DNA of 57,377 bases, the filler included, from Catajapyx aquilonaris (Eukaryota): assembly GCA_000934665.2 (NCBI GenBank). It is 2 parts of 2 records of this genome, joined end to end, with 100 filler letters (N's around TTAATTAATTAA, not from the genome) between each part and the next. Parts side by side here need not be neighbours in the genome. Positions count along the whole stretch, not along the records: positions 1 to 28,566 come from JYFJ02004899.1; 1 more part is not named here. One strand, given 5' to 3'. The position numbers were made by a program, and so were the translations under genes. Of this stretch, positions 1 to 57,377 are shown piece by piece. The notes under the pieces are model-generated. The model saw nothing but the letters and a program-made list of their open reading frames with translations, ran no database searches and was not told where the DNA came from. The number at the start of each line of letters is the position of its first letter. Positions within the stretch are counted from its first letter, which is position 1.

Positions 1-8
1 ATCCTCAC

Positions 9-59
9 CTTCTTCTTCTTGTTGACTGGGTGGGAAGCCCTTCCTGCCAGGGTGGACAT
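9..59 (-). CDS. Possible first coding exon of a gene divergent from RPB11 (MSTLAGRASHPVNKKKK), continuing off the left edge
   Basis: Minus-strand ATG at 59, 17 open codons, then AAG|GTGAGG, a good phase-0 donor. Product not recognised. Confidence 0.3.
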
Positions 60-535
60 GATGATGACCTCCTCACAATGAGGATGGCGCACTGCTGTAT
101 GCGGAAGACAAAGACGAGGGACGCGGACAGCAAGAGACGAAAGCAGGATGAGAAATGACCGTTACACAGGAAGCCGGATGTGCCCACTTGGCAACACTGT
201 GGTCAGGCCACGGGGGTGTTAATTAATGTAGCTGTTTATGTTATTAGTTATTAAATTATTAATATTTCGGTCATTTCAAGCCAAGCAAAAAATAATAATA
301 AAAATAAATCTACGCAGTATAAATATATTATGTGACTCATCCTGCCTGCCTGGCTGAGCTTGGTACTGGACAGTGGACATCAGCACTGTACAGTCCGTCT
401 GAAGTCTGCGAATCTGATTTTCGCGGAAAGTGACAACCGCTGCAGAGCCTGAAGGTACTGCGAGGACACAGTAAGGAGGAGTGTGACAAGAGCAGCTGCA
501 GAGGGAAGAAGAAGAAGAAGGACCAGTCTGCGACC

Positions 536-1150
536 ATGACAAATGCCCTCCAGACATTCGAGTCATTCCTGCTCTTTGAAGGGGAGAAGAAGTGAGTTTT
601 TCTTGTTGTTGCTGTTGTCCAACTTAAATCTATTTAACCAAACGTTTTGCAGGATCACAGTAGAGAAAGACGGCAAAGTACCCAATGCAATGATTTTTAC
701 CATCAATAAGGAGGATCATACTCTAGGAAATATGATTCGAGAGTAAGTACTTATTATTGTGATATTTATGCCAATAGACTGTGACTGATCGTTTATTTTG
801 CATCTGTGTTGTTCTGTAGTCAGCTCCTGAAGGATCCCCAGGTGATGTTTGCAGGCTACAAGGTCCCTCATCCTTTAGAACATAAGTTCGTCCTACGTAT
901 CCAGACTGTTCCCGGCTACACTCCTCAGGATGCACTCAATAGTGCTCTCGCTGACCTCTACTCCGAACTGTGCTTGATGGAAGATAGGTTCAAGGTAAGG
1001 GTTGGCCTTATTTACACATATCATTGTTGTCCTCTGCATCTATGCATATGTTTGCCTTTTTGAGCGCCATACATTTCCTTAACTTTTCCAATGTTTCCAT
1101 TCCAGAAAGCAGTCGAAGAGAAGCGTGAGGAGAATAAGTTTGGTCAATGA
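536..1150 (+). CDS. POLR2J: DNA-directed RNA polymerase II subunit RPB11, 4 exons: 536-591, 653-742, 820-994, 1106-1150 (121 aa)
   Basis: Spliced translation [78 protein letters not shown]...[19 protein letters not shown]. Hallmark EDHTLGN and [12 protein letters not shown] motifs; all introns GT-AG with frame preserved. Confidence 0.95.
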
Positions 1151-1698
1151 AAGCGAGGATGTTTTAAATTGCCAATGTTTTTATCCATACAATTTCAACT
1201 GATTGCCCTGTATTGCCTAAGGCACAAATAACCTTTCTGGGGGTAGTAACGTAACTTACACATAAAGACATAATATTATGAAACAGCAATATTTTTAGCT
1301 CTTGTTACTTTAAGACTGCATAAACTTTTTTTTAGCATTGTAAGGTTTTTTTTTCCCTCCCTCTCTGATCAATCCAAGTGTGATTTAACCCATCTTGTAA
1401 TATAACTGTACAGTACTACAATAAAGTAAGTGATTTGGAGCTACACATTAACAGCTGCTATTAAAATATTGTGCTGTCCACTTCTCCGCACACCACCCCC
1501 TGGCGTCGGTGTTGAGCCTATACCAGCAGAAATATGCCGAAGGTAAGCTCCCACTAAAGTCCATTCCTGATAAAATGGAGTCATACATGAAAGTAAGCGA
1601 GCATATTATATGCAATGAACATATCAAAACAATGCCACAAGCAATATATAGTAATTAATCAATAATCATTTACAACAATTTTAGTATTTCATAGATAC

Positions 1699-2492
1699 AT
1701 GTCAGGATTTACTAACCTCCACCTTCTGTTGCATAAGGTCCCTTACTCTTCTGTACAATTCTGACCACAAGAAGCATCTCATGGAGTCTGTGGTGTCCAG
1801 ACTGGAGTCTCTGGAAGAGAGGGTAACAATGGGAGTGGTGTCCAGGCTGATAGAGTGGTTCATGGAAAGGAGAAGGACTGGAGGCATGCATGCCACAGGA
1901 TCGAGCAGGGTATGGTCCGCAACACATCAGTCACAGCAGAGATTATTTCAGTTGCGTAAAAGCCATGATCATGTGTTTGGCAAATTGTAACATGTTGATG
2001 TCTTCGCAGATGAACAGGATCGGCTTCATGTCTCAGTTGGTGTGGAACTCCAGCCCACTGGAAATCCTGGAATCACAGCACCTGAAGATGGAAAATTTCA
2101 TGAAGGACTTGAAAGCAATTTTCACGTTGCAGTACTGGTGACAGGCTCTTTATTACATTTTTTTTAAAAGTACTGATGGAAAATTGCATATTGTATCTGT
2201 CAAAGGGATGATGATGAGGGTAGCTATTTTTTGCATTTTAATTTTAATTATTAATTAAATTTTCCAATATTTTGTTACAGTTATGCCAACTTGTACCTGG
2301 TGATTTCTGCACATTTTCTTGCCTACTGCGACATGTAGTGAAATGTGTTTGTCCCTCAGGCCCGTAGCTGCTTCTGGAATATTGGAAGGCAATGAACCAG
2401 ATGAGGTGGACGTAAAGCCGGCTGTAGCCTGTGACCCATTATTGACCACTGACACTGGGTCAGGTACAATGAATCTTAGAAAACTTACTACA
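1699..2492 (+). pseudogene. Degenerate older paralog of the tandem zinc-finger family (N-terminal exons only: ~1699-1909, 2010-2137, ~2360-2492)
   Basis: NLHLLLHKV..DHKKHLMESVVSRLESLEE aligns by eye to DLELMMETVFDIKRLLLEDVLPRLASLEH of the exon-1 domain. ILEGNEPDEVD...|gtaagtaa aligns to exon 4 ILNNSEPVQVD...|gtaagtaa. The 2010-2137 exon has the same 1->0 phase as exon 3. Frameshifts and stops present; no finger exon follows. Confidence 0.55.
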
Positions 2493-2829
2493 GTAAGTAA
2501 TCTTATAAATGATTTTTTTTAACGAGAGCAAGCGAGTGCAGCTCCATACTCCTGCAAGTACATTGTTCTGACAACAAAGTTGCCACAATAATGTTAGGCC
2601 TACTCCTCAGGAGCTAATTTCACACATGGTAGCCTCTAAGGTTCGTTCCAGAGCCTTGGTCGCAAATGTCGGCCACATTGTTACCCCCTCATGCTAACTT
2701 AGAATTGGAAACAATGTGAGCGAATTCATTTAAGGTGAGACAAAATCAAGTAAAATTTATCCAGTGTTCATTGTAACATAATAATAAATAATGTTACCAT
2801 TCTACCTTAGCAAGTAAAGCTGGTGTAGT

Positions 2830-3371
2830 CTGGTGGGAACTTCATTATTTTGCAAACCACAAGAATGATGATGCCATATTTCATTGTAAGCGACCATTTA
2901 CATTATGCTTGTCACATTTATTTACAGACTATGTCTTGTTTAGCCCAAAAAATGGATCCCACGGAATACAACAGATTCGCCAAAGGTTACTTCACCATAA
3001 GGAGGGCAAATAAGTTTTGTTCAGGTAGCCTACTTGGACTAATATGGTCATAGAGCAAACCGCCAACAGGGAATTTAAAATGATGGGGGGTGTCATCCAG
3101 AGAACAACTCTTGACCCTGCCCCTGAGGCCATCCTAAAGGTTGATATCTTGTTCCTGCAAAGGAAACTGCTCTATAGTGCTGAATGCTCCTGTGCGAAAG
3201 AACCGGTGTGTGAAGTGTTATGCTTTGTGCAAATTTTGTGAAGGAGGGGCCTGCTCGAACAGCTCTATGGATATCCAGACTTCATTAGAATGTGCAGCTA
3301 TGCTACTGGAGGACATTGATGGAGACCTAGATTATGGTTGTTTACCTTCTGATAACGAGGATTGCATATGA
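2830..3371 (+). mobile_element. Degraded, internally deleted DNA-transposon-like coding relic with C-terminal Cys cluster
   Basis: Fragments across frames: WELH..MMPYF..DHLHYA..YLQTM, GYFTIRRANKF..MVIEQT..REFK..GG, TTLDPAPEAILKV/ISCSCKGNC...C..LCKFCEGGACSN. I recall this motif order from a widespread animal repeat-derived protein family. Multiple frameshifts; superfamily not assigned. Confidence 0.5.
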
Positions 3372-3441
3372 CATTATTATACCTGCTCGGTAATTAGCAT
3401 TTCTATTCCGTGGCGCCGCGCTGGTTCACACGTTTGCCAAC

Positions 3442-3856
3442 TATCTTTCCATCATGTCTCTCATTTGACACACTAACGACTACTCAACCGTTCGTGTCAG
3501 GCATGCTACAGTACTGCGTCGCAACCTAGAAGGCATACGTGGCACAGAATAGGTAAGTGATCCAGCAGACATGGAATCGTTTGGAAGCCATAATTACATG
3601 AGCTATGATATTTTTGGGGTTTCCAAGTCTCCGTTGTTGCCAGAGCTGGTTGATATGATTCTAAACTTGCATAGGAGGTGTAATAATTAGCCCTGGAGTT
3701 CCACCGGTTCCATGTGTGTCTATTATCTTTCCATCTCGGCTCTCAGTTGACAGAGTAATGACTACTCAACCGTTCATGTCAAGAAGTGTACTGCGTCGCA
3801 ACCTATAGAAATCCTACGTGGCACAGAATAATATGTGAGTCATGGGGTCATTTGGA
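3442..3856 (+). repeat. Imperfect direct repeat (~3442-3585 and ~3724-3856) of the IR upstream region plus start codon
   Basis: Shared TATCTTTCCATC..GACTACTCAACCGTTC..GTACTGCGTCGCAACCTA..TACGTGGCACAGAATA..CATGG(AA/GG)TC(G/A)TTTGGA. Confidence 0.85.
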
Positions 3857-5854
3857 TGTGTGTTGGTGTGGCTGGTGACGATTGTGAGAATAGTGTTGGG
3901 AAATAACATTAGCCTGGACAAGGATTCGGAGGAGGACGAGTCTGTGTCCCGACTGGTGGGGAATGTCCTTCAGAGGGCGGATCTGGCTGAATGCACCCTG
4001 GTCACAGCCACCGATTCGGTCTCCTTCAGCGTCCCGATTCAGAAGCTCCTGATGGGACACTCGGACAGGTACCTGCCCAGCTTCCCCCTCCGGATGACCA
4101 CCTCCAAAAAACACTCGTTTGAGGACTACCCCTGGCTGGTCAGACAGGACCAGATGCACGACTTCACCACTGTCCCGCCTCAGCTCCTGTCCCGTCTCTG
4201 GCCCGGACTCTCCTGCACTTTGCACCTGTTCATGCCCACCCATGTCCACGCTCTGCCACCACTCGTCATGCACGCAGCCTCCTTGGTCAAGGTGGCTCCA
4301 GGGGAAGATCGATTCATCATTCACTTCAGGACTGATGGTCACACTCATCCTCATCATGCTCAGGAGGTAGGAGAGGTGCACAGGATCATGGCCCACTCCC
4401 CACCCGCCACCTCCCTCAGGCTAAAGGTCATGGTCACAGGGGATGGTCGGATAAAGGTGGACACGGTCTGCTTCCACTGCGCACAAGGAGGACACCCCCA
4501 AATACTGCCTCTTGGAGTGTTCGATCCATCAGATGAAGATCATGGAGACATTGTGAATCTCTTCTTTCGAGACTACGATGTCAAGAGGATGAATGGAAGG
4601 GTAATCAGAATTTCTTTCTACGTAGACATTGACTTGCCAGCTGCGAGGAAGCAGAAGGAGGCTGAGGGTGAGTTCATTATTGACTTGTACCCGAGAATGG
4701 CCATATTTGCGGAAGGTGCTCTACGCGGAAAAATGGAGTACACTACGGAGGAATTTCGAGTGGAGCTGGACTTTCGTTATTCCAACGGAACCTGGGGAGG
4801 GTTGGTGGGTAGTCTGGTGCAGAACAAGACCGATGCCTTACCATGCATTTTATCTTCGGATGAATCGTACTCATTCCTTAATATTCCCCAACCTTACATG
4901 TTCGCCTTTGGAACGGGCTTGACAAGGATCCCTCGAAGAATTGTGACCTGGAAGGTCATCTTCATGCCTTATCCTCTCTTGGTGTGGATGTTGATTGCAT
5001 TCAGCCTAATCACACTGTTTATTGCCTCATTTTATATATCCAAACGGAGACTTAACGCGACCAGTACTCTTTCATTTTCACAATCAGTCGGCCTCATTTT
5101 GCGAGCTCTGATGGACCAGGATATAAGCTTCAACACGAATAAATATTCACTCAGTTTCACTGCATGTATGCTCATGTTTGTGACCGTAATCACCACCGGA
5201 TACAGGGCCAAACTAGGGTCCTTCCTGACCTGGCCCCCAAAAGAATTTGTTCCAACCACTGGACAAGAAATAATAGATTCCAACTGGAATATGGAAGCGG
5301 ATATGTTAAACTATCTCATCCTAGGTCACTACTGTAAAATGGCTCAGGATCCCGTTTTGGTTGATATGTGTAACCGCATGAAAATGGGAGGCACTACCCA
5401 GAATTGTCTGCGTAAAACTGGAGATGACAACGTTGTCTGCGTTGGAGTGAGTGTTCTCCTTGAGCAGGAAACCTATCTTCACACAAGCAGTGATGGGACC
5501 TTGAACCTTCAGTACCTCCAAGAAGATAGATTCTCTGCGTATGCCTTTGCCGGTACTGCAAAAGGCCAAACCCAACTGTTTCACATTCAAAGAAAAGTGG
5601 TGGCCCTGGTTGTGGAAAACAATTTATTCGAAACTTGGATCAAGCACGAGAAGTACATGAACTTCCTCCGCAACCTGAGGAGGATCCTACAGGCGGAAGA
5701 GATCGCCGCCAAGACATACGTTCCAGATGAAGTGATGACAACGGTCAAGTTGAGAGCCATCTTCAACATTTGGCTTCTGGGCCTGCTGGGTGGTGTAGTG
5801 GTACTGGCGGCGGAAATAGCTCATTTTTGTCGAATAATGCCTGGTAGAATTTGA
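3842..5854 (+). CDS. Divergent ionotropic receptor (IR, variant iGluR chemoreceptor), intronless, 670 aa
   Basis: Hydrophobic signal peptide; S1 motif NGTWGGLVGSLVQNKTD; M1 IFMPYPLLVWMLIAFSL; pore-loop ILRALMDQ; TTGYRAKLGSFLTWP (SYTANLAAFLT equivalent); final TM LRAIFNIWLLGLLGGVVVLAAEI; short C-tail. Confidence 0.9.
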   Translation: MGSFGCVLVWLVTIVRIVLGNNISLDKDSEEDESVSRLVGNVLQRADLAECTLVTATDSVSFSVPIQKLLMGHSDRYLPSFPLRMTTSKKHSFEDYPWLVRQDQMHDFTTVPPQLLSRLWPGLSCTLHLFMPTHVHALPPLVMHAASLVKVAPGEDRFIIHFRTDGHTHPHHAQEVGEVHRIMAHSPPATSLRLKVMVTGDGRIKVDTVCFHCAQGGHPQILPLGVFDPSDEDHGDIVNLFFRDYDVKRMNGRVIRISFYVDIDLPAARKQKEAEGEFIIDLYPRMAIFAEGALRGKMEYTTEEFRVELDFRYSNGTWGGLVGSLVQNKTDALPCILSSDESYSFLNIPQPYMFAFGTGLTRIPRRIVTWKVIFMPYPLLVWMLIAFSLITLFIASFYISKRRLNATSTLSFSQSVGLILRALMDQDISFNTNKYSLSFTACMLMFVTVITTGYRAKLGSFLTWPPKEFVPTTGQEIIDSNWNMEADMLNYLILGHYCKMAQDPVLVDMCNRMKMGGTTQNCLRKTGDDNVVCVGVSVLLEQETYLHTSSDGTLNLQYLQEDRFSAYAFAGTAKGQTQLFHIQRKVVALVVENNLFETWIKHEKYMNFLRNLRRILQAEEIAAKTYVPDEVMTTVKLRAIFNIWLLGLLGGVVVLAAEIAHFCRIMPGRI

Positions 5855-6895
5855 TGCACTGTTTGTCAGATGGTTTGTAGAAACTTGAACAGTGACACCC
5901 AATGGTAAGTGTGAAACAAAACTTTCGATCATTTCCAGATAGTTTCAATATTTTTGAACAATATACAATATACAATGATTACAATCTGGCCTCAATAGTT
6001 GTAGCCACCTAGTATCGAATATCTGACTTTGGCCGCTGAAATTAAATCACGTATGAAAATGGCGGATTCCGATGCTGAAGCTATAGGCGCTCATTCAATT
6101 CTTCTCTGGTCTCAGTCGGCCCCCTGTTTGTTTTTTTTAAACAGATTACGTAGGCTATACGTATGAGAAGTTTACTTTGCAACTTTTACACATATTAATA
6201 CATGAACAAACGCAAATAAAAACACGAGCAGGTATGATAATGCAGTATTATAGACTACTGCAATAAAAACACTTGCTGTATTTTGTTAAATTTCATATTT
6301 ATCTTATTATACTGTATTTAATACCTTGATGTCATATTTATCTTATTATACTGAATTATCTTGAAGCCATATTTAATTTTGCCACTATAATAAAGAAATC
6401 ATGCAACCAATCCCATATTGATTTACTAATTGCACCACCTTCTATTACTGCTGAACAGCTGCAGCGTTTGAGTTGAAGCACATTACTCCTGCGGAACAAT
6501 AAATTATTGAAGCATAATATACATTCAGTTCAGCCTTATAGGCCCATTTCCAAACCCAACTGTGTACATCCCAAAGTTGAACTGACAGGAAATCCTTTTT
6601 ACCAAAGAAGCAGCAATTATATGCGAGACACAGGTCAACATAGGTCTACTTCCAGTCCCACACGTCGTTTCGCCTTCGTATTTTCCTAACTTGGATATAA
6701 CTGATTTGGAGAATGATTTGGAGAAAATTCGACCCAATGTTGCTTGAAAACCTTACAACACCACGACGGACTTATTAGGCCTAAATAACTGAGCAATATT
6801 TCAACCATAATGATATGAAATATAATTAAGGCTTCGTTATTTCTCCAGCGCTGCTTTATATCATTCTCATCTTGCACACTTAATTTGGCGAAGTA

Positions 6896-7223
6896 CAGGG
6901 TGGTTCAGTAAGTAACCTTACGAGTTGATTTACAAATTTGTACTATACATTATGTGAAGTATTCTGGCTGTAGGTGGTACGGCCATTCGTGTAGTAGGCT
7001 AGGTATGGAGCGTTTCAGATCCGCCATGGGACACCAGGTAGTCACGTCCTCACGTGACAGCTATTTGAAGATGGCGGCCCCACTGAAGGTGTGCACCATA
7101 GAAGAGCAGCTGTTTCCAAGCCAGTGAAGGTGTGAAACCCACAGACATTCACAGTCGGATGAAGGCACAGTATGGTTGTGCCTGCATATATCACTACAGC
7201 TGCAGGTGTATGAATGGGCGTGA
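6896..7223 (+). mobile_element. 5' relic of a mariner-type transposon (left end plus frameshifted N-terminal HTH)
   Basis: TA|CAGGGTGGTTCAGTAAGTAA left end. From ATG 7071 the pieces MAAPLKVCTIEEQ..SEGVKPTDIHSRMKAQYGCAC..QVYEW match the mariner transposase N-terminus pattern (EQR..I..L..EG.KP..IH.RM...YG...S...VY.W). Confidence 0.7.
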
Positions 7224-7754
7224 TGGGCGGGTTGATGGCGATAGCTCCCAAAAAGGGGTAACCGGGTCATTTTGAGCAGGTCATTTCAGGTGCGTTTTTC
7301 TACCCTTGGGGTGGGCTACCAATGTGCCGAATTTCAATAAAATCAGTGTGACCTTGGAAAGTGTCCCTTGTGAGTTTGAGAGGTCATATAACTTTTGACC
7401 TTGCATTGTTTGCATTCTCTTTAATAACTTAAACCTGCCTGTATTATTGTGCCAAGGTGCATTCAGAAACTCCACTGACAATTAACACTCACACTTCCCT
7501 CAGTGTTAGATTCGAGTACACACAGTAATAGTGTGGCGGAAATATCTGGATCATAAATTAATGCCAAAGTGTCAAGTTGTATCACTGAAGGTAAATGACA
7601 CATCGTCAAATTCCTGCACAATTGGCTCGAAAAGCCAGGGCACCAGAGATGTTTTGGAGCGACACTTTCATTATTTTATTATGTTTACATATTCATTTCG
7701 ACTCCATCTTTTATTCACTAATTATTTATTGACCACTCTAAGGTAAAGTTGGTT

Positions 7755-7938
7755 CCAAGGGGGTAGTCACTCCTCAAAAAAGTGTACACCGGCTCTCTTG
7801 AGTTGCGGCTCTCCGCGGCTCTCTGCGGCTCTCCTCGGCTTTCTGCGGCTCTCTGCGGCTCTCCTCGGCTCTCTTGCGGCTCTCCTCGGCTCACCAGTGA
7901 GGGTGTACACCGGCTCTCCGAAGTGACTACCCCCTTGG
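7755..7938. mobile_element. MITE-like element with 17-bp perfect terminal inverted repeats and internal ~10-bp GC-rich minisatellite
   Basis: CCAAGGGGGTAGTCACT (7755-7771) / AGTGACTACCCCCTTGG (7922-7938). Interior of tandem (T/C)GCGGCTCTC-like units bracketed by two GTGTACACCGGCTCTC copies. No clear TSD. Confidence 0.7.
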
Positions 7939-7970
7939 TTGGTTCGCTCTCTGTACTTGATAATTTTGTT

Positions 7971-7986
7971 GGCCCTTAAAAGGACC
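7971..7986 (-). promoter_or_regulatory. Histone 3' stem-loop of the H4 copy
   Basis: Minus strand AAAC-GGTCCT-TTTA-AGGGCC-AACAA, about 50 nt after the H4 stop; fits the replication-dependent histone stem-loop consensus. Confidence 0.85.
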
Positions 7987-8034
7987 GTTTGTTTTGAGTT
8001 GAGTTGTCTACTGGTATAGGGTCCACCCCATGAT

Positions 8035-8355
<321 letters not shown>

Positions 8356-8379
8356 TCAAGTTGGCTGCCGTGGTACGAT

Positions 8380-8515
8380 CCGCCTGGCCCACTACAGCAA
8401 GCGGTCCACCATCACCTCCCGGGAGGTCCAGACCGCCGTCGGCCTCATCCTGCCAGGGGAGCACGCCGTCTCCGAGGGGACAAAGGCCGTCACCAAGTAC
8501 ACCTCCTCCAACTAG
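8380..8515 (+). pseudogene. His2B: Histone H2B 3' fragment (pseudogene)
   Basis: [44 protein letters not shown]. Lacks the N-terminal two thirds and has a 9-nt deletion (LAK). Confidence 0.92.
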
Positions 8516-8544
8516 ATTCATCGCCATCTGACAACTAAACAAAC

Positions 8545-8560
8545 GGCCCTTTTCAAGGCC
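8545..8560 (+). promoter_or_regulatory. Histone 3' stem-loop of the H2B fragment
   Basis: AAAC-GGCCCT-TTTC-AAGGCC-AACA, 30 nt after the stop; one stem mismatch relative to consensus. Confidence 0.85.
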
Positions 8561-9219
8561 AACACTTTTATCTGGATGAGATATGCACTTGGTGTATTGC
8601 GATACGTTTTAATTGCAGCTGGTCAAGGCGACTAATAAACTTACAATATTAAAAAGATGCTGTGAAAGGTGAATTCAGTGCAAGAAGCCTGGACATTGCC
8701 AGGCCCAATATATTTACTCCCGCTTTTTCCCAAACTATAACCGGCAAAGTGTACTTAATTTAGTACCGTCAAACGGAGTGAGTGATCCAAAATATCTGTT
8801 TTACGAAGATGCTGTATAAAAGTATCATAATATGTACTGTATGAGTATGAGTATGAAGATAGTAACCCACAATTGGGAAATAATGAAAATAGGCGTTGAA
8901 ACAGGCTGATGGCCAAATGTGCCAGTATAAAGAAATTTTTTCTGGGGACAATGCTGCGTACGAGATTCTAGTGACGAAATGTTGCCCAAACATGGAATAA
9001 CAACGAAGAACCACCATCGACATTTCGGACTGTTGTATTAGTTAGTTGTATGCGCTTTTCCGATAACAGCTGCGTCATTTCATCCCCCCAATTCAATATG
9101 GCGTCTTGTCTCTCTGTCAGTTCTGAAAGTGCCCTTCGGTTGTTGAGGAGTTTCTCTTCGGTAGAACCGGGTTGGATCGCAGCATCTGGGTCTCGCAAGT
9201 TGCGGAGAAGGAACAAGCC

Positions 9220-12200
9220 ATGGCCCCCGTGGACCTCGAGCTGATGATGGAGACAGTCTTTGACATCAAGCGTCTCCTGCTGGAGGATGTGCTGCCCCGA
9301 TTGGCCTCACTGGAACATATCCCACCTCAACTGGAGGCACTGGAGGAAGGTGTGGGCGCCCTGAAGGAGTGGGCCTGGTGTGGCGGGTGCAGAGTGACCA
9401 GTGAAGAGGAGGAAGAGGGTGAGTTGTTGTTGACCGGGTTCTGAGACACAAGGTGCGTGACTGGAATGTGCTTTATTATCTCTTCAGGTGCAGACGACAA
9501 TCCAGGCGACTTGCCTTCTGAAGCCGCCACTTCAGGCAATGCCCCAGTTGAAAGTGGAGATTCTGCGCCGCTGGGCAACACCAGAGTTGAATCGGACCAT
9601 TGCCAGACGGAAGAGTTAACAGTGGAGGATGATGAAGGCCCACAGCAGGGTTACGAAGACACTGCAGCTGGAAGTTCGTCAAACCCAAGTATATGTCATT
9701 ATATGCATTATTATGGTTTATTATGCATTTATGAATGAAAGGTTTGATGAGTGAGAAATATTGAAGTACTGTGTGTACTTAGGACTATTGTATGGGCCAG
9801 CCACTTGTGATCGCCAAATGAATGACACTGGCCTATATTTTGGGATTGTTATTGACACTTGCACCCTGGCTGAGTTTGTTCTTCTTAATTTTAGAAAAAA
9901 ATTCAAAATGATGATTATTTGTCTACAGATGGACAAGAAAGCACTGGTTGTGAGTTTTCATCCGATGGAAACATCAATTATTGTGGAGATATAGATGGAG
10001 TCACAGGCCAAACTGAGGGAAACTCTCACTCTGAAGCAGAAGTTGGAATTTCATTAAACACTGTGATCCAGGTAAAATGCTTTTCAGGTTGTTTGGCTGC
10101 CAGTGGATGAACAGCTGGGTAAATAGTCAGTGGAATTAGGAGGAGCAACTGATTATGCAGTATGGCTAAACACCAGCAATGTGCAATCAATGCTCAGCTG
10201 TGATACATGGTGTCCCAAAATCAGTTGGGAAAGTTCAACTGATCTTGTGGTAAAACCTTTGGCATTTCTGCATCAGCATAAGATTTTGCAGGATACTGCT
10301 GTTCTGGTTCCATCTGTCAGATTATGTCACGGTCAATTACGGTCTATATAAAGCAATTTAATCCTTGGTTTTTTTTCTCCAGGCCCCTGCAACTGAAATC
10401 TTGAATAACAGTGAACCAGTTCAGGTTGATGGGATTGTATGTGAAGCAAATGGCTCAACATGTGACTCAGCCAGTGGCTCCAAGGGAAGTGTAAACAGGA
10501 GGGAGTATCCAGCTGTAAGTAACATTGTTGGAACAAATTGGAGACTTATTGATCCTCTTATTCTTAGCAAAGTTGGGCCACATGAAAAAAATGTTTCTGT
10601 GAGCATTGGCTGGCCATGGACTATTGTCAATTCTAAAATGACTGGTAAATTAGAAGGCATGCAGTAACAGCTGACTTGTGAACATTTGGACACCATTCCC
10701 GACATCTTAGGCCTAAGGTTCACAGAGATCTCGTCACATTAGCATAATAACAATATAGCACGAGTGGGCAGCGATTCATAAAGATATTTCATCTGCACTA
10801 TGATCTCTCATGTCCTAGGGCGCTGCTTCTGAAGTGTCAGACAACTCTGAACCAAATGAAATTGAGGACTTGCTGTCCACTTCTGATGACACATCCAGTG
10901 AAAATGCAAGCAGAAGAAAGACCAGGAAGAAACGAGGATCTGTATGTATCATTGTGGGGAAAAGGGGCAACATTTTCTCTAATGGGAAATGCCTGGACAT
11001 AATGATTGAGCACAAGTGATTATTATCAGAAAAGTCATTTACATGCGTCAATTTCTTAAGAACTGAAAATTGACCTTTTGTAGGAGCAAAGGATTGAGTA
11101 CAATAATTAAATATTACATGACTGATGTTGGCAAATTTCAGGCTCCTGCATATAAGGACTCAGAGGACAGTGACCAGTCCTACTTGCCTGATGAGAGTGA
11201 CTCTGGGGAGGAATTCATTCCTCCATTTCGCTCAGGTGACGAGGCCTCTACTCTCCGAAAGATGAAGAGAAAGAAGCGAAAAGGAAAGGATCCAGCTATA
11301 AATGACATGGTAGGAACATCAGGGGTAGAATTTTAAAATTTTTGTCCAGATGCAAAGTTTGCACTGTAGACTTTCATCTGGAGTGTGCAAATCCGGGACT
11401 TGGAGTACTTAATTTTTAATTACAGGGTGTAGCCATGTTTAAAAGCAGAGCCAATTGCTCATTTTGGAGTGCAGATGACAATTTTGGAATCCAAATTGCA
11501 CCTTTGCATCCGAATATTTCGACCTCTAGAACATACACGACTTGCAGTAATATTTCTAATCCAGATACATTATTTCATTTCCTAGACTACTGCTTCTGAG
11601 GTCTTAGGCAGCTACGAAGCAGGTGAATTAGATGACCAGGATTGTGATCCGAAACCTTGCTCCGTGAACCCGGTAACATCGGAGCCACTCCGGAGCAGTA
11701 AATCCGGGTCAGGAGCGAGCGGAGCAAGGGTTCGGTTCACAACCCTGGTGGTGACATGCTGCACATTGCAGATTAGTTCTGACTAATAATTATACATCAA
11801 ATGAAAGAGAAAGGGAGTAGAATGCGCATAATTTTTTTCTCTCGCAAATGCACCCAGAAAAACGTGTCGGATTTCATCAGTCACATGTCCCAGAATTTGG
11901 GTCCATTAAAATTAATGGTAATTCAGCAAACATATCTATTCTTTTCTCTCGAGCCATGCATGCTGACGAAGGATTGAAACTGAACATATTGAATATTGTA
12001 TGGGTCACAACTCATGTCACCAAATATGGTCGCTCTTACGCAAATACATCACTAATTGTTGGGGTTTGCACACTTGGACATGTTACTGAGCATTTGACGG
12101 ATGGAGTGCCACACATGTTTCTATGAGTGCATTTTTCAGAAAAACAATTTTCATAGGAGCATTCTACCAGGATGTCTCTTTCATTTGACGCATATGTTGA

Positions 12201-13377
12201 TTGGGTTTTGACCACTTCCAATAACCCGAATAACCGAGAGAAATTACCCAAAAAAGGCCCAATTTCAAAATTTCGCTATTTTCTCTCTCCCCACGGTATG
12301 TCGCAATTTGGCTGAAACTTTATAATTATGCAGGGTTATGGCATATGTGCGTACAGCTATGATTATTTTCAGAAAAATCTGAGATGGTCTATCAACATTT
12401 AGGCCCACTTGATTGGGAAAAACATGCTATATTTGAGGATTTTGGTTTTTTGACTGCCCCTAGGTCAAGAACAAATCAAAGACAAAGTGAATGCCCATTA
12501 TGAGTTACTTGTGACCTTTAAGGAACACGAATATGAAGATGAATTTCCATGGACAGAAAAAAGGCTAATTTTGTTGCATAGTGTTATCATTCATAACTTG
12601 CCATGCCGGATTACATTACAACCATGAAACCGAGACAAAAGATTTGCACCCTGCACGCCAATATTCCTCCACAAAGAAACAGCACTTTATGCTTGTCAGT
12701 TCCAGAATGCCAAGAATCACAGGCAATGTGGCACCCCGTTTAGCCATATGTAATTGTGCCAGGTGGAAGTACTTGAATTCCTTTCCAAGCTATGTTTTCA
12801 CACATTCTTCAAATTTTGTTTATCAATGAGAGGCTCAAGAATGGTGAAATTGTGATTATTTTCAGTCATTGGTAGATAGTGACAGATTATTCAATATGCC
12901 AATTGCTCATTGAAAGAGATATTAAGAAGAGAGAGATATTAATGAAACAATGATTTGCTAAACTAGTTCGACTTGTTCAATTGAGGTAATAATGGGAGGG
13001 GAGGATTTTAGGTACATTAATAATATCATTGATTACACATTTGATGAAATGTTATTTCAAAAATTTTATTGGAATTTACATTGACTTGTTTTAAATGAAA
13101 AAGGAAAATTTGTTGACATCCTGCGCCCCTCCTTTTAAATTTAATTTTTCATTTTTAAAGTCGAGAAAGTTCCTGGAAATGTTACATGCAGTTATTTGCA
13201 AGGGGATTGAAGGGGATGTTAAACGAACAGAGGTATTAACACACACTAAACAATGAGAGTAACCAGACCATAGTGTCGTTAAAAAGAAAAGTGTAGAGGT
13301 GGTGAAGTCCGCCCCCAGGTTAGGGGGATGCAAAAGCATTGTGATGATCTAAAGAAAGAAAATGTATGCCAATAAAC

Positions 13378-13465
<88 letters not shown>

Positions 13466-14275
13466 TTCATCTTGGATTATCAGGAACCATTTGCATGAAA
13501 TGTTTTGCTGGGAAGAGTACAAATGCTCCATGAGGAGTTCCTGTTGATTTTAACCCCAAAATGTCAGCATATTGTAATTTGAAAAGTCTTTTCCCACCTA
13601 CATAGTATTCTTGGTGCTTTTCAGGGCAAGGATAAGCTGGAAAAATCTGAAAGAAAGACTCATCAGAACACCTCTTCCTTACACGGAAATGACAAAGGGC
13701 CTTCACCTGATTTGGACGCCATAAAAAAACAGGGGCAAAAAAGAACCAAGAAGCATCAGTGCATGCTGTGTTATTTCCAGGCTCAAAGGAAGAATGACCT
13801 TGCACGTCATCAGGTAGTTCACACTGGTGACAAACCATATGGTTGCAATGCTTGTGACAAGAAGTTTAACAGAAAGGAAACCTTAAAAAGACACAATGAC
13901 TCTGTCCACATTGGACTGAAGCGTTACTCTTGTGACTGGTGCAGTAGAAGATTTTCTCTGAAAGAAACGCTGGAGGATCACAAGAGGACCCACACTGGTG
14001 AGAGGCCATTTTCATGCATGGTGTGCAAAAAGTCCTTTGCTACAAGTAGTAACTGCAGGCAGCACATGAGAACTCATGATGTTCAAAGAAAGTTGCACTC
14101 ATGCTCCCATTGTAACAAAGCATTCACACGGAAAAGAGACTTGATTTCACATATGAGGACACATACTGGTGAGAGGCCATATTGTTGTGATGTATGTCAG
14201 AAGAGATTTAGGGATGGAAGTGTATTGTTGCGCCACAAGAGAACCCATACAGGAGAGCACGGGACCGCCACTTGA
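9220..14275 (+). CDS. C2H2 zinc-finger gene copy A (6 fingers). Predicted exons 9220-9418, 9488-9688, 9929-10071, 10383-10514, 10819-10941, 11142-11309 (cryptic donor), 13625-14275; ~538 aa; may be a pseudogene
   Basis: GT-AG exons homologous to copy B with open frame; TGEKP-type linkers. Original exon-6 donor lost, exons 7 and 9 not found, exon 8 (from 11586) disrupted by a MITE, finger 7 removed by a net 49-nt deletion. Confidence 0.7.
11320..11528. mobile_element. Old MITE in intron after exon 6 of copy A
   Basis: Ends CAGGGGTAGAA / TTCGACCTCTA (imperfect IR) flanked by GAACAT on both sides; internal GGAGTGCA-type repeats. The right half is also present in copy B (~19450-19590). Confidence 0.5.
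11637..11747. mobile_element. 111-bp MITE (hAT-like, 8-bp TSD) inserted into exon 8 of copy A
   Basis: TIRs CAGGATTGTGATCCGAAACCTTGCTCCG / CGGAGCAAGGGTTCGGTTCACAACCCTG; flanks TAGATGAC / GTGGTGAC. Copy B has the empty site GTGATGAC at ~20337. Confidence 0.85.
13200..13465 (+). mobile_element. Copy-A-specific insertion ending in AATAAA plus (TAT)n, resembling a 5'-truncated non-LTR retrotransposon tail
   Basis: Absent from the homologous intron of copy B (~21070-21095). AATAAA at 13371 is directly followed by the triplet tail. Confidence 0.45.
13378..13465. repeat. (TAT)n microsatellite, ~29 units
   Basis: Directly visible; explains the poly-I, poly-N and poly-L ORFs. Confidence 0.97.
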
Positions 14276-15859
14276 GAATTCACAAACGTGTGTAAATTAT
14301 TCAAATCTAATTTGAAGGAAGAGGTGAGTGGCTCTGAGGAACATATTTTTCTGAGTGCAAGTACTTCCATTCTTACTATGTCATATCAAGAGAATAAAAT
14401 GAGTAAATGCGTTACCTCTCATCAAAAATCAGGACTATTTGGTTGTAATATTATTTAAAGAAAAAATATTCTCTTCAAAAATATACATATTTTGATATAT
14501 GATGATGCAGATCTTAGCTACCAAATGTACCAATTTTCATACAAGAAACATGTCAATTAAAGAATAATCTTTGCGCTATGGTGAGATATTTTGCAAGCCT
14601 CTATGCAGCACAATATAGTGCAATCTACTTTTGCTGGAACAGTTAAAACAGATGTCATTTAACTCCATGTGTCTCCTTTCTTGATCTCAAAGTGGAAAAA
14701 GTTGCAGAATTAGTAATTTGAAATGTGGATTTTTGCAATTAACTAATCTGTTGAATAAAAACTGCATTTAATTTTTTTTCGTCAGGCCTTATCCATTAAA
14801 AATCATGTCACATGAAGGAAACACAATAAATTAATGGGGAGATTTTGTAGTCAGACAGCAAACATTATGTAACATTGTAGGCCTACTAGCTGAATTTGAT
14901 ATGAATTGTGTATAATTTTTGTGTGGTTGACACTTGTCTTGCTAGAGTGAGAAAATAAAATAAAAATCATTATGACATTTTACAAATTAATTCGCAGAAA
15001 TTCCATGTCACCGCTTACGTCAGTCATTCAATGATAATTTTTGCTGCATTGCACCATAACTTTTAGTGTTGCAATACCACAAGCAAAAGTGAAATTCAGC
15101 ATATTTTCCTCTATAATATATTTAGGACTTGTAATAATCAGGATTGGGAAATCATAATTACAGGAGTATTTGGTGTGTTGGTGCACTTCACCGCAGAACA
15201 CTGTTCTTCTGGTCGAGATATGCCTTTGCTTTGTAAACAGACCTGTGGGTGTGGGCAATACGTGCATTATTTCTCATGTTCCCACTCACATTATTGTTTC
15301 TTATGAAACCAGAAGTGATGATGAAAATATTAGTTATGAAATAAGCTGTGGACTGATAACCTTGCAATGATCCTTGCAACAAATTGGGGTTCATAAGAGG
15401 GCTTTCCAGATCTCTGCACCAACACAATATGGTAGTGGACGAATATCTGGTATGCCCAACATGCTGGCAAACATGATCAGACATTTTGTCCATGCTCATT
15501 GGGTGAGAGGCTCTGCAGACTTCCACACTTATTTTGCATGTGCAGACTTTGTGAGCTCGAGCTCTTTAATTATGATTAATTATGCACCCTTATGGTGACG
15601 TAGAGCCTATAATATTATAATAACTTAATTTATTATACAGTAGTAGTAGTTAAAATATTTGTTTGCCCTTGTGTGTTTAAAACGAATTTACAGTTGACAC
15701 CTTACTTCTTAGGTGACAACATGCTGTAAAGTTTGAAACACACAAGCAAGGGCACAATGTGATTTATAACACATATAGGAGCTCTATGAGTATATCTTAT
15801 GCTTATCCTTGCAGTGCAATGACTGGTTCGGCATAACGATGAGCACTTTTACCATCATT

Positions 15860-16780
15860 GTGTGTCCTGTAAGTCACAGATTTTGCACTATTTTAAAAGT
15901 TGTAGATCTAGTACAAAAGTCAAATAAGTTGATGTTTATTGCCTTCTCACTACACAGTAGAACCGTTCACATAGCAAAATATATTTGAGGTAATATTTGT
16001 TTTAAAAGTGTTACAGCCATTTAAATTTTGTCGTGTAAGTCACACTTATGCTGCTGTCACTACAGTTTTCCATTAGTGAAAATGGCACCTACAGTGGCTG
16101 AGAGAAAGAAAAAGCATGTAGCAAATCTGAAGCAAGTAGGGAGGTATGAGCTGTTTAAGAAAAAAGTGCTTCAGAAAAGCAGAAGGAAAGGCGAAATGCA
16201 AAGAAACAAGCTATGACATTTGATGAGTAGAGAAGCTATCAAATAAAGCCAGACAGTTTCATCCAACCACTGCTGCAGAATTTACAGAAGTTGCCTGTAA
16301 TGTTTGACCTAATATTAACATTACATTCATTAGTTCACAGGGCATCAAAGGAAGAACATCCACACTTGATAGGATGTGGAACCCTAATGGAAGAGAAGTA
16401 CTTACCATTCCTGATACTAGAAATTGTCACTACTTTAGTACCCGGGGACCTTATGAAATTGAGTGTTCAGTTATTTCAGACACTACCATTTCTTATGCCA
16501 AAAATTTTTCTTTTTTATAACTGGCATTGTGAAAAATCACTAGTTAATTCATTCAAGGTGTGATATTTGCCTGTAGAATTTACTGTATGAATATTGTATT
16601 AAAAACTTTTTAAAGTTTTATCAGGATGAAAATAGCCCCGCAAATTCTCATGTATCATAGTGTAAATGTTTCACTCACTTAGGAGAAATATTAGTGTTTT
16701 TGACCCGAATTTCCAATATTCTATTCATAAATTTAATCAGAAAGTAATCAGGACAAAAGTGTCGTGTAAGTCAAAAGAAA
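15860..16780 (+). mobile_element. Probable degraded DNA transposon between units A and B
   Basis: Three copies of GTC(G/C)TGTAAGTCA (~15864, 16030, 16761); coding relics MAPTVAERKKKHVANLKQVGRYELFKKK and TIPDTRNCHYF. Family not assigned. Confidence 0.35.
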
Positions 16781-17418
16781 TATTTTTTTTTTGTAAAATT
16801 AATGGCATAACACCAAGTTCACATAATAATACTTTAATTAGGGTCTTTGAAAATATCCACACCCCAATTACACTAACATTTAAGTCACGCGTGGAATTAG
16901 CCATAAACATACTCTAGTTCCAGTCTTTTTTCACTCGGCCCCTGGTTCCAATAGCCCCGTCCTACTGCCAGCACGTTAACCATGCTGAAAGTCCAAAAAA
17001 AATCCCAGTTATTTGCCAAATAACTGGGATTTTGGGACCAGTTTTGCCCTTTCCAAAACCAGTGTTTCGTACATCCCGCCCAATGAACAGCGGTATGAGC
17101 GCACCCTGCCAACTGTTCCTGAGCAGCCACAGCAATGAGACCTCCTGTGTTGGGATGGACTAAAACGTGATTTCATAATAGCAGCGACAGATGTGATTGA
17201 TCTCTCGGATTGATCTACGAACAATATGTTTAAGTAACGCGAATGAAGCGACCCGTGATTTAAAATATTAGTGATTTATAAAGGCGACGGGATTTGAGCA
17301 TGGTTCCGGGAACTCTTTTTTTTCTGTGGGAAACGGGGATTGTTCACGGGTAGGCCAGGTAGGCTGCCGGACCCTTCCGTCTATTGGATTCCCCTGAGCT
17401 GCGGAGGAGGAACAAGCC

Positions 17419-20400
17419 ATGGCCCCCGTGGACATGGAGCTGATGATGGAGACAGTCTTTGACATCAAGCGTCTCCTGCTGGAGGATGTGTTGCCCCGAT
17501 TGGCCTCACTGGAACATATCCCACCTCAACTGGAGGCACTGGAGGAAGGTGTGGGCGCCCTGAAGGAGTGGGCCTGGTGTGGCGGGTGCAGAGTGACCAG
17601 TGAAGAGGAGGAAGAGGGTGAGTTGTTGTTGACCGGGTTCTGAGACACAAGGTGCGTGACTGGAATGTGCTTTATTATCATTTTCAGGTGCAGACGACAA
17701 TCCAGGCGACTTGCCTTCTGAAGCCCCCACTTCAGGCAACGCCCAAGTTGAAAGCGGAGATTCACCAGTGCCTGTGGGCTACATAAAAGTTGAATTGGAA
17801 CAGTGCAAGACGGAGGAGATCACAGTAGAGAATGAAGGCCCACAGGGCTACGAAGACACTGCAGCTGGAAGGTCTTCAAACGCAAGTATGACACTATGAA
17901 TTATGCTCTATTATGCATTTATGAATGAAGAAGCCTGCCAAATGAATGACACTGGCATACATTTTGGGGATTATTATTGCTTACACCCTGGTTAACCGTT
18001 TCTCCTTAATTTTAGAAGAAAAAAAAATACAAATTAATGATTATTTGTCTACAGATGGACAAGAAAGCACTGGTTGTGATTTTTCATCTGATGGAGACAT
18101 CAATTATTGTGAAGATATACGTGGAGTCACAGACCAAACTGAGGAAAACTCTCACTCTGAAGCAGAACTTGGAATTTCATTGAACACTGTGATCCAGGTA
18201 AAATGCTTTTGATGTTGTTTGGCTCTCAATGGATGAACAGCTGGGTAAATAGTCAGTGTAATTAGGAGGAGCAACTGATTATGCAGTATGGCTAAACACC
18301 AGCAATGTGCAAGCAATGCTCAGCTGTGATACATGGTGTCTCAAAATTAGTTGGGAAAGTTCAACTGATCTTGTTGTAAAACTATTGGCATTTCTGCATC
18401 AGCATATGATTTTGCAGGATACTGCTGTTCTGGTCCCACCAGTCGGATTATGTCACAGTCAATTATGGTCTATATAAACCAGTTTAATCCTTGCTTTTTC
18501 CCCTAGTCCCCTAGATCTGAAATCTTGAATAACAGTGAACCAGTTCAGGTTGATGGGATGGTATGTGAAGCAAATGGCTCACCATGTGGCTCAGCCAGTG
18601 GCTCCAAGGGAAGTGTAAACAGGAGGGAGTATCCAGCTGTAAGTAACATTGTTGGAACAAATTAGAGACTTGATCCTCTTATTCTTAGCAAAGTTGAGTC
18701 ACATGAAAAAATAATGTTTCTGAAAGCATAGACTATGTGACCGTGGACTATTGTCAATTCTAAAATGCCTGGCAAATTAGAAGACATGCAGTAACACAGC
18801 TGACTTCTGAACATTTGGACCCCACTCCCCACAGTAGCATAATAATGATATTGATATACCTGCACAAGTAGGCAGTGATTCATGATAAAGTTATGTCATC
18901 TGCACTAAGATCTCTCATGTCCTAGGGTGCTGCTGCTTCTGAACTATCAGACAACTCTCAACCAAATGAAATTGAGGACTTGCTGTCCACTTCAGATGAC
19001 ACATCCAGTGAAAATGCAAACAGAAGAAAGACCAGGAAGAAACGAGGTTCTGTATGTATCATTGTGGGGGAAAGGGGCAACATTTTCTCTAATGGGAAAT
19101 GCCTGGACATAATGACTGAGCACGACAAGTGATTATTATCAGAGAAGTCATTTGCATTCTTCAATTTCTTAAGAACTGAAAATTCACCTTTTGTAGGAGC
19201 AAAGGATTGAGTACAATAATTAAATAGTACATGACTGATGTTGGCAAATTTCAGGCTCCTGCATATAAGGACTCGGAGGACAGTGACCAGTCCTACTTGC
19301 CTGATCATAGTGACTCTGGGGATGAATATATTCCTCCATTGCACTCAGGTGACGAGGCCTGTACTCTCCGAAAGATGAAGAGAAAGAAGCGAAAAGGAAT
19401 AAAGGTATGTTTTACAATAATTCTCTCCCGGGGCATGGCCACTGTATTTTTAATTACCAGTTGTAGCCATGTTTAACAGCAGAGCCAATTGGAGTGCAAA
19501 GTTTGCACTCCAAGGCTAAGTTTGGAGTGCAGATGAGAATTTTGCAATGCGAATTGCACCTTTGCATCAGAATATTTTGACCCCCAGAACATAGAGGACT
19601 TCCTCCCATTTTTTCAGGGATAATGACAATTTGTGGATTTAGTGTGTATTTTTTTATTGCATTGCCATGATTTCCCGCTTAATATTCCAGGTCTGTGGAA
19701 CTGGAGTCTCAGATGATGGAGGGGGAGCGAAGGATGCACCATCCTCATGTGAACCAGCTGGATGCCCAAGTGAAAGGTTGACCAGAAAAGCTACTGTGAG
19801 TAATTTTCTGGTAATTTATTGGATGCTTTCTTAATTCTCTAGAGTCTAGAGTCTAGATTAGCATGTGGAAACCTTGAAAGTGAAGAGTTCTCTGTTTTAT
19901 GTACCCTCCTTGCTGCTGGCAGGCACTCCCTGACAAGTATGGAAATGGGAAATGATTCTTTTTGAGTTCACCAGGGCAATTATTGAATAAAATATCCTTG
20001 CTGGAGTGGATCATTGAAGAGACCAAGTAAAGGGATAAGGTGTGCTACCATGGACAAGTAAAGGATATCTTCTTCATATCTTGAAGTAATTTTTGAATAA
20101 TTATTCACAAGGTCTAAATGCTCCATCCTGTCCTGCTAGCATTATGTCAGGTGAGCAGTAACTGATACCTTTTCACTTACAGTTAGATGCCATTGACATG
20201 GGAATTAGTTAACATGTGTGACATACTGCTGTGTGCCTAGGCCTTAGCCAGTAATATTATTTTCTAACCCTGATACCGTATTTCATGTCCTAGACTGCTG
20301 CTTCTGAAGACTTAGGCAGCTACGAAGCAGGGGAATGTGATGACATCCTGCCCATTGTAGAGTAGCTTCTGAGTTCTGACTAATAGCTCTTTCCAATAAT

Positions 20401-21961
20401 TCTCACCTTCATCCCACACTCCCTCATATGTTATTATCCACCATTGCATTGAGTTTGGTGGATTTCTGCACCTGGCAATGGCATTGTTGTGACAGTATTT
20501 GACAACATATTGTGAAAATGTACACATGTGGCCTTAGCAGCCATTTACGATGGTAATATTTTCCCAATACTGGTTCATACCCACAGACTACTGCATCAGC
20601 AACTGCAGATAAGTGTGCACCAATAGTGAGTGAGGGGGATGTATCAGCAGCTAAGGAAGCATCATGCGACACAGCCCATTCCTCCAGGAGAAGGGTGAGG
20701 AAGAAGAGACAAATCCATGTAAGCGATATGATATTATTATCATTTACAACTTGCCATGCCGGATAACATTACAACAAGTCATTGGTAGTTTGTGACAGAT
20801 TATTCAATATGCCAATTGCTCATTGAAAGAGGTATTGATTAAAAAATTATTTTGCAAGACTGCTTACACTGGTTCAAATGGTGTAATACAATGGGAGGGG
20901 AAGGTTTTAGGTACATTCATATCATTGGTTACACTTTGGGTGAAATGTTATCTCAATAATTCTGTCGCAATTTATATTGACATGAAAATAAATTCTATGC
21001 CCCTCCCTTTAAATTAAATTAAAATTTTTAAAGGAGAAAAAGTTCCTGGAAATGTTACATGCAGTTATTTACGAACCACAAAACTGAGTGCTGGGATTAT
21101 CAGGAATTTGCATGAAATGTTTTGCTAGGAAGAGTAAAAATGCTCCATGTGGCGAGTTCCTGTTGATTTTAACCCTGACATATCAGCAGATTGTAATATG
21201 AAAAGTCTTTTCCCACCTACATAGTATTCCTGATTTTATTTCAGGGCAAGGATAAGGTGGAAAAATCTGAAAGAAACACTCAGAACACATCTTTCTTACA
21301 CAAAAAGGACAAAGGGCCTTCACCTGATTTGGACGCCAAAAAAACCCAAGAGCAAAAAAGAACCAAGAAGCATCAGTGCATGCTGTGTTCTTTCCAGACA
21401 CAATGTAAGAATGACCTTGCACGTCATCAGGTAGTTCACACTGGTGAAAAACCATATGGTTGCAATGCTTGTGACAAGAAGTTTAGCACAGAGAAAAATT
21501 TAAAAAGACACAATGATTCGATCCACATTGGATTGAAGCGTTTCTCTTGTGACTGGTGCAGTAGAAAATTTTCTCAGAAAGAAATGCTGGAGAATCACAT
21601 GAGGACCCACACTGGTGAGAGGCCATTTTCATGCAAGGTGTGCAAAAAGTCCTTTGCTTCAAGAAGTAACAGGAGGAAGCACATGAAAACACATGATGTT
21701 CAAAGAAAGTTGCTCTCATGCTCACATTGTAACAAAGCATTCAAACGGAAAGGCAACTTGATTTCACATATGAGGACACATACTGGTGAGAAGCCATATT
21801 GTTGTGATGTATGTCAGAAGAGATTTGGGGATAAAAGCGTATTTTGGCAACACAAGAGAACCCATACAGGAGAGAAACCATACTGTTGCACTGTATGCAA
21901 TAAAAGTTTTTCTCGGAAATCAGATAGGGACCGCCACTTAAGAATTCACAAACTTGTGTAA
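17419..21961 (+). CDS. C2H2 zinc-finger gene copy B (7 fingers), apparently intact. Exons 17419-17617, 17688-17885, 18055-18197, 18507-18638, 18926-19051, 19255-19404, 19691-19795, 20294-20356, 20587-20718, 21245-21961; ~654 aa
   Basis: GCCATGG start; all introns GT-AG; phases 1,1,0,0,0,0,0,0,0 give a continuous ORF. Last exon encodes seven CxxC-x12-HxxxH fingers with TGEKP/TGERP linkers. Exon-8 donor (GTAGAG) is weak. Confidence 0.85.
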
Positions 21962-22640
21962 ATTACTCAAATCTCCAGTAATTTGAAGGAAGAGGTGAGT
22001 GGCCTTTGACTCTGAGGGACATATCTTTCTAAGTGCAAGTACTTCCATTCTTACTATGTCATATCAAGAGAATAAAATGAGTAAATGCATTACCTCTCAT
22101 CAAAAGTCAGGACTATTTGGTTGTAATATCATTTAAAGAAAAATTAATATTATCTTCAAAAATATACATATTGATGTAACTTGATGATGCAGTTCTTAGC
22201 TGCAATTTTTGATACAAGAAACATGTCAATTGAAGAATAATCTTTGCGCTATGGTGAGATATTTTGCAAGCCTCTATGCAGCACGAAATAGTGCAATCTA
22301 CTTTTGCTGGAACAGGTAAAACAAATGTCATTTAACTCCACATGCCTGCTTTTGTGACCTGAAAGGGGGAAAAGTTCCACAATTAGTAATTTGAAATGTT
22401 GATTTTTGCAATTAACTAATCAGTTGAATTAAAACTGCATTTCATTTTTTTTTCCATCAAGCCCTATCCATTACAAATCATGTTATATGAAGGAAACACA
22501 ATAAATCAATAGGGGGATTTGTAATCAGACAGAAAACATTATGTAAAATTGTACTAGCTGAATTTGATATCAATTGTGTATAATTTTTGTGTGGTTGACA
22601 CTTGTCTTGTTAGACTGAGAAAATAAAATAAAAATCATTA

Positions 22641-23870
22641 TCTATAATATTAAAATGCTTGCGTTGCATGTATAAGCCCTCTGATTGGTCCGCCCCCGTA
22701 TTGTTGCCGCCACCTCTTCCCATTGGCCCCCCGTCCATTGTTGCTGCGTCGTATCCATGGCGCATTGTTACCACGACGCCTCCGATTGGCCCCCGTTCCG
22801 AGCATGCGCAATGGGTGGGAGAACGCCACAGTCGCTTGCTGGACGTCAACGAGGACGCATCATTCTCCCCTCCCGCGAAGACACCTCTGCCCCTTCCACC
22901 TATACCCTTCTACCCACGTCTTATTCACGGTGACCTCACAACAGAGGAGGGGGAAAATAATGGAAGCCGTAAACAAGACGAACACTGGACTACGGTCGAT
23001 CGTTGTCTCTCAGTGCAGTGGTGCCAAACTGCCAACTCCGTGGTCGTTTATAAAGCAAAATACAATTTCAGTTTTTTAACCTTTTGACGGCGGAGTGTTT
23101 GAGCCATTGCCTTACCCCAAGGCCTGATTTCTTTTTCCCCTTTTCCGGATATTTGATGAAGAGTGATATTTTTAATGAATAATAATCCGCGGACTGCCCG
23201 GATTACCCGGATTACCTATCCTTACCTAAAATGACCCTGTGACCCATTTCTGAGGGGGGGGGGGCAGAGGTCAAGTGGCTGAAGTCGAGTTTACTCTTGG
23301 CTTGGTTAATGATGCTGTTGAGTCCGTAGCCAACAGTGTTACATACAACCCCGATTAGCCCAAAAAAAGTTAAATCCGTAAGAATTAATTTTTCTTTTGG
23401 TCAAACGTCAATACTGGTTAAAACCGATCAAGAGCAAATTTCAAATTATGGCAAACGCATTCATCCATAGGAAACAGTTCTCCTTAACCACCAACGCAAC
23501 GTGGGGTATTTTTCTACCCCACAATGTAGTTAATACCATCGCGATTAATAAATTTTGTATTAAATGAAAAATGGCAAGCCCATATTCCTCAGACATACTT
23601 TCTTCGATCCAAAGAAAAATTTTGACATCAGTAGAAATATTTTTTTGCGGAGTTACTGGTACTTTTATGCTGCTAAGCGTCCATGTGGGGTCCAGATAGG
23701 TATACCCCACGTCGCGTCGTAGCCAATGTACATAATTATTTAGAGAGAACATCACAGCACATCACAGCAAAATGGTATTTTATAAAGTGTGAGTGTTGTT
23801 ATTCAGCAATAAAATGATATTGCTCGGAACTAAAATCTTGCAGACCTAGCAGCTGGGAATGTTTACGTTA
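22641..23870 (+). mobile_element. Copy-B-specific insertion with Helitron-like 5' end
   Basis: Similarity to unit A breaks exactly at ATCATTA|TCTATAATATTAAAATG (A|TC start typical of Helitrons) and resumes ~23920. No convincing 3' hairpin-CTRR found; right boundary approximate. Confidence 0.4.
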
Positions 23871-24563
23871 TAAGTCATTACTTACGGCATCGAGCTGGAA
23901 GGCTACGAAGGTGCGATAACAGGATTGGGAAATCATAATTACAGGAGTATTAGCTCTGTTGGTGCACTGCACCGCAGAACACTGTTCGTCTGGACGAGAT
24001 ATGCCTTTGCTTTGTAAACAGACCTGTGGGTGGGCAATACCTGTACTATTTCTCATGGTCCCACTCACATTATTGTTTCTTATGAAACCAGAAGTGATGA
24101 TGAAAATATTAGTTATGATAATAATGATCTGTGGCGTGATATCATACTTTTTCCTTGCAACGAAGTGGGGTTCATAAGAGGGCTTTCCAGATCTCTGCAC
24201 CAACAAAATGGTAGTGGACGCATAATTATCTGGTATGCCCAACATGCTGGGAAACATGATCAGACATTTTGTCCATGCCGCACAGAGACGTTTCATATGG
24301 TCATTGGGTGAGAAGCTCTGCAGACTTCCACTTATTTTGTCTGTGCAGACTTTGTGATCTCATTAGCTGTGATTAATTCTGCACCCTGATCAAATGTTCT
24401 CTGTTCTTCACATGAGCATGAGCACAACAGCACCTTTCATGTGGTATTCTTGTAGTGACTTGCCATGATTGTGATGGGAGCATGCCATCATCCCATGTAA
24501 AAGCCTCTTCTGTGGATGAGAAGAGTCAAGTGCGACTGAAATGATCGTTACGTACTTCTTTAG

Positions 24564-24720
24564 GAGCCGACAACAATCCAGGCGACTTACTTTCTGAAGT
24601 CCTCACTTCAGGCGATACCAAAACTGAAAGTGGAGATTGAGTTCCTGAGTGCAGCATCAAAGTTGAAATAGACCAGTGCAAGACAGAGGAGCTCACAGTG
24701 GAGAACGAGGGTCCACAGTG
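24564..24720 (+). pseudogene. Isolated exon-2 fragment of the zinc-finger family (copy D)
   Basis: TTTTAG|GA ADNNPGDLLSEVLTSGDTKTESGD*VPECSIKVEIDQCKTEELTVENEGPQ; in-frame TGA. Confidence 0.85.
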
Positions 24721-26183
24721 AATATATTGATAGTTGGGTGGAATTATTGCTTATTTATGGGGTCAGAGGGTCTAATGAAATGGAGAAGTGAAAAAAAAAT
24801 GTAAGGTATACACTCTTGTGAAATGGTGCAAGCAGGGTTATATTTTTGGAACTACAGATAATCTTTCTCTATTCACAAAGCATGGCAAGACGTAATGATG
24901 GAGTGGCACACATCACCATCACAATGTCACCCTTTTGAAAGGGGTAGTGAATGGATGAGGTCAAATTTTCAAGCATTATGCTCAAAGGAAAAAAATCTTC
25001 CCTGCCAATATTTGTCTGTGATGTCATGAAATGCTCCTGAATTACAATGACCATTGGTTACTTCTCAAATTCATTTCAATTTAGCAATTTGATCAGTGCA
25101 TTAATGTAGATTAATTGATGACTTTATGTAATGGTGACCTCATTGTTACAGACTTATAAAATTTTTTGATGTATTGTAATTCGTTTTGCCTTGTAATGAT
25201 AGAATAATTATAACTTAGGTATATTGTAATATGAGTGACAGTTGACGAGTGGGCCTGGTGCGGGGGGTGCAGAGTGACGAGTGAAGAGGAGGAAGAGGGT
25301 GAGTTGTTGTTAACCGGGTTCTGAGACACAAGGTGCGTGACTGATGGAATGTGCTTTATTATCACTTCAGGTGCAGACGACAATCCAGGCGAATTGCCTT
25401 CTGAAGCCCCCACTTCAGGCAATGCCCCAGTTGAAAGGGGAGATTCAGCACCACTGGGCAACACCAGAGTTGAATCGGACCAGTGCAAGACGGAGGAGAT
25501 CACAGTGGAGGATGAAGGCCCACAGGGTTACGGAGACACTGCAGCTGGAAGTTCGTCAAACGCAAGTATGTCATTATGCTTTATTATGCATTTATTGATG
25601 AAGGGTTTTCTGGGTGAGAAATATTGAAGTACTCGGTGTACTTAGGCCTACTTGTACGCGCCAGCCACTTTGAGCCGAATGTTGGCTCTCATGTTACAAT
25701 GTTGCCATGCAGACTTACCATGCTTTTTAATGTGGCACTTTTGAATTACACTGGTTTTTATTGTTTTTAGCATATGCCTAACTGTTGTGGGGCACACACA
25801 GCAGATCATCTGAGACTGAGCTAAATTGAGCGAGCCAAGCCAGGCTAATTTCAATTCAATATTTTTACTTTTACATGTTTTTCTTCGAGCCTAGAGAGCT
25901 ATGGGTTGATAATTATGGTGCTGTAGTTTTCAAATTTTACCTGCAGCAGCAATGTCAAAAACCTGTAAATTACTTTGCAGAGAATCAATAATAATTTATT
26001 GGAGGTGTTTTGTAATGTTGTCCTGAGCAGTTAGTTGTCATTGTGACGTTTGTTCTGTTCAGATGCGTCGAAATGTTATAGTTGTAGGTGATTTTTCACA
26101 AACCAACCCTTCCATGGGCCACTTCAGTCAATTATAAAATTAACAAATTTTTGTCTATTTATGGAGTTGCTATATGTATGGTA

Positions 26184-26753
26184 CAGTGCTGGACACATTA
26201 GCCGTCGCTGAATGTTTTTTTCGAGCGGCAGCGGCGTAAACTTCCAACCCTGGCTGGCAGGCCAATTCAAACATCAGCCTAGGGAGAGTGCTTAGAGTGT
26301 CCTTTCCATTGTTGCCTCTGTTTACAAATCCAGTGAGTGACGCGGACCACTCAGCGACGGGTCTCTTCTGCCTGCTTACACATGATCAGTAGCAAGGGAT
26401 ACGGAGGGAAAAACGTGAAAATAATGATGTTAGAAGCAAGTCATTTTGTGGAAATGTTCCATGCTGGACTCAAAGAAATGTTTTCGTCCACAGCACAGGA
26501 AATATATTCCATGGCTGAGGAGGGGGTGACAATTAAGATCAGGGGTGTGCTAATTGAAAATGCCTCAACTGACGGATTCTTTCGGATTTTGTGTCTTTTA
26601 CACTGTGCTCTATGACGCTAAAAATTTTAAAAGTATTATTTTATTAGTAAGTTTAATAGACAAGTACCCAGCACGCCGCTCTTTCTGCCGGGAATAGACG
26701 GCGATACTTTTAAATACGTTTGAAATTTGTAGTGTAATAGGGCACGGTGTAAT

Positions 26754-26804
<51 letters not shown>

Positions 26805-27591
26805 TCCGGGGTAGTGCTGACCTCATCAGAGGTATGTAGCACGGACCTTTATTTATTTGTTGTGTACATTTGAGCCTTTATATGTAACGCCCGGGCCCAC
26901 GGGCAGAATGACAGGAGGGGATGTGCAAGGTGCAGTGCAATGTCTTAAACGTGGCCATTTTTAGTGAACTCCCCCGGGTGATTTAGTCTGTGGAAATGGC
27001 ACCCGAGACAAAGCCAGAGGTGACCCTGAACTCTGCACGAGATGAAGGGGGTGTCAAACACCTGTATCTTTAAAATCTGAAGCAAAATTGAGCAAGTTTG
27101 AACTTGCATCGTTAGGTTAGACTTTACTGAAGCACACTTGACTACTGCCAGCTCTTTAGCAGCAGAAGAACCTGTGCAAAAAAAAATAAAATGTAACAAC
27201 TGTGCAGGTGTCCCCTACAGGGGACACTCGACATATCTGGGTTAATTGTCACCCCCTCCTCAGCGATGGAATATATTTCATGTGCTGTGGACGAAATCAT
27301 TTCTTTGAGTCTACCATGAAACATTTTCCCAAATTGACTTGCTTCTAACATCATTATTTTCTCTGTTTCCCTGCGTATCCCTTGCTACTGATGATGTGAA
27401 GCAATCAGAAGAGACCTGTCGCTGGGTCGTCTGCATCACTCACTGGATTTGTAAACAGTGGCGACAATGGAAAGGACACTATCAGCACTCTCCATAAGCT
27501 GATGTTCGAATTGGCCCGCCGGGTGGGGTTGCCAGGTTACGCCGCCGCCAGAAAAAAAAACATTCAGCGACAGCTAATGTGTCCAGCACTC
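26184..27591. mobile_element. Non-autonomous Tc1/mariner-like element with ~350-bp diverged terminal inverted repeats
   Basis: Arms 26185-26536 and 27242-27590 are reverse complements; ends TA|CAGTGCTGGACACATTAGC ... GCTAATGTGTCCAGCACTC|TA. Confidence 0.8.
26755..26804. repeat. (AAT)n microsatellite, ~16 units
   Basis: Directly visible. Confidence 0.95.
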
Positions 27592-27594
27592 TAC

Positions 27595-28043
27595 CAGGGA
27601 GCATATACTACATAAGAGGCGCAAACATTCGATTTTTTTCGTCTCTCTGTTTATCGTGTTGCCAAGGCTGGCGGCCATCTTGAAGTGTGTGGTATGTCAA
27701 CGAGGTATAAATAGGGTACAGGCAGGCCGTCAAGGTCCGCGGAGGTCCGCCATCTTTGATGGTTTTGGCTGCCATGGAAATACATGGCAATAACAATTTA
27801 CTTACCCATTTTCCAATATCGAATTCAAATTCGCGCGTGTTCTTGCAGTGTGGGGGTTGCCATGGCAGCCAAAACCATCAAAGATGGCGGACCTTATTTT
27901 TGCCTGTACCCTATTTATACCTCGTTTGCATACCACACACGTCAAGATGGCCGCCGGCCTTGGCAACGCCCTATAAACAGAGAGACGCGAACAACAATGG
28001 CGCCGACAGAAGTTTGCGCCTCTTATGTAGTATGTGCTCCCTG
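27595..28043. mobile_element. Foldback-type MITE (~450 bp, arms ~185 bp)
   Basis: CAGGGAGCATATACTACATAAGAGGCGCAAAC ... GTTTGCGCCTCTTATGTAGTATGTGCTCCCTG; flanks ACTCTAC / ACTTTAC (7-bp TSD, one mismatch). Confidence 0.85.
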
Positions 28044-28566
28044 ACTTTACTGTACAGTAGAATGTACAGTATTCTCAGAATCCTGCCAAATGAATGACAC
28101 TGGCCTATATTTTGGGATTGTGATTGCTTGCACCCTGGCTGAGCTTGTTCTTCTTAATTTTAGAAAAAATACTAATTGATGATTATTTGTCTACAGATGG
28201 ACAAGAAAGCACTGGTTATGATTTTTCATCTGATGGAGACATCAATTATTGTGAAGATATGGATGGAGTCACAGACCAAACTGAGGGAAACTCGTCTCAC
28301 TCTGAAGCAGAACTTGGAATTTCATTAAACACTGTGATCCAGGTAAAATACTTTTGATGTTGTTTGGCTGCCAATGGATGAACAACTGGGTAAATAGTAA
28401 GTGTAATCCTACAAGTACAAGAGAGTTGATTTAGTGTATTTTTTTTTTCTCATTTTTTTCCCTTTTGCTCCTTAGGAAGTGGATGAGCTTCTATACTACT
28501 CAGACTGTATTTATCCTTGATTTATGTAGTATGTGTATTGGAGTTGAGTCCCCCCAAATATCCCGT

Positions 28567-28666
28567 NNNNNNNNNNNNNNNNNNNNNNNNNNNNNNNNNN
28601 NNNNNNNNNNTTAATTAATTAANNNNNNNNNNNNNNNNNNNNNNNNNNNNNNNNNNNNNNNNNNNN
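28567..28666. other. Assembly spacer: 44 N + TTAATTAATTAA + 44 N
   Basis: Exactly 100 nt and symmetric; the 12-mer has stop codons in all six frames. Confidence 0.92.
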
Positions 28667-31600
28667 AATTTTTTGTAGGCTATAGTCTTAAACACGTTTT
28701 GTTATGACTATAAATGGAGCGTGACACCTGCAATGGACCCTACATACTGACATGCAAAAGCAAAGGAGAATCTCTGGAATTTCTGTTACCTGCTGTATGC
28801 ATGCTAATATGTTGATGATTCCTAATCAAGCATGTGGGTTTATTACCTCACCTTGGACAGTGAACGTATCATTATGCCAAAGCAGTCATAATATGTGATT
28901 ATTGCACTTCTCATGATACCATACTGTTTACATCCTAATTTATCACCAGGCGCCGATGTTATGGAATGAATATGGCATTGTCATATCAGAATTCCAACAC
29001 TTACAGTCTCAGAATGATCTGCCATTTTTCCTATTTGGAATGCGATAATGCGAGCCACATAATGAGAACAATAGGGCTTTACACCTGTAAGCTCAGGTAC
29101 AAGGTAGGCAATGTGACTATGACTTCAGGATGAAAAGTTGCAGTGCACATACCCACTATAGATATCCTGCAATGGATTGTTGCAGAGTCTGCAACTTTTC
29201 AGCCCAATATCTCAGTTCCCTTGCCTAGTTTGTTTTGGACCTAAGAAGCACTTGCCAAGTTGGTGCATAGTAACTGTGATAACATGATCTAGGTTCTAGG
29301 AATCTAGGATGTCTTACCAATGAAATGTATTGTTTTTGCTGATCCATATGTTGCTTAAGCATTTTTCATTGCATTTATTGCGTTTATATGCTATTTTGAT
29401 TTTGGGGATATTTTCTGATGTGGGTGGAAAGCAAGGGAGTGCAACCCAGGGCAAGTGAAATTAGGAAAACATTAGGCACCATGAAGCAAGTGGGTCATTG
29501 GATTAGACCTATTCCAATTTTGGTGGCAATCAGCGGGCAACTGTCGGTATGACAATTATGTATACATCACCCCTCAAAGTCATAGACTCAACAACCAGTC
29601 ATAGAAGCAGTGTGTGGCAGGTTTATTCTTGACATTAATATTTTGAAACAGGTACACACAAATGGCGAGCAACTGTTTTAGGAAATGGCAGGAACAGTAA
29701 CAGCTGGACATAAAGTTCGAGCCCGAAGGGTTCGGCCCTCCTTCTATTCCAGATTAATCCAACAGATATATTTCTGTCATTTTTCATGAAATGTTGGATG
29801 AACACTCGGGTGTATGTTACACTGTTGTGTCTGACACTAGTAGGTTGTAATAATGGTAGATCCTGAATTCTTATTGCGTATTGTTCTGTAAGGGAAGTCC
29901 ATGATTTTAGACTTGGCCCTGGGGCATGTGGTTGGTGCGTAGTTTGGTTTTGCGTATGTGGTTTAGTAATATGTCCAAGCATACATGCACTCATTTGTTT
30001 GCTGATGGGTCAGGAAGGAAGGTCTACAGGGTTACAAGAATCAAGAATTACTTGATATTAGTTTATATTGAAATTTGGGAATTTCTCCCACATCTGTCAG
30101 AAATGTTGCACCTGCAAGTGACCATAAAGAGATCTATTCTAAAAGGTGAAAGATCATCCCATGAACTTGTGTATGTCATAACTGAACTTCTACTTTATGT
30201 ATGAAGACTGCATCCAACTTTTGCTGCAAAATAATCGCTTTTACCGCCCCAGGCATGGCTTGTGAGGTTTCCTCTCAAGGTCGCAACAGCCAACACTTTA
30301 TCTGCATCTTAAAGACTAGGCAGGTTAAAAAATATACTATGTACTCTATGTAAAAAGAATTCAATTGCAAACTAAAATAAGCAGAGGTCAGTGAAGCATA
30401 TCCGTAGCACTGTCGTATGACAAATATCAATATCTGATATGGCAACATCTAAAGTTTCATACCATGTGAGTATGAAAATGAATAAATAATCCTACATCGA
30501 TATATTCGTGAGAAATAAATGAAGGATTCGTTTTTGCTTATCCATTCATTGCTCCCTTCTCCTAACCCTTTCTTTAAAAAACCAGTAAAAAAGTATTATG
30601 CCTATAATGAAGCTAGAATGCACTGGCCACATGTTCACTTTCTCATGGTGCGATCTATACAGTAGTTCAGTCTTCAGCTGGTTTTGTGTGGAACCCCAGC
30701 ATTCGGCAGTCGTGTCTGAGGAGTTCCATGAAGTTATGTGGGTTTAATGGCTGAGCTGTATTAGAAATTCTCTACCTAAGATGAAGCTGGAGGGACTCTC
30801 CTCTCCACGAACAAGAAAGTAAGAATCAAGGTTTTGGAATCGAACATGGGACATTATGACCCTGGAGGGCAAGCAAACCTTTGCACTGCCCAATTTTTAA
30901 AGCAGGAACGTCGGTTGAAAGATACAATAATAATTATAACTGAATGTAGGTTTTTCCCTTAGTATCAAGCCTGTAGTGGCAAAAAATTTAAAAAAAACTT
31001 CCTAGTATAAGTATGAATGCAGATGTTAAGTGACACATATGAGAAGTTAACTGGAATCAATTTTATTTGCTATTAAACGATAATTTTCTTGTGCAAGAAT
31101 ATTGTGTTTGCTCACTTTTAGTTATGCAAATGCATCATTTCCAAAATCAGAGATCACTGTCATTATGGATTCATGCAATTCGGCCATCTGTCGGTAACTG
31201 TTTGTTTTTAGATCACTTATGCATAAATAAATTGCATGCTGGCTCCTGCTGTGTTTTTGTTTGACCAGTGGAGTTTATCTTAGTCACGCACACACGAAAA
31301 AGTGACTGTTCGTCCTACGGATAATGCATTGAAGCTAGCCTTCCTTGTGCTAAGATTTTTTAAAAAATTAGATGACTACAAATTTTATTGCAGCGATTTA
31401 TTTACCAGATTGAGTTGAGTCTTGCAGGATTTCTCTTTGTTTACTTATATTGTAATAAAGAGATTCAGCCGTAATGTTAGTCAGCCAGTTTCATGTCCTG
31501 AGTACTGGTATTCATTGTATGTAAGACTTCACTTGATCTGTGCACAAAAGGCCAGACGTTGGGTTTTCTATTAGTCTGAATGCTTTTGTCTGGTGCAGAT

Positions 31601-32978
31601 ACTGCAATACCATTCAATTGTGGTGGTTTTTCAATGCTTGCACTGTAGTACATTGGGAGCACCAGAGCTGTAACATGGTAGGCTTGAGTGGGGGCTAAGG
31701 ACCTGAGGATTAGGCGTTCCATTATTGGCACTGTTGATACATCCATTATATTATGCACCAGGATGTATTCCTCTATACATGTAACACCACATGCACAGAA
31801 CAGAGTGGTTTTCACTTAGCATGGTAAACATGACCCTGCGGTATGCAAATTCATTGTCTTCACTAACGCTATTGAATCTGGCACATGCAGTTCAATGTAT
31901 TGGGTGTACTTGTGCATGCTCGTGGGAAATGAAGAGCGAGGGTATCAGTTCCACTTCGGTGTTGGTATGTTAAAAGAGACGCTACATGGAAATGTTCGCT
32001 ATTGGTGGTACTGCACAAACAGAGGTCTGAGGTTAGAATGTGATTTACATGTAGTCGAGGCTGAAAGGGTTTTACCATGGTTATGTACGGTTGGTGACTG
32101 AAGGTCCAGCCACTTGTTATTGGGATGCTGTTGCAGCTGATTGATTTGTGTAGCCTAATGCATTGTAATCTATAGTTTTGCTGCAGGATTTTCCCTGTTA
32201 GTTGGTCAAATTGGCTGGAAAGTGCTAATGAAACAATCACTAGCACTTCTATAGGGTCAGCAAATGCATTTTAGAATATTTTTAGATTGAATGGAAGTCT
32301 CTTTGTTGACTACTGTACATCACTGCTAACTCTTGATCTCCCAATAATATCAGTATGAGTAATTCCTGACTGAGGATAAAGACTGCTTTTATTGAAATTT
32401 AATAATATCAGACGAGGAACATTTGTGGCACCAAAATTTGTGATCGGATCATGTTCAAGTTGTGCTGACTCAACACTAATAACAATGGAAAACACAATCA
32501 CGAAACTTGTGCCATTGGACTGCTTATTGAAGTAGGTGTTAAGATTATCTGATGAATTAAAAGGCGCTTTGTTAGAGTCTCCAATGAATCTAGTGAATAT
32601 TTAATAGATGTAATTAAATGCTGGCAACAATACAACACACCCGCTCAACCCTCGGTACGTCATTCACCCTCATTTGTACAACCAGACCTGGGAGGACAGT
32701 CCAGTTGGCTTGATGGATAAAACGCTCAATGCAGATTATTATGAGAAAATTCCTGATTTTTTTTTGGACCGTGAATTGCTAATTTGCTTTCATACGCGCC
32801 TGAATATGTGGAATAATTGTCGCACGAAGAAGGCCTGGAAAAAATTAACGCTGAATTGTTACAGCTCGACAAAAGTGGCACGTGATATACAACTGGCAGT
32901 TTTAGTGTCACTACACGAGCTGAATCCATGAACGTGTCAGCAGCAACACACACGTGCGGGCACGTCCAAATGACCGGG

Positions 32979-35900
32979 TGACGTCACGACCGCCCCCTCA
33001 TTTCCGAATGACGAATGAGGGATCGAATGACGTCGATAATAATAAGGAAATGAGAGAGGGGGTGATGTGCTCCCCATGTGGACGGATACTTTGGACCAGC
33101 TGATCAGAGGTCCACGTGGCTTTGTTTATTATCCTGCCGGCTTTACACTTCCACGTCATCTCCCCCCCTTTTCCTAACCCACCCACCCACTAAAACCCTC
33201 CCTCCCCTCCCCTCCCCTTTTCCTTCGCTTCCTCCCCAGACCTTGCTGCCGGTTTCCTGGGAAAGCTCATGCTGATGAAAATCCCTTGGACGCCACCAAA
33301 GAGAAGGAAGGACGCCCAGGATGCTGCTGATGGAACTTTCCCATTCTGTCCCCCCTCCTCCTCTGCCACTTTACACCTTTCTCCACCCCTTTCTCCCTTT
33401 TGCTACACCAACTCGTCCTCAATGGAATGCTTTGGGACAAGTGCATACTTTTTTTTTTTTTTTTGTTCTTCCTTCCTCGCCTGTCTTTTTTTCTTTTTCC
33501 GAAAAGGTGCCAACTATATGAAGGACAATGAGGGGAAGGGGAGATTGAACCGTTTGTTCTGCAAGGAGGGAACATCTCGGGAATGTGCTTGTTGTGTGTA
33601 CCTGCCATTCGGAATTCGCAAGGGAGATGGAGCAGTGGGGGCGGTTGATTCCTCCAACCGACATTGGGATTTTACAGTGCTTCAGGAATATCTATATAGT
33701 GCAATGTTATGCAGCTTGGGCCCACTATTCCATTGGGAGGGATTCAATAATTGTGTGACTGCACTTTTCAATGATACATTAATTTTTCGGCATTATCAGG
33801 GGGCTGTTGAACTGATTTTACAGGTTGGAATTTTTAATCGCCATTTTTTCCAATAGCGTTTGTTCACACATTGAGGACGTGACAGGGCGGATCGTGATAT
33901 TTGCGTGACATCTGTGCACACTCTAGGTCTAGGATAAGTATTTGGCCAAAGCTATACCAGAGTTCAATCTTTCATGGTGAGGTAGCATCTAATGGGGCTT
34001 CTCTAAACCAGGCCTGAGTATGTAAATGAAGTGCTTTTATAGCGTGAATTGCGACTTTCGATTAAGGGCTCGGAAAACCCCGAATACTCGTGTCGAAGGT
34101 AAGAATTGGGTAACTCCCGAATTACCCGAGATCTTTTTTCCTACAGCCTCACTTTCAATGTGGGAGACCTTAATGGCGCCACTGTTTTTCCGGAGATCAA
34201 GGATAGTTTTGATGCAAGGCGAGCGTATACATAAAGTCATCGAATGAAGCGATTTGGATTGAATGGGAAATGGGATTGATTTTGTAGACACGCGTGTAAT
34301 TTCCCCTCGACTCTAGGGGGTCTTGTGTATGAAAGGTCTCTCTCCTTCCCTCACAAGTGAACTATATTTGAAGGCGTCAGGGTTGAAGTTTGTACTTCGG
34401 AGTTGCAGATTGGTCCAGAATGGGACGCATTCAAAAGCCAAAGGCAAATACTGGGGTAGTCCAATTGCCTCCTTCCTTCGACGTCTTCCTCGTTATCGGA
34501 TCATGCGATCGTCCTGGACACGCTAACCCATATTTATCTCAAATTTCTCGAAACTTTTTGAATAGCCTACTTCAGACGGAAGGTATATCATTAGGGAAAA
34601 ACCGTTGCATTGACGTCAGACGCGTACCGATTACGGCTTCAATATTTGATACCCACGTAAAATGCATAGTAGTACTATAGTTCATTGTACCCTGCGGAGG
34701 TATATAGAGTGCAATATAAAAGGGGAGAGTGAACGAGAGCTGTGTAGTAAACAAACAGTGATTTATAAATAAATTTGTGCATAGTAATGGACCAGATAAG
34801 GTAACCAGAAATATCTGCATGGAGTGGCATTTAGAGCATGCTTGTCCCAGATATACTCCCAGCTGTAGATAAAAGCGCAGGAAATTCCTAACCTATCACA
34901 AGGCCGACCCGATTATCCATCGATTGCACCCCCAGACCGATACACAAATATTCTCATACATGAATGGAAGTTATCTCTTGCTCAATCTCGAGGACGTACA
35001 CACACATACGCGCCCGACACTGAGCAACACACAAAAAAAAAAGAAGGAAGGAGAAAAAGGCATTAATAGCGCCCTTGATGTCCCGACATTTTCTTCCAAG
35101 GTGAATGACATTGCAAAAGGGCGATGAAAAAAGGTTTATTGACCGTTTGGGAGCGCATTTGGAGGGCCGAGTCGATTGGCAGGTATCAAAGTCATCCCAT
35201 CCAATTTATGGCGAGTGTTTAGCCCTATGCTTGCTCGTCTTGCGAGAGTTATGCAGGTTTTTTACAGGCGGCCCTCAGCACCCTGTCGTTTCGGGCTCCG
35301 TTTATGGCGACGTTTGCCTGCGAATAATACCCGCTCCACACCGCACTTATTAGGTCAGTGTGGCAAAGAGGCTGCTGACCCATGTTGCCGGCATCCGAGC
35401 ACATGCTCCAGTTGAAAATGGCAAAGGCCGCCAGGTATTTAATTGGGAATTTCATGCCGCACAAAATATACACACACACGGATTTTTTTCTTTCTTGGTC
35501 GCACCGGATGTGACGTCGCAACCCGGAAGGCATTTCGCTGGCTCAGGTGACGTGCCCAGTTTGCCGTTGAAAATTTTCTCAGTGTGAGGTCGTTGTCGCA
35601 CTGCCTTCGAGGGCCGGATAAAAAGGAATCCGGGGAACATTAGCGGATCGTGTGTATTATTCTGTCCCATGCGAGGTCCCACTAAAGCCCCTCACACAAA
35701 TCTAAAATAATCCCAGCTCCTACTAACGAATATCAAGGGAATTGCCCCGAGGATTTCAAAAGCGCCCACCAGACTAACCTCTCCGTGAGAATGCGGGTTT
35801 TTAATTTTGGCACTTTGCTAAAATGGCTGAAAAAAAAATCCCACCCAATATTGAAATTCCGATTTTCCCTCGGCAACGTATTTTTTAAAAGGGTATAATT

Positions 35901-38900
35901 CTGGCTAGATATTCAGAATAGACTCCTAATACAACTAAGCTGCTTATGTTCTTGTTTTTTATTCTTTTTTTTCTGTGGCGTTGTATCATTTCGAAAACAA
36001 ATGTCGGAGCAAAGGCCCCTGTGATGCGAATAGGCCTTACAGTGCACGTTGAGGGATTAGGGAGCGTTGATATATTTGAATGCTAAACTGTTTACTTCAG
36101 CAATAGCTCACAGTAATGGCCAGATTATGAGCCGCTCGAGTTGGGTAATGTACGTCCTCTTTTGTAAGATCTTTTCTACAGTAACCACCTGATTTAAGCG
36201 CAGGCGTGACTCTTGAGTACATTCATCCTGACATTTCAAGCCTGCAACATGTTTCGCACTGTAAAAATATCGCCGGCATCAGAAGACCTGTAACTGGACC
36301 GTCTTGCAGAGCCTTAATGGCATGTTTACCAGAGAGTAAAGACACTGTGATTGATTATTTTGCGAGGTTTTTAGCGAAAAACCAGGCGCGTAGACTCTGC
36401 CGAGCTGTCAATCTGATGAAGTGAGTCACACCATGTGAGAATCGTCCTCGTGGTTGTTCCGGAAATAAACGGCCGTGTGACATAATAACCCCCCCGTACC
36501 CTTCCCCCCCTCCTTTTCAGCTGTCACCCCCCTTTCCCCCGCACCACACCCTCCCCTCCAGCCCCGTACAGACACACACACATTCACACACAACAGTGAA
36601 TGGTAGGAATCTTTTTCATTGGGTGCCGCCCAAGACATGTCTCAATCTGAGCAGTCGCGTGCCAGTGGGGGAACCCAACTTGTGCAAATGAAGGGTTATT
36701 GCCTTCAAAATCATGCAAGGTCATACGCATGGTTTTTTTTTGTGTGTTTTGTTTGTGGGTTATCAATGGAGCATAAACGCACGCCTGCTGACTGTTTGAT
36801 GTTTGGGTCCGATTCATACTAGTTACTCTTTGAAGTAGTTGTGCCACATGCCGGCTGGTTCCACATGGGCATGAAGATGAGGCTTGGAATTCCAGACAGC
36901 TAGGCAGATGATTCATTCCAGCTCGTACAGTGTTTGGAAATTCTATTTCCCAATTACTTGTATCACTGTGTGTGCACAAGGATTTGCATAACACTTGGCG
37001 AAATAGAACATTCTAGGGGTGGTAGATATAAGCATTGCAATCGGAGGTCGTGATACTTGACTCCAGAGTCAGCTGATATGCTGCTATGTATCGAAAGTGA
37101 AAATGAAAAGCGAAATGTTTTATTGAAAACTACTTTTGATATAATCTGATCAGCTTATAGTTTCCTCCCTTGTATTCTGACCTGGTTGTGATGCATTTTG
37201 CATACCGGGGACGCATGGCTCTAAATGGACTTTGGTTACACCCCGTACACAGGATGAAACGAGCTTGCATTCACTGTATATGAAGGGTTCAGCTGGAGGA
37301 AAACCGGGGCCCTCATAATTACTGCCCCGAAATATTTACCCTCATCAGAGGCACAAAGCATTCCTGCATTATGAAGACGAGAATGAAGCCTTTTTTATTT
37401 TCAAACCCAGGGCTTGATCATAAGAGTATAACTCCTTTACATGTCACTCGCTTGGCCCATGCGTGCGGTGTATGCACAGTCTGCACGCTGACCACGAAAG
37501 TGCAAAATGCAATTAAGCTTTTGCTCACACATGAATTCCTGGATAAAATGGAAGCCACTCTGGCCACCCCCTCACTTGCTGCGAGTGAAAACATGTTTTC
37601 GTTTTGTGCAGCCTGAATTATCAATGCGGGAATGTTTGGAAAAGGGGGCCACTGTCATTGCCGGCCAATTTTTGCACGTTGTGTATACTGTTGTTGCCAA
37701 AAAAAAAAAAAGTGAATGTGCCACTCTGTATCGTAGTCCGGGATTAGGGAGGACTAACCAAGAGCACCGGGCACCACTCGTATTTCACTATGGCAACATC
37801 GCAGGTGCCAATCGGAAAAATGGGACACCTTATAAAATAATACGACGTGGGGCCAATGCAATGCACTACAGGGTGACTCGAAAGTCTGGATACAGGTAAT
37901 TGGATTGCATTGTTGGTTGCTAGTTGTGCCAACTCATCCTTTACTGAGAGTCAACAATCTGCTAGTTGGCACAACTGAAACCAACAATCCAATCCAATTA
38001 CCTATGTAGCCAGACTTTAGAGTCACCCTGTATAATTAAAGCAGCTGGATTTGTTTTTTTACCAGAGTGACGTCAGAGTTAGACAATCTGGTAGTCCTGG
38101 GTTAGCGATTTAAACCAATTCCGGATTTCTGATTGATTATTTTGAATTAGACTCAATTAGTGATTTTGAACATGGCTCTTCTGTAACCTGTCCATGTACT
38201 TGATGTCTTATGCGCACCAGACGTACACCACGTGTCTGAGTGTGCAGACACTGATTATCTCCCTACTCAAAAGTCGTGGCCTGTCTATCAGCCAGACGGT
38301 TTATCTGACGTCACTAAAGTGGGGGTTTTTTTTTGAGGAGAGGAACATTTGGGCGCCCACTGAAATCGGCGTCGTCGTCGTCGCCGTCATTACCCCTCCC
38401 CCTATACCTCCTCCACCCCCCCCCCCCACTTCACCACTGCCTGACTCACGGCAGCCAAGCCGCGGTTCCTACCCCCCCTGCCCTCTCCCCCTTTTCCAAC
38501 TCCCCCCCCCTCCCACCATTCCCCCGGCTCTCTCCATCCAGTAGAGGATCAATACAGCCCAGGCAGGCAACCGGTCCCGTTCTAGGAAACCCGGCAGGCA
38601 AACTTGCATACCCTGAAAAGGGAGACCCCGCATCTAAGGGGGGGTTGGCGAAAAAGGTAAATCCCCTGACAAGGGGGGGTGCCAGCATCCCCCCTCCATC
38701 TCGTCGGTCCGGACCGTCTTAATAAAATAGGCCTTTTCTGTCTACGCCTTAGTATTTTTTTTATGTCTATAATGGAGGGGGGGTGGGGAGTATATGGGGA
38801 GAGGGTGGCGGTAAGGAAACATGGCCCGCTGAATATTTCAGAGTGTTGGGTGGGCAAAAGCGACTGCGCCACAGTTCGATTTTGTGCCGTTGGCCGGCGG

Positions 38901-39437
38901 TTGGGATGGGGAAGCGGGGAGGTAGAGGGGTGGGTGGGAGGCGGAGGAAAGATATAAAAAATTGGGGAGGGGGAGGGAAGGGGAGGGGGTAGTGGTGTCA
39001 ATATCAGAAAGTGCATACATTGTTAGCATTGTCACCGACGATTTATGACGCGGGAATCACTGGCTGTTTCTTGCAGATGGCATGTGCGCCAATGGTAACA
39101 ATATATAGGAGGCCATTGACATGCCACTGAGGAAACCGGACCCGGTTGCTAAGTGCAGCATTACCAACCGAGAGACAAGCAAATCACCTGATTACATGTC
39201 AATATGGAGGAACCGGCCTGTAACCAGCCTAATTCATCAGTGTTGACATGCAGATTGGTTGGCAATACTGTGCCTAGCAACCAAATAATGGGCCTGGTAT
39301 ATAGGCACCGGGTCTACAGTAAGCACCGTGAAAATGAAGAACGGAATTTAAGCAATGCAATTAGCTGTTGCGGGACGTTACGATTTGCCCCATTTTGTAA
39401 AAAAAAAAAATGCGTACGTTTAAAAGATGTGACGTCA
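32979..39437. promoter_or_regulatory. Cluster of five perfect CRE/ATF palindromes (TGACGTCA)
   Basis: Sites at 32979, 34611, 38068, 38306 and 39430; near-matches TGACGTCG at ~33028 and 35511. Function is inferred only. Confidence 0.5.
37869..38030. mobile_element. 162-bp Tc1/mariner-type MITE
   Basis: TA|CAGGGTGACTCGAAAGTCTGG...CCAGACTTTAGAGTCACCCTG|TA; arms of ~65 bp, TA target duplication. Confidence 0.9.
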
Positions 39438-41362
39438 TCAGCAGGTGCGAAAGTTGGGCAGGACTCTTTTTAAATGATATCCGCATAAGGGCGCGAAATT
39501 GAAATCAATCTGGTTGCAAGTTAATGATCTCATGTATGAGACATTGGTGTTTACCACGCTATATAGTCACGGGTGGGTCGCGACTAATAAACCAGTCGAT
39601 AAGGCATGCACATCAAGCCTTAACTTCCACATAATCGGATTTTAACTTCGATGATCCTCATATGTCATGCTTCAAGTGTAGGACACCACCTGTCGATGAC
39701 GTGACCTGCAGGCGGAGAACGTTCCCCCGCCTCTCAATGGATCATTTTGGCCAATTTGGCAATTAAAACTTTGTTTTATAAAATCCCTTAATTGCACGCG
39801 ACATTTAGGCGGATTTGCGGCTTCCACCCACCAAACCATCCCCACCCCTCGCACATCCTCTCGCCTCCCGAAATTTGTTTCATTGCTATGCGTCCCGTAA
39901 TCGTTTCCGATTAGGGCTGTATTTAAACAACATGCCAAAACAGTTGCGAATGGAACGAAAATAGTGTGATTGGTCGAGTCATGCAAAAATATCCGCAGGG
40001 AAATGGCTCAAAAGCGGAGAAATGAATTTTGCACGATATTGGTTCACCCCTGCGTGCCTATTAGCGCGAATTATGTCGACACACTACGCGAATATGGAAA
40101 AATCCGGGGCAGAGAGGGTGGGGGGGGAGGCCAAGAGCAGAAAGTTAGCGCTATTTTTCAGAGTTTTGGGCCCAAGGTTGGAATCCAGAACTTCTTTTTT
40201 GCATAAAAAACCACGGATGGTTTATCCTGGAGCTAGTGAATACATTTTTTTTTTTTTGCGGAAAGCATATCACGCGAAACGTTTCAGAAATTTTCAAGCG
40301 AATTGTTTTTCTTATGTCCGCTCACTTGACAAAATTGACATGCATAGAGGGAATTGGATATCGAGGAATGAGATGCGTGCATGATTCGACCCATCATCAA
40401 TACAGACGGATATGAAGTGTATTTAGCAAATGCAGAATTTACAAGGGACGATTGTTTTTTTTGGGGGGGAGGGATTTGAATTCTCGCATTGCTTTGTCGC
40501 AGTGATGGAATTTTTTCATAAATCGGCGATATAAATATTATTGTGCGAAAATCAGGCCTTTGCAAAACATGCGCAGCGCGGATTCGTCAAACAAGGGGAT
40601 TACCACTAGATAATTTTTGTAGATTAGAATTCGCACGGGATAAAAGGATCAACGCTCCCTTTTAAAAATGCCCTGTAACGCGCACTAACGGCCGAATTTT
40701 TTTGTGCAAATTTAGACACCCACTCGGCATAAATATGAAGCATTGTTGCGTAATTTGCTGTATTACAGTAGTGAAATTTTTCACAATTTTTGCGCAATTT
40801 GCAAATATTGCTTAAAAATTGATATTTGTGAATGCCACGTATTATATAGCGTTATGTACTGAGACTATTGTGACCGCTTGTGTCATCTGATCCATTTTCG
40901 TGGAGAAATGTCAATTTTTGCCAAATTTGCTGTCTGCGACGTTAACAAAGAAACAGTTTGTTGTGTGTGAATCTGTTCAGTTCCACACACTCGCAGTAAA
41001 ACTCGTTATAATTTTTTTTTGCGTCGAATTGAGTGCTAAAAATAGACCATACATTGCAAAATTCAGCACATCACGCACGCTTAATGCGATGCACTGTAAA
41101 TTTTTTTGGGGTGAAATTCACAAAAAAATGGTGGGACGAGCCGGCTAGAAGGAACTCGTCCCATCCCACAGTAAACGTGATAAACATGAATTAAAAGCGA
41201 CAAATAATTTTTCGCAAAAATGTTGGATTTGTCTATAAAAAAATCCGCGCGGTTTTCCTATATATTGTCTCCAGAGACGGCAAAAAAGCAATGGATATTT
41301 TTGCGGGGGAGAGCATTGTGTAGCAGTGGGGCTCTGCAGAGCAGCCGCCATGCAGGCAGAAG

Positions 41363-41660
41363 CGAGAGAGGGGGGGAGAGCCCAGGGAGAGAGGGGTTGG
41401 AAGCGGGGTTGGTGGGAGAGAGAGAGAGAGGGAGAGAGAGAGCCGAGCGAGCGAGCGAGCTTATCGAGCGGCCCTGCCTGGGTCGATGTTTTTATTCCAT
41501 GGCGAACTATTCTGGTCTGAAGGCTGACGAGGAGCCCCGGCGAGATAGCGCCGCGCTGCCGAGCCCATTTCCAAGCCCTGTACCCTCCACCCTCTCTCTC
41601 TCCACTCCCTCGGACCCAACAAGCAAAGCCCCTGCATGGAGAGAGAGAGGGAGAGAGAGA
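41363..41660. repeat. GA-rich / (GA)n low-complexity tracts
   Basis: GAGAGAGAGAGAGGGAGAGAGAG at ~41417-41442 and ~41638-41660, with CTCTCTCTCTC between them. Confidence 0.7.
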
Positions 41661-44600
41661 GGGAACCATCCCCCTCTTGCTACCTCCCATCCCCGCTTGC
41701 ATGGTTGGGCTTTGGAGGGAAAAAGAGGGGGTCCCCTTCCGAAGGACAGAGTCCCTCAGGCTCATCCGACAGTTTCTCCTTCACGCTTTCGGTAGGGCAT
41801 ATGTGTGTGTGTGTGTGGGAGAGAGCACAGCTCGCTTGCTCTCTCCGGCGCGTGTTCATAGCCGTATATGACTAGTGCAGAGTATAGAGACAGGGAAAAT
41901 GGGAGGGTTGGAGCGGGGGACCAGCCTTGGCGGAGTTCGAGTGATAGTTGGGATAAAAAGTTGGTTGTGGATTTCAGATTTAACTGGAGGCTGCAAAGGT
42001 GACATTTGTGAAGGATAGGGAGTCCCTGGTTCGTTTCCAGGTGGAGGCTAGGGTGGATTGTATTGTTTTGGCGGTGTTGTCACTTGGTGCAAATGAATAA
42101 AAAGTGTTCCCAGACTGGCGAACTTACCAGAAAATGTGTTTTTTGCCCAGACCCATCCAGACAGCGTTTAAACCAGAATAATGTGGTGCAACTGAAGAAG
42201 ATAATTGCAAAGGATCACTTTTGAGTAAATTAGAAAACACGTGACTCTGAAATACTGAAAAATAAGAAATAATAATTTTTACCTGCGACATTATGTACTC
42301 ACTGGATCATTTGACCTGTGCCATGCAAAAGTAATGGAATAATTGCCCTTTAACTGCGAATGAACTCGCAAAGCAGGCCTGTATGATCATTTAAACTTAT
42401 GGGCACTAATAATTGATATTGAAATTTGCCGACCCTTCAGGCTGATGGCACTAAATCTGTGTGCCTTTTTTATTTTTACAACTCTCCGTGTTACAGTTAT
42501 ACAGTACCTCTTTGCTGTCGGTTACTAACCTTTGTACCTGCCATTAGTTTGGTAAAATTATATGAAACTCCTGGAAGCGCTAACAGGAACAAGAACTTAT
42601 GAATGCAAGGCGCCATACTGAATGAATAGGTAATTAATTCTCGAATTTTTGTGCTGAATACAGTGCATGTTTTAAAGAGCACTACATGCAGTATTAATGA
42701 AGAACTGTACGTAATCGCGATTTGCAAAAATTATAAGCAGCAGCTAAAATATAGTCCCTTCAAAATCAACATGGTTCATGTTTTATGTGCAAAGAGCTGC
42801 CCCGCGGCCTGGTTGCTTTGCATATAATTCGCACATTTTCGTAGTGTGTACGAAGTTTTGTAATTTTGTGTTAATATTTGCTAATCAAATTAGTGGTGAA
42901 CATAAAATATGAAATGCATGCATTATGGTTGCTAAGCGTTCCCCCAATGGACAGGTGCGTTTATGTATAGGTGTTGCACGTGAAATAGCCACTGATGAAA
43001 TGTTAACGTAACCTATAATCCAGCCCGTGCCTTGTGACAGTCCTGACCAACTGCCTCATATTTATCCCACCCCAAACGGGATAATTGCGGCAAAGACTAG
43101 TAGTCATTGTCATGTCGTACACGTAATAATTTTCGAATTACCTCGTATAAAGATATCGCTTCGACAGTAATAATATTGGTTACGGATGTATGGTAATTTT
43201 TGAATTGTATCAAGACTATAGGCAAAATGATATTGCCTCATCTGCAACAAATATGTGAACCTAATTATTTTATTATAGCCCATAAGGGAGGCAAGTTATT
43301 ACATTTATTGGTTCTGAAGGAATGCAATAGGTGGCACCATCCATCTCTTCTGTTGAATCAAGTCAACGTCGCAGTAGTCATTGTACAGCAATAGGACTAA
43401 ATCGGGAGCCTAATTGTGATTATTGACATTGGCTGAATAATTCAGAGGCCCTCCAGATTAAATGCGTGTGTTTTGCCATGGTTGTAGACAAGCAGTACTA
43501 CCTACCTTTTTACCTTTCTCAATTACCCCTCTCTTTTTTTTTGAGATCCCCAGGGAATTATAGTCTCAACCGCCTCCTGCTGAAACATTGATGCCGAGGC
43601 ATTATGACTTGCATTTTTTACTAATCAAGTGGTCGTACACGTCAATTTGGGTGGTGGTTTGGCGGATGAATGAATTTTTGTGTGCCGGGCATTTTTGCCT
43701 GTAGTTCAATGAATGCTCCGGCTTTTTTTTTCCCACTCTCTTTTTGCCGTTCGATCGAGGGCGGAAACCTACCGAAGATTGCTTGCAAAAAATAATTTTC
43801 GAGGTAACATTACACCCGTAGGCAATACTTTATTAAGTGAGCTGGAGTTTTTGTAATTACTTAATTAAATGCACAGTACATTGGAGGGTTTTTAATTTAA
43901 ATTTAGCGCTTCTTTAGCGCTATTTCCTCCACTTGGAGTTGGATTTTTTTCCCAATTTTGTAGCAGTTTGCTCTTCACCAGCTAAACCCGTATCACTGTG
44001 CTTATAAAAATATATGGCTGTTTGGTTGTTGAACATGGGCAACCAGAAGACCGGCGTGAGATAATGCAGCGACAGTGCCTATACATTCGGAAAGGATGCA
44101 TTGTGTTGTCGAAGGGTATGTTCTGTCTGCTGCACCGAGATTGGAAAAGTGTTTGGCGTGTTTCCTGATATATTGCTCTAGCTGTGTGACTCGCATTGCT
44201 GTGTTGTAAAAAGGGGGTGAGATGAGGTGGAAAATATACGATTATTCTGGGGAATGATCAGCGTTGGTCGAAATTTTGTGCATTTTTCCTTCTTCTTGAC
44301 TTTCTCACGAATTTATGAAATTTGTCTTAGAAATTCGTAAGTAACCTAAATCCGCGAAGACCTTTTGACGCACCCTGTGAAAGATCGACCGGAAATGAAA
44401 ATCTAATTGTTATTCCCATCACCAAAAAGGAAACATGTATGTGTACCTGTTAGAAAGAGATAACTGGGGAACTAGGCGGGGGACAATTTAAGCATCCATT
44501 ACGGAAGGTTTTATGGTGACTTAAATCGTTACTCTCTTTTTTTCCGCCTCTTTTGACTCTCCATCCAATTGAGATGGGGGGTTGGGGATGTTGGGGGGGA

Positions 44601-45239
44601 ACGATCTCGAGGAGAAAGAAGCTGCGAGACAGACTGAAAAAGAGAAGAAGAAAAAAAAAGTGTTATTGGACGGCTAGATGGCGTCTGTGCTTCTAATGTG
44701 AAGCCAGAGATTCTTGTGTTCCTGGCCCCCCCTCCCCCATCAGGCCCCCCCACCCCCTGCCAAGTCGAGTTCCACGTGAGTAGAATGAACCGGAGTAAGG
44801 GGAGGGGTGTGAGACTGATCCTTGACCTTGCTTATTCCACATGCCAAAGGAGTGCGTCATGCACGGGACTTCCCTTCACCTGATTATGTAAGGGCCCAAC
44901 ACGGTGTCATGCCCATACCCCCCCTCTCCCCCTCACCCCCTGCAGCCGGTATTGTTTGTTGACTTTTATCAGGTGGGAGGTTCCAACATGCGCTTTCTAA
45001 TAATAACAGGNTAGATGAAAGAGCCGGGGTTGTCCGGATGCAAGGTGAAATTGTTCCGGGGGAGGTTACAACAACAACAAGGAAAAAAAAAACGGCAATT
45101 CAAAGGCCCTTATTTTCCTCTTCGCATGACTTACAATAAAAAAGTGGGATTCTGCGTTGATTGGAATTCCAAAGGCATCGCCCAGAGTCGGAGAGAGGTG
45201 TGGTGGGGCTGGAGGGTGGGGGGGGGGGGGGCATCGGGA

Positions 45240-45312
45240 NNNNNNNNNNNNNNNNNNNNNNNNNNNNNNNNNNNNNNNNNNNNNNNNNNNNNNNNNNNNN
45301 NNNNNNNNNNNN
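45240..45312. other. Assembly gap flanked by poly-G
   Basis: N run; both sides carry (G)n-CATCGGGA, suggesting an unmerged overlap. Confidence 0.9.
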
Positions 45313-48300
45313 GGGGGGGGGGGGGGGGGGGGGGGGGGGCATCGGGATCGATACGAAGTCTGGCTTTTGTGACGTGAACGTGACGTCGGAATTCATTCAT
45401 TCGTTTCGAATTATTTTGCTCGGGACTGACGAGCTGGGATTTGTCATTTGAGTGATAAAGCGCCGCCCATCCCACTCTCTGTGTGTGTGTCTCTTTTTTT
45501 TTCTGTCCACTTGCCATGCTGATGACATTGCGCCGCAGGGCTTTGGTCTTGTTTATTTTATCATGCGCTGCAATTACGTGATATTGCTGGTGAAGGTACC
45601 GGGTATTATCATGTGCTGGCTGAATCATGTACGATTGTCGTGGTTGTTTTCGAGTGGCGTAGAGGGAACCCCTTTTATACTGCTGGATCAACAGGATCGC
45701 TGTATAGTTGGGAGGATAAGCAAAACATAACATACGAGATAAAAAGCGTGTGTACCGAGTCTAGAATAGAGATTGGCAGAGGGGAATTGTTAATTTAAAA
45801 CAGTCAGAGGGTATCATGACAGTACTGGGTTGGTCTGCATTGCTGTGATGCTGTACGAGTAATTCTTTTTTGTATCACAAAGTACAACGGAGCTTACATT
45901 CTGGATTGTGTTTTGATGCAATGCGATGCTCCCGTTTTAGAACTGGAAAATAACAAAGGTCAGGAAGAATATTAGTGTGCCCTGTTGTTGAAGAATGTAC
46001 ATCCTTACTGGAATCCTGCTTAATGTGCCCTTGTATGGTTTGAATAATATCCATAGAGTACCTAATACATGCCTCGTGGCCTTTGTTGTCTCAGTTCCTC
46101 CCAAACCAACTTTACCTACGTCAGAAATACAATCGCAGTTGTTACATTTTGGGCGAGTCTGAATAATGCAATTTGGGCCCATGGGCATAAGTTTGATATT
46201 TCCTTGTGTAAAAAGAATGAAATGGGACAATTCACAGTAGAGTATTTCAGCACTGAAAGGAGGTCAATCACATTATTTTTTAGGTGAAAAAGGAATGTGC
46301 TTAACTTATCAACTTGGCAATACGCGCAAGTTATTTTGACACGGTAATGCGTTACTTTTTAGACCATTATCTGCTGAGCTCGGGAAACTTTTCGCGCCAT
46401 CTGCATGTTAAGCTTCATTTCGTCCTTTCAAGCCGTTATTTGGCTGCATTTTTTTTTAAACTTGGTGGAACGGCCTCCAGGTACATGTTTAGTTGGAGCA
46501 AACTTGGTCGAAATGCCATGTAGGTCGGAAGGCATTATCCATCTGCATAAAAGATATTGAAATGCCGAGGTTGAATGAACCCATGGCTGTTCTTTCCTTG
46601 CCACTGAGCTGGAGATGAACCCCGATCCCCGAGAAAGTTGGAATCTATGGTAGCAGGGAGGGGGGAGGCTTTGCTTTAGCTCCGTGCCCCGTGCCCATTG
46701 CCAATGAACCCATCGGGAGTGTCATTTGCAGTGGCAGGCGTCGATTCCGTACTGGAAATGACCCATTTGTATGCTGCTCCGGATTCTTGATGGGGCCCCA
46801 CTGTTTGTATATAGGCCCCCACACTCGCTGATGATCCCGGCGCCTCTGCCTCCGTCAGATCAACCTGCAGCTCCACAGAGTCCCTTGGGGAGCCTGCATA
46901 ACATCGGTTTCGTGCCTCCCTGCTATCAGGGAAAAGGTGCTGAAAATGCGCCCTTTTGTGTCTCTTTATGGGGACCGAATTTGTGATTCCAAGTTTCACA
47001 GGGCTCTTGGCCTCCCCCACCCGATTTCTATTGCGCTGTATTCAAATCTGATGGGTGCTCCAGGGGGAAAAAAGCAAATTGATTTTTCAAATATATAGCT
47101 CGACCACTCGATGGATTTTGTTACAACACGGGCGTTAGGATTGGCATTAAAATCTCATCAGGAGATTAAATATTGCGAATTCAGTCGAAATGAACCACCC
47201 GAAAGCAGCTGCATGGAATGCGTCGAGTGCACTACACGGTGCACACTCCTGTTGCCTGTATAAGGCCAGGTGAATTATGTATTAGTAGGTGAAAGGCCTG
47301 GGCAATATGATAGCCCCGTAATCAAGAGTTGTTTGGCCGAAGTGAGGTCTTTACGTATGCAGTATATTTAAGAATGCATTACATTATACTGTAATGCCAA
47401 CCCCCATTCATGAATGAAGCTATACGCACCAACATTATGGAAACAGCTGATGGTCCGGCGCTCATGAGGGTAACCCTCTTCGGAAAGCGGCAGATGTTTG
47501 CATTGTTTGGGACAAGGAGACTTGTACTTGAATCAAGGATTATTTTTGATAAGAACCAACCGATGCGGAATACTAGGAAAATGCCACAATTTATGCACTA
47601 ATGCCATTGGTAAACGGCACATCTTGTGATAGAGATCTGTCTAGATATACCCTTGTATAAGATTTATTATTGTATCAGAATTTATGTTAATTATAAGTAC
47701 ATTTGGTAGCTTGGCATGATGTACTTGGCAAGTGCAACCCTTTTTGAAATATTTCTGGGCACTGACTTATCATTCATCAGTGACCATCCTTTTTAATGAC
47801 GTGTGGTGGTCATGTTGATGATGATAATGGAGTGTAAGGAATGACGGATTTGCTCGTACATTACTATCTAATTGTCTCATATATATGTTGTGGCCTGGTG
47901 AACGTTTATTATGTTGGTCCAAAGTTTCTGCGACGTGAGAAGAGTAGTCTACTGATATCACAACGGTAATAATGACTCGAACAACGTCAACGATGTAATT
48001 AACAGTAAAGTCTTCTGCTCCATCGGTGACAATGTCATTTACAGGGAAATGGGACGGATATGATTCTTCATATAACCAAGTGCTGCGAGCTCGAGAATAT
48101 ATCCCGGTATGTGAGGCTCTTTGTGTGGAGTTCCACAATTTTTCTGAATGGATTGCACTATAGAGTACTAATCGCTATTAAAATAAAATAAATCACGACA
48201 AATCGTCAAAAAAAAAATGCCGTTCAGCACTGTCAACGGGCGTGCATTGCATCAATTTGTATCCGTTGACAGATTTTTAAATATGGATAATTGCACTCCC

Positions 48301-48882
48301 AGTGATGGTTGCGCGACAGGCTAATTGAACATGATTGATGGTGGCACTGCAGTAATAAGGCACTGCATTCGTTAAGTGCGCTAATGACTTAAAAACACGA
48401 CCACGCGGTACCCCACCAGTCTCGAGGCCCGCCTCTTATCACGGTTTTTTCACCCCCATTTTTTTTTTTTTTTGCGGGAGGGGGGTTTGCAATGCGGGTG
48501 TCCCTGCCTACATAGGGGCTGTAGAATCGGAATGAAGGGTCCTTCAGTTTTTCTGCTTCTGATGGTACTCGAGAAAGGCGGATCTGAAGGAGCTGTGGTG
48601 GGGGGTGACATTTTCCAGGGAGTCGCGAAGCTTAGGTAAGCGTAAAGAAGCGAATCAGCGGAGCACCCACTTCCGATGTGCATATTGGCATGTGGGCAGC
48701 ATGCTGCAGACAGAAATGCGCCGCCGCACTTTTCTCATGAGCGCCTCCCCACCTCCCACATCCACACGAATCATCAATGGGACGAAGAGAAAAGGGGGGG
48801 GGGGAGAGCAGAGGAGGGTGCTGGGGGGAGGCGAAATGGAGGTCAATGTCAGCAGCATCCCTCGCAAACTCGCCTGTAACTT

Positions 48883-48909
48883 TGTGTGTGTGTGTGTGTG
48901 CGTGTGTGT
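48883..48909. repeat. (GT)n microsatellite
   Basis: Directly visible. Confidence 0.85.
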
Positions 48910-50848
48910 ACGCTTCTCTCTCTGCCTCCAAAATAGCACGTCATCCCATTCCGAGTGTGGATGGAATAGGAGTCGTACTGGCTCCCTGGAGACCTTAACC
49001 ATCGACCTCAACTGAAGCTAGTCTCATTCTGGAACAATGGCGACTCTTTTGGGCCTGTAGTTGCTGCACTGAGCCTAAACACTTAGGCGGAATTAACTGG
49101 CCTACAGGACCACCAAGCACATTCTCATTAAAAATTTTACGACTCGGTTCTTCACGTGTGTCATGCACGGTGGTATAAAATGGCCAAGTGTGTCCTTATT
49201 GCTCTGTCTATACTGGGAGGTTCAGGGCGAAAGCAAACCGACACGAACCGGAACGGTAGAAAGTGATCACGACCGTGCCGAAGTGGACACCCTGCGCATG
49301 CGCGTTGCAACCGAACTACCTGTCAGTATACTAATAATAGGATAACCTGTGACAGGCCTCTGGTCCCTGGAAGGGTCTTTGTAATACTAGACTTTATCCA
49401 CAACCACTATTATTATGAAGGACATTTAAGATAATAAGATAACCCTGAGAAAACATTAATGTTAGGACAGAGCCCCAGAAGTACTTAATTCTGATAATTA
49501 TTTACAAACCTGTATGTTCACATATGCACATGTCAGCAGGAGGAGATACCAGCGCAATGTTGCCATGCAGTCAGATGAACAATTTGTTGCAGGGTGGATA
49601 AGGCAACCACAGAGGCTCATATCATAAGCTGTTGTGTAACTGTCTCATGTAGTAAAGCCAAAGTCACTTCTTGCCCATTTCCATGCACCCTTCAAGCTGC
49701 TATATACAGTGTGGCAGTAAAATTTTAATATACAGTCTCCGGTCTAGTTTAAGTGCTGCATTGCTTTTAAGCCTTGCAATCCCAGTATCATGGATGATAA
49801 CAGACTTGGTTTATATGAGGGAGGTGGTCAGGGACCGCGCTTATACGTATAGCAGGTTTCATTTGAGGACTTTGCTTGAGCATTTATCTGGAAGGTGTAT
49901 ACCGTCTGGTGTATATAGCGGAGGTTGAACATCCTTGAAATAGTTGGCATTCCATTCCGATGGTCCAGTTGGAGAGTTGAGGGAGTGATTTGAGTGCTCG
50001 CTGGTGCAGGCCGTGACCGCAGCTCTCTGCCCCCCGAGAGTGTAAGGTTGATGACTTTACCCCCCTGACTTCTTTCTTTTTCGATGGTTGTGTGGGGGAG
50101 GTAGGAGATAGTATATGGGTCGTAATAAAGCGGGACCCAAAATGCAGTGGGAGACAAAGCGGGCATTTTGTGCCGTTGAGAGCAGGCGATTCTCTCGCAC
50201 AACGAGCGCTGATGACCTTTCTGTGAGGGGCTCCTGGGCCTAGATGCGGACTTGATATTGCCACGGTAAACCCAAATTATGCTAATGATTGCCCACGGCG
50301 CTGGGAATCTATGCCTAGGAGAGATTAATCAAATTATGGTAATGAGAGGTCAGAAGGGAGGGTAGGGGGGTGTACAGTTATCTGCGGATGAGTTTGAGAT
50401 ACTGCGGGCCATGTATTATTAAAGAGTGGAGGGAAATTCGCCACTTAGTCTTGTGACCTTCATTAAAACAACACTGTAATGATCGTCCAGAAATTAATTC
50501 CGGGGGTCCTTACAGGAATGTTATACCGACTAGTTTTGCCGGTGCCATGCTCTAGCTGACTACTATTTAACCAGGTAGCCATTAAAGAGTCAATTACTCT
50601 GTGGCGTTACACATGCAGGGTTTTAGTGACTGATTAAATTTAGTTCAGCCCGGCATTAAGGGATTTGCATGGGAGTTTGATTAGTCACATGGGTGCCTCT
50701 CGATCGCCCACGGATTGGCAGACAGCTCTCAGGAACATTACATCTCTCGGGTGTATCTTTTTTGTGGGAATGTTTTCACCTAGTAAAACATGTGTAATAG
50801 GTCAAAATTGGATGTTTTTTTAATGTGGTGATATATTGTGCGTTTCAG

Positions 50849-51118
50849 GGTGGCGTACCGAGGCCGGGTCAACCTCCGTACCTTAGTGCAGCTCCGGGTG
50901 GATACCCAGGCAGTCAGCTTAGTGGCCAGCAAGGAGCTCAACAGCAATACCAACCCTACCAGCAGAGATACCCGACCCCCACACCCCCAGGGCCGGGTTC
51001 GGGGCCTGGGCTCGGGACGGGTGGGGGTGCGGGAGGCGGCCCCGGGGCTGCCCCTAGTGCAGTAGGAGGGCCTACCCAGGGATCGGGGAGGCCGCCGGGA
51101 CAAGCCATGCCCCCTCAG
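50849..51118 (+). CDS. osa: Isolated internal coding exon (90 aa, phase 0-0), Gly/Pro/Gln-rich, resembling the N-terminal region of trithorax-group Osa/ARID1
   Basis: TTTCAG|GGT...CCTCAG|GTCAGC; 270 nt, GC-rich versus flanks; GGVPRPGQPPY...QQYQPYQQRYPTPTPPGPG. The YxQRYPTP motif is recalled from arthropod Osa. Exon call is firm; gene identity is tentative. Confidence 0.55.
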
Positions 51119-52232
51119 GTCAGCATCTCATTTCATTTTCATTGCATGAACTATATACGTAAGCATTTCAAAGGCGGAGTGATTCATTGGAGAAATTCAA
51201 TTTTCAAAGTCAGAAAAGCGTCTTGCTTCCATTTTCATTTGCTCTCTTGGCTGTACACATATGCACTGATCATGCGCTACATTGCGCCGTACGGTACAAC
51301 CATTTGAAAGGGATTTTAACTGTGGATTGCCTATTTATAGGATATAGGTGTTTTGTGTGGAAAATAGGAACTGACGGAAAACTAAACTTATTTAGAGCTT
51401 ATCACAACATGCAACATCATTTAGCGCATCCACTGACCCAACAAGCCCGCGGTAATTTTGCAAATTTGGTGCAAAATATGTGCCGAAATATCCCTAGTGA
51501 TTTCCAATTGTTGGAGGGTGGGGAATGTGCACCACAGGCTTTTTCGCTAGGAATGGACGTAATACACACATCTTATTTGCATGCATTCACGGTGGAACAT
51601 TCACCCAGAATAATTGGTATTCCCTACCGTTTTGCCCAGGCTGTGTAAATGCAAATGTTAATGATCATGTGTTGTAATTTGCGGCGGTAAGTGGTGCAAA
51701 AAATATGACAATTGGTTTAAGCCTCCATTAATTGTGAAAACTACTTAACATTAATAATTAGCGCATAGTTGTCCATTCAGTTGTTATTGATCAGTGGATT
51801 CATGGAAATGGGATTTGGCCCAAAGCTTATATGACGGAAGCTTCATGCTGTGCTGGGGCTTTTTGGGAGGGGGAGGCCCACAGCAGAGCGCATATATTCA
51901 CGCAGCGATGATTTCGTGTGCAATTTTGCGAAAACGATCCGATGGAACTACACACAAAATGGAGAGCCGGGAGGTCGAAAGCCCCGCTCTGCAGTCACGT
52001 TTAGCGGCGCATCTCAATCAATTGGAGACGACAAGTGTCATGGCGGTAAGCTGATTGAAATCGGCGCACACCAGTAAACCTCGGCTGAGGGTTGATGAAG
52101 CGTTGTCGTTGTGTACACTTGGCCCCCGCAGATTTTATCCGAATGATCGGATACGGGCGATGCAAGATCGGAGCACATCAAAATTATGCAGGTTATTTGG
52201 GGGGGGGGGGGGGAAGCCTAATCATGCGTGTT

Positions 52233-52459
52233 NNNNNNNNNNNNNNNNNNNNNNNNNNNNNNNNNNNNNNNNNNNNNNNNNNNNNNNNNNNNNNNNNNNN
52301 NNNNNNNNNNNNNNNNNNNNNNNNNNNNNNNNNNNNNNNNNNNNNNNNNNNNNNNNNNNNNNNNNNNNNNNNNNNNNNNNNNNNNNNNNNNNNNNNNNNN
52401 NNNNNNNNNNNNNNNNNNNNNNNNNNNNNNNNNNNNNNNNNNNNNNNNNNNNNNNNNNN
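52233..52459. other. Assembly gap near poly-G tracts
   Basis: N run. Confidence 0.95.
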
Positions 52460-55400
52460 GTTGGGGGGGGGGGGGGGGGGGGGACGTGCTCCTGTGCAAA
52501 ATTGTGCAAATCCGACCTCCCTCCGAGCCCTCACCCACCCCTCTCGGCCAAAATGTTTAGGCATGAAGACCACTACTGCGTTTGGCAGGATCATGCTGCC
52601 CGTGAAATTTGTCGTTATGACGGGCTAATTAGACTTGGCCGTATATTGCAGCATTTACAGGATTTTTCTATTGTGGGCCGGATGAACACTGACACGGGGA
52701 GGGGGGGAAAAAAATTTGCGCTGTGAAACGCTATAATTTTACTGAGGTACTAGACGGCCATGAATGCCACGTAATCACCTCGACAAAATATGGCAGAACA
52801 TGGGACAAGCTAGGCTAATTGGGATGATGTACAGTACACGGGCCATGTTATTGATTCTGAAAATTACTCACTACAGCATGTCCGGCTTGTAAAGTCGAGC
52901 GACCAATTATTTTTTCTGTTGTTTTGTTGGTTTTTTTTTGCGGATGGGTGTGGATGTTTTCTTGGGCGGGAGTGTCAGCTTAAATGGTGCTTTTGGGGGA
53001 GGGGGGACGAGGAAGAGAAAAAAAGGGGAAGAGAAGAGGAAAAAAAGGAAGTTAGATAGCGCCTTGTTGGAGAGATGGGAGTGGATCTGAGGTAATCCCA
53101 TGCGCGCAGGCTTATAGAAGATTTGCACTTAAATGAATGGTGGGCCTTGGCAGGAGAGGCCGATTTTTATAGGGGCCAGTAATTCCTTGTTACAGCCCGG
53201 ATTTTGTGTGTAACCGCGGAGAGAGCTGGTGAAAGTTGCCACTGAGTCAATGCTGGCGATTAGGGCTTACCTTTGCTCTCATCTCTCGGGGCGCACTCCA
53301 TTTGTTTTTTGGTTTAGGTCCTTGTAATCGCCCCACTTGGGTAGCCCCAAGTCGGCTTTTGATGGAGACTGTATAATAGGGTCCGCATGTATGCGACGCT
53401 TTTTGTGTGTGCACATTTTGTGTTTATGCCCCACCCCCAGCAGTACATGTCATCCGGTGGACAGCGTCCGACACCGGAGTACCGACGTCTAAGGGAATTA
53501 AATACAGTGGAACGTGCGAAATTGGACACGACACGTGCAGTAATGGCACGGCGTGCTCTCGGGTATAGGAAAAGCTGACCTGTGGCTATTAACACAGGGT
53601 GGTCCGCCAGCAGTAGCGCTCTGTACCCATTTTGCGACGTAAATTTTGAAATTGCAAATTACGCAGAAATGTCACGTGTACCGAAATTTATCTAGTGGAG
53701 CGTATGATTCGCTGAATTTCAATGGAATATGCGCGCATATTTTGGTCAATTAGCGGGTAAGTGAGCAAGGGCCATCCGTGTGTACCGCATTGTTTGGAGC
53801 ATTCCCTATCCTGCACGTCATTAGACCCGGTTGTATGCACACCTTTAAAATGCGAAATTGTCTGAACACTAGGAATTAGCAGTATTTCTCTATTTTGTGT
53901 TGATTGTGAACGAAAGAGGTGAAAATTCAGTCGTTTATTTGATTAATCCACAGCTCTTTTTTCGCATTCTCGTGAGCTAGCATCCCTTTGAATATTTATC
54001 ACCGCAATGCATCCGGCACCACATGTGTACTTAGTACAAAATTGGCATATTCATAATGCAACTATTGACGCTGGATGTGTTGTAATGCAACTGGAGGCAG
54101 TCGAGACATCTTGGCGCCTATTTTTCTGTTTTCAATTATATCACAATGCACATACCTTCCATAGGTCATAATTATCAGTGCGTTATCTTTACACCTTTCA
54201 TACTTAAAGTATAGTGCAACTGACTCAATGCCATGTTCTGTACAGCATTTTCTTTGCAGTGCTTTTGGCGTACATTCCATCAAAGTGCTGGTACACAGTA
54301 GGATCTGCTGATAAATCGGGCGTGCACTTTTTTGCCGGAAACCAGGCGAATTTAGTGTCCGTTAGTGAATCATTGCCTCGGAGAAAATTTCAGGAAATTT
54401 TGGCCATAAATCTGGGGTGGTAAATCGGGCGAATTAATTCGCAGAAATTTTGCGGGACGGTGGAAGCCCTCTCGTGCGCTCTTTTTTTTCCTTCTTATTT
54501 CTCCTCCCTCCCCCTTCCAAGCCCGTCTCCCACCGTGGACGTCAAAATCCCTCGAAATGCACGCTTCAAAACAGAGACATTTGGCGAGGCTTAATTTCAC
54601 CATTTCCAAGTGAGGAATGGAAAGCTTCAGCGCCGGGCAGCCAGCATGCTTTCTGAGAAACAGCTCCCGCTGCATTTCATATAATGGAGTCTTTGGGAAA
54701 AGAGAAAGCTGGGCAGCCTTCCGTACTACGTACTAATGCGATGGCAAGGCATTTTCTTTACTGTTATCAGGCCGACTCACGTTTTTAATTAAGGTGTCTT
54801 GCCATGGATGAGACTGTATCACTCCCCATTTTTCGGGGGGAAAAATTGCCGGTGCGGTTGAACAAAAAAGGCGGAATGATGTGTAACCTTGCCGGTCCTT
54901 TTTTTTTCTGCCGAGGTTTATATTGATCATGGAAATTTTCTCTGGGCTTCCCCCTCCAAACCCCGGTAGAAGCTACGAAGTGGGTGAATTGTAGCGCAAA
55001 GCCTGCAGGATGAATTATGTGGCCCACTCGTTAGTCTTTGATGTACGCAGCCAGTGTGAAAATCCGCGGTGCAACACATTGTCCTGCACACGTGCTCCGC
55101 TGAACCTCATACCTCCTCCTCCCCCACCCCTCCTCTCTCTTTTTTTCGCATGCGAACATGAGTTCTTAATGAAATCAGTACCGGTTCAGCATAATGGGTC
55201 GAAAATGTCGTCTTTTGTCCAAGCACAATGCGACTCGTGTGTGCAAAAAATTTTTTTTAGCTCCCTCCGGGAGTGAGTTATGTGACTGAAAAGTCCTGTT
55301 GACACCACAAATTAACGTGTCTTTGTTGGTCCTCACAATGAGTGGCTGTTGAGGGATCAGAAGCACATTTATGTTTTCATTCAGCGTACTTTGCAGGTGG

Positions 55401-57377
55401 CACAACAGGTTTTTTTCAAATACGCGCATACCTTGACTGCATTGTATTTTCGGGTTGGTACGGACTTGCCAACCGAGGTGCATAGAGCGGTGTAAAATTG
55501 TATGATTTTTTAAGTTTTTCAAAAGGGCTTTTGTTAGGCGTAGACTACGATGACACTTGGGGGAAGGAAAAGGCGGTGGGACCGAAGCGAAAGAATAAGA
55601 AGAAAATAATGCAGTAATTAGGTATCTGGAAGCACCGCGGACTCTCCTCCTTTTTTCTTCTTCTTCTTCCTTGAGAGGCACGGCTCCTTACAAATTATTG
55701 TTTTAAAGTTACAAGGCTTGCCATTGTGCCGGCAGCCCTTTTTTAACGCCTCAGTGGGGCCCTGGCTGCAGTTGAGGAGGAGAATGAAATGTGGGACTTT
55801 GCTCCCGAAATGAAGGAACGGCGTCATTTTTTTCCCTTGCAGATGGCAGGTGTAAAGAGGTCTTTTGGAAGCCTGTCTGAAAGTTACGGCATAAGCGTAA
55901 CAGCACTTTCGTAACCCCCTCCCCCCTCTCTCTCCCTCTCCTATAGCCTTTAGTCTCAAAATGGGTTGGAGGAAATGGGCGAGCGGAGTTAAAAAGTGTT
56001 GCCAATTGGGCCAAGTCGGAAGCTGAATTATATATAAGTGACGACTGTGCCGCGGTTTAAGAGCAGTAGGTGCTGGAAGGTGCGCTTCGAAGGCTATGTG
56101 ATGTTAACAAACACATTCTGGTCGGGTTTTGTCTTTTGGGAGTTTTTGAGGGAAGGTGAAAGGGCTGTCGGTGTCTTCCATTCCTCTCCCGGTAGGTTCC
56201 CTTTTCTTCGCGAACCTCCTTTTCCTGTGTGCCGCCAAGGGGAAGTTGGCAGAGCTCCCAAAACTTGGCCGCTCGTATTTCATGGAAATGTAGGTGCCTG
56301 GTTGTGGGCCGGCCCGGCAAAAATAGAACCATAAATTTCCCGCGCTCCCAAATTTATGGGGGCGGCTGTACAGTTAAGCCTGAAAAATCGCAGTTAGGGT
56401 CGGTAATGAGGATAAGATGAATTTTTCTCCCTGCATAAAAAATAAGGTTTTTTTTTTCTCTTCTTCCGTTTCGGTGGGGGCGGCATTGCTTCGAATTAAG
56501 ACATTGTCGCTGATGGGGTGAATTGCAGGTTGTTTGGTAGTTTTTACACGTGGATTTCTTTTCATGCGGGTTGATTGCAGAGGCATGACTTGAAGGCTTG
56601 AGGCCAGGTAAGCAAGCCATAAATCACTTCTTGCAGGGAGTGTTGGACGGTGATCGTAAACTCGGAAAAGTTGATGAGGACGAATAATCATAGATTGATT
56701 GCGGCGGGAAAGAGAGGCGGGGGAAGTGAGGCAATAGATTAGTAGAGTGGGGCTGACCTAACAAACCTTTATATAGGGGTGATGCAGGGTAATGATGGGC
56801 GCGAGGAGTACGGAATAATGCAGTAATGTGGGTGAAAACAAATTTTGTTGTTGTTGGCGGTGGAGGAAAAAAAAAATGTTTGCGTGCCGGTAACTGATGT
56901 TTGAACTGCTAATTATGTTAGATATAGGCGGTGTTTATTTTTCGCTGTTATTGCTGCGGCGTGATTTGAGGTGGGGAGGAAAAACTTTTAAACACCTCTA
57001 TGATGGCGTTACGTGATAGCTATTACCTTCAGATATGGCCCGCATTATCTGCTCAGGCATTTATAGGATTCGTAACCACAGGCGATATTGTTGACACAAT
57101 ACGAGGACGTATAAAAAGAGCGTTAATTAATATCACTGGATGCGAAATTTGCGTTGGTGCGTGCCGCATTTTCCGGCGGTCATTCAGGAGGAAAAATAAA
57201 TAAATAGCGAGTTCATTGTCGCGGTGTAGTTGCCGCCCAGTGGGCCTGTTATGCTTTGTGGCGCTTGCGATTGAGCAGATAACAATGGAAAATTGCCCGC
57301 CTTTATCTCCCCGCGTATTTGTTTGCGTTTAAGGTGTCATTATGCAAATCCTCTGCAAAACACCGCGGTAAGCAAAA

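Follow-up and report, generated by a model that had tools for sequence, protein, structure and literature searches.

The window analysed here, a stretch of 57,377 nucleotides from the Catajapyx aquilonaris assembly GCA_000934665.2, harbours a tandem cluster of C2H2 zinc-finger genes whose products begin with a short helical module, the head, on an exon of its own. Large C2H2 families are usually defined by a few heads, namely KRAB, SCAN, BTB, ZAD, and FiNZ. The head described below has no match to KRAB, SCAN, BTB, or ZAD and recurs in many clusters of the genome, mostly in front of finger arrays.

The zinc-finger cluster and its surroundings

All features of the cluster lie on the plus strand. 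Exon 1 of copy B (17419..17617) encodes the helical head (residues 6–53), a CxxC, and an acidic tail, and ends at a phase-1 GTGAGT donor. Translation of 17419–17616 yields the 66 residues that the first-pass annotation had assigned to this exon, followed by G|GTGAGT. The head contains an RhxxhE motif (R27–E32, 17497..17514) in the g-a-d-e register and a degenerate, Gln-bearing second copy of it at residues 37–42, which the alignments trace to a 10-residue duplication. The CxxC (C54–C57, 17578..17589) follows directly after the helix. The exon is not a chance open reading frame, as all of the first 15 copies examined end at the same phase-1 GTGAGT donor and change in length only in-frame.

The hand-built model of copy B comprises 10 exons with AG/GT ends throughout, 654 open codons, and seven C2H2 fingers at its end. 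Exon 2 (17688..17885) is an acidic linker common to other family genes and bears one psi-K-x-E SUMO-type motif (residue 99). Linker exons 3 to 7 are modelled at 18055–18197, 18507–18638, 18926–19051, 19255–19404, and 19691–19795, and this region (18055..19795) is acidic with basic tracts. They are followed by a predicted exon 8 (20294..20356), exon 9 (20587..20718), and the last exon (21245..21961) with the seven fingers. In composition, the linker holds 22% Asp+Glu, basic tracts, and one SUMO-type motif. In the copy B model, the linker between head exon and finger exon is spread over eight exons, not one.

Contigs that bear on splicing come from one public run of unrecorded kind, X1. One contig spans 17394–17607 with 0 differences, and others join 18197 to 18926, 18638 to 18926, 19795 to 20587, and 20718 to 21245, all at boundaries predicted in the same step. 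The last of these joints links exon 9 to the finger exon, and the third skips exon 8, the frame being open with or without it. The joint between exons 1 and 2 is absent among the joints listed for X1, where the four downstream joints are found. Within the limits of a single run of unrecorded kind, these contigs show that copy B yields spliced forms in which exons 4 and 8 can be skipped.

Copy A is a close counterpart. Its exon 1 (9220..9418) is 98% identical to that of copy B and differs in one residue, and its last exon (13625..14275) carries six C2H2 fingers. Fingers of both copies are recognised by the Pfam model zf-C2H2 (E 1.7e-28 for B, 7.6e-21 for A) and are connected by TGEKP-type linkers. 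Of the 13 fingers found in the window, copy A contributes six and copy B seven, each set confined to the last exon, as had been claimed. The copy A model is open over 538 codons when the repeat-interrupted exon near 11586 is left out; with the initial choice of exon 7 it meets a stop at 337, where an inverted repeat is inserted. This short inverted-repeat element (11637–11750) lies inside the counterpart of exon 8, whose normal donor is gone, and its high contig depth suggests a common repeat.

The remaining copies are incomplete. The copy C remnant (25245..28342) retains the 3' end of exon 1 (25245–25299; the last 18 codons only, with unrelated sequence in front), exon 2 (25371–25565), and exon 3 (28197–28342), and is cut at its 3' end as well because the contig ends at 28566. 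An orphan relic resembling exon 2 (24559..24718) is 79% identical to exon 2 of copy B. At 1.7 kb, a diverged head of the CxxC-less subfamily III (1739..1909) has neither the start present in its relatives nor a finger exon and is probably a relic. It is a true but distant family member (hhalign E 7e-4 to subfamily I) with four closer relatives, lacks a CxxC, and is followed by no finger array before the next head; other members of its subfamily do have finger exons. The distribution of exon 1 reported at first, in copies A and B, in part in C, and in diverged form at 1.7 kb, was borne out.

Several unrelated features share the window. An RNA polymerase Rpb11-type gene occupies 821–991 and flanking exons (RNA_pol_L_2, E 6e-19). 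An intronless ORF of 671 codons at 3839–5854, with a weak Lig_chan match (E 0.015), is likely a divergent ionotropic receptor. At 8035–8515, two degenerate histone pieces are fused back to back, one H4-like on the minus strand and one H2B-like on the plus strand; they have weak histone-fold Pfam matches and probably represent a rearranged relic. Near each of them lies what we take to be a histone-type 3' stem-loop (about 7972–7990 and 8543–8562). The artificial spacer at 28567–28666 consists of two N runs around TTAATTAATTAA. The sequence after it is another contig and is therefore not a neighbour of the cluster. It includes, at 50801–51304, a Gln/Gly/Pro-rich exon-like stretch with no Pfam match, reminiscent of osa/ARID1.

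A large family of heads with probably exchanged finger exons

A search of the genome (285.6 Mb in 20,583 contigs) with the head recovered the copy C remnant along with 19 full matches, and weak matches led stepwise to more subfamilies. An iterated profile over 578,894 bases from 33 contigs collected 79 heads, so that the head is clearly present beyond this locus. A sixth subfamily contributes 8 further matches, two of which were opened and are heads. The census is a lower bound because it was seeded with single heads, and its figures count places instead of genes because some contigs carry near-identical copies that may be alleles of one another and only the best candidates were scored. Profile comparison establishes homology between the window-type heads (subfamily I) and those of the distant subfamily IV (probability 93.9%, E 1.5e-7).

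A finger array precedes the next head in 51 of the 79 cases, which upholds the view of an N-terminal module on its own exon tied to tandem C2H2 exons in many clusters. For another 15, the available sequence ends within 6 kb, and 13 (13 of the 64 assessable) have no array by the strict pattern, some of them with decayed fingers. Head and array alternate strictly on five multi-gene contigs. Different subfamilies occur in the same tandem arrays on C433 and C4936, and C1945 carries five heads of subfamily II. Three near-identical subfamily I heads (L079, L080, and L016, on C4448, C2326, and C6093) have no finger array within the 9–17 kb available, followed by shared repeat-like DNA; they are possibly alleles or duplicates of a single broken copy. 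Additionally, three heads on C433 (L171:2804-3502, L167:8796-9290, and L166:9348-9767) have transposase pieces downstream instead of fingers. These are Tc5/CENP-B-type HTH (E 2.6e-18) or Cys-rich transposase C-terminal pieces, with one weak DDE_Tnp_1_7 match. The Cys-rich pieces are presumably of piggyBac type. Capture of transposases by heads of the KRAB and FiNZ kind is described for tetrapods (10.1101/2020.05.07.082677).

The core common to all subfamilies is a helix of about five heptads that ends near a conserved Trp. The CxxC, originally regarded as part of the defining domain, occurs in only 29 of the 79 heads, namely in 17 of the 19 from subfamily I and in all 12 from subfamily II, and in none of the remaining 48. 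As 50 homologous heads do without it, it is rejected as the hallmark of the family, and it is the helix, not the CxxC, that defines it. In subfamily II, the two inner residues of the CxxC vary four ways and both Cys are kept; in the single in-frame subfamily I copy without the motif, both Cys are gone together. Conservation of the Cys may partly reflect recent ancestry, since their codons hardly vary within a subfamily. The CxxC would have been added later in two of the subfamilies and probably acts as a metal clasp where the helix ends. In subfamily IV, each of the 33 aligned heads (e.g., L120:1498-1629) carries a Cys at a core d position, a different one from that of the Asn described below. 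If the heads were trimers, this would form a layer of three Cys and a second route to a metal site.

Head and fingers evolve under different regimes. Heads are under purifying selection, and base-contacting finger residues diversify. Pooled pairwise dN/dS of the heads is 0.42 in subfamily I (16 distinct sequences among 18, without one frameshifted copy), 0.59 in II (8 among 12), and 0.26 in IV (30 among 34), these values and the following ratios being pairwise, non-independent counts and not a formal test. At the four base-contacting finger positions, pN relative to overall pS reaches 1.31 in 19 of the 27 subfamily IV arrays, 2.08 in 12 arrays of I and II, and 1.47 in three window-type arrays, compared with 0.56, 1.00, and 0.67 at other helix-region finger positions of the same three sets.

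The two ends of the genes also disagree in ancestry. In the head tree (50 rows with subfamily IV thinned, and 42 columns only), the window heads group with C1014:139 (SH-aLRT 97), and exon 1 is 89% identical between them. The finger tree (30 rows of at least four strict fingers each, subfamily IV thinned) instead places the window arrays and C5907 beside two genes with CxxC-less heads (97/96), and C1014:139 falls with the other arrays of I and II (100/97). Likewise, exon 10 is 80% identical to the genes with CxxC-less heads over about 600 bases and 66% identical to C1014:139 over 212. A single group of all arrays from the CxxC subfamilies was rejected with p-AU 0.013, in a test of 24 rows that left out one long branch and addressed a group named after the tree had been inspected. 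Because the head and finger trees disagree, the window genes are probably chimeric, pairing a CxxC head with a finger exon of older origin, and the pattern suggests that exons have been swapped.

Comparison with catalogued domains and known families

Exon 1 matches no Pfam family at E 10, and 15 heads searched against Pfam gave three families only, all weak and unrelated. The profile check of the 66 residues suggested by the first annotation therefore returned no significant known domain, and its statement that the head matches neither KRAB nor ZAD agrees with Pfam. BTB and SCAN matches were likewise absent from the Pfam searches, in line with the single-helix models. A Foldseek search with the single-helix model gave no match, and the best ESM Atlas scores, 0.83, provide leads only. 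No homologue outside this genome emerged from word-seeded searches with exon 1 (68 candidates) or with a 20-head alignment (7,999 candidates). A profile search of 1.84 billion representatives returned 6 hits, all of them repeated generic coiled-coil segments in unrelated proteins. The fingers retrieved generic ZNF proteins only, at 51% identity or less, and none of 120 proteins from this search had the head (best E 0.13). As the finger search also lacked a close relative, the collection probably does not sample this lineage, and the lack of homologues is no evidence that related species are without the head. Literature searches covering few subscription journals brought up no paper about a head of this type by title or abstract start. 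Judged by sequence, the head is an uncatalogued N-terminal module of a lineage-restricted, large C2H2 family.

ZAD proteins are the natural comparison among arthropod-type families. Here as there, an N-terminal module, self-associating in ZAD and probably so here, a linker, and clustered fingers expand in tandem in a lineage-specific manner (PMC7913770, PMC12649048). In ZAD, four invariant Cys are described as binding Zn within each monomer, with a long helix after them, and the domain dimerises (PMC7913770); the head in question is one helix with 0 or 2 Cys after it and has no PF07776 match. True ZAD genes exist separately in this genome, with 9 matches over the cut-off; together with one 7tm_6 match just over the cut-off, they point to an arthropod and perhaps a hexapod. 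In the ZAD genes L052–L061, the profile matches over the second half only, apparently owing to an intron in mid-domain, and several are tandem on C2790 and C5848. The presence of ZAD genes in the genome, and the fact that ZAD likewise pairs Cys with an amphipathic helix ahead of finger arrays, would fit a ZAD that degenerated to a single CxxC and a single helix. The order is reversed, however, with CxxC before the helix in ZAD and after it here; comparison with the genome's own ZAD exons gives an hhalign probability of 0.4% (E 0.16), and most heads have no CxxC. A ZAD remnant is thus largely refuted and, in our estimate, extremely improbable.

The KRAB and FiNZ families offer another parallel, as they too combine a short conserved head on its own exon, fingers in one last exon, birth and death in tandem, and diversifying contacts (PMC10547256). 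The present family differs in having no KRAB (PF01352) match, eight linker exons in copy B, and a head of coiled-coil type. FiNZ is described as an acidic sequence of 28 residues in cyprinid fish (PMC10547256), from which the longer, helical head in this ZAD-bearing genome would differ by description. This parallel raises the reading of the head as mainly an effector that recruits a corepressor or chromatin factor, with self-assembly being secondary. A head that stays constant in tandem clusters where the finger contacts change fast repeats the KRAB/FiNZ pattern (PMC10547256), an acidic tail and a SUMO-type motif follow the head, and DUF3669 alone is also reported to repress weakly (PMC6923878). 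The regular a/d core over five heptads, flanked by Arg-Glu pairs, is nevertheless what self-assembly would lead one to expect, surface residues differ strongly between subfamilies, and there is no sequence likeness to KRAB; a primarily recruiting role hence seems improbable.

The nearest functional likeness is DUF3669 (PF12417), found in amniote KRAB proteins such as ZNF746 and ZNF777. It is an N-terminal, L1-derived coiled coil with RhxxhE that stands ahead of a C2H2 array and forms homo- and heterotrimers (10.1101/2025.03.01.640934, PMC6923878). Both systems therefore share a helical head with RhxxhE and a C2H2 array after it. The differences are a length of about 5–6 heptads here against 10, the lack of a KRAB here, and the dynamics, DUF3669 genes being few and slow-evolving and those of this family forming dozens of fast-changing tandem copies. 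PF12417 has no match in the genome at E 1 and none in the Pfam searches of the heads, so that the relation is a likeness of function, not membership. By this analogy, the head probably works like DUF3669.

A helical head and its probable assembly

AlphaFold2 models the window head as one helix over residues 6–53 (mean pLDDT 85) with the CxxC in the loop after it, and a shorter paralogue as one helix over 6–42 (pLDDT 90). The heptad-like helix proposed earlier is accordingly recovered in spite of Pro26, Pro35, and Pro36. Relative to the short form, the window head has 11 additional residues, mostly the 10-residue duplication, and three prolines. The family register places Arg at g, hydrophobic residues at a and d, and Glu at e.

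Two features bear on the number of chains. Heptads of DUF3669 type with RhxxhE are present, in strict form in 36 of the 79 heads (19/19 in I, 12/12 in II, 4/5 in III, 0/34 in IV, and 1/9 in others) and in loose form in 76. All 33 aligned heads of subfamily IV have Asn at a d position, as do 9 of 9 others. Both RhxxhE and Asn-at-d layers are described as marks of parallel trimers (PMC5940361). The strict motif also arises in 2.5% of shuffles of the window head and is for that reason suggestive, not proof. PDB profile matches are weak (best E 7e-4) and confined to short coiled coils, mostly GCN4 adaptor segments, many of the entries being listed with three chains. Since RhxxhE and core Asn are trimer-type signatures, a homotrimer appears more likely than the dimer envisaged by the first-pass annotation. 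The two-chain Cys4 zinc site suggested there presumes a dimer, and the signatures point to a trimer. The trimer is a reading of sequence motifs, and against it, the strict motif is short and missing in 43 of the 79 heads.

A dimer deserves consideration of its own. It would be a parallel homodimer whose two CxxC share one Zn in a Cys4 clasp as in CtIP, making the head a functional substitute for ZAD. SCAN heads are dimers, and two CxxC would provide a clean Cys4 site; the six Cys of a trimer give no simple Cys4 site, which is the main point in favour of a dimer. The joint loss of both Cys in the sole intact-frame copy without them fits as well. Furthermore, ZAD heads are reported to be dimers (PMC7913770), and CtIP holds one Zn per two chains through a CxxC in a parallel dimeric coiled coil (10.1101/2021.03.05.434060). 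CtIP resembles the head in joining a CxxC to such a coiled coil, and its inter-chain Zn is described as not needed for assembly (10.1101/2021.03.05.434060). It differs in being a dimeric DNA-repair factor whose coiled coil flanks the motif on both sides; in the window head, the helix ends at residue 53, before the CxxC, and an acidic linker follows. No sequence match to CtIP was seen in the Pfam or PDB searches. Together with the 50 of 79 heads that have no CxxC and with the trimer-type RhxxhE and Asn-at-d, this makes the dimer the less likely reading.

A further proposal concerns origin and is compatible with the trimer. The head could derive from a retrotransposon, through capture of the trimeric coiled coil of its ORF1 protein, in the way that L1 gave rise to DUF3669. 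L1 ORF1p is described as having RhxxhE, an Asn-at-d layer, Cys core layers, and stammer insertions (PMC5940361). The heads share RhxxhE and Asn-at-d with it, and subfamily IV has its d-position Cys in all 33 aligned heads; the motif set is the same as in L1 ORF1p and DUF3669. The clusters moreover take up transposon pieces, as on C433 with its Tc5/CENP-B-type HTH and transposase C-terminal piece behind three heads. On the other hand, the heads come with no RRM or CTD and no sequence match to ORF1p, and such features recur in unrelated trimers. Genome searches with the heads gave family-type heads, including two weak outliers that proved to be heads when opened. PF12417 is without a match in the genome, as is PF17489, whose positive control was silent too, and no ORF1 protein was among the 6 library hits. 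Such a capture is accordingly judged unlikely.

The explanation we favour, at roughly even probability, is that the head is a short parallel coiled coil that bundles zinc-finger proteins, probably into trimers, with the CxxC likely being an add-on metal clasp of two subfamilies. Three heads would zip through their a/d layers with bridges between Arg (g) and Glu (e), and the Asn core layer would set state and register in most subfamilies. The long acidic linker would let three finger arrays reach separate DNA sites, giving more avidity or bridging of sites, an effect shown for proteins with DUF3669 or ZAD. The Cys that follow the helix would bind metal between chains and stiffen the helix end, which prolines and glycines may weaken in the window subfamily, and would be dispensable for the basic design. 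Exchange of heads and finger exons between paralogues would allow one head type to serve changing DNA specificities.

The overall design is familiar, and the function of the head is a proposal; what is new here is that the subfamilies are linked and that only a minority of heads carries the CxxC, along with the signatures of trimer type, the splice evidence, and the discordance between head and fingers. A bolder and rather doubtful extension would be that an invertebrate lineage evolved, independently, a large family of trimeric zinc-finger factors. Swappable coiled-coil heads with differing Cys metal sites (two subfamilies with a CxxC at the end of the helix, another with a Cys3 layer in its core) would be mounted on fast-evolving arrays and transposase DNA-binding pieces, giving a combinatorial code of homo- and heterotrimers by which DNA would be bridged at three sites or transposons be controlled. 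Natural variants with and without Cys exist for a peptide of 50–60 residues, which makes state, metal use, and partner choice cheap to test. None of the libraries searched contains the head, although it occurs at no fewer than 87 places in a single genome, which has ZAD genes as well. Should it form trimers, DUF3669 would no longer be the only independent example of trimeric zinc-finger factors, and this second one would belong to a family that is actively expanding.

Follow-up and report, generated by a model that had tools for sequence, protein, structure and literature searches.

Two neighbouring zinc-finger genes in the 286 Mb genome of Catajapyx aquilonaris differ most at the residues through which their fingers would touch DNA, raising the question of whether selection has driven these positions apart after duplication or whether one copy is simply decaying. 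The initial annotation favoured recent duplicates retargeted to new DNA sites, with transposons as an example. Here we define both genes and their close paralogs, measure how fast each class of residue has changed, and weigh what could have driven the change.

Gene structure and surrounding repeats

The window, the whole 57,377-nucleotide stretch of DNA analysed here with filler included, contains two tandem C2H2 arrays, with six fingers in gene A (13760-14248) and seven in gene B (21377-21949), on the single contig (C2778) that makes up positions 1-28566. A and B are tandem C2H2 (Kruppel-type) zinc-finger genes (Table 1). In the gene B model, nine exons bounded by GT..AG sites encode 633 aa free of internal stops, and the gene A model has seven exons and an open reading frame of 538 aa; the last-exon boundaries of both genes are those given in the initial annotation. 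The B fingers score over cut-off for PF00096 and PF13465 and have C-x2-C-x12-H-x3-4-H spacing and TGEKP-type linkers, an anatomy from which we infer sequence-specific DNA binding. No Pfam family scored over cut-off in B exons 2-8 or the stretch before the fingers, and no HP1-type PxVxL or CtBP/Groucho-type motif was found in the B exons. Gene A lacks counterparts of B exons 7 and 8, and in its last exon a 49-nt deletion after finger 6 takes out finger 7, with a resulting frameshift that reaches a stop within a few codons. Sequence comparison found no homologue of B exon 8 in the paralogs C4049a, C5907b and C6511 either.

Table 1. Features of the window, with positions counted along the whole stretch
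Feature	Position	Strand	Description
Gene A exon 1	9220..9418	+	N-terminal domain as in B exon 1
Gene A exons 2-6	9488-9688, 9929-10071, 10383-10514, 10819-10941, 11142-11309	+	
Gene A last exon	13625..14275	+	Six C2H2 fingers
Gene B exon 1	17419..17617	+	66-aa N-terminal domain: two helices, then W-C-G-G-C motif and acidic run; lineage-specific; X5 contig piece 17394-17607
Gene B exons 2-7	17688-17885, 18055-18197, 18507-18638, 18926-19051, 19255-19404, 19691-19795	+	Linker, acidic and rich in Ser/Thr, including basic patches
Gene B exon 8	20587..20718	+	GT..AG joints to exon 7 and last exon in run X5
Gene B last exon	21245..21961	+	Seven C2H2 fingers, intact
Third partial tandem copy	25247..28342	+	Exon 1 3' 52 nt; exon 2 25371-25565; exon 3 28197-28342; contig end 28566 in intron 3
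Probable gene-conversion tract	9220..9532 vs 17419-17732	+	Exon 1, intron 1 and first 45 nt of exon 2; 4/307 differences
MITE-like small inverted-repeat insertion	11638..11745		A last intron; multi-copy in genome
Multi-copy repeat insertion(s)	22642..23915		3' of B
Element with 358-bp terminal inverted repeats	26179..27596		Inside third copy; multi-copy in genome

In run X5, which belongs to a second study, a contig with a depth of about 4 passes directly from 19795 into 20587 and from 20718 into 21245, with GT..AG ends at both joints, and these joints indicate a spliced transcript of B; the expression evidence for B is this one low-depth run, of unrecorded type. The exons of A lie outside its coverage, which does not argue for silence of A. 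Over 21245-21609 and 21679-22069 the X5 contig letters all agree with the window. A possible further exon at B 20295 was left out of the model, as it is passed over by the X5 joint and, A aside, has no counterpart in the paralogs. The third copy breaks off at the contig end within intron 3, and C4049a (L061:1-400) begins in intron 3 at the start of its own contig; the assembly may have cut a single gene into these two pieces, and no overlap was found between the third copy (25247-28566) and contig C4049.

The abundance of transposons claimed in the initial annotation is confirmed by three multi-copy insertions in or beside A, B and the third copy. They returned 224, 3575 and 1253 first-look candidates in the genome, and the 40 of each that were scored are mostly 80-96% identical. 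The smallest insertion, in A, has an apparent degenerate 8-bp target duplication and sits in an exon-like stretch whose counterpart in B is at 20295.

Contact residues have changed faster than neutral sequence

At helix positions -1, +2, +3 and +6, the six fingers of A carry the codes RNDR, RETR, LETD, TSNQ, RRDS and DSVR, and the corresponding fingers of B carry CNDR, TKNR, QEMN, SSNK, RGNS and DSVQ, followed by a seventh finger, RSDR, that is gone from A. All of the shared codes are as first reported, and a recount returned the same 12 changed residues among 24 contacts. The Cys/His scaffold and linkers are, as also claimed, nearly unchanged, with differences at 5 of 64 positions and every zinc ligand kept. 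Across 169 collinear codons, contacts differ far more often than other residues (12/24 versus 20/145, Fisher p=1.7e-4), and the excess holds once scaffold and linkers are removed from the comparison (12/24 versus 15/81, p=0.0034); helix positions -2, +1 and +5 differ at 7 of 18 places. Pairwise contact dN between A and B is 0.30, compared with a dS of 0.095 and a corrected non-coding divergence of 0.091 (134/1564 sites, 8.6%) that lies close to dS. The 14 non-synonymous contact differences in 57 sites exceed both the synonymous differences (9 in 101 sites, p=0.008) and those in non-coding sequence (p=3.7e-4).

We fitted codon models to the paralogs with our own GY94-type, F3x4 implementation and naive empirical Bayes rather than with PAML, using 238 codons in classes fixed beforehand (28 contact, 21 other helix, 189 rest). 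The B finger region has 277 matches in the genome, among which a close clade of eight copies, A and B included, shares 67-100% identity with B. Models were run on three sets: the five closest copies (close5), five copies with seven intact fingers and A excluded, and all eight; "intact" was judged on the last exon, and C4049a and C6511 are cut upstream by contig ends. C6706 and C433z, too distant and used for the tree alone, were kept out of the models together with the remaining finger matches of the 277.

Contact omega was 3.87 in close5, 3.59 in the five copies without A and 3.47 in all eight, with 2dL against omega=1 of 30.8, 36.6 and 50.0, respectively; other helix positions gave 1.6-1.7 and the rest 0.58-0.65. 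None of 60 simulations with neutral contacts reached the observed 36.6, the maximum being 6.9. Site models fitted to the codon alignment of family members, the check first proposed for this locus, were likewise significant in our code, with 2dL of 29.0 and 51.3 in the five-copy and eight-copy sets for M8 versus M8a and of 29.0 and 52.9 for M2a versus M1a. Contact positions make up 9 of the 12 sites with posterior >0.8 in the five-copy set and 8 of the 13 in the eight-copy set; at posterior >0.95, only 1 of 4 and 3 of 7 sites are canonical contacts, and the remainder lie at +5, +4 and a single beta-strand position. Contact changes were thus fixed about 3.5 times faster than neutral after duplication, and the proposal of positive selection on contact residues is upheld across 5-8 paralogs (contact omega 3.5-3.9, 2dL 31-50). 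We consider it very probable that positive selection acted on the DNA-reading residues (-1, +2, +3, +6) in this paralog family. The linker exons of A and B have a pN/pS of 0.76, which together with the non-contact omega of 0.58-0.65 points to weak overall constraint, and some copies may be dead.

Probable gene conversion and a conserved domain at the 5' end

The count of 3 differences in 199 nt of exon 1 given in the initial annotation is correct, but its use as a conserved baseline does not hold, as the near-identical tract also takes in intron 1 (0/63). Along the tract, the 4 observed differences compare with about 26 expected from the 8.6% background (binomial p=4e-8, for a tract chosen after viewing the data), and states common to A and B are missing from C5907b and the third copy. 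This 5' near-identity is most simply read as gene conversion between the neighbours, and because exon 1 lies inside this tract it serves as neither a neutral nor a purifying baseline. Assembly collapse was considered as the origin of the near-identity and judged unlikely; contigs from DNA runs show one other letter in the tract, in one run.

Across the genome the exon-1 domain was located at 20 places (window 17419-17617 and L082-L100), a few of them protein-identical and one partial. It spans 45-66 aa, is helical, ends in W-C-G-G-C and contains a leucine-rich segment once or twice. The domain fronts at least two kinds of finger array, with weaker versions ahead of C4049b and C128. Its omega of 0.32 (2dL 43.4, 16 of 20 copies) shows that it is under purifying selection, and structure prediction returned two helices (pLDDT 86, pTM 0.44). 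The domain matched 0 Pfam families, and individual members of its alignment reached a best E of 0.01 to LRR_15 in 3 of 16 cases. The best ESM Atlas score, 0.83, was not convincing, a word-indexed search retained 0 of 68 candidates, and Foldseek returned 0 matches in the PDB. Six matches from a profile search of 1.84 billion representatives were rejected, as they covered the central leucine-rich repeat alone and belong to unrelated repetitive or coiled-coil proteins.

Lineage history and competing explanations

The description of A and B as recent duplicates needs correcting. The two are not sister copies: the last exon of B groups with C4049a, and background divergence between A and B is about 9%. 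Finger 1 sharply separates A, B and C4049a from C5907b and C6511, and fingers 2-6 do not. The copies are mosaics produced by recombination, so branch assignments are approximate. On the reconstructed B branch, 8 contact, 3 other-helix and 9 further amino-acid changes stand beside 7 synonymous-only changes, and the C4049a branch has 10, 2, 1 and 5 in the same classes. To the A branch the reconstruction assigns 18 amino-acid changes, 2 at contacts, 2 elsewhere in the helices and 14 at the remaining positions, along with 2 synonymous-only changes. Replacing each branch by a fully neutral one improves the fit for A by 2.3 lnL and worsens it for B by 7.1 and for C4049a by 12.3; when estimated freely, omega in A is 2.15 for contacts and 1.76 for all other positions (p=0.046). 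Copy A is probably decaying or recently relaxed. The idea of recently duplicated, retargeted genes therefore holds in part, with contact selection on the B and C4049a branches and relaxed constraint in A instead.

These branch patterns bear directly on a simple alternative, in which A is dying, its differences from B are neutral, and their concentration at contacts is only apparent because the scaffold is constrained. The lost seventh finger and the two absent exons fit that account, as does a terminal branch on which 18 amino-acid-changing codon changes accompany 2 synonymous-only ones and omega=1 is an adequate description; the family-wide non-contact omega of about 0.6 is in keeping with it as well. 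Decay nevertheless predicts a contact omega of about 1, not 3.5, and the A branch carries only 2 contact changes. The excess persists without A (2dL 36.6), so decay of A is not its cause, and contact pN exceeds intron and flank divergence. The initial annotation had set its proposal against a contact dN/dS no higher than the rest of the exon or the neutral intron divergence, and both comparisons came out the other way. Decay is a likely description of the recent history of A and is largely refuted as the origin of the contact excess, for which we regard it as very improbable. Conversion or finger shuffling that brings in tracts from distant paralogs, or a mutation hotspot, could also inflate helix differences: conversion is evident at the 5' end (4/307), segment trees disagree, with finger 1 grouping unlike fingers 2-6, a PHI-type test detects recombination (p 0.009-0.022), and 3 of the 9 synonymous A/B differences sit in contact codons. 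Such an artefact would raise synonymous change in the helices too, and the fitted multiplier for helix codons is below 1 (0.4-0.7, p 0.11-0.25), with contact dN above the helix synonymous rate (2dL 21-29). With four segment-specific trees, contact omega is still 3.58 (2dL 44.7), and we consider an artefact of this kind improbable.

Positive selection on the contacts is accordingly the reading we retain, and what drove it is less certain. Fast-changing repeat DNA, either transposons or satellites, may be the likeliest driver, a view supported by analogy that we hold with about evenly divided confidence. Nearly as much weight goes to real selection with a driver other than transposons, among them host regulatory sites, satellites, heterochromatin, recombination marking, and RNA or protein reading. 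The selected sites at +4, +5 and a beta-strand position suit such a driver, and in insect ZAD-ZNFs a pure transposon arms race is not favoured in the available text of Kasinathan et al. 2020 (PMC7655104). Against it, in KRAB-ZNFs and FiNZ-ZNFs contact-focused selection in young paralogs is the pattern linked with targeting of transposons in the part of one report consulted (PMC10547256), and the Catajapyx genome is rich in multi-copy inverted-repeat elements that are 80-96% identical. Within the group of non-transposon drivers, a PRDM9-type role is argued against by the fingers of B, which differ throughout and form no near-identical, homogenised minisatellite, and by the result that KRAB, SSXRD and SET were not found in gene B. 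PRDM9 shows an excess of amino-acid change at the same -1/+2/+3/+6 positions; unlike PRDM9, diversification here is among paralogs rather than alleles.

Comparison with known zinc-finger families

In KRAB-ZNFs, which bind transposons and recruit TRIM28/KAP1, the KRAB module is conserved on its own N-terminal exon, as is the exon-1 domain of this family. Contact-residue positive selection is already well known in vertebrate zinc-finger expansions, and positive selection at base-contacting residues among paralogs, a KRAB-ZNF trait, is found here. In the accessible part of Emerson and Thomas 2009 (PMC2604467), selection in vertebrate KRAB-ZNFs falls on helix positions -1, 3 and 6, less often on 2 and 5, and the fly and mosquito expansions analysed there gave no significant signal. 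The same text describes tandem clusters, last-exon fingers, contact selection and gene conversion between paralogs in tetrapod KRAB-ZNFs, features that the Catajapyx family shares. Gene B differs from KRAB-ZNFs in having no KRAB (PF01352) match in exon 1, exons 2-8 or the pre-finger stretch, a long multi-exon acidic linker, and, as in A, an array of 6-7 fingers only. A search for KRAB across the genome returned 0 matches, but so did its controls, and the count therefore carries no weight on absence.

The best functional analogue is the FiNZ-ZNF group, which, as described in the sections of Wells et al. 2023 available to us (PMC10547256), likewise combines a lineage-restricted N-terminal domain, rapid C2H2 duplication and contact selection. 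That text reports selection in 4 of 7 zebrafish clades with contact enrichment in two, highly variable base-contacting residues in further species, and transposon repression by cyprinid FiNZ-ZNFs. The exon-1 and FiNZ domains, which belong to different lineages, were compared by description, and none of the six profile matches is recognisable as a FiNZ-type domain.

Insect ZAD-ZNFs resemble this family in their N-terminal domain, variable linker, C-terminal C2H2 array and birth-and-death turnover, and in the consulted part of that work selection in Drosophila falls mainly in linkers (PMC7655104). The genes here differ in having one Cys-x-x-Cys in exon 1 rather than four Cys, a predicted two-helix fold, and selection on finger contacts instead of linkers. 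There is no Pfam match to ZAD (PF07776) in exon 1 or the linker exons, and the 9 places in the genome with ZAD matches are all on other contigs; these matches, like the iGluR-like gene described below, fit a probable arthropod. Hemipteran ZF271-like/APEZ genes, in the available text of Panfilio et al. 2019 (PMC6444547), form lineage-specific tandem C2H2 clusters with pseudogenes, varying exon structure and fingers as the sole domain, and that text gives no site-level dN/dS test; the clusters are alike, and the conserved N-terminal domain sets the present family apart.

In evolutionary pattern the family is thus KRAB/FiNZ-like, built on a new scaffold, and it is not a member of the KRAB-ZNF, ZAD-ZNF or PRDM9 groups. 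The best 120 matches listed for the finger exon contain no ortholog: none exceeds 50% identity, and all belong to generic poly-finger proteins. Literature titles and abstract openings, with thin coverage of subscription journals, contained no report of site-level contact selection in arthropod zinc fingers, which is weak evidence of novelty.

These observations are best explained by a tandemly duplicating, lineage-specific family of transcription factors, in which each protein has a helical front end, an acidic linker under weak constraint and, encoded by the last exon, at most seven fingers. After duplication, contact residues diverged adaptively, mostly on the branches to B and the other seven-finger paralogs; copies traded sequence by conversion or recombination, and A, probably under relaxed constraint, lost finger 7 and two exons. 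By known C2H2 biology, the contact changes would shift the DNA motif bound by each paralog, and the common front end would tie every paralog to one partner or oligomer, so that a constant effector would be paired with a variable reader as genes of the family arise and are lost by birth-and-death turnover. Transposon repression by the family would be a speculative further step, about evenly balanced against other targets. It is possible, though doubtful, that the exon-1 domain is an independent arthropod analogue of KRAB and FiNZ, a helical module with a Cys-x-x-Cys tip that forms oligomers or brings in a silencing partner, present in about 20 genes that differ in their finger arrays, with the contacts in an arms race with young inverted-repeat transposons; if so, an arthropod would have a protein-based, sequence-specific transposon defence beside small-RNA silencing. 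A clear case in a probable arthropod with a front-end domain that matches no database supports repeated origin of the constant-effector, variable-reader design among animals, a view put forward in the part of the FiNZ study consulted (PMC10547256). The spliced seven-finger gene B, its close paralogs with different codes and the candidate repeat families together make a testable set.

Other arrays and features

Finger genes beyond the close clade fall into further groups. Contig C433 holds a large tandem array of six-finger genes (L010-L013, L015, L017, L018, L020, L024, L026 and L028-L030) with 42-53% identity to B and highly variable contact residues. A second class has long arrays of 12-16 fingers (L014, L021, L022 and others), in some of which identical fingers follow one another, as with seven successive copies of one code in L014; this suggests internal tandem amplification.

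Elsewhere in the window, positions 28567-28666, just beyond the end of C2778, consist of two runs of N around a 12-nt palindromic AT-only stretch, probably a linker artefact. At 8035-8531, two broken histone fragments, one H4-like on the - strand and the other H2B-like on the + strand, lie tail-to-tail; they were recognised by eye from their translation. A 671-codon uninterrupted open reading frame at 3839-5854 (+ strand) weakly resembles ionotropic glutamate receptors, with GluD1 chains as the best match (E 2.7e-6); we take it to resemble divergent ionotropic receptors, and it probably encodes a divergent ionotropic chemoreceptor.
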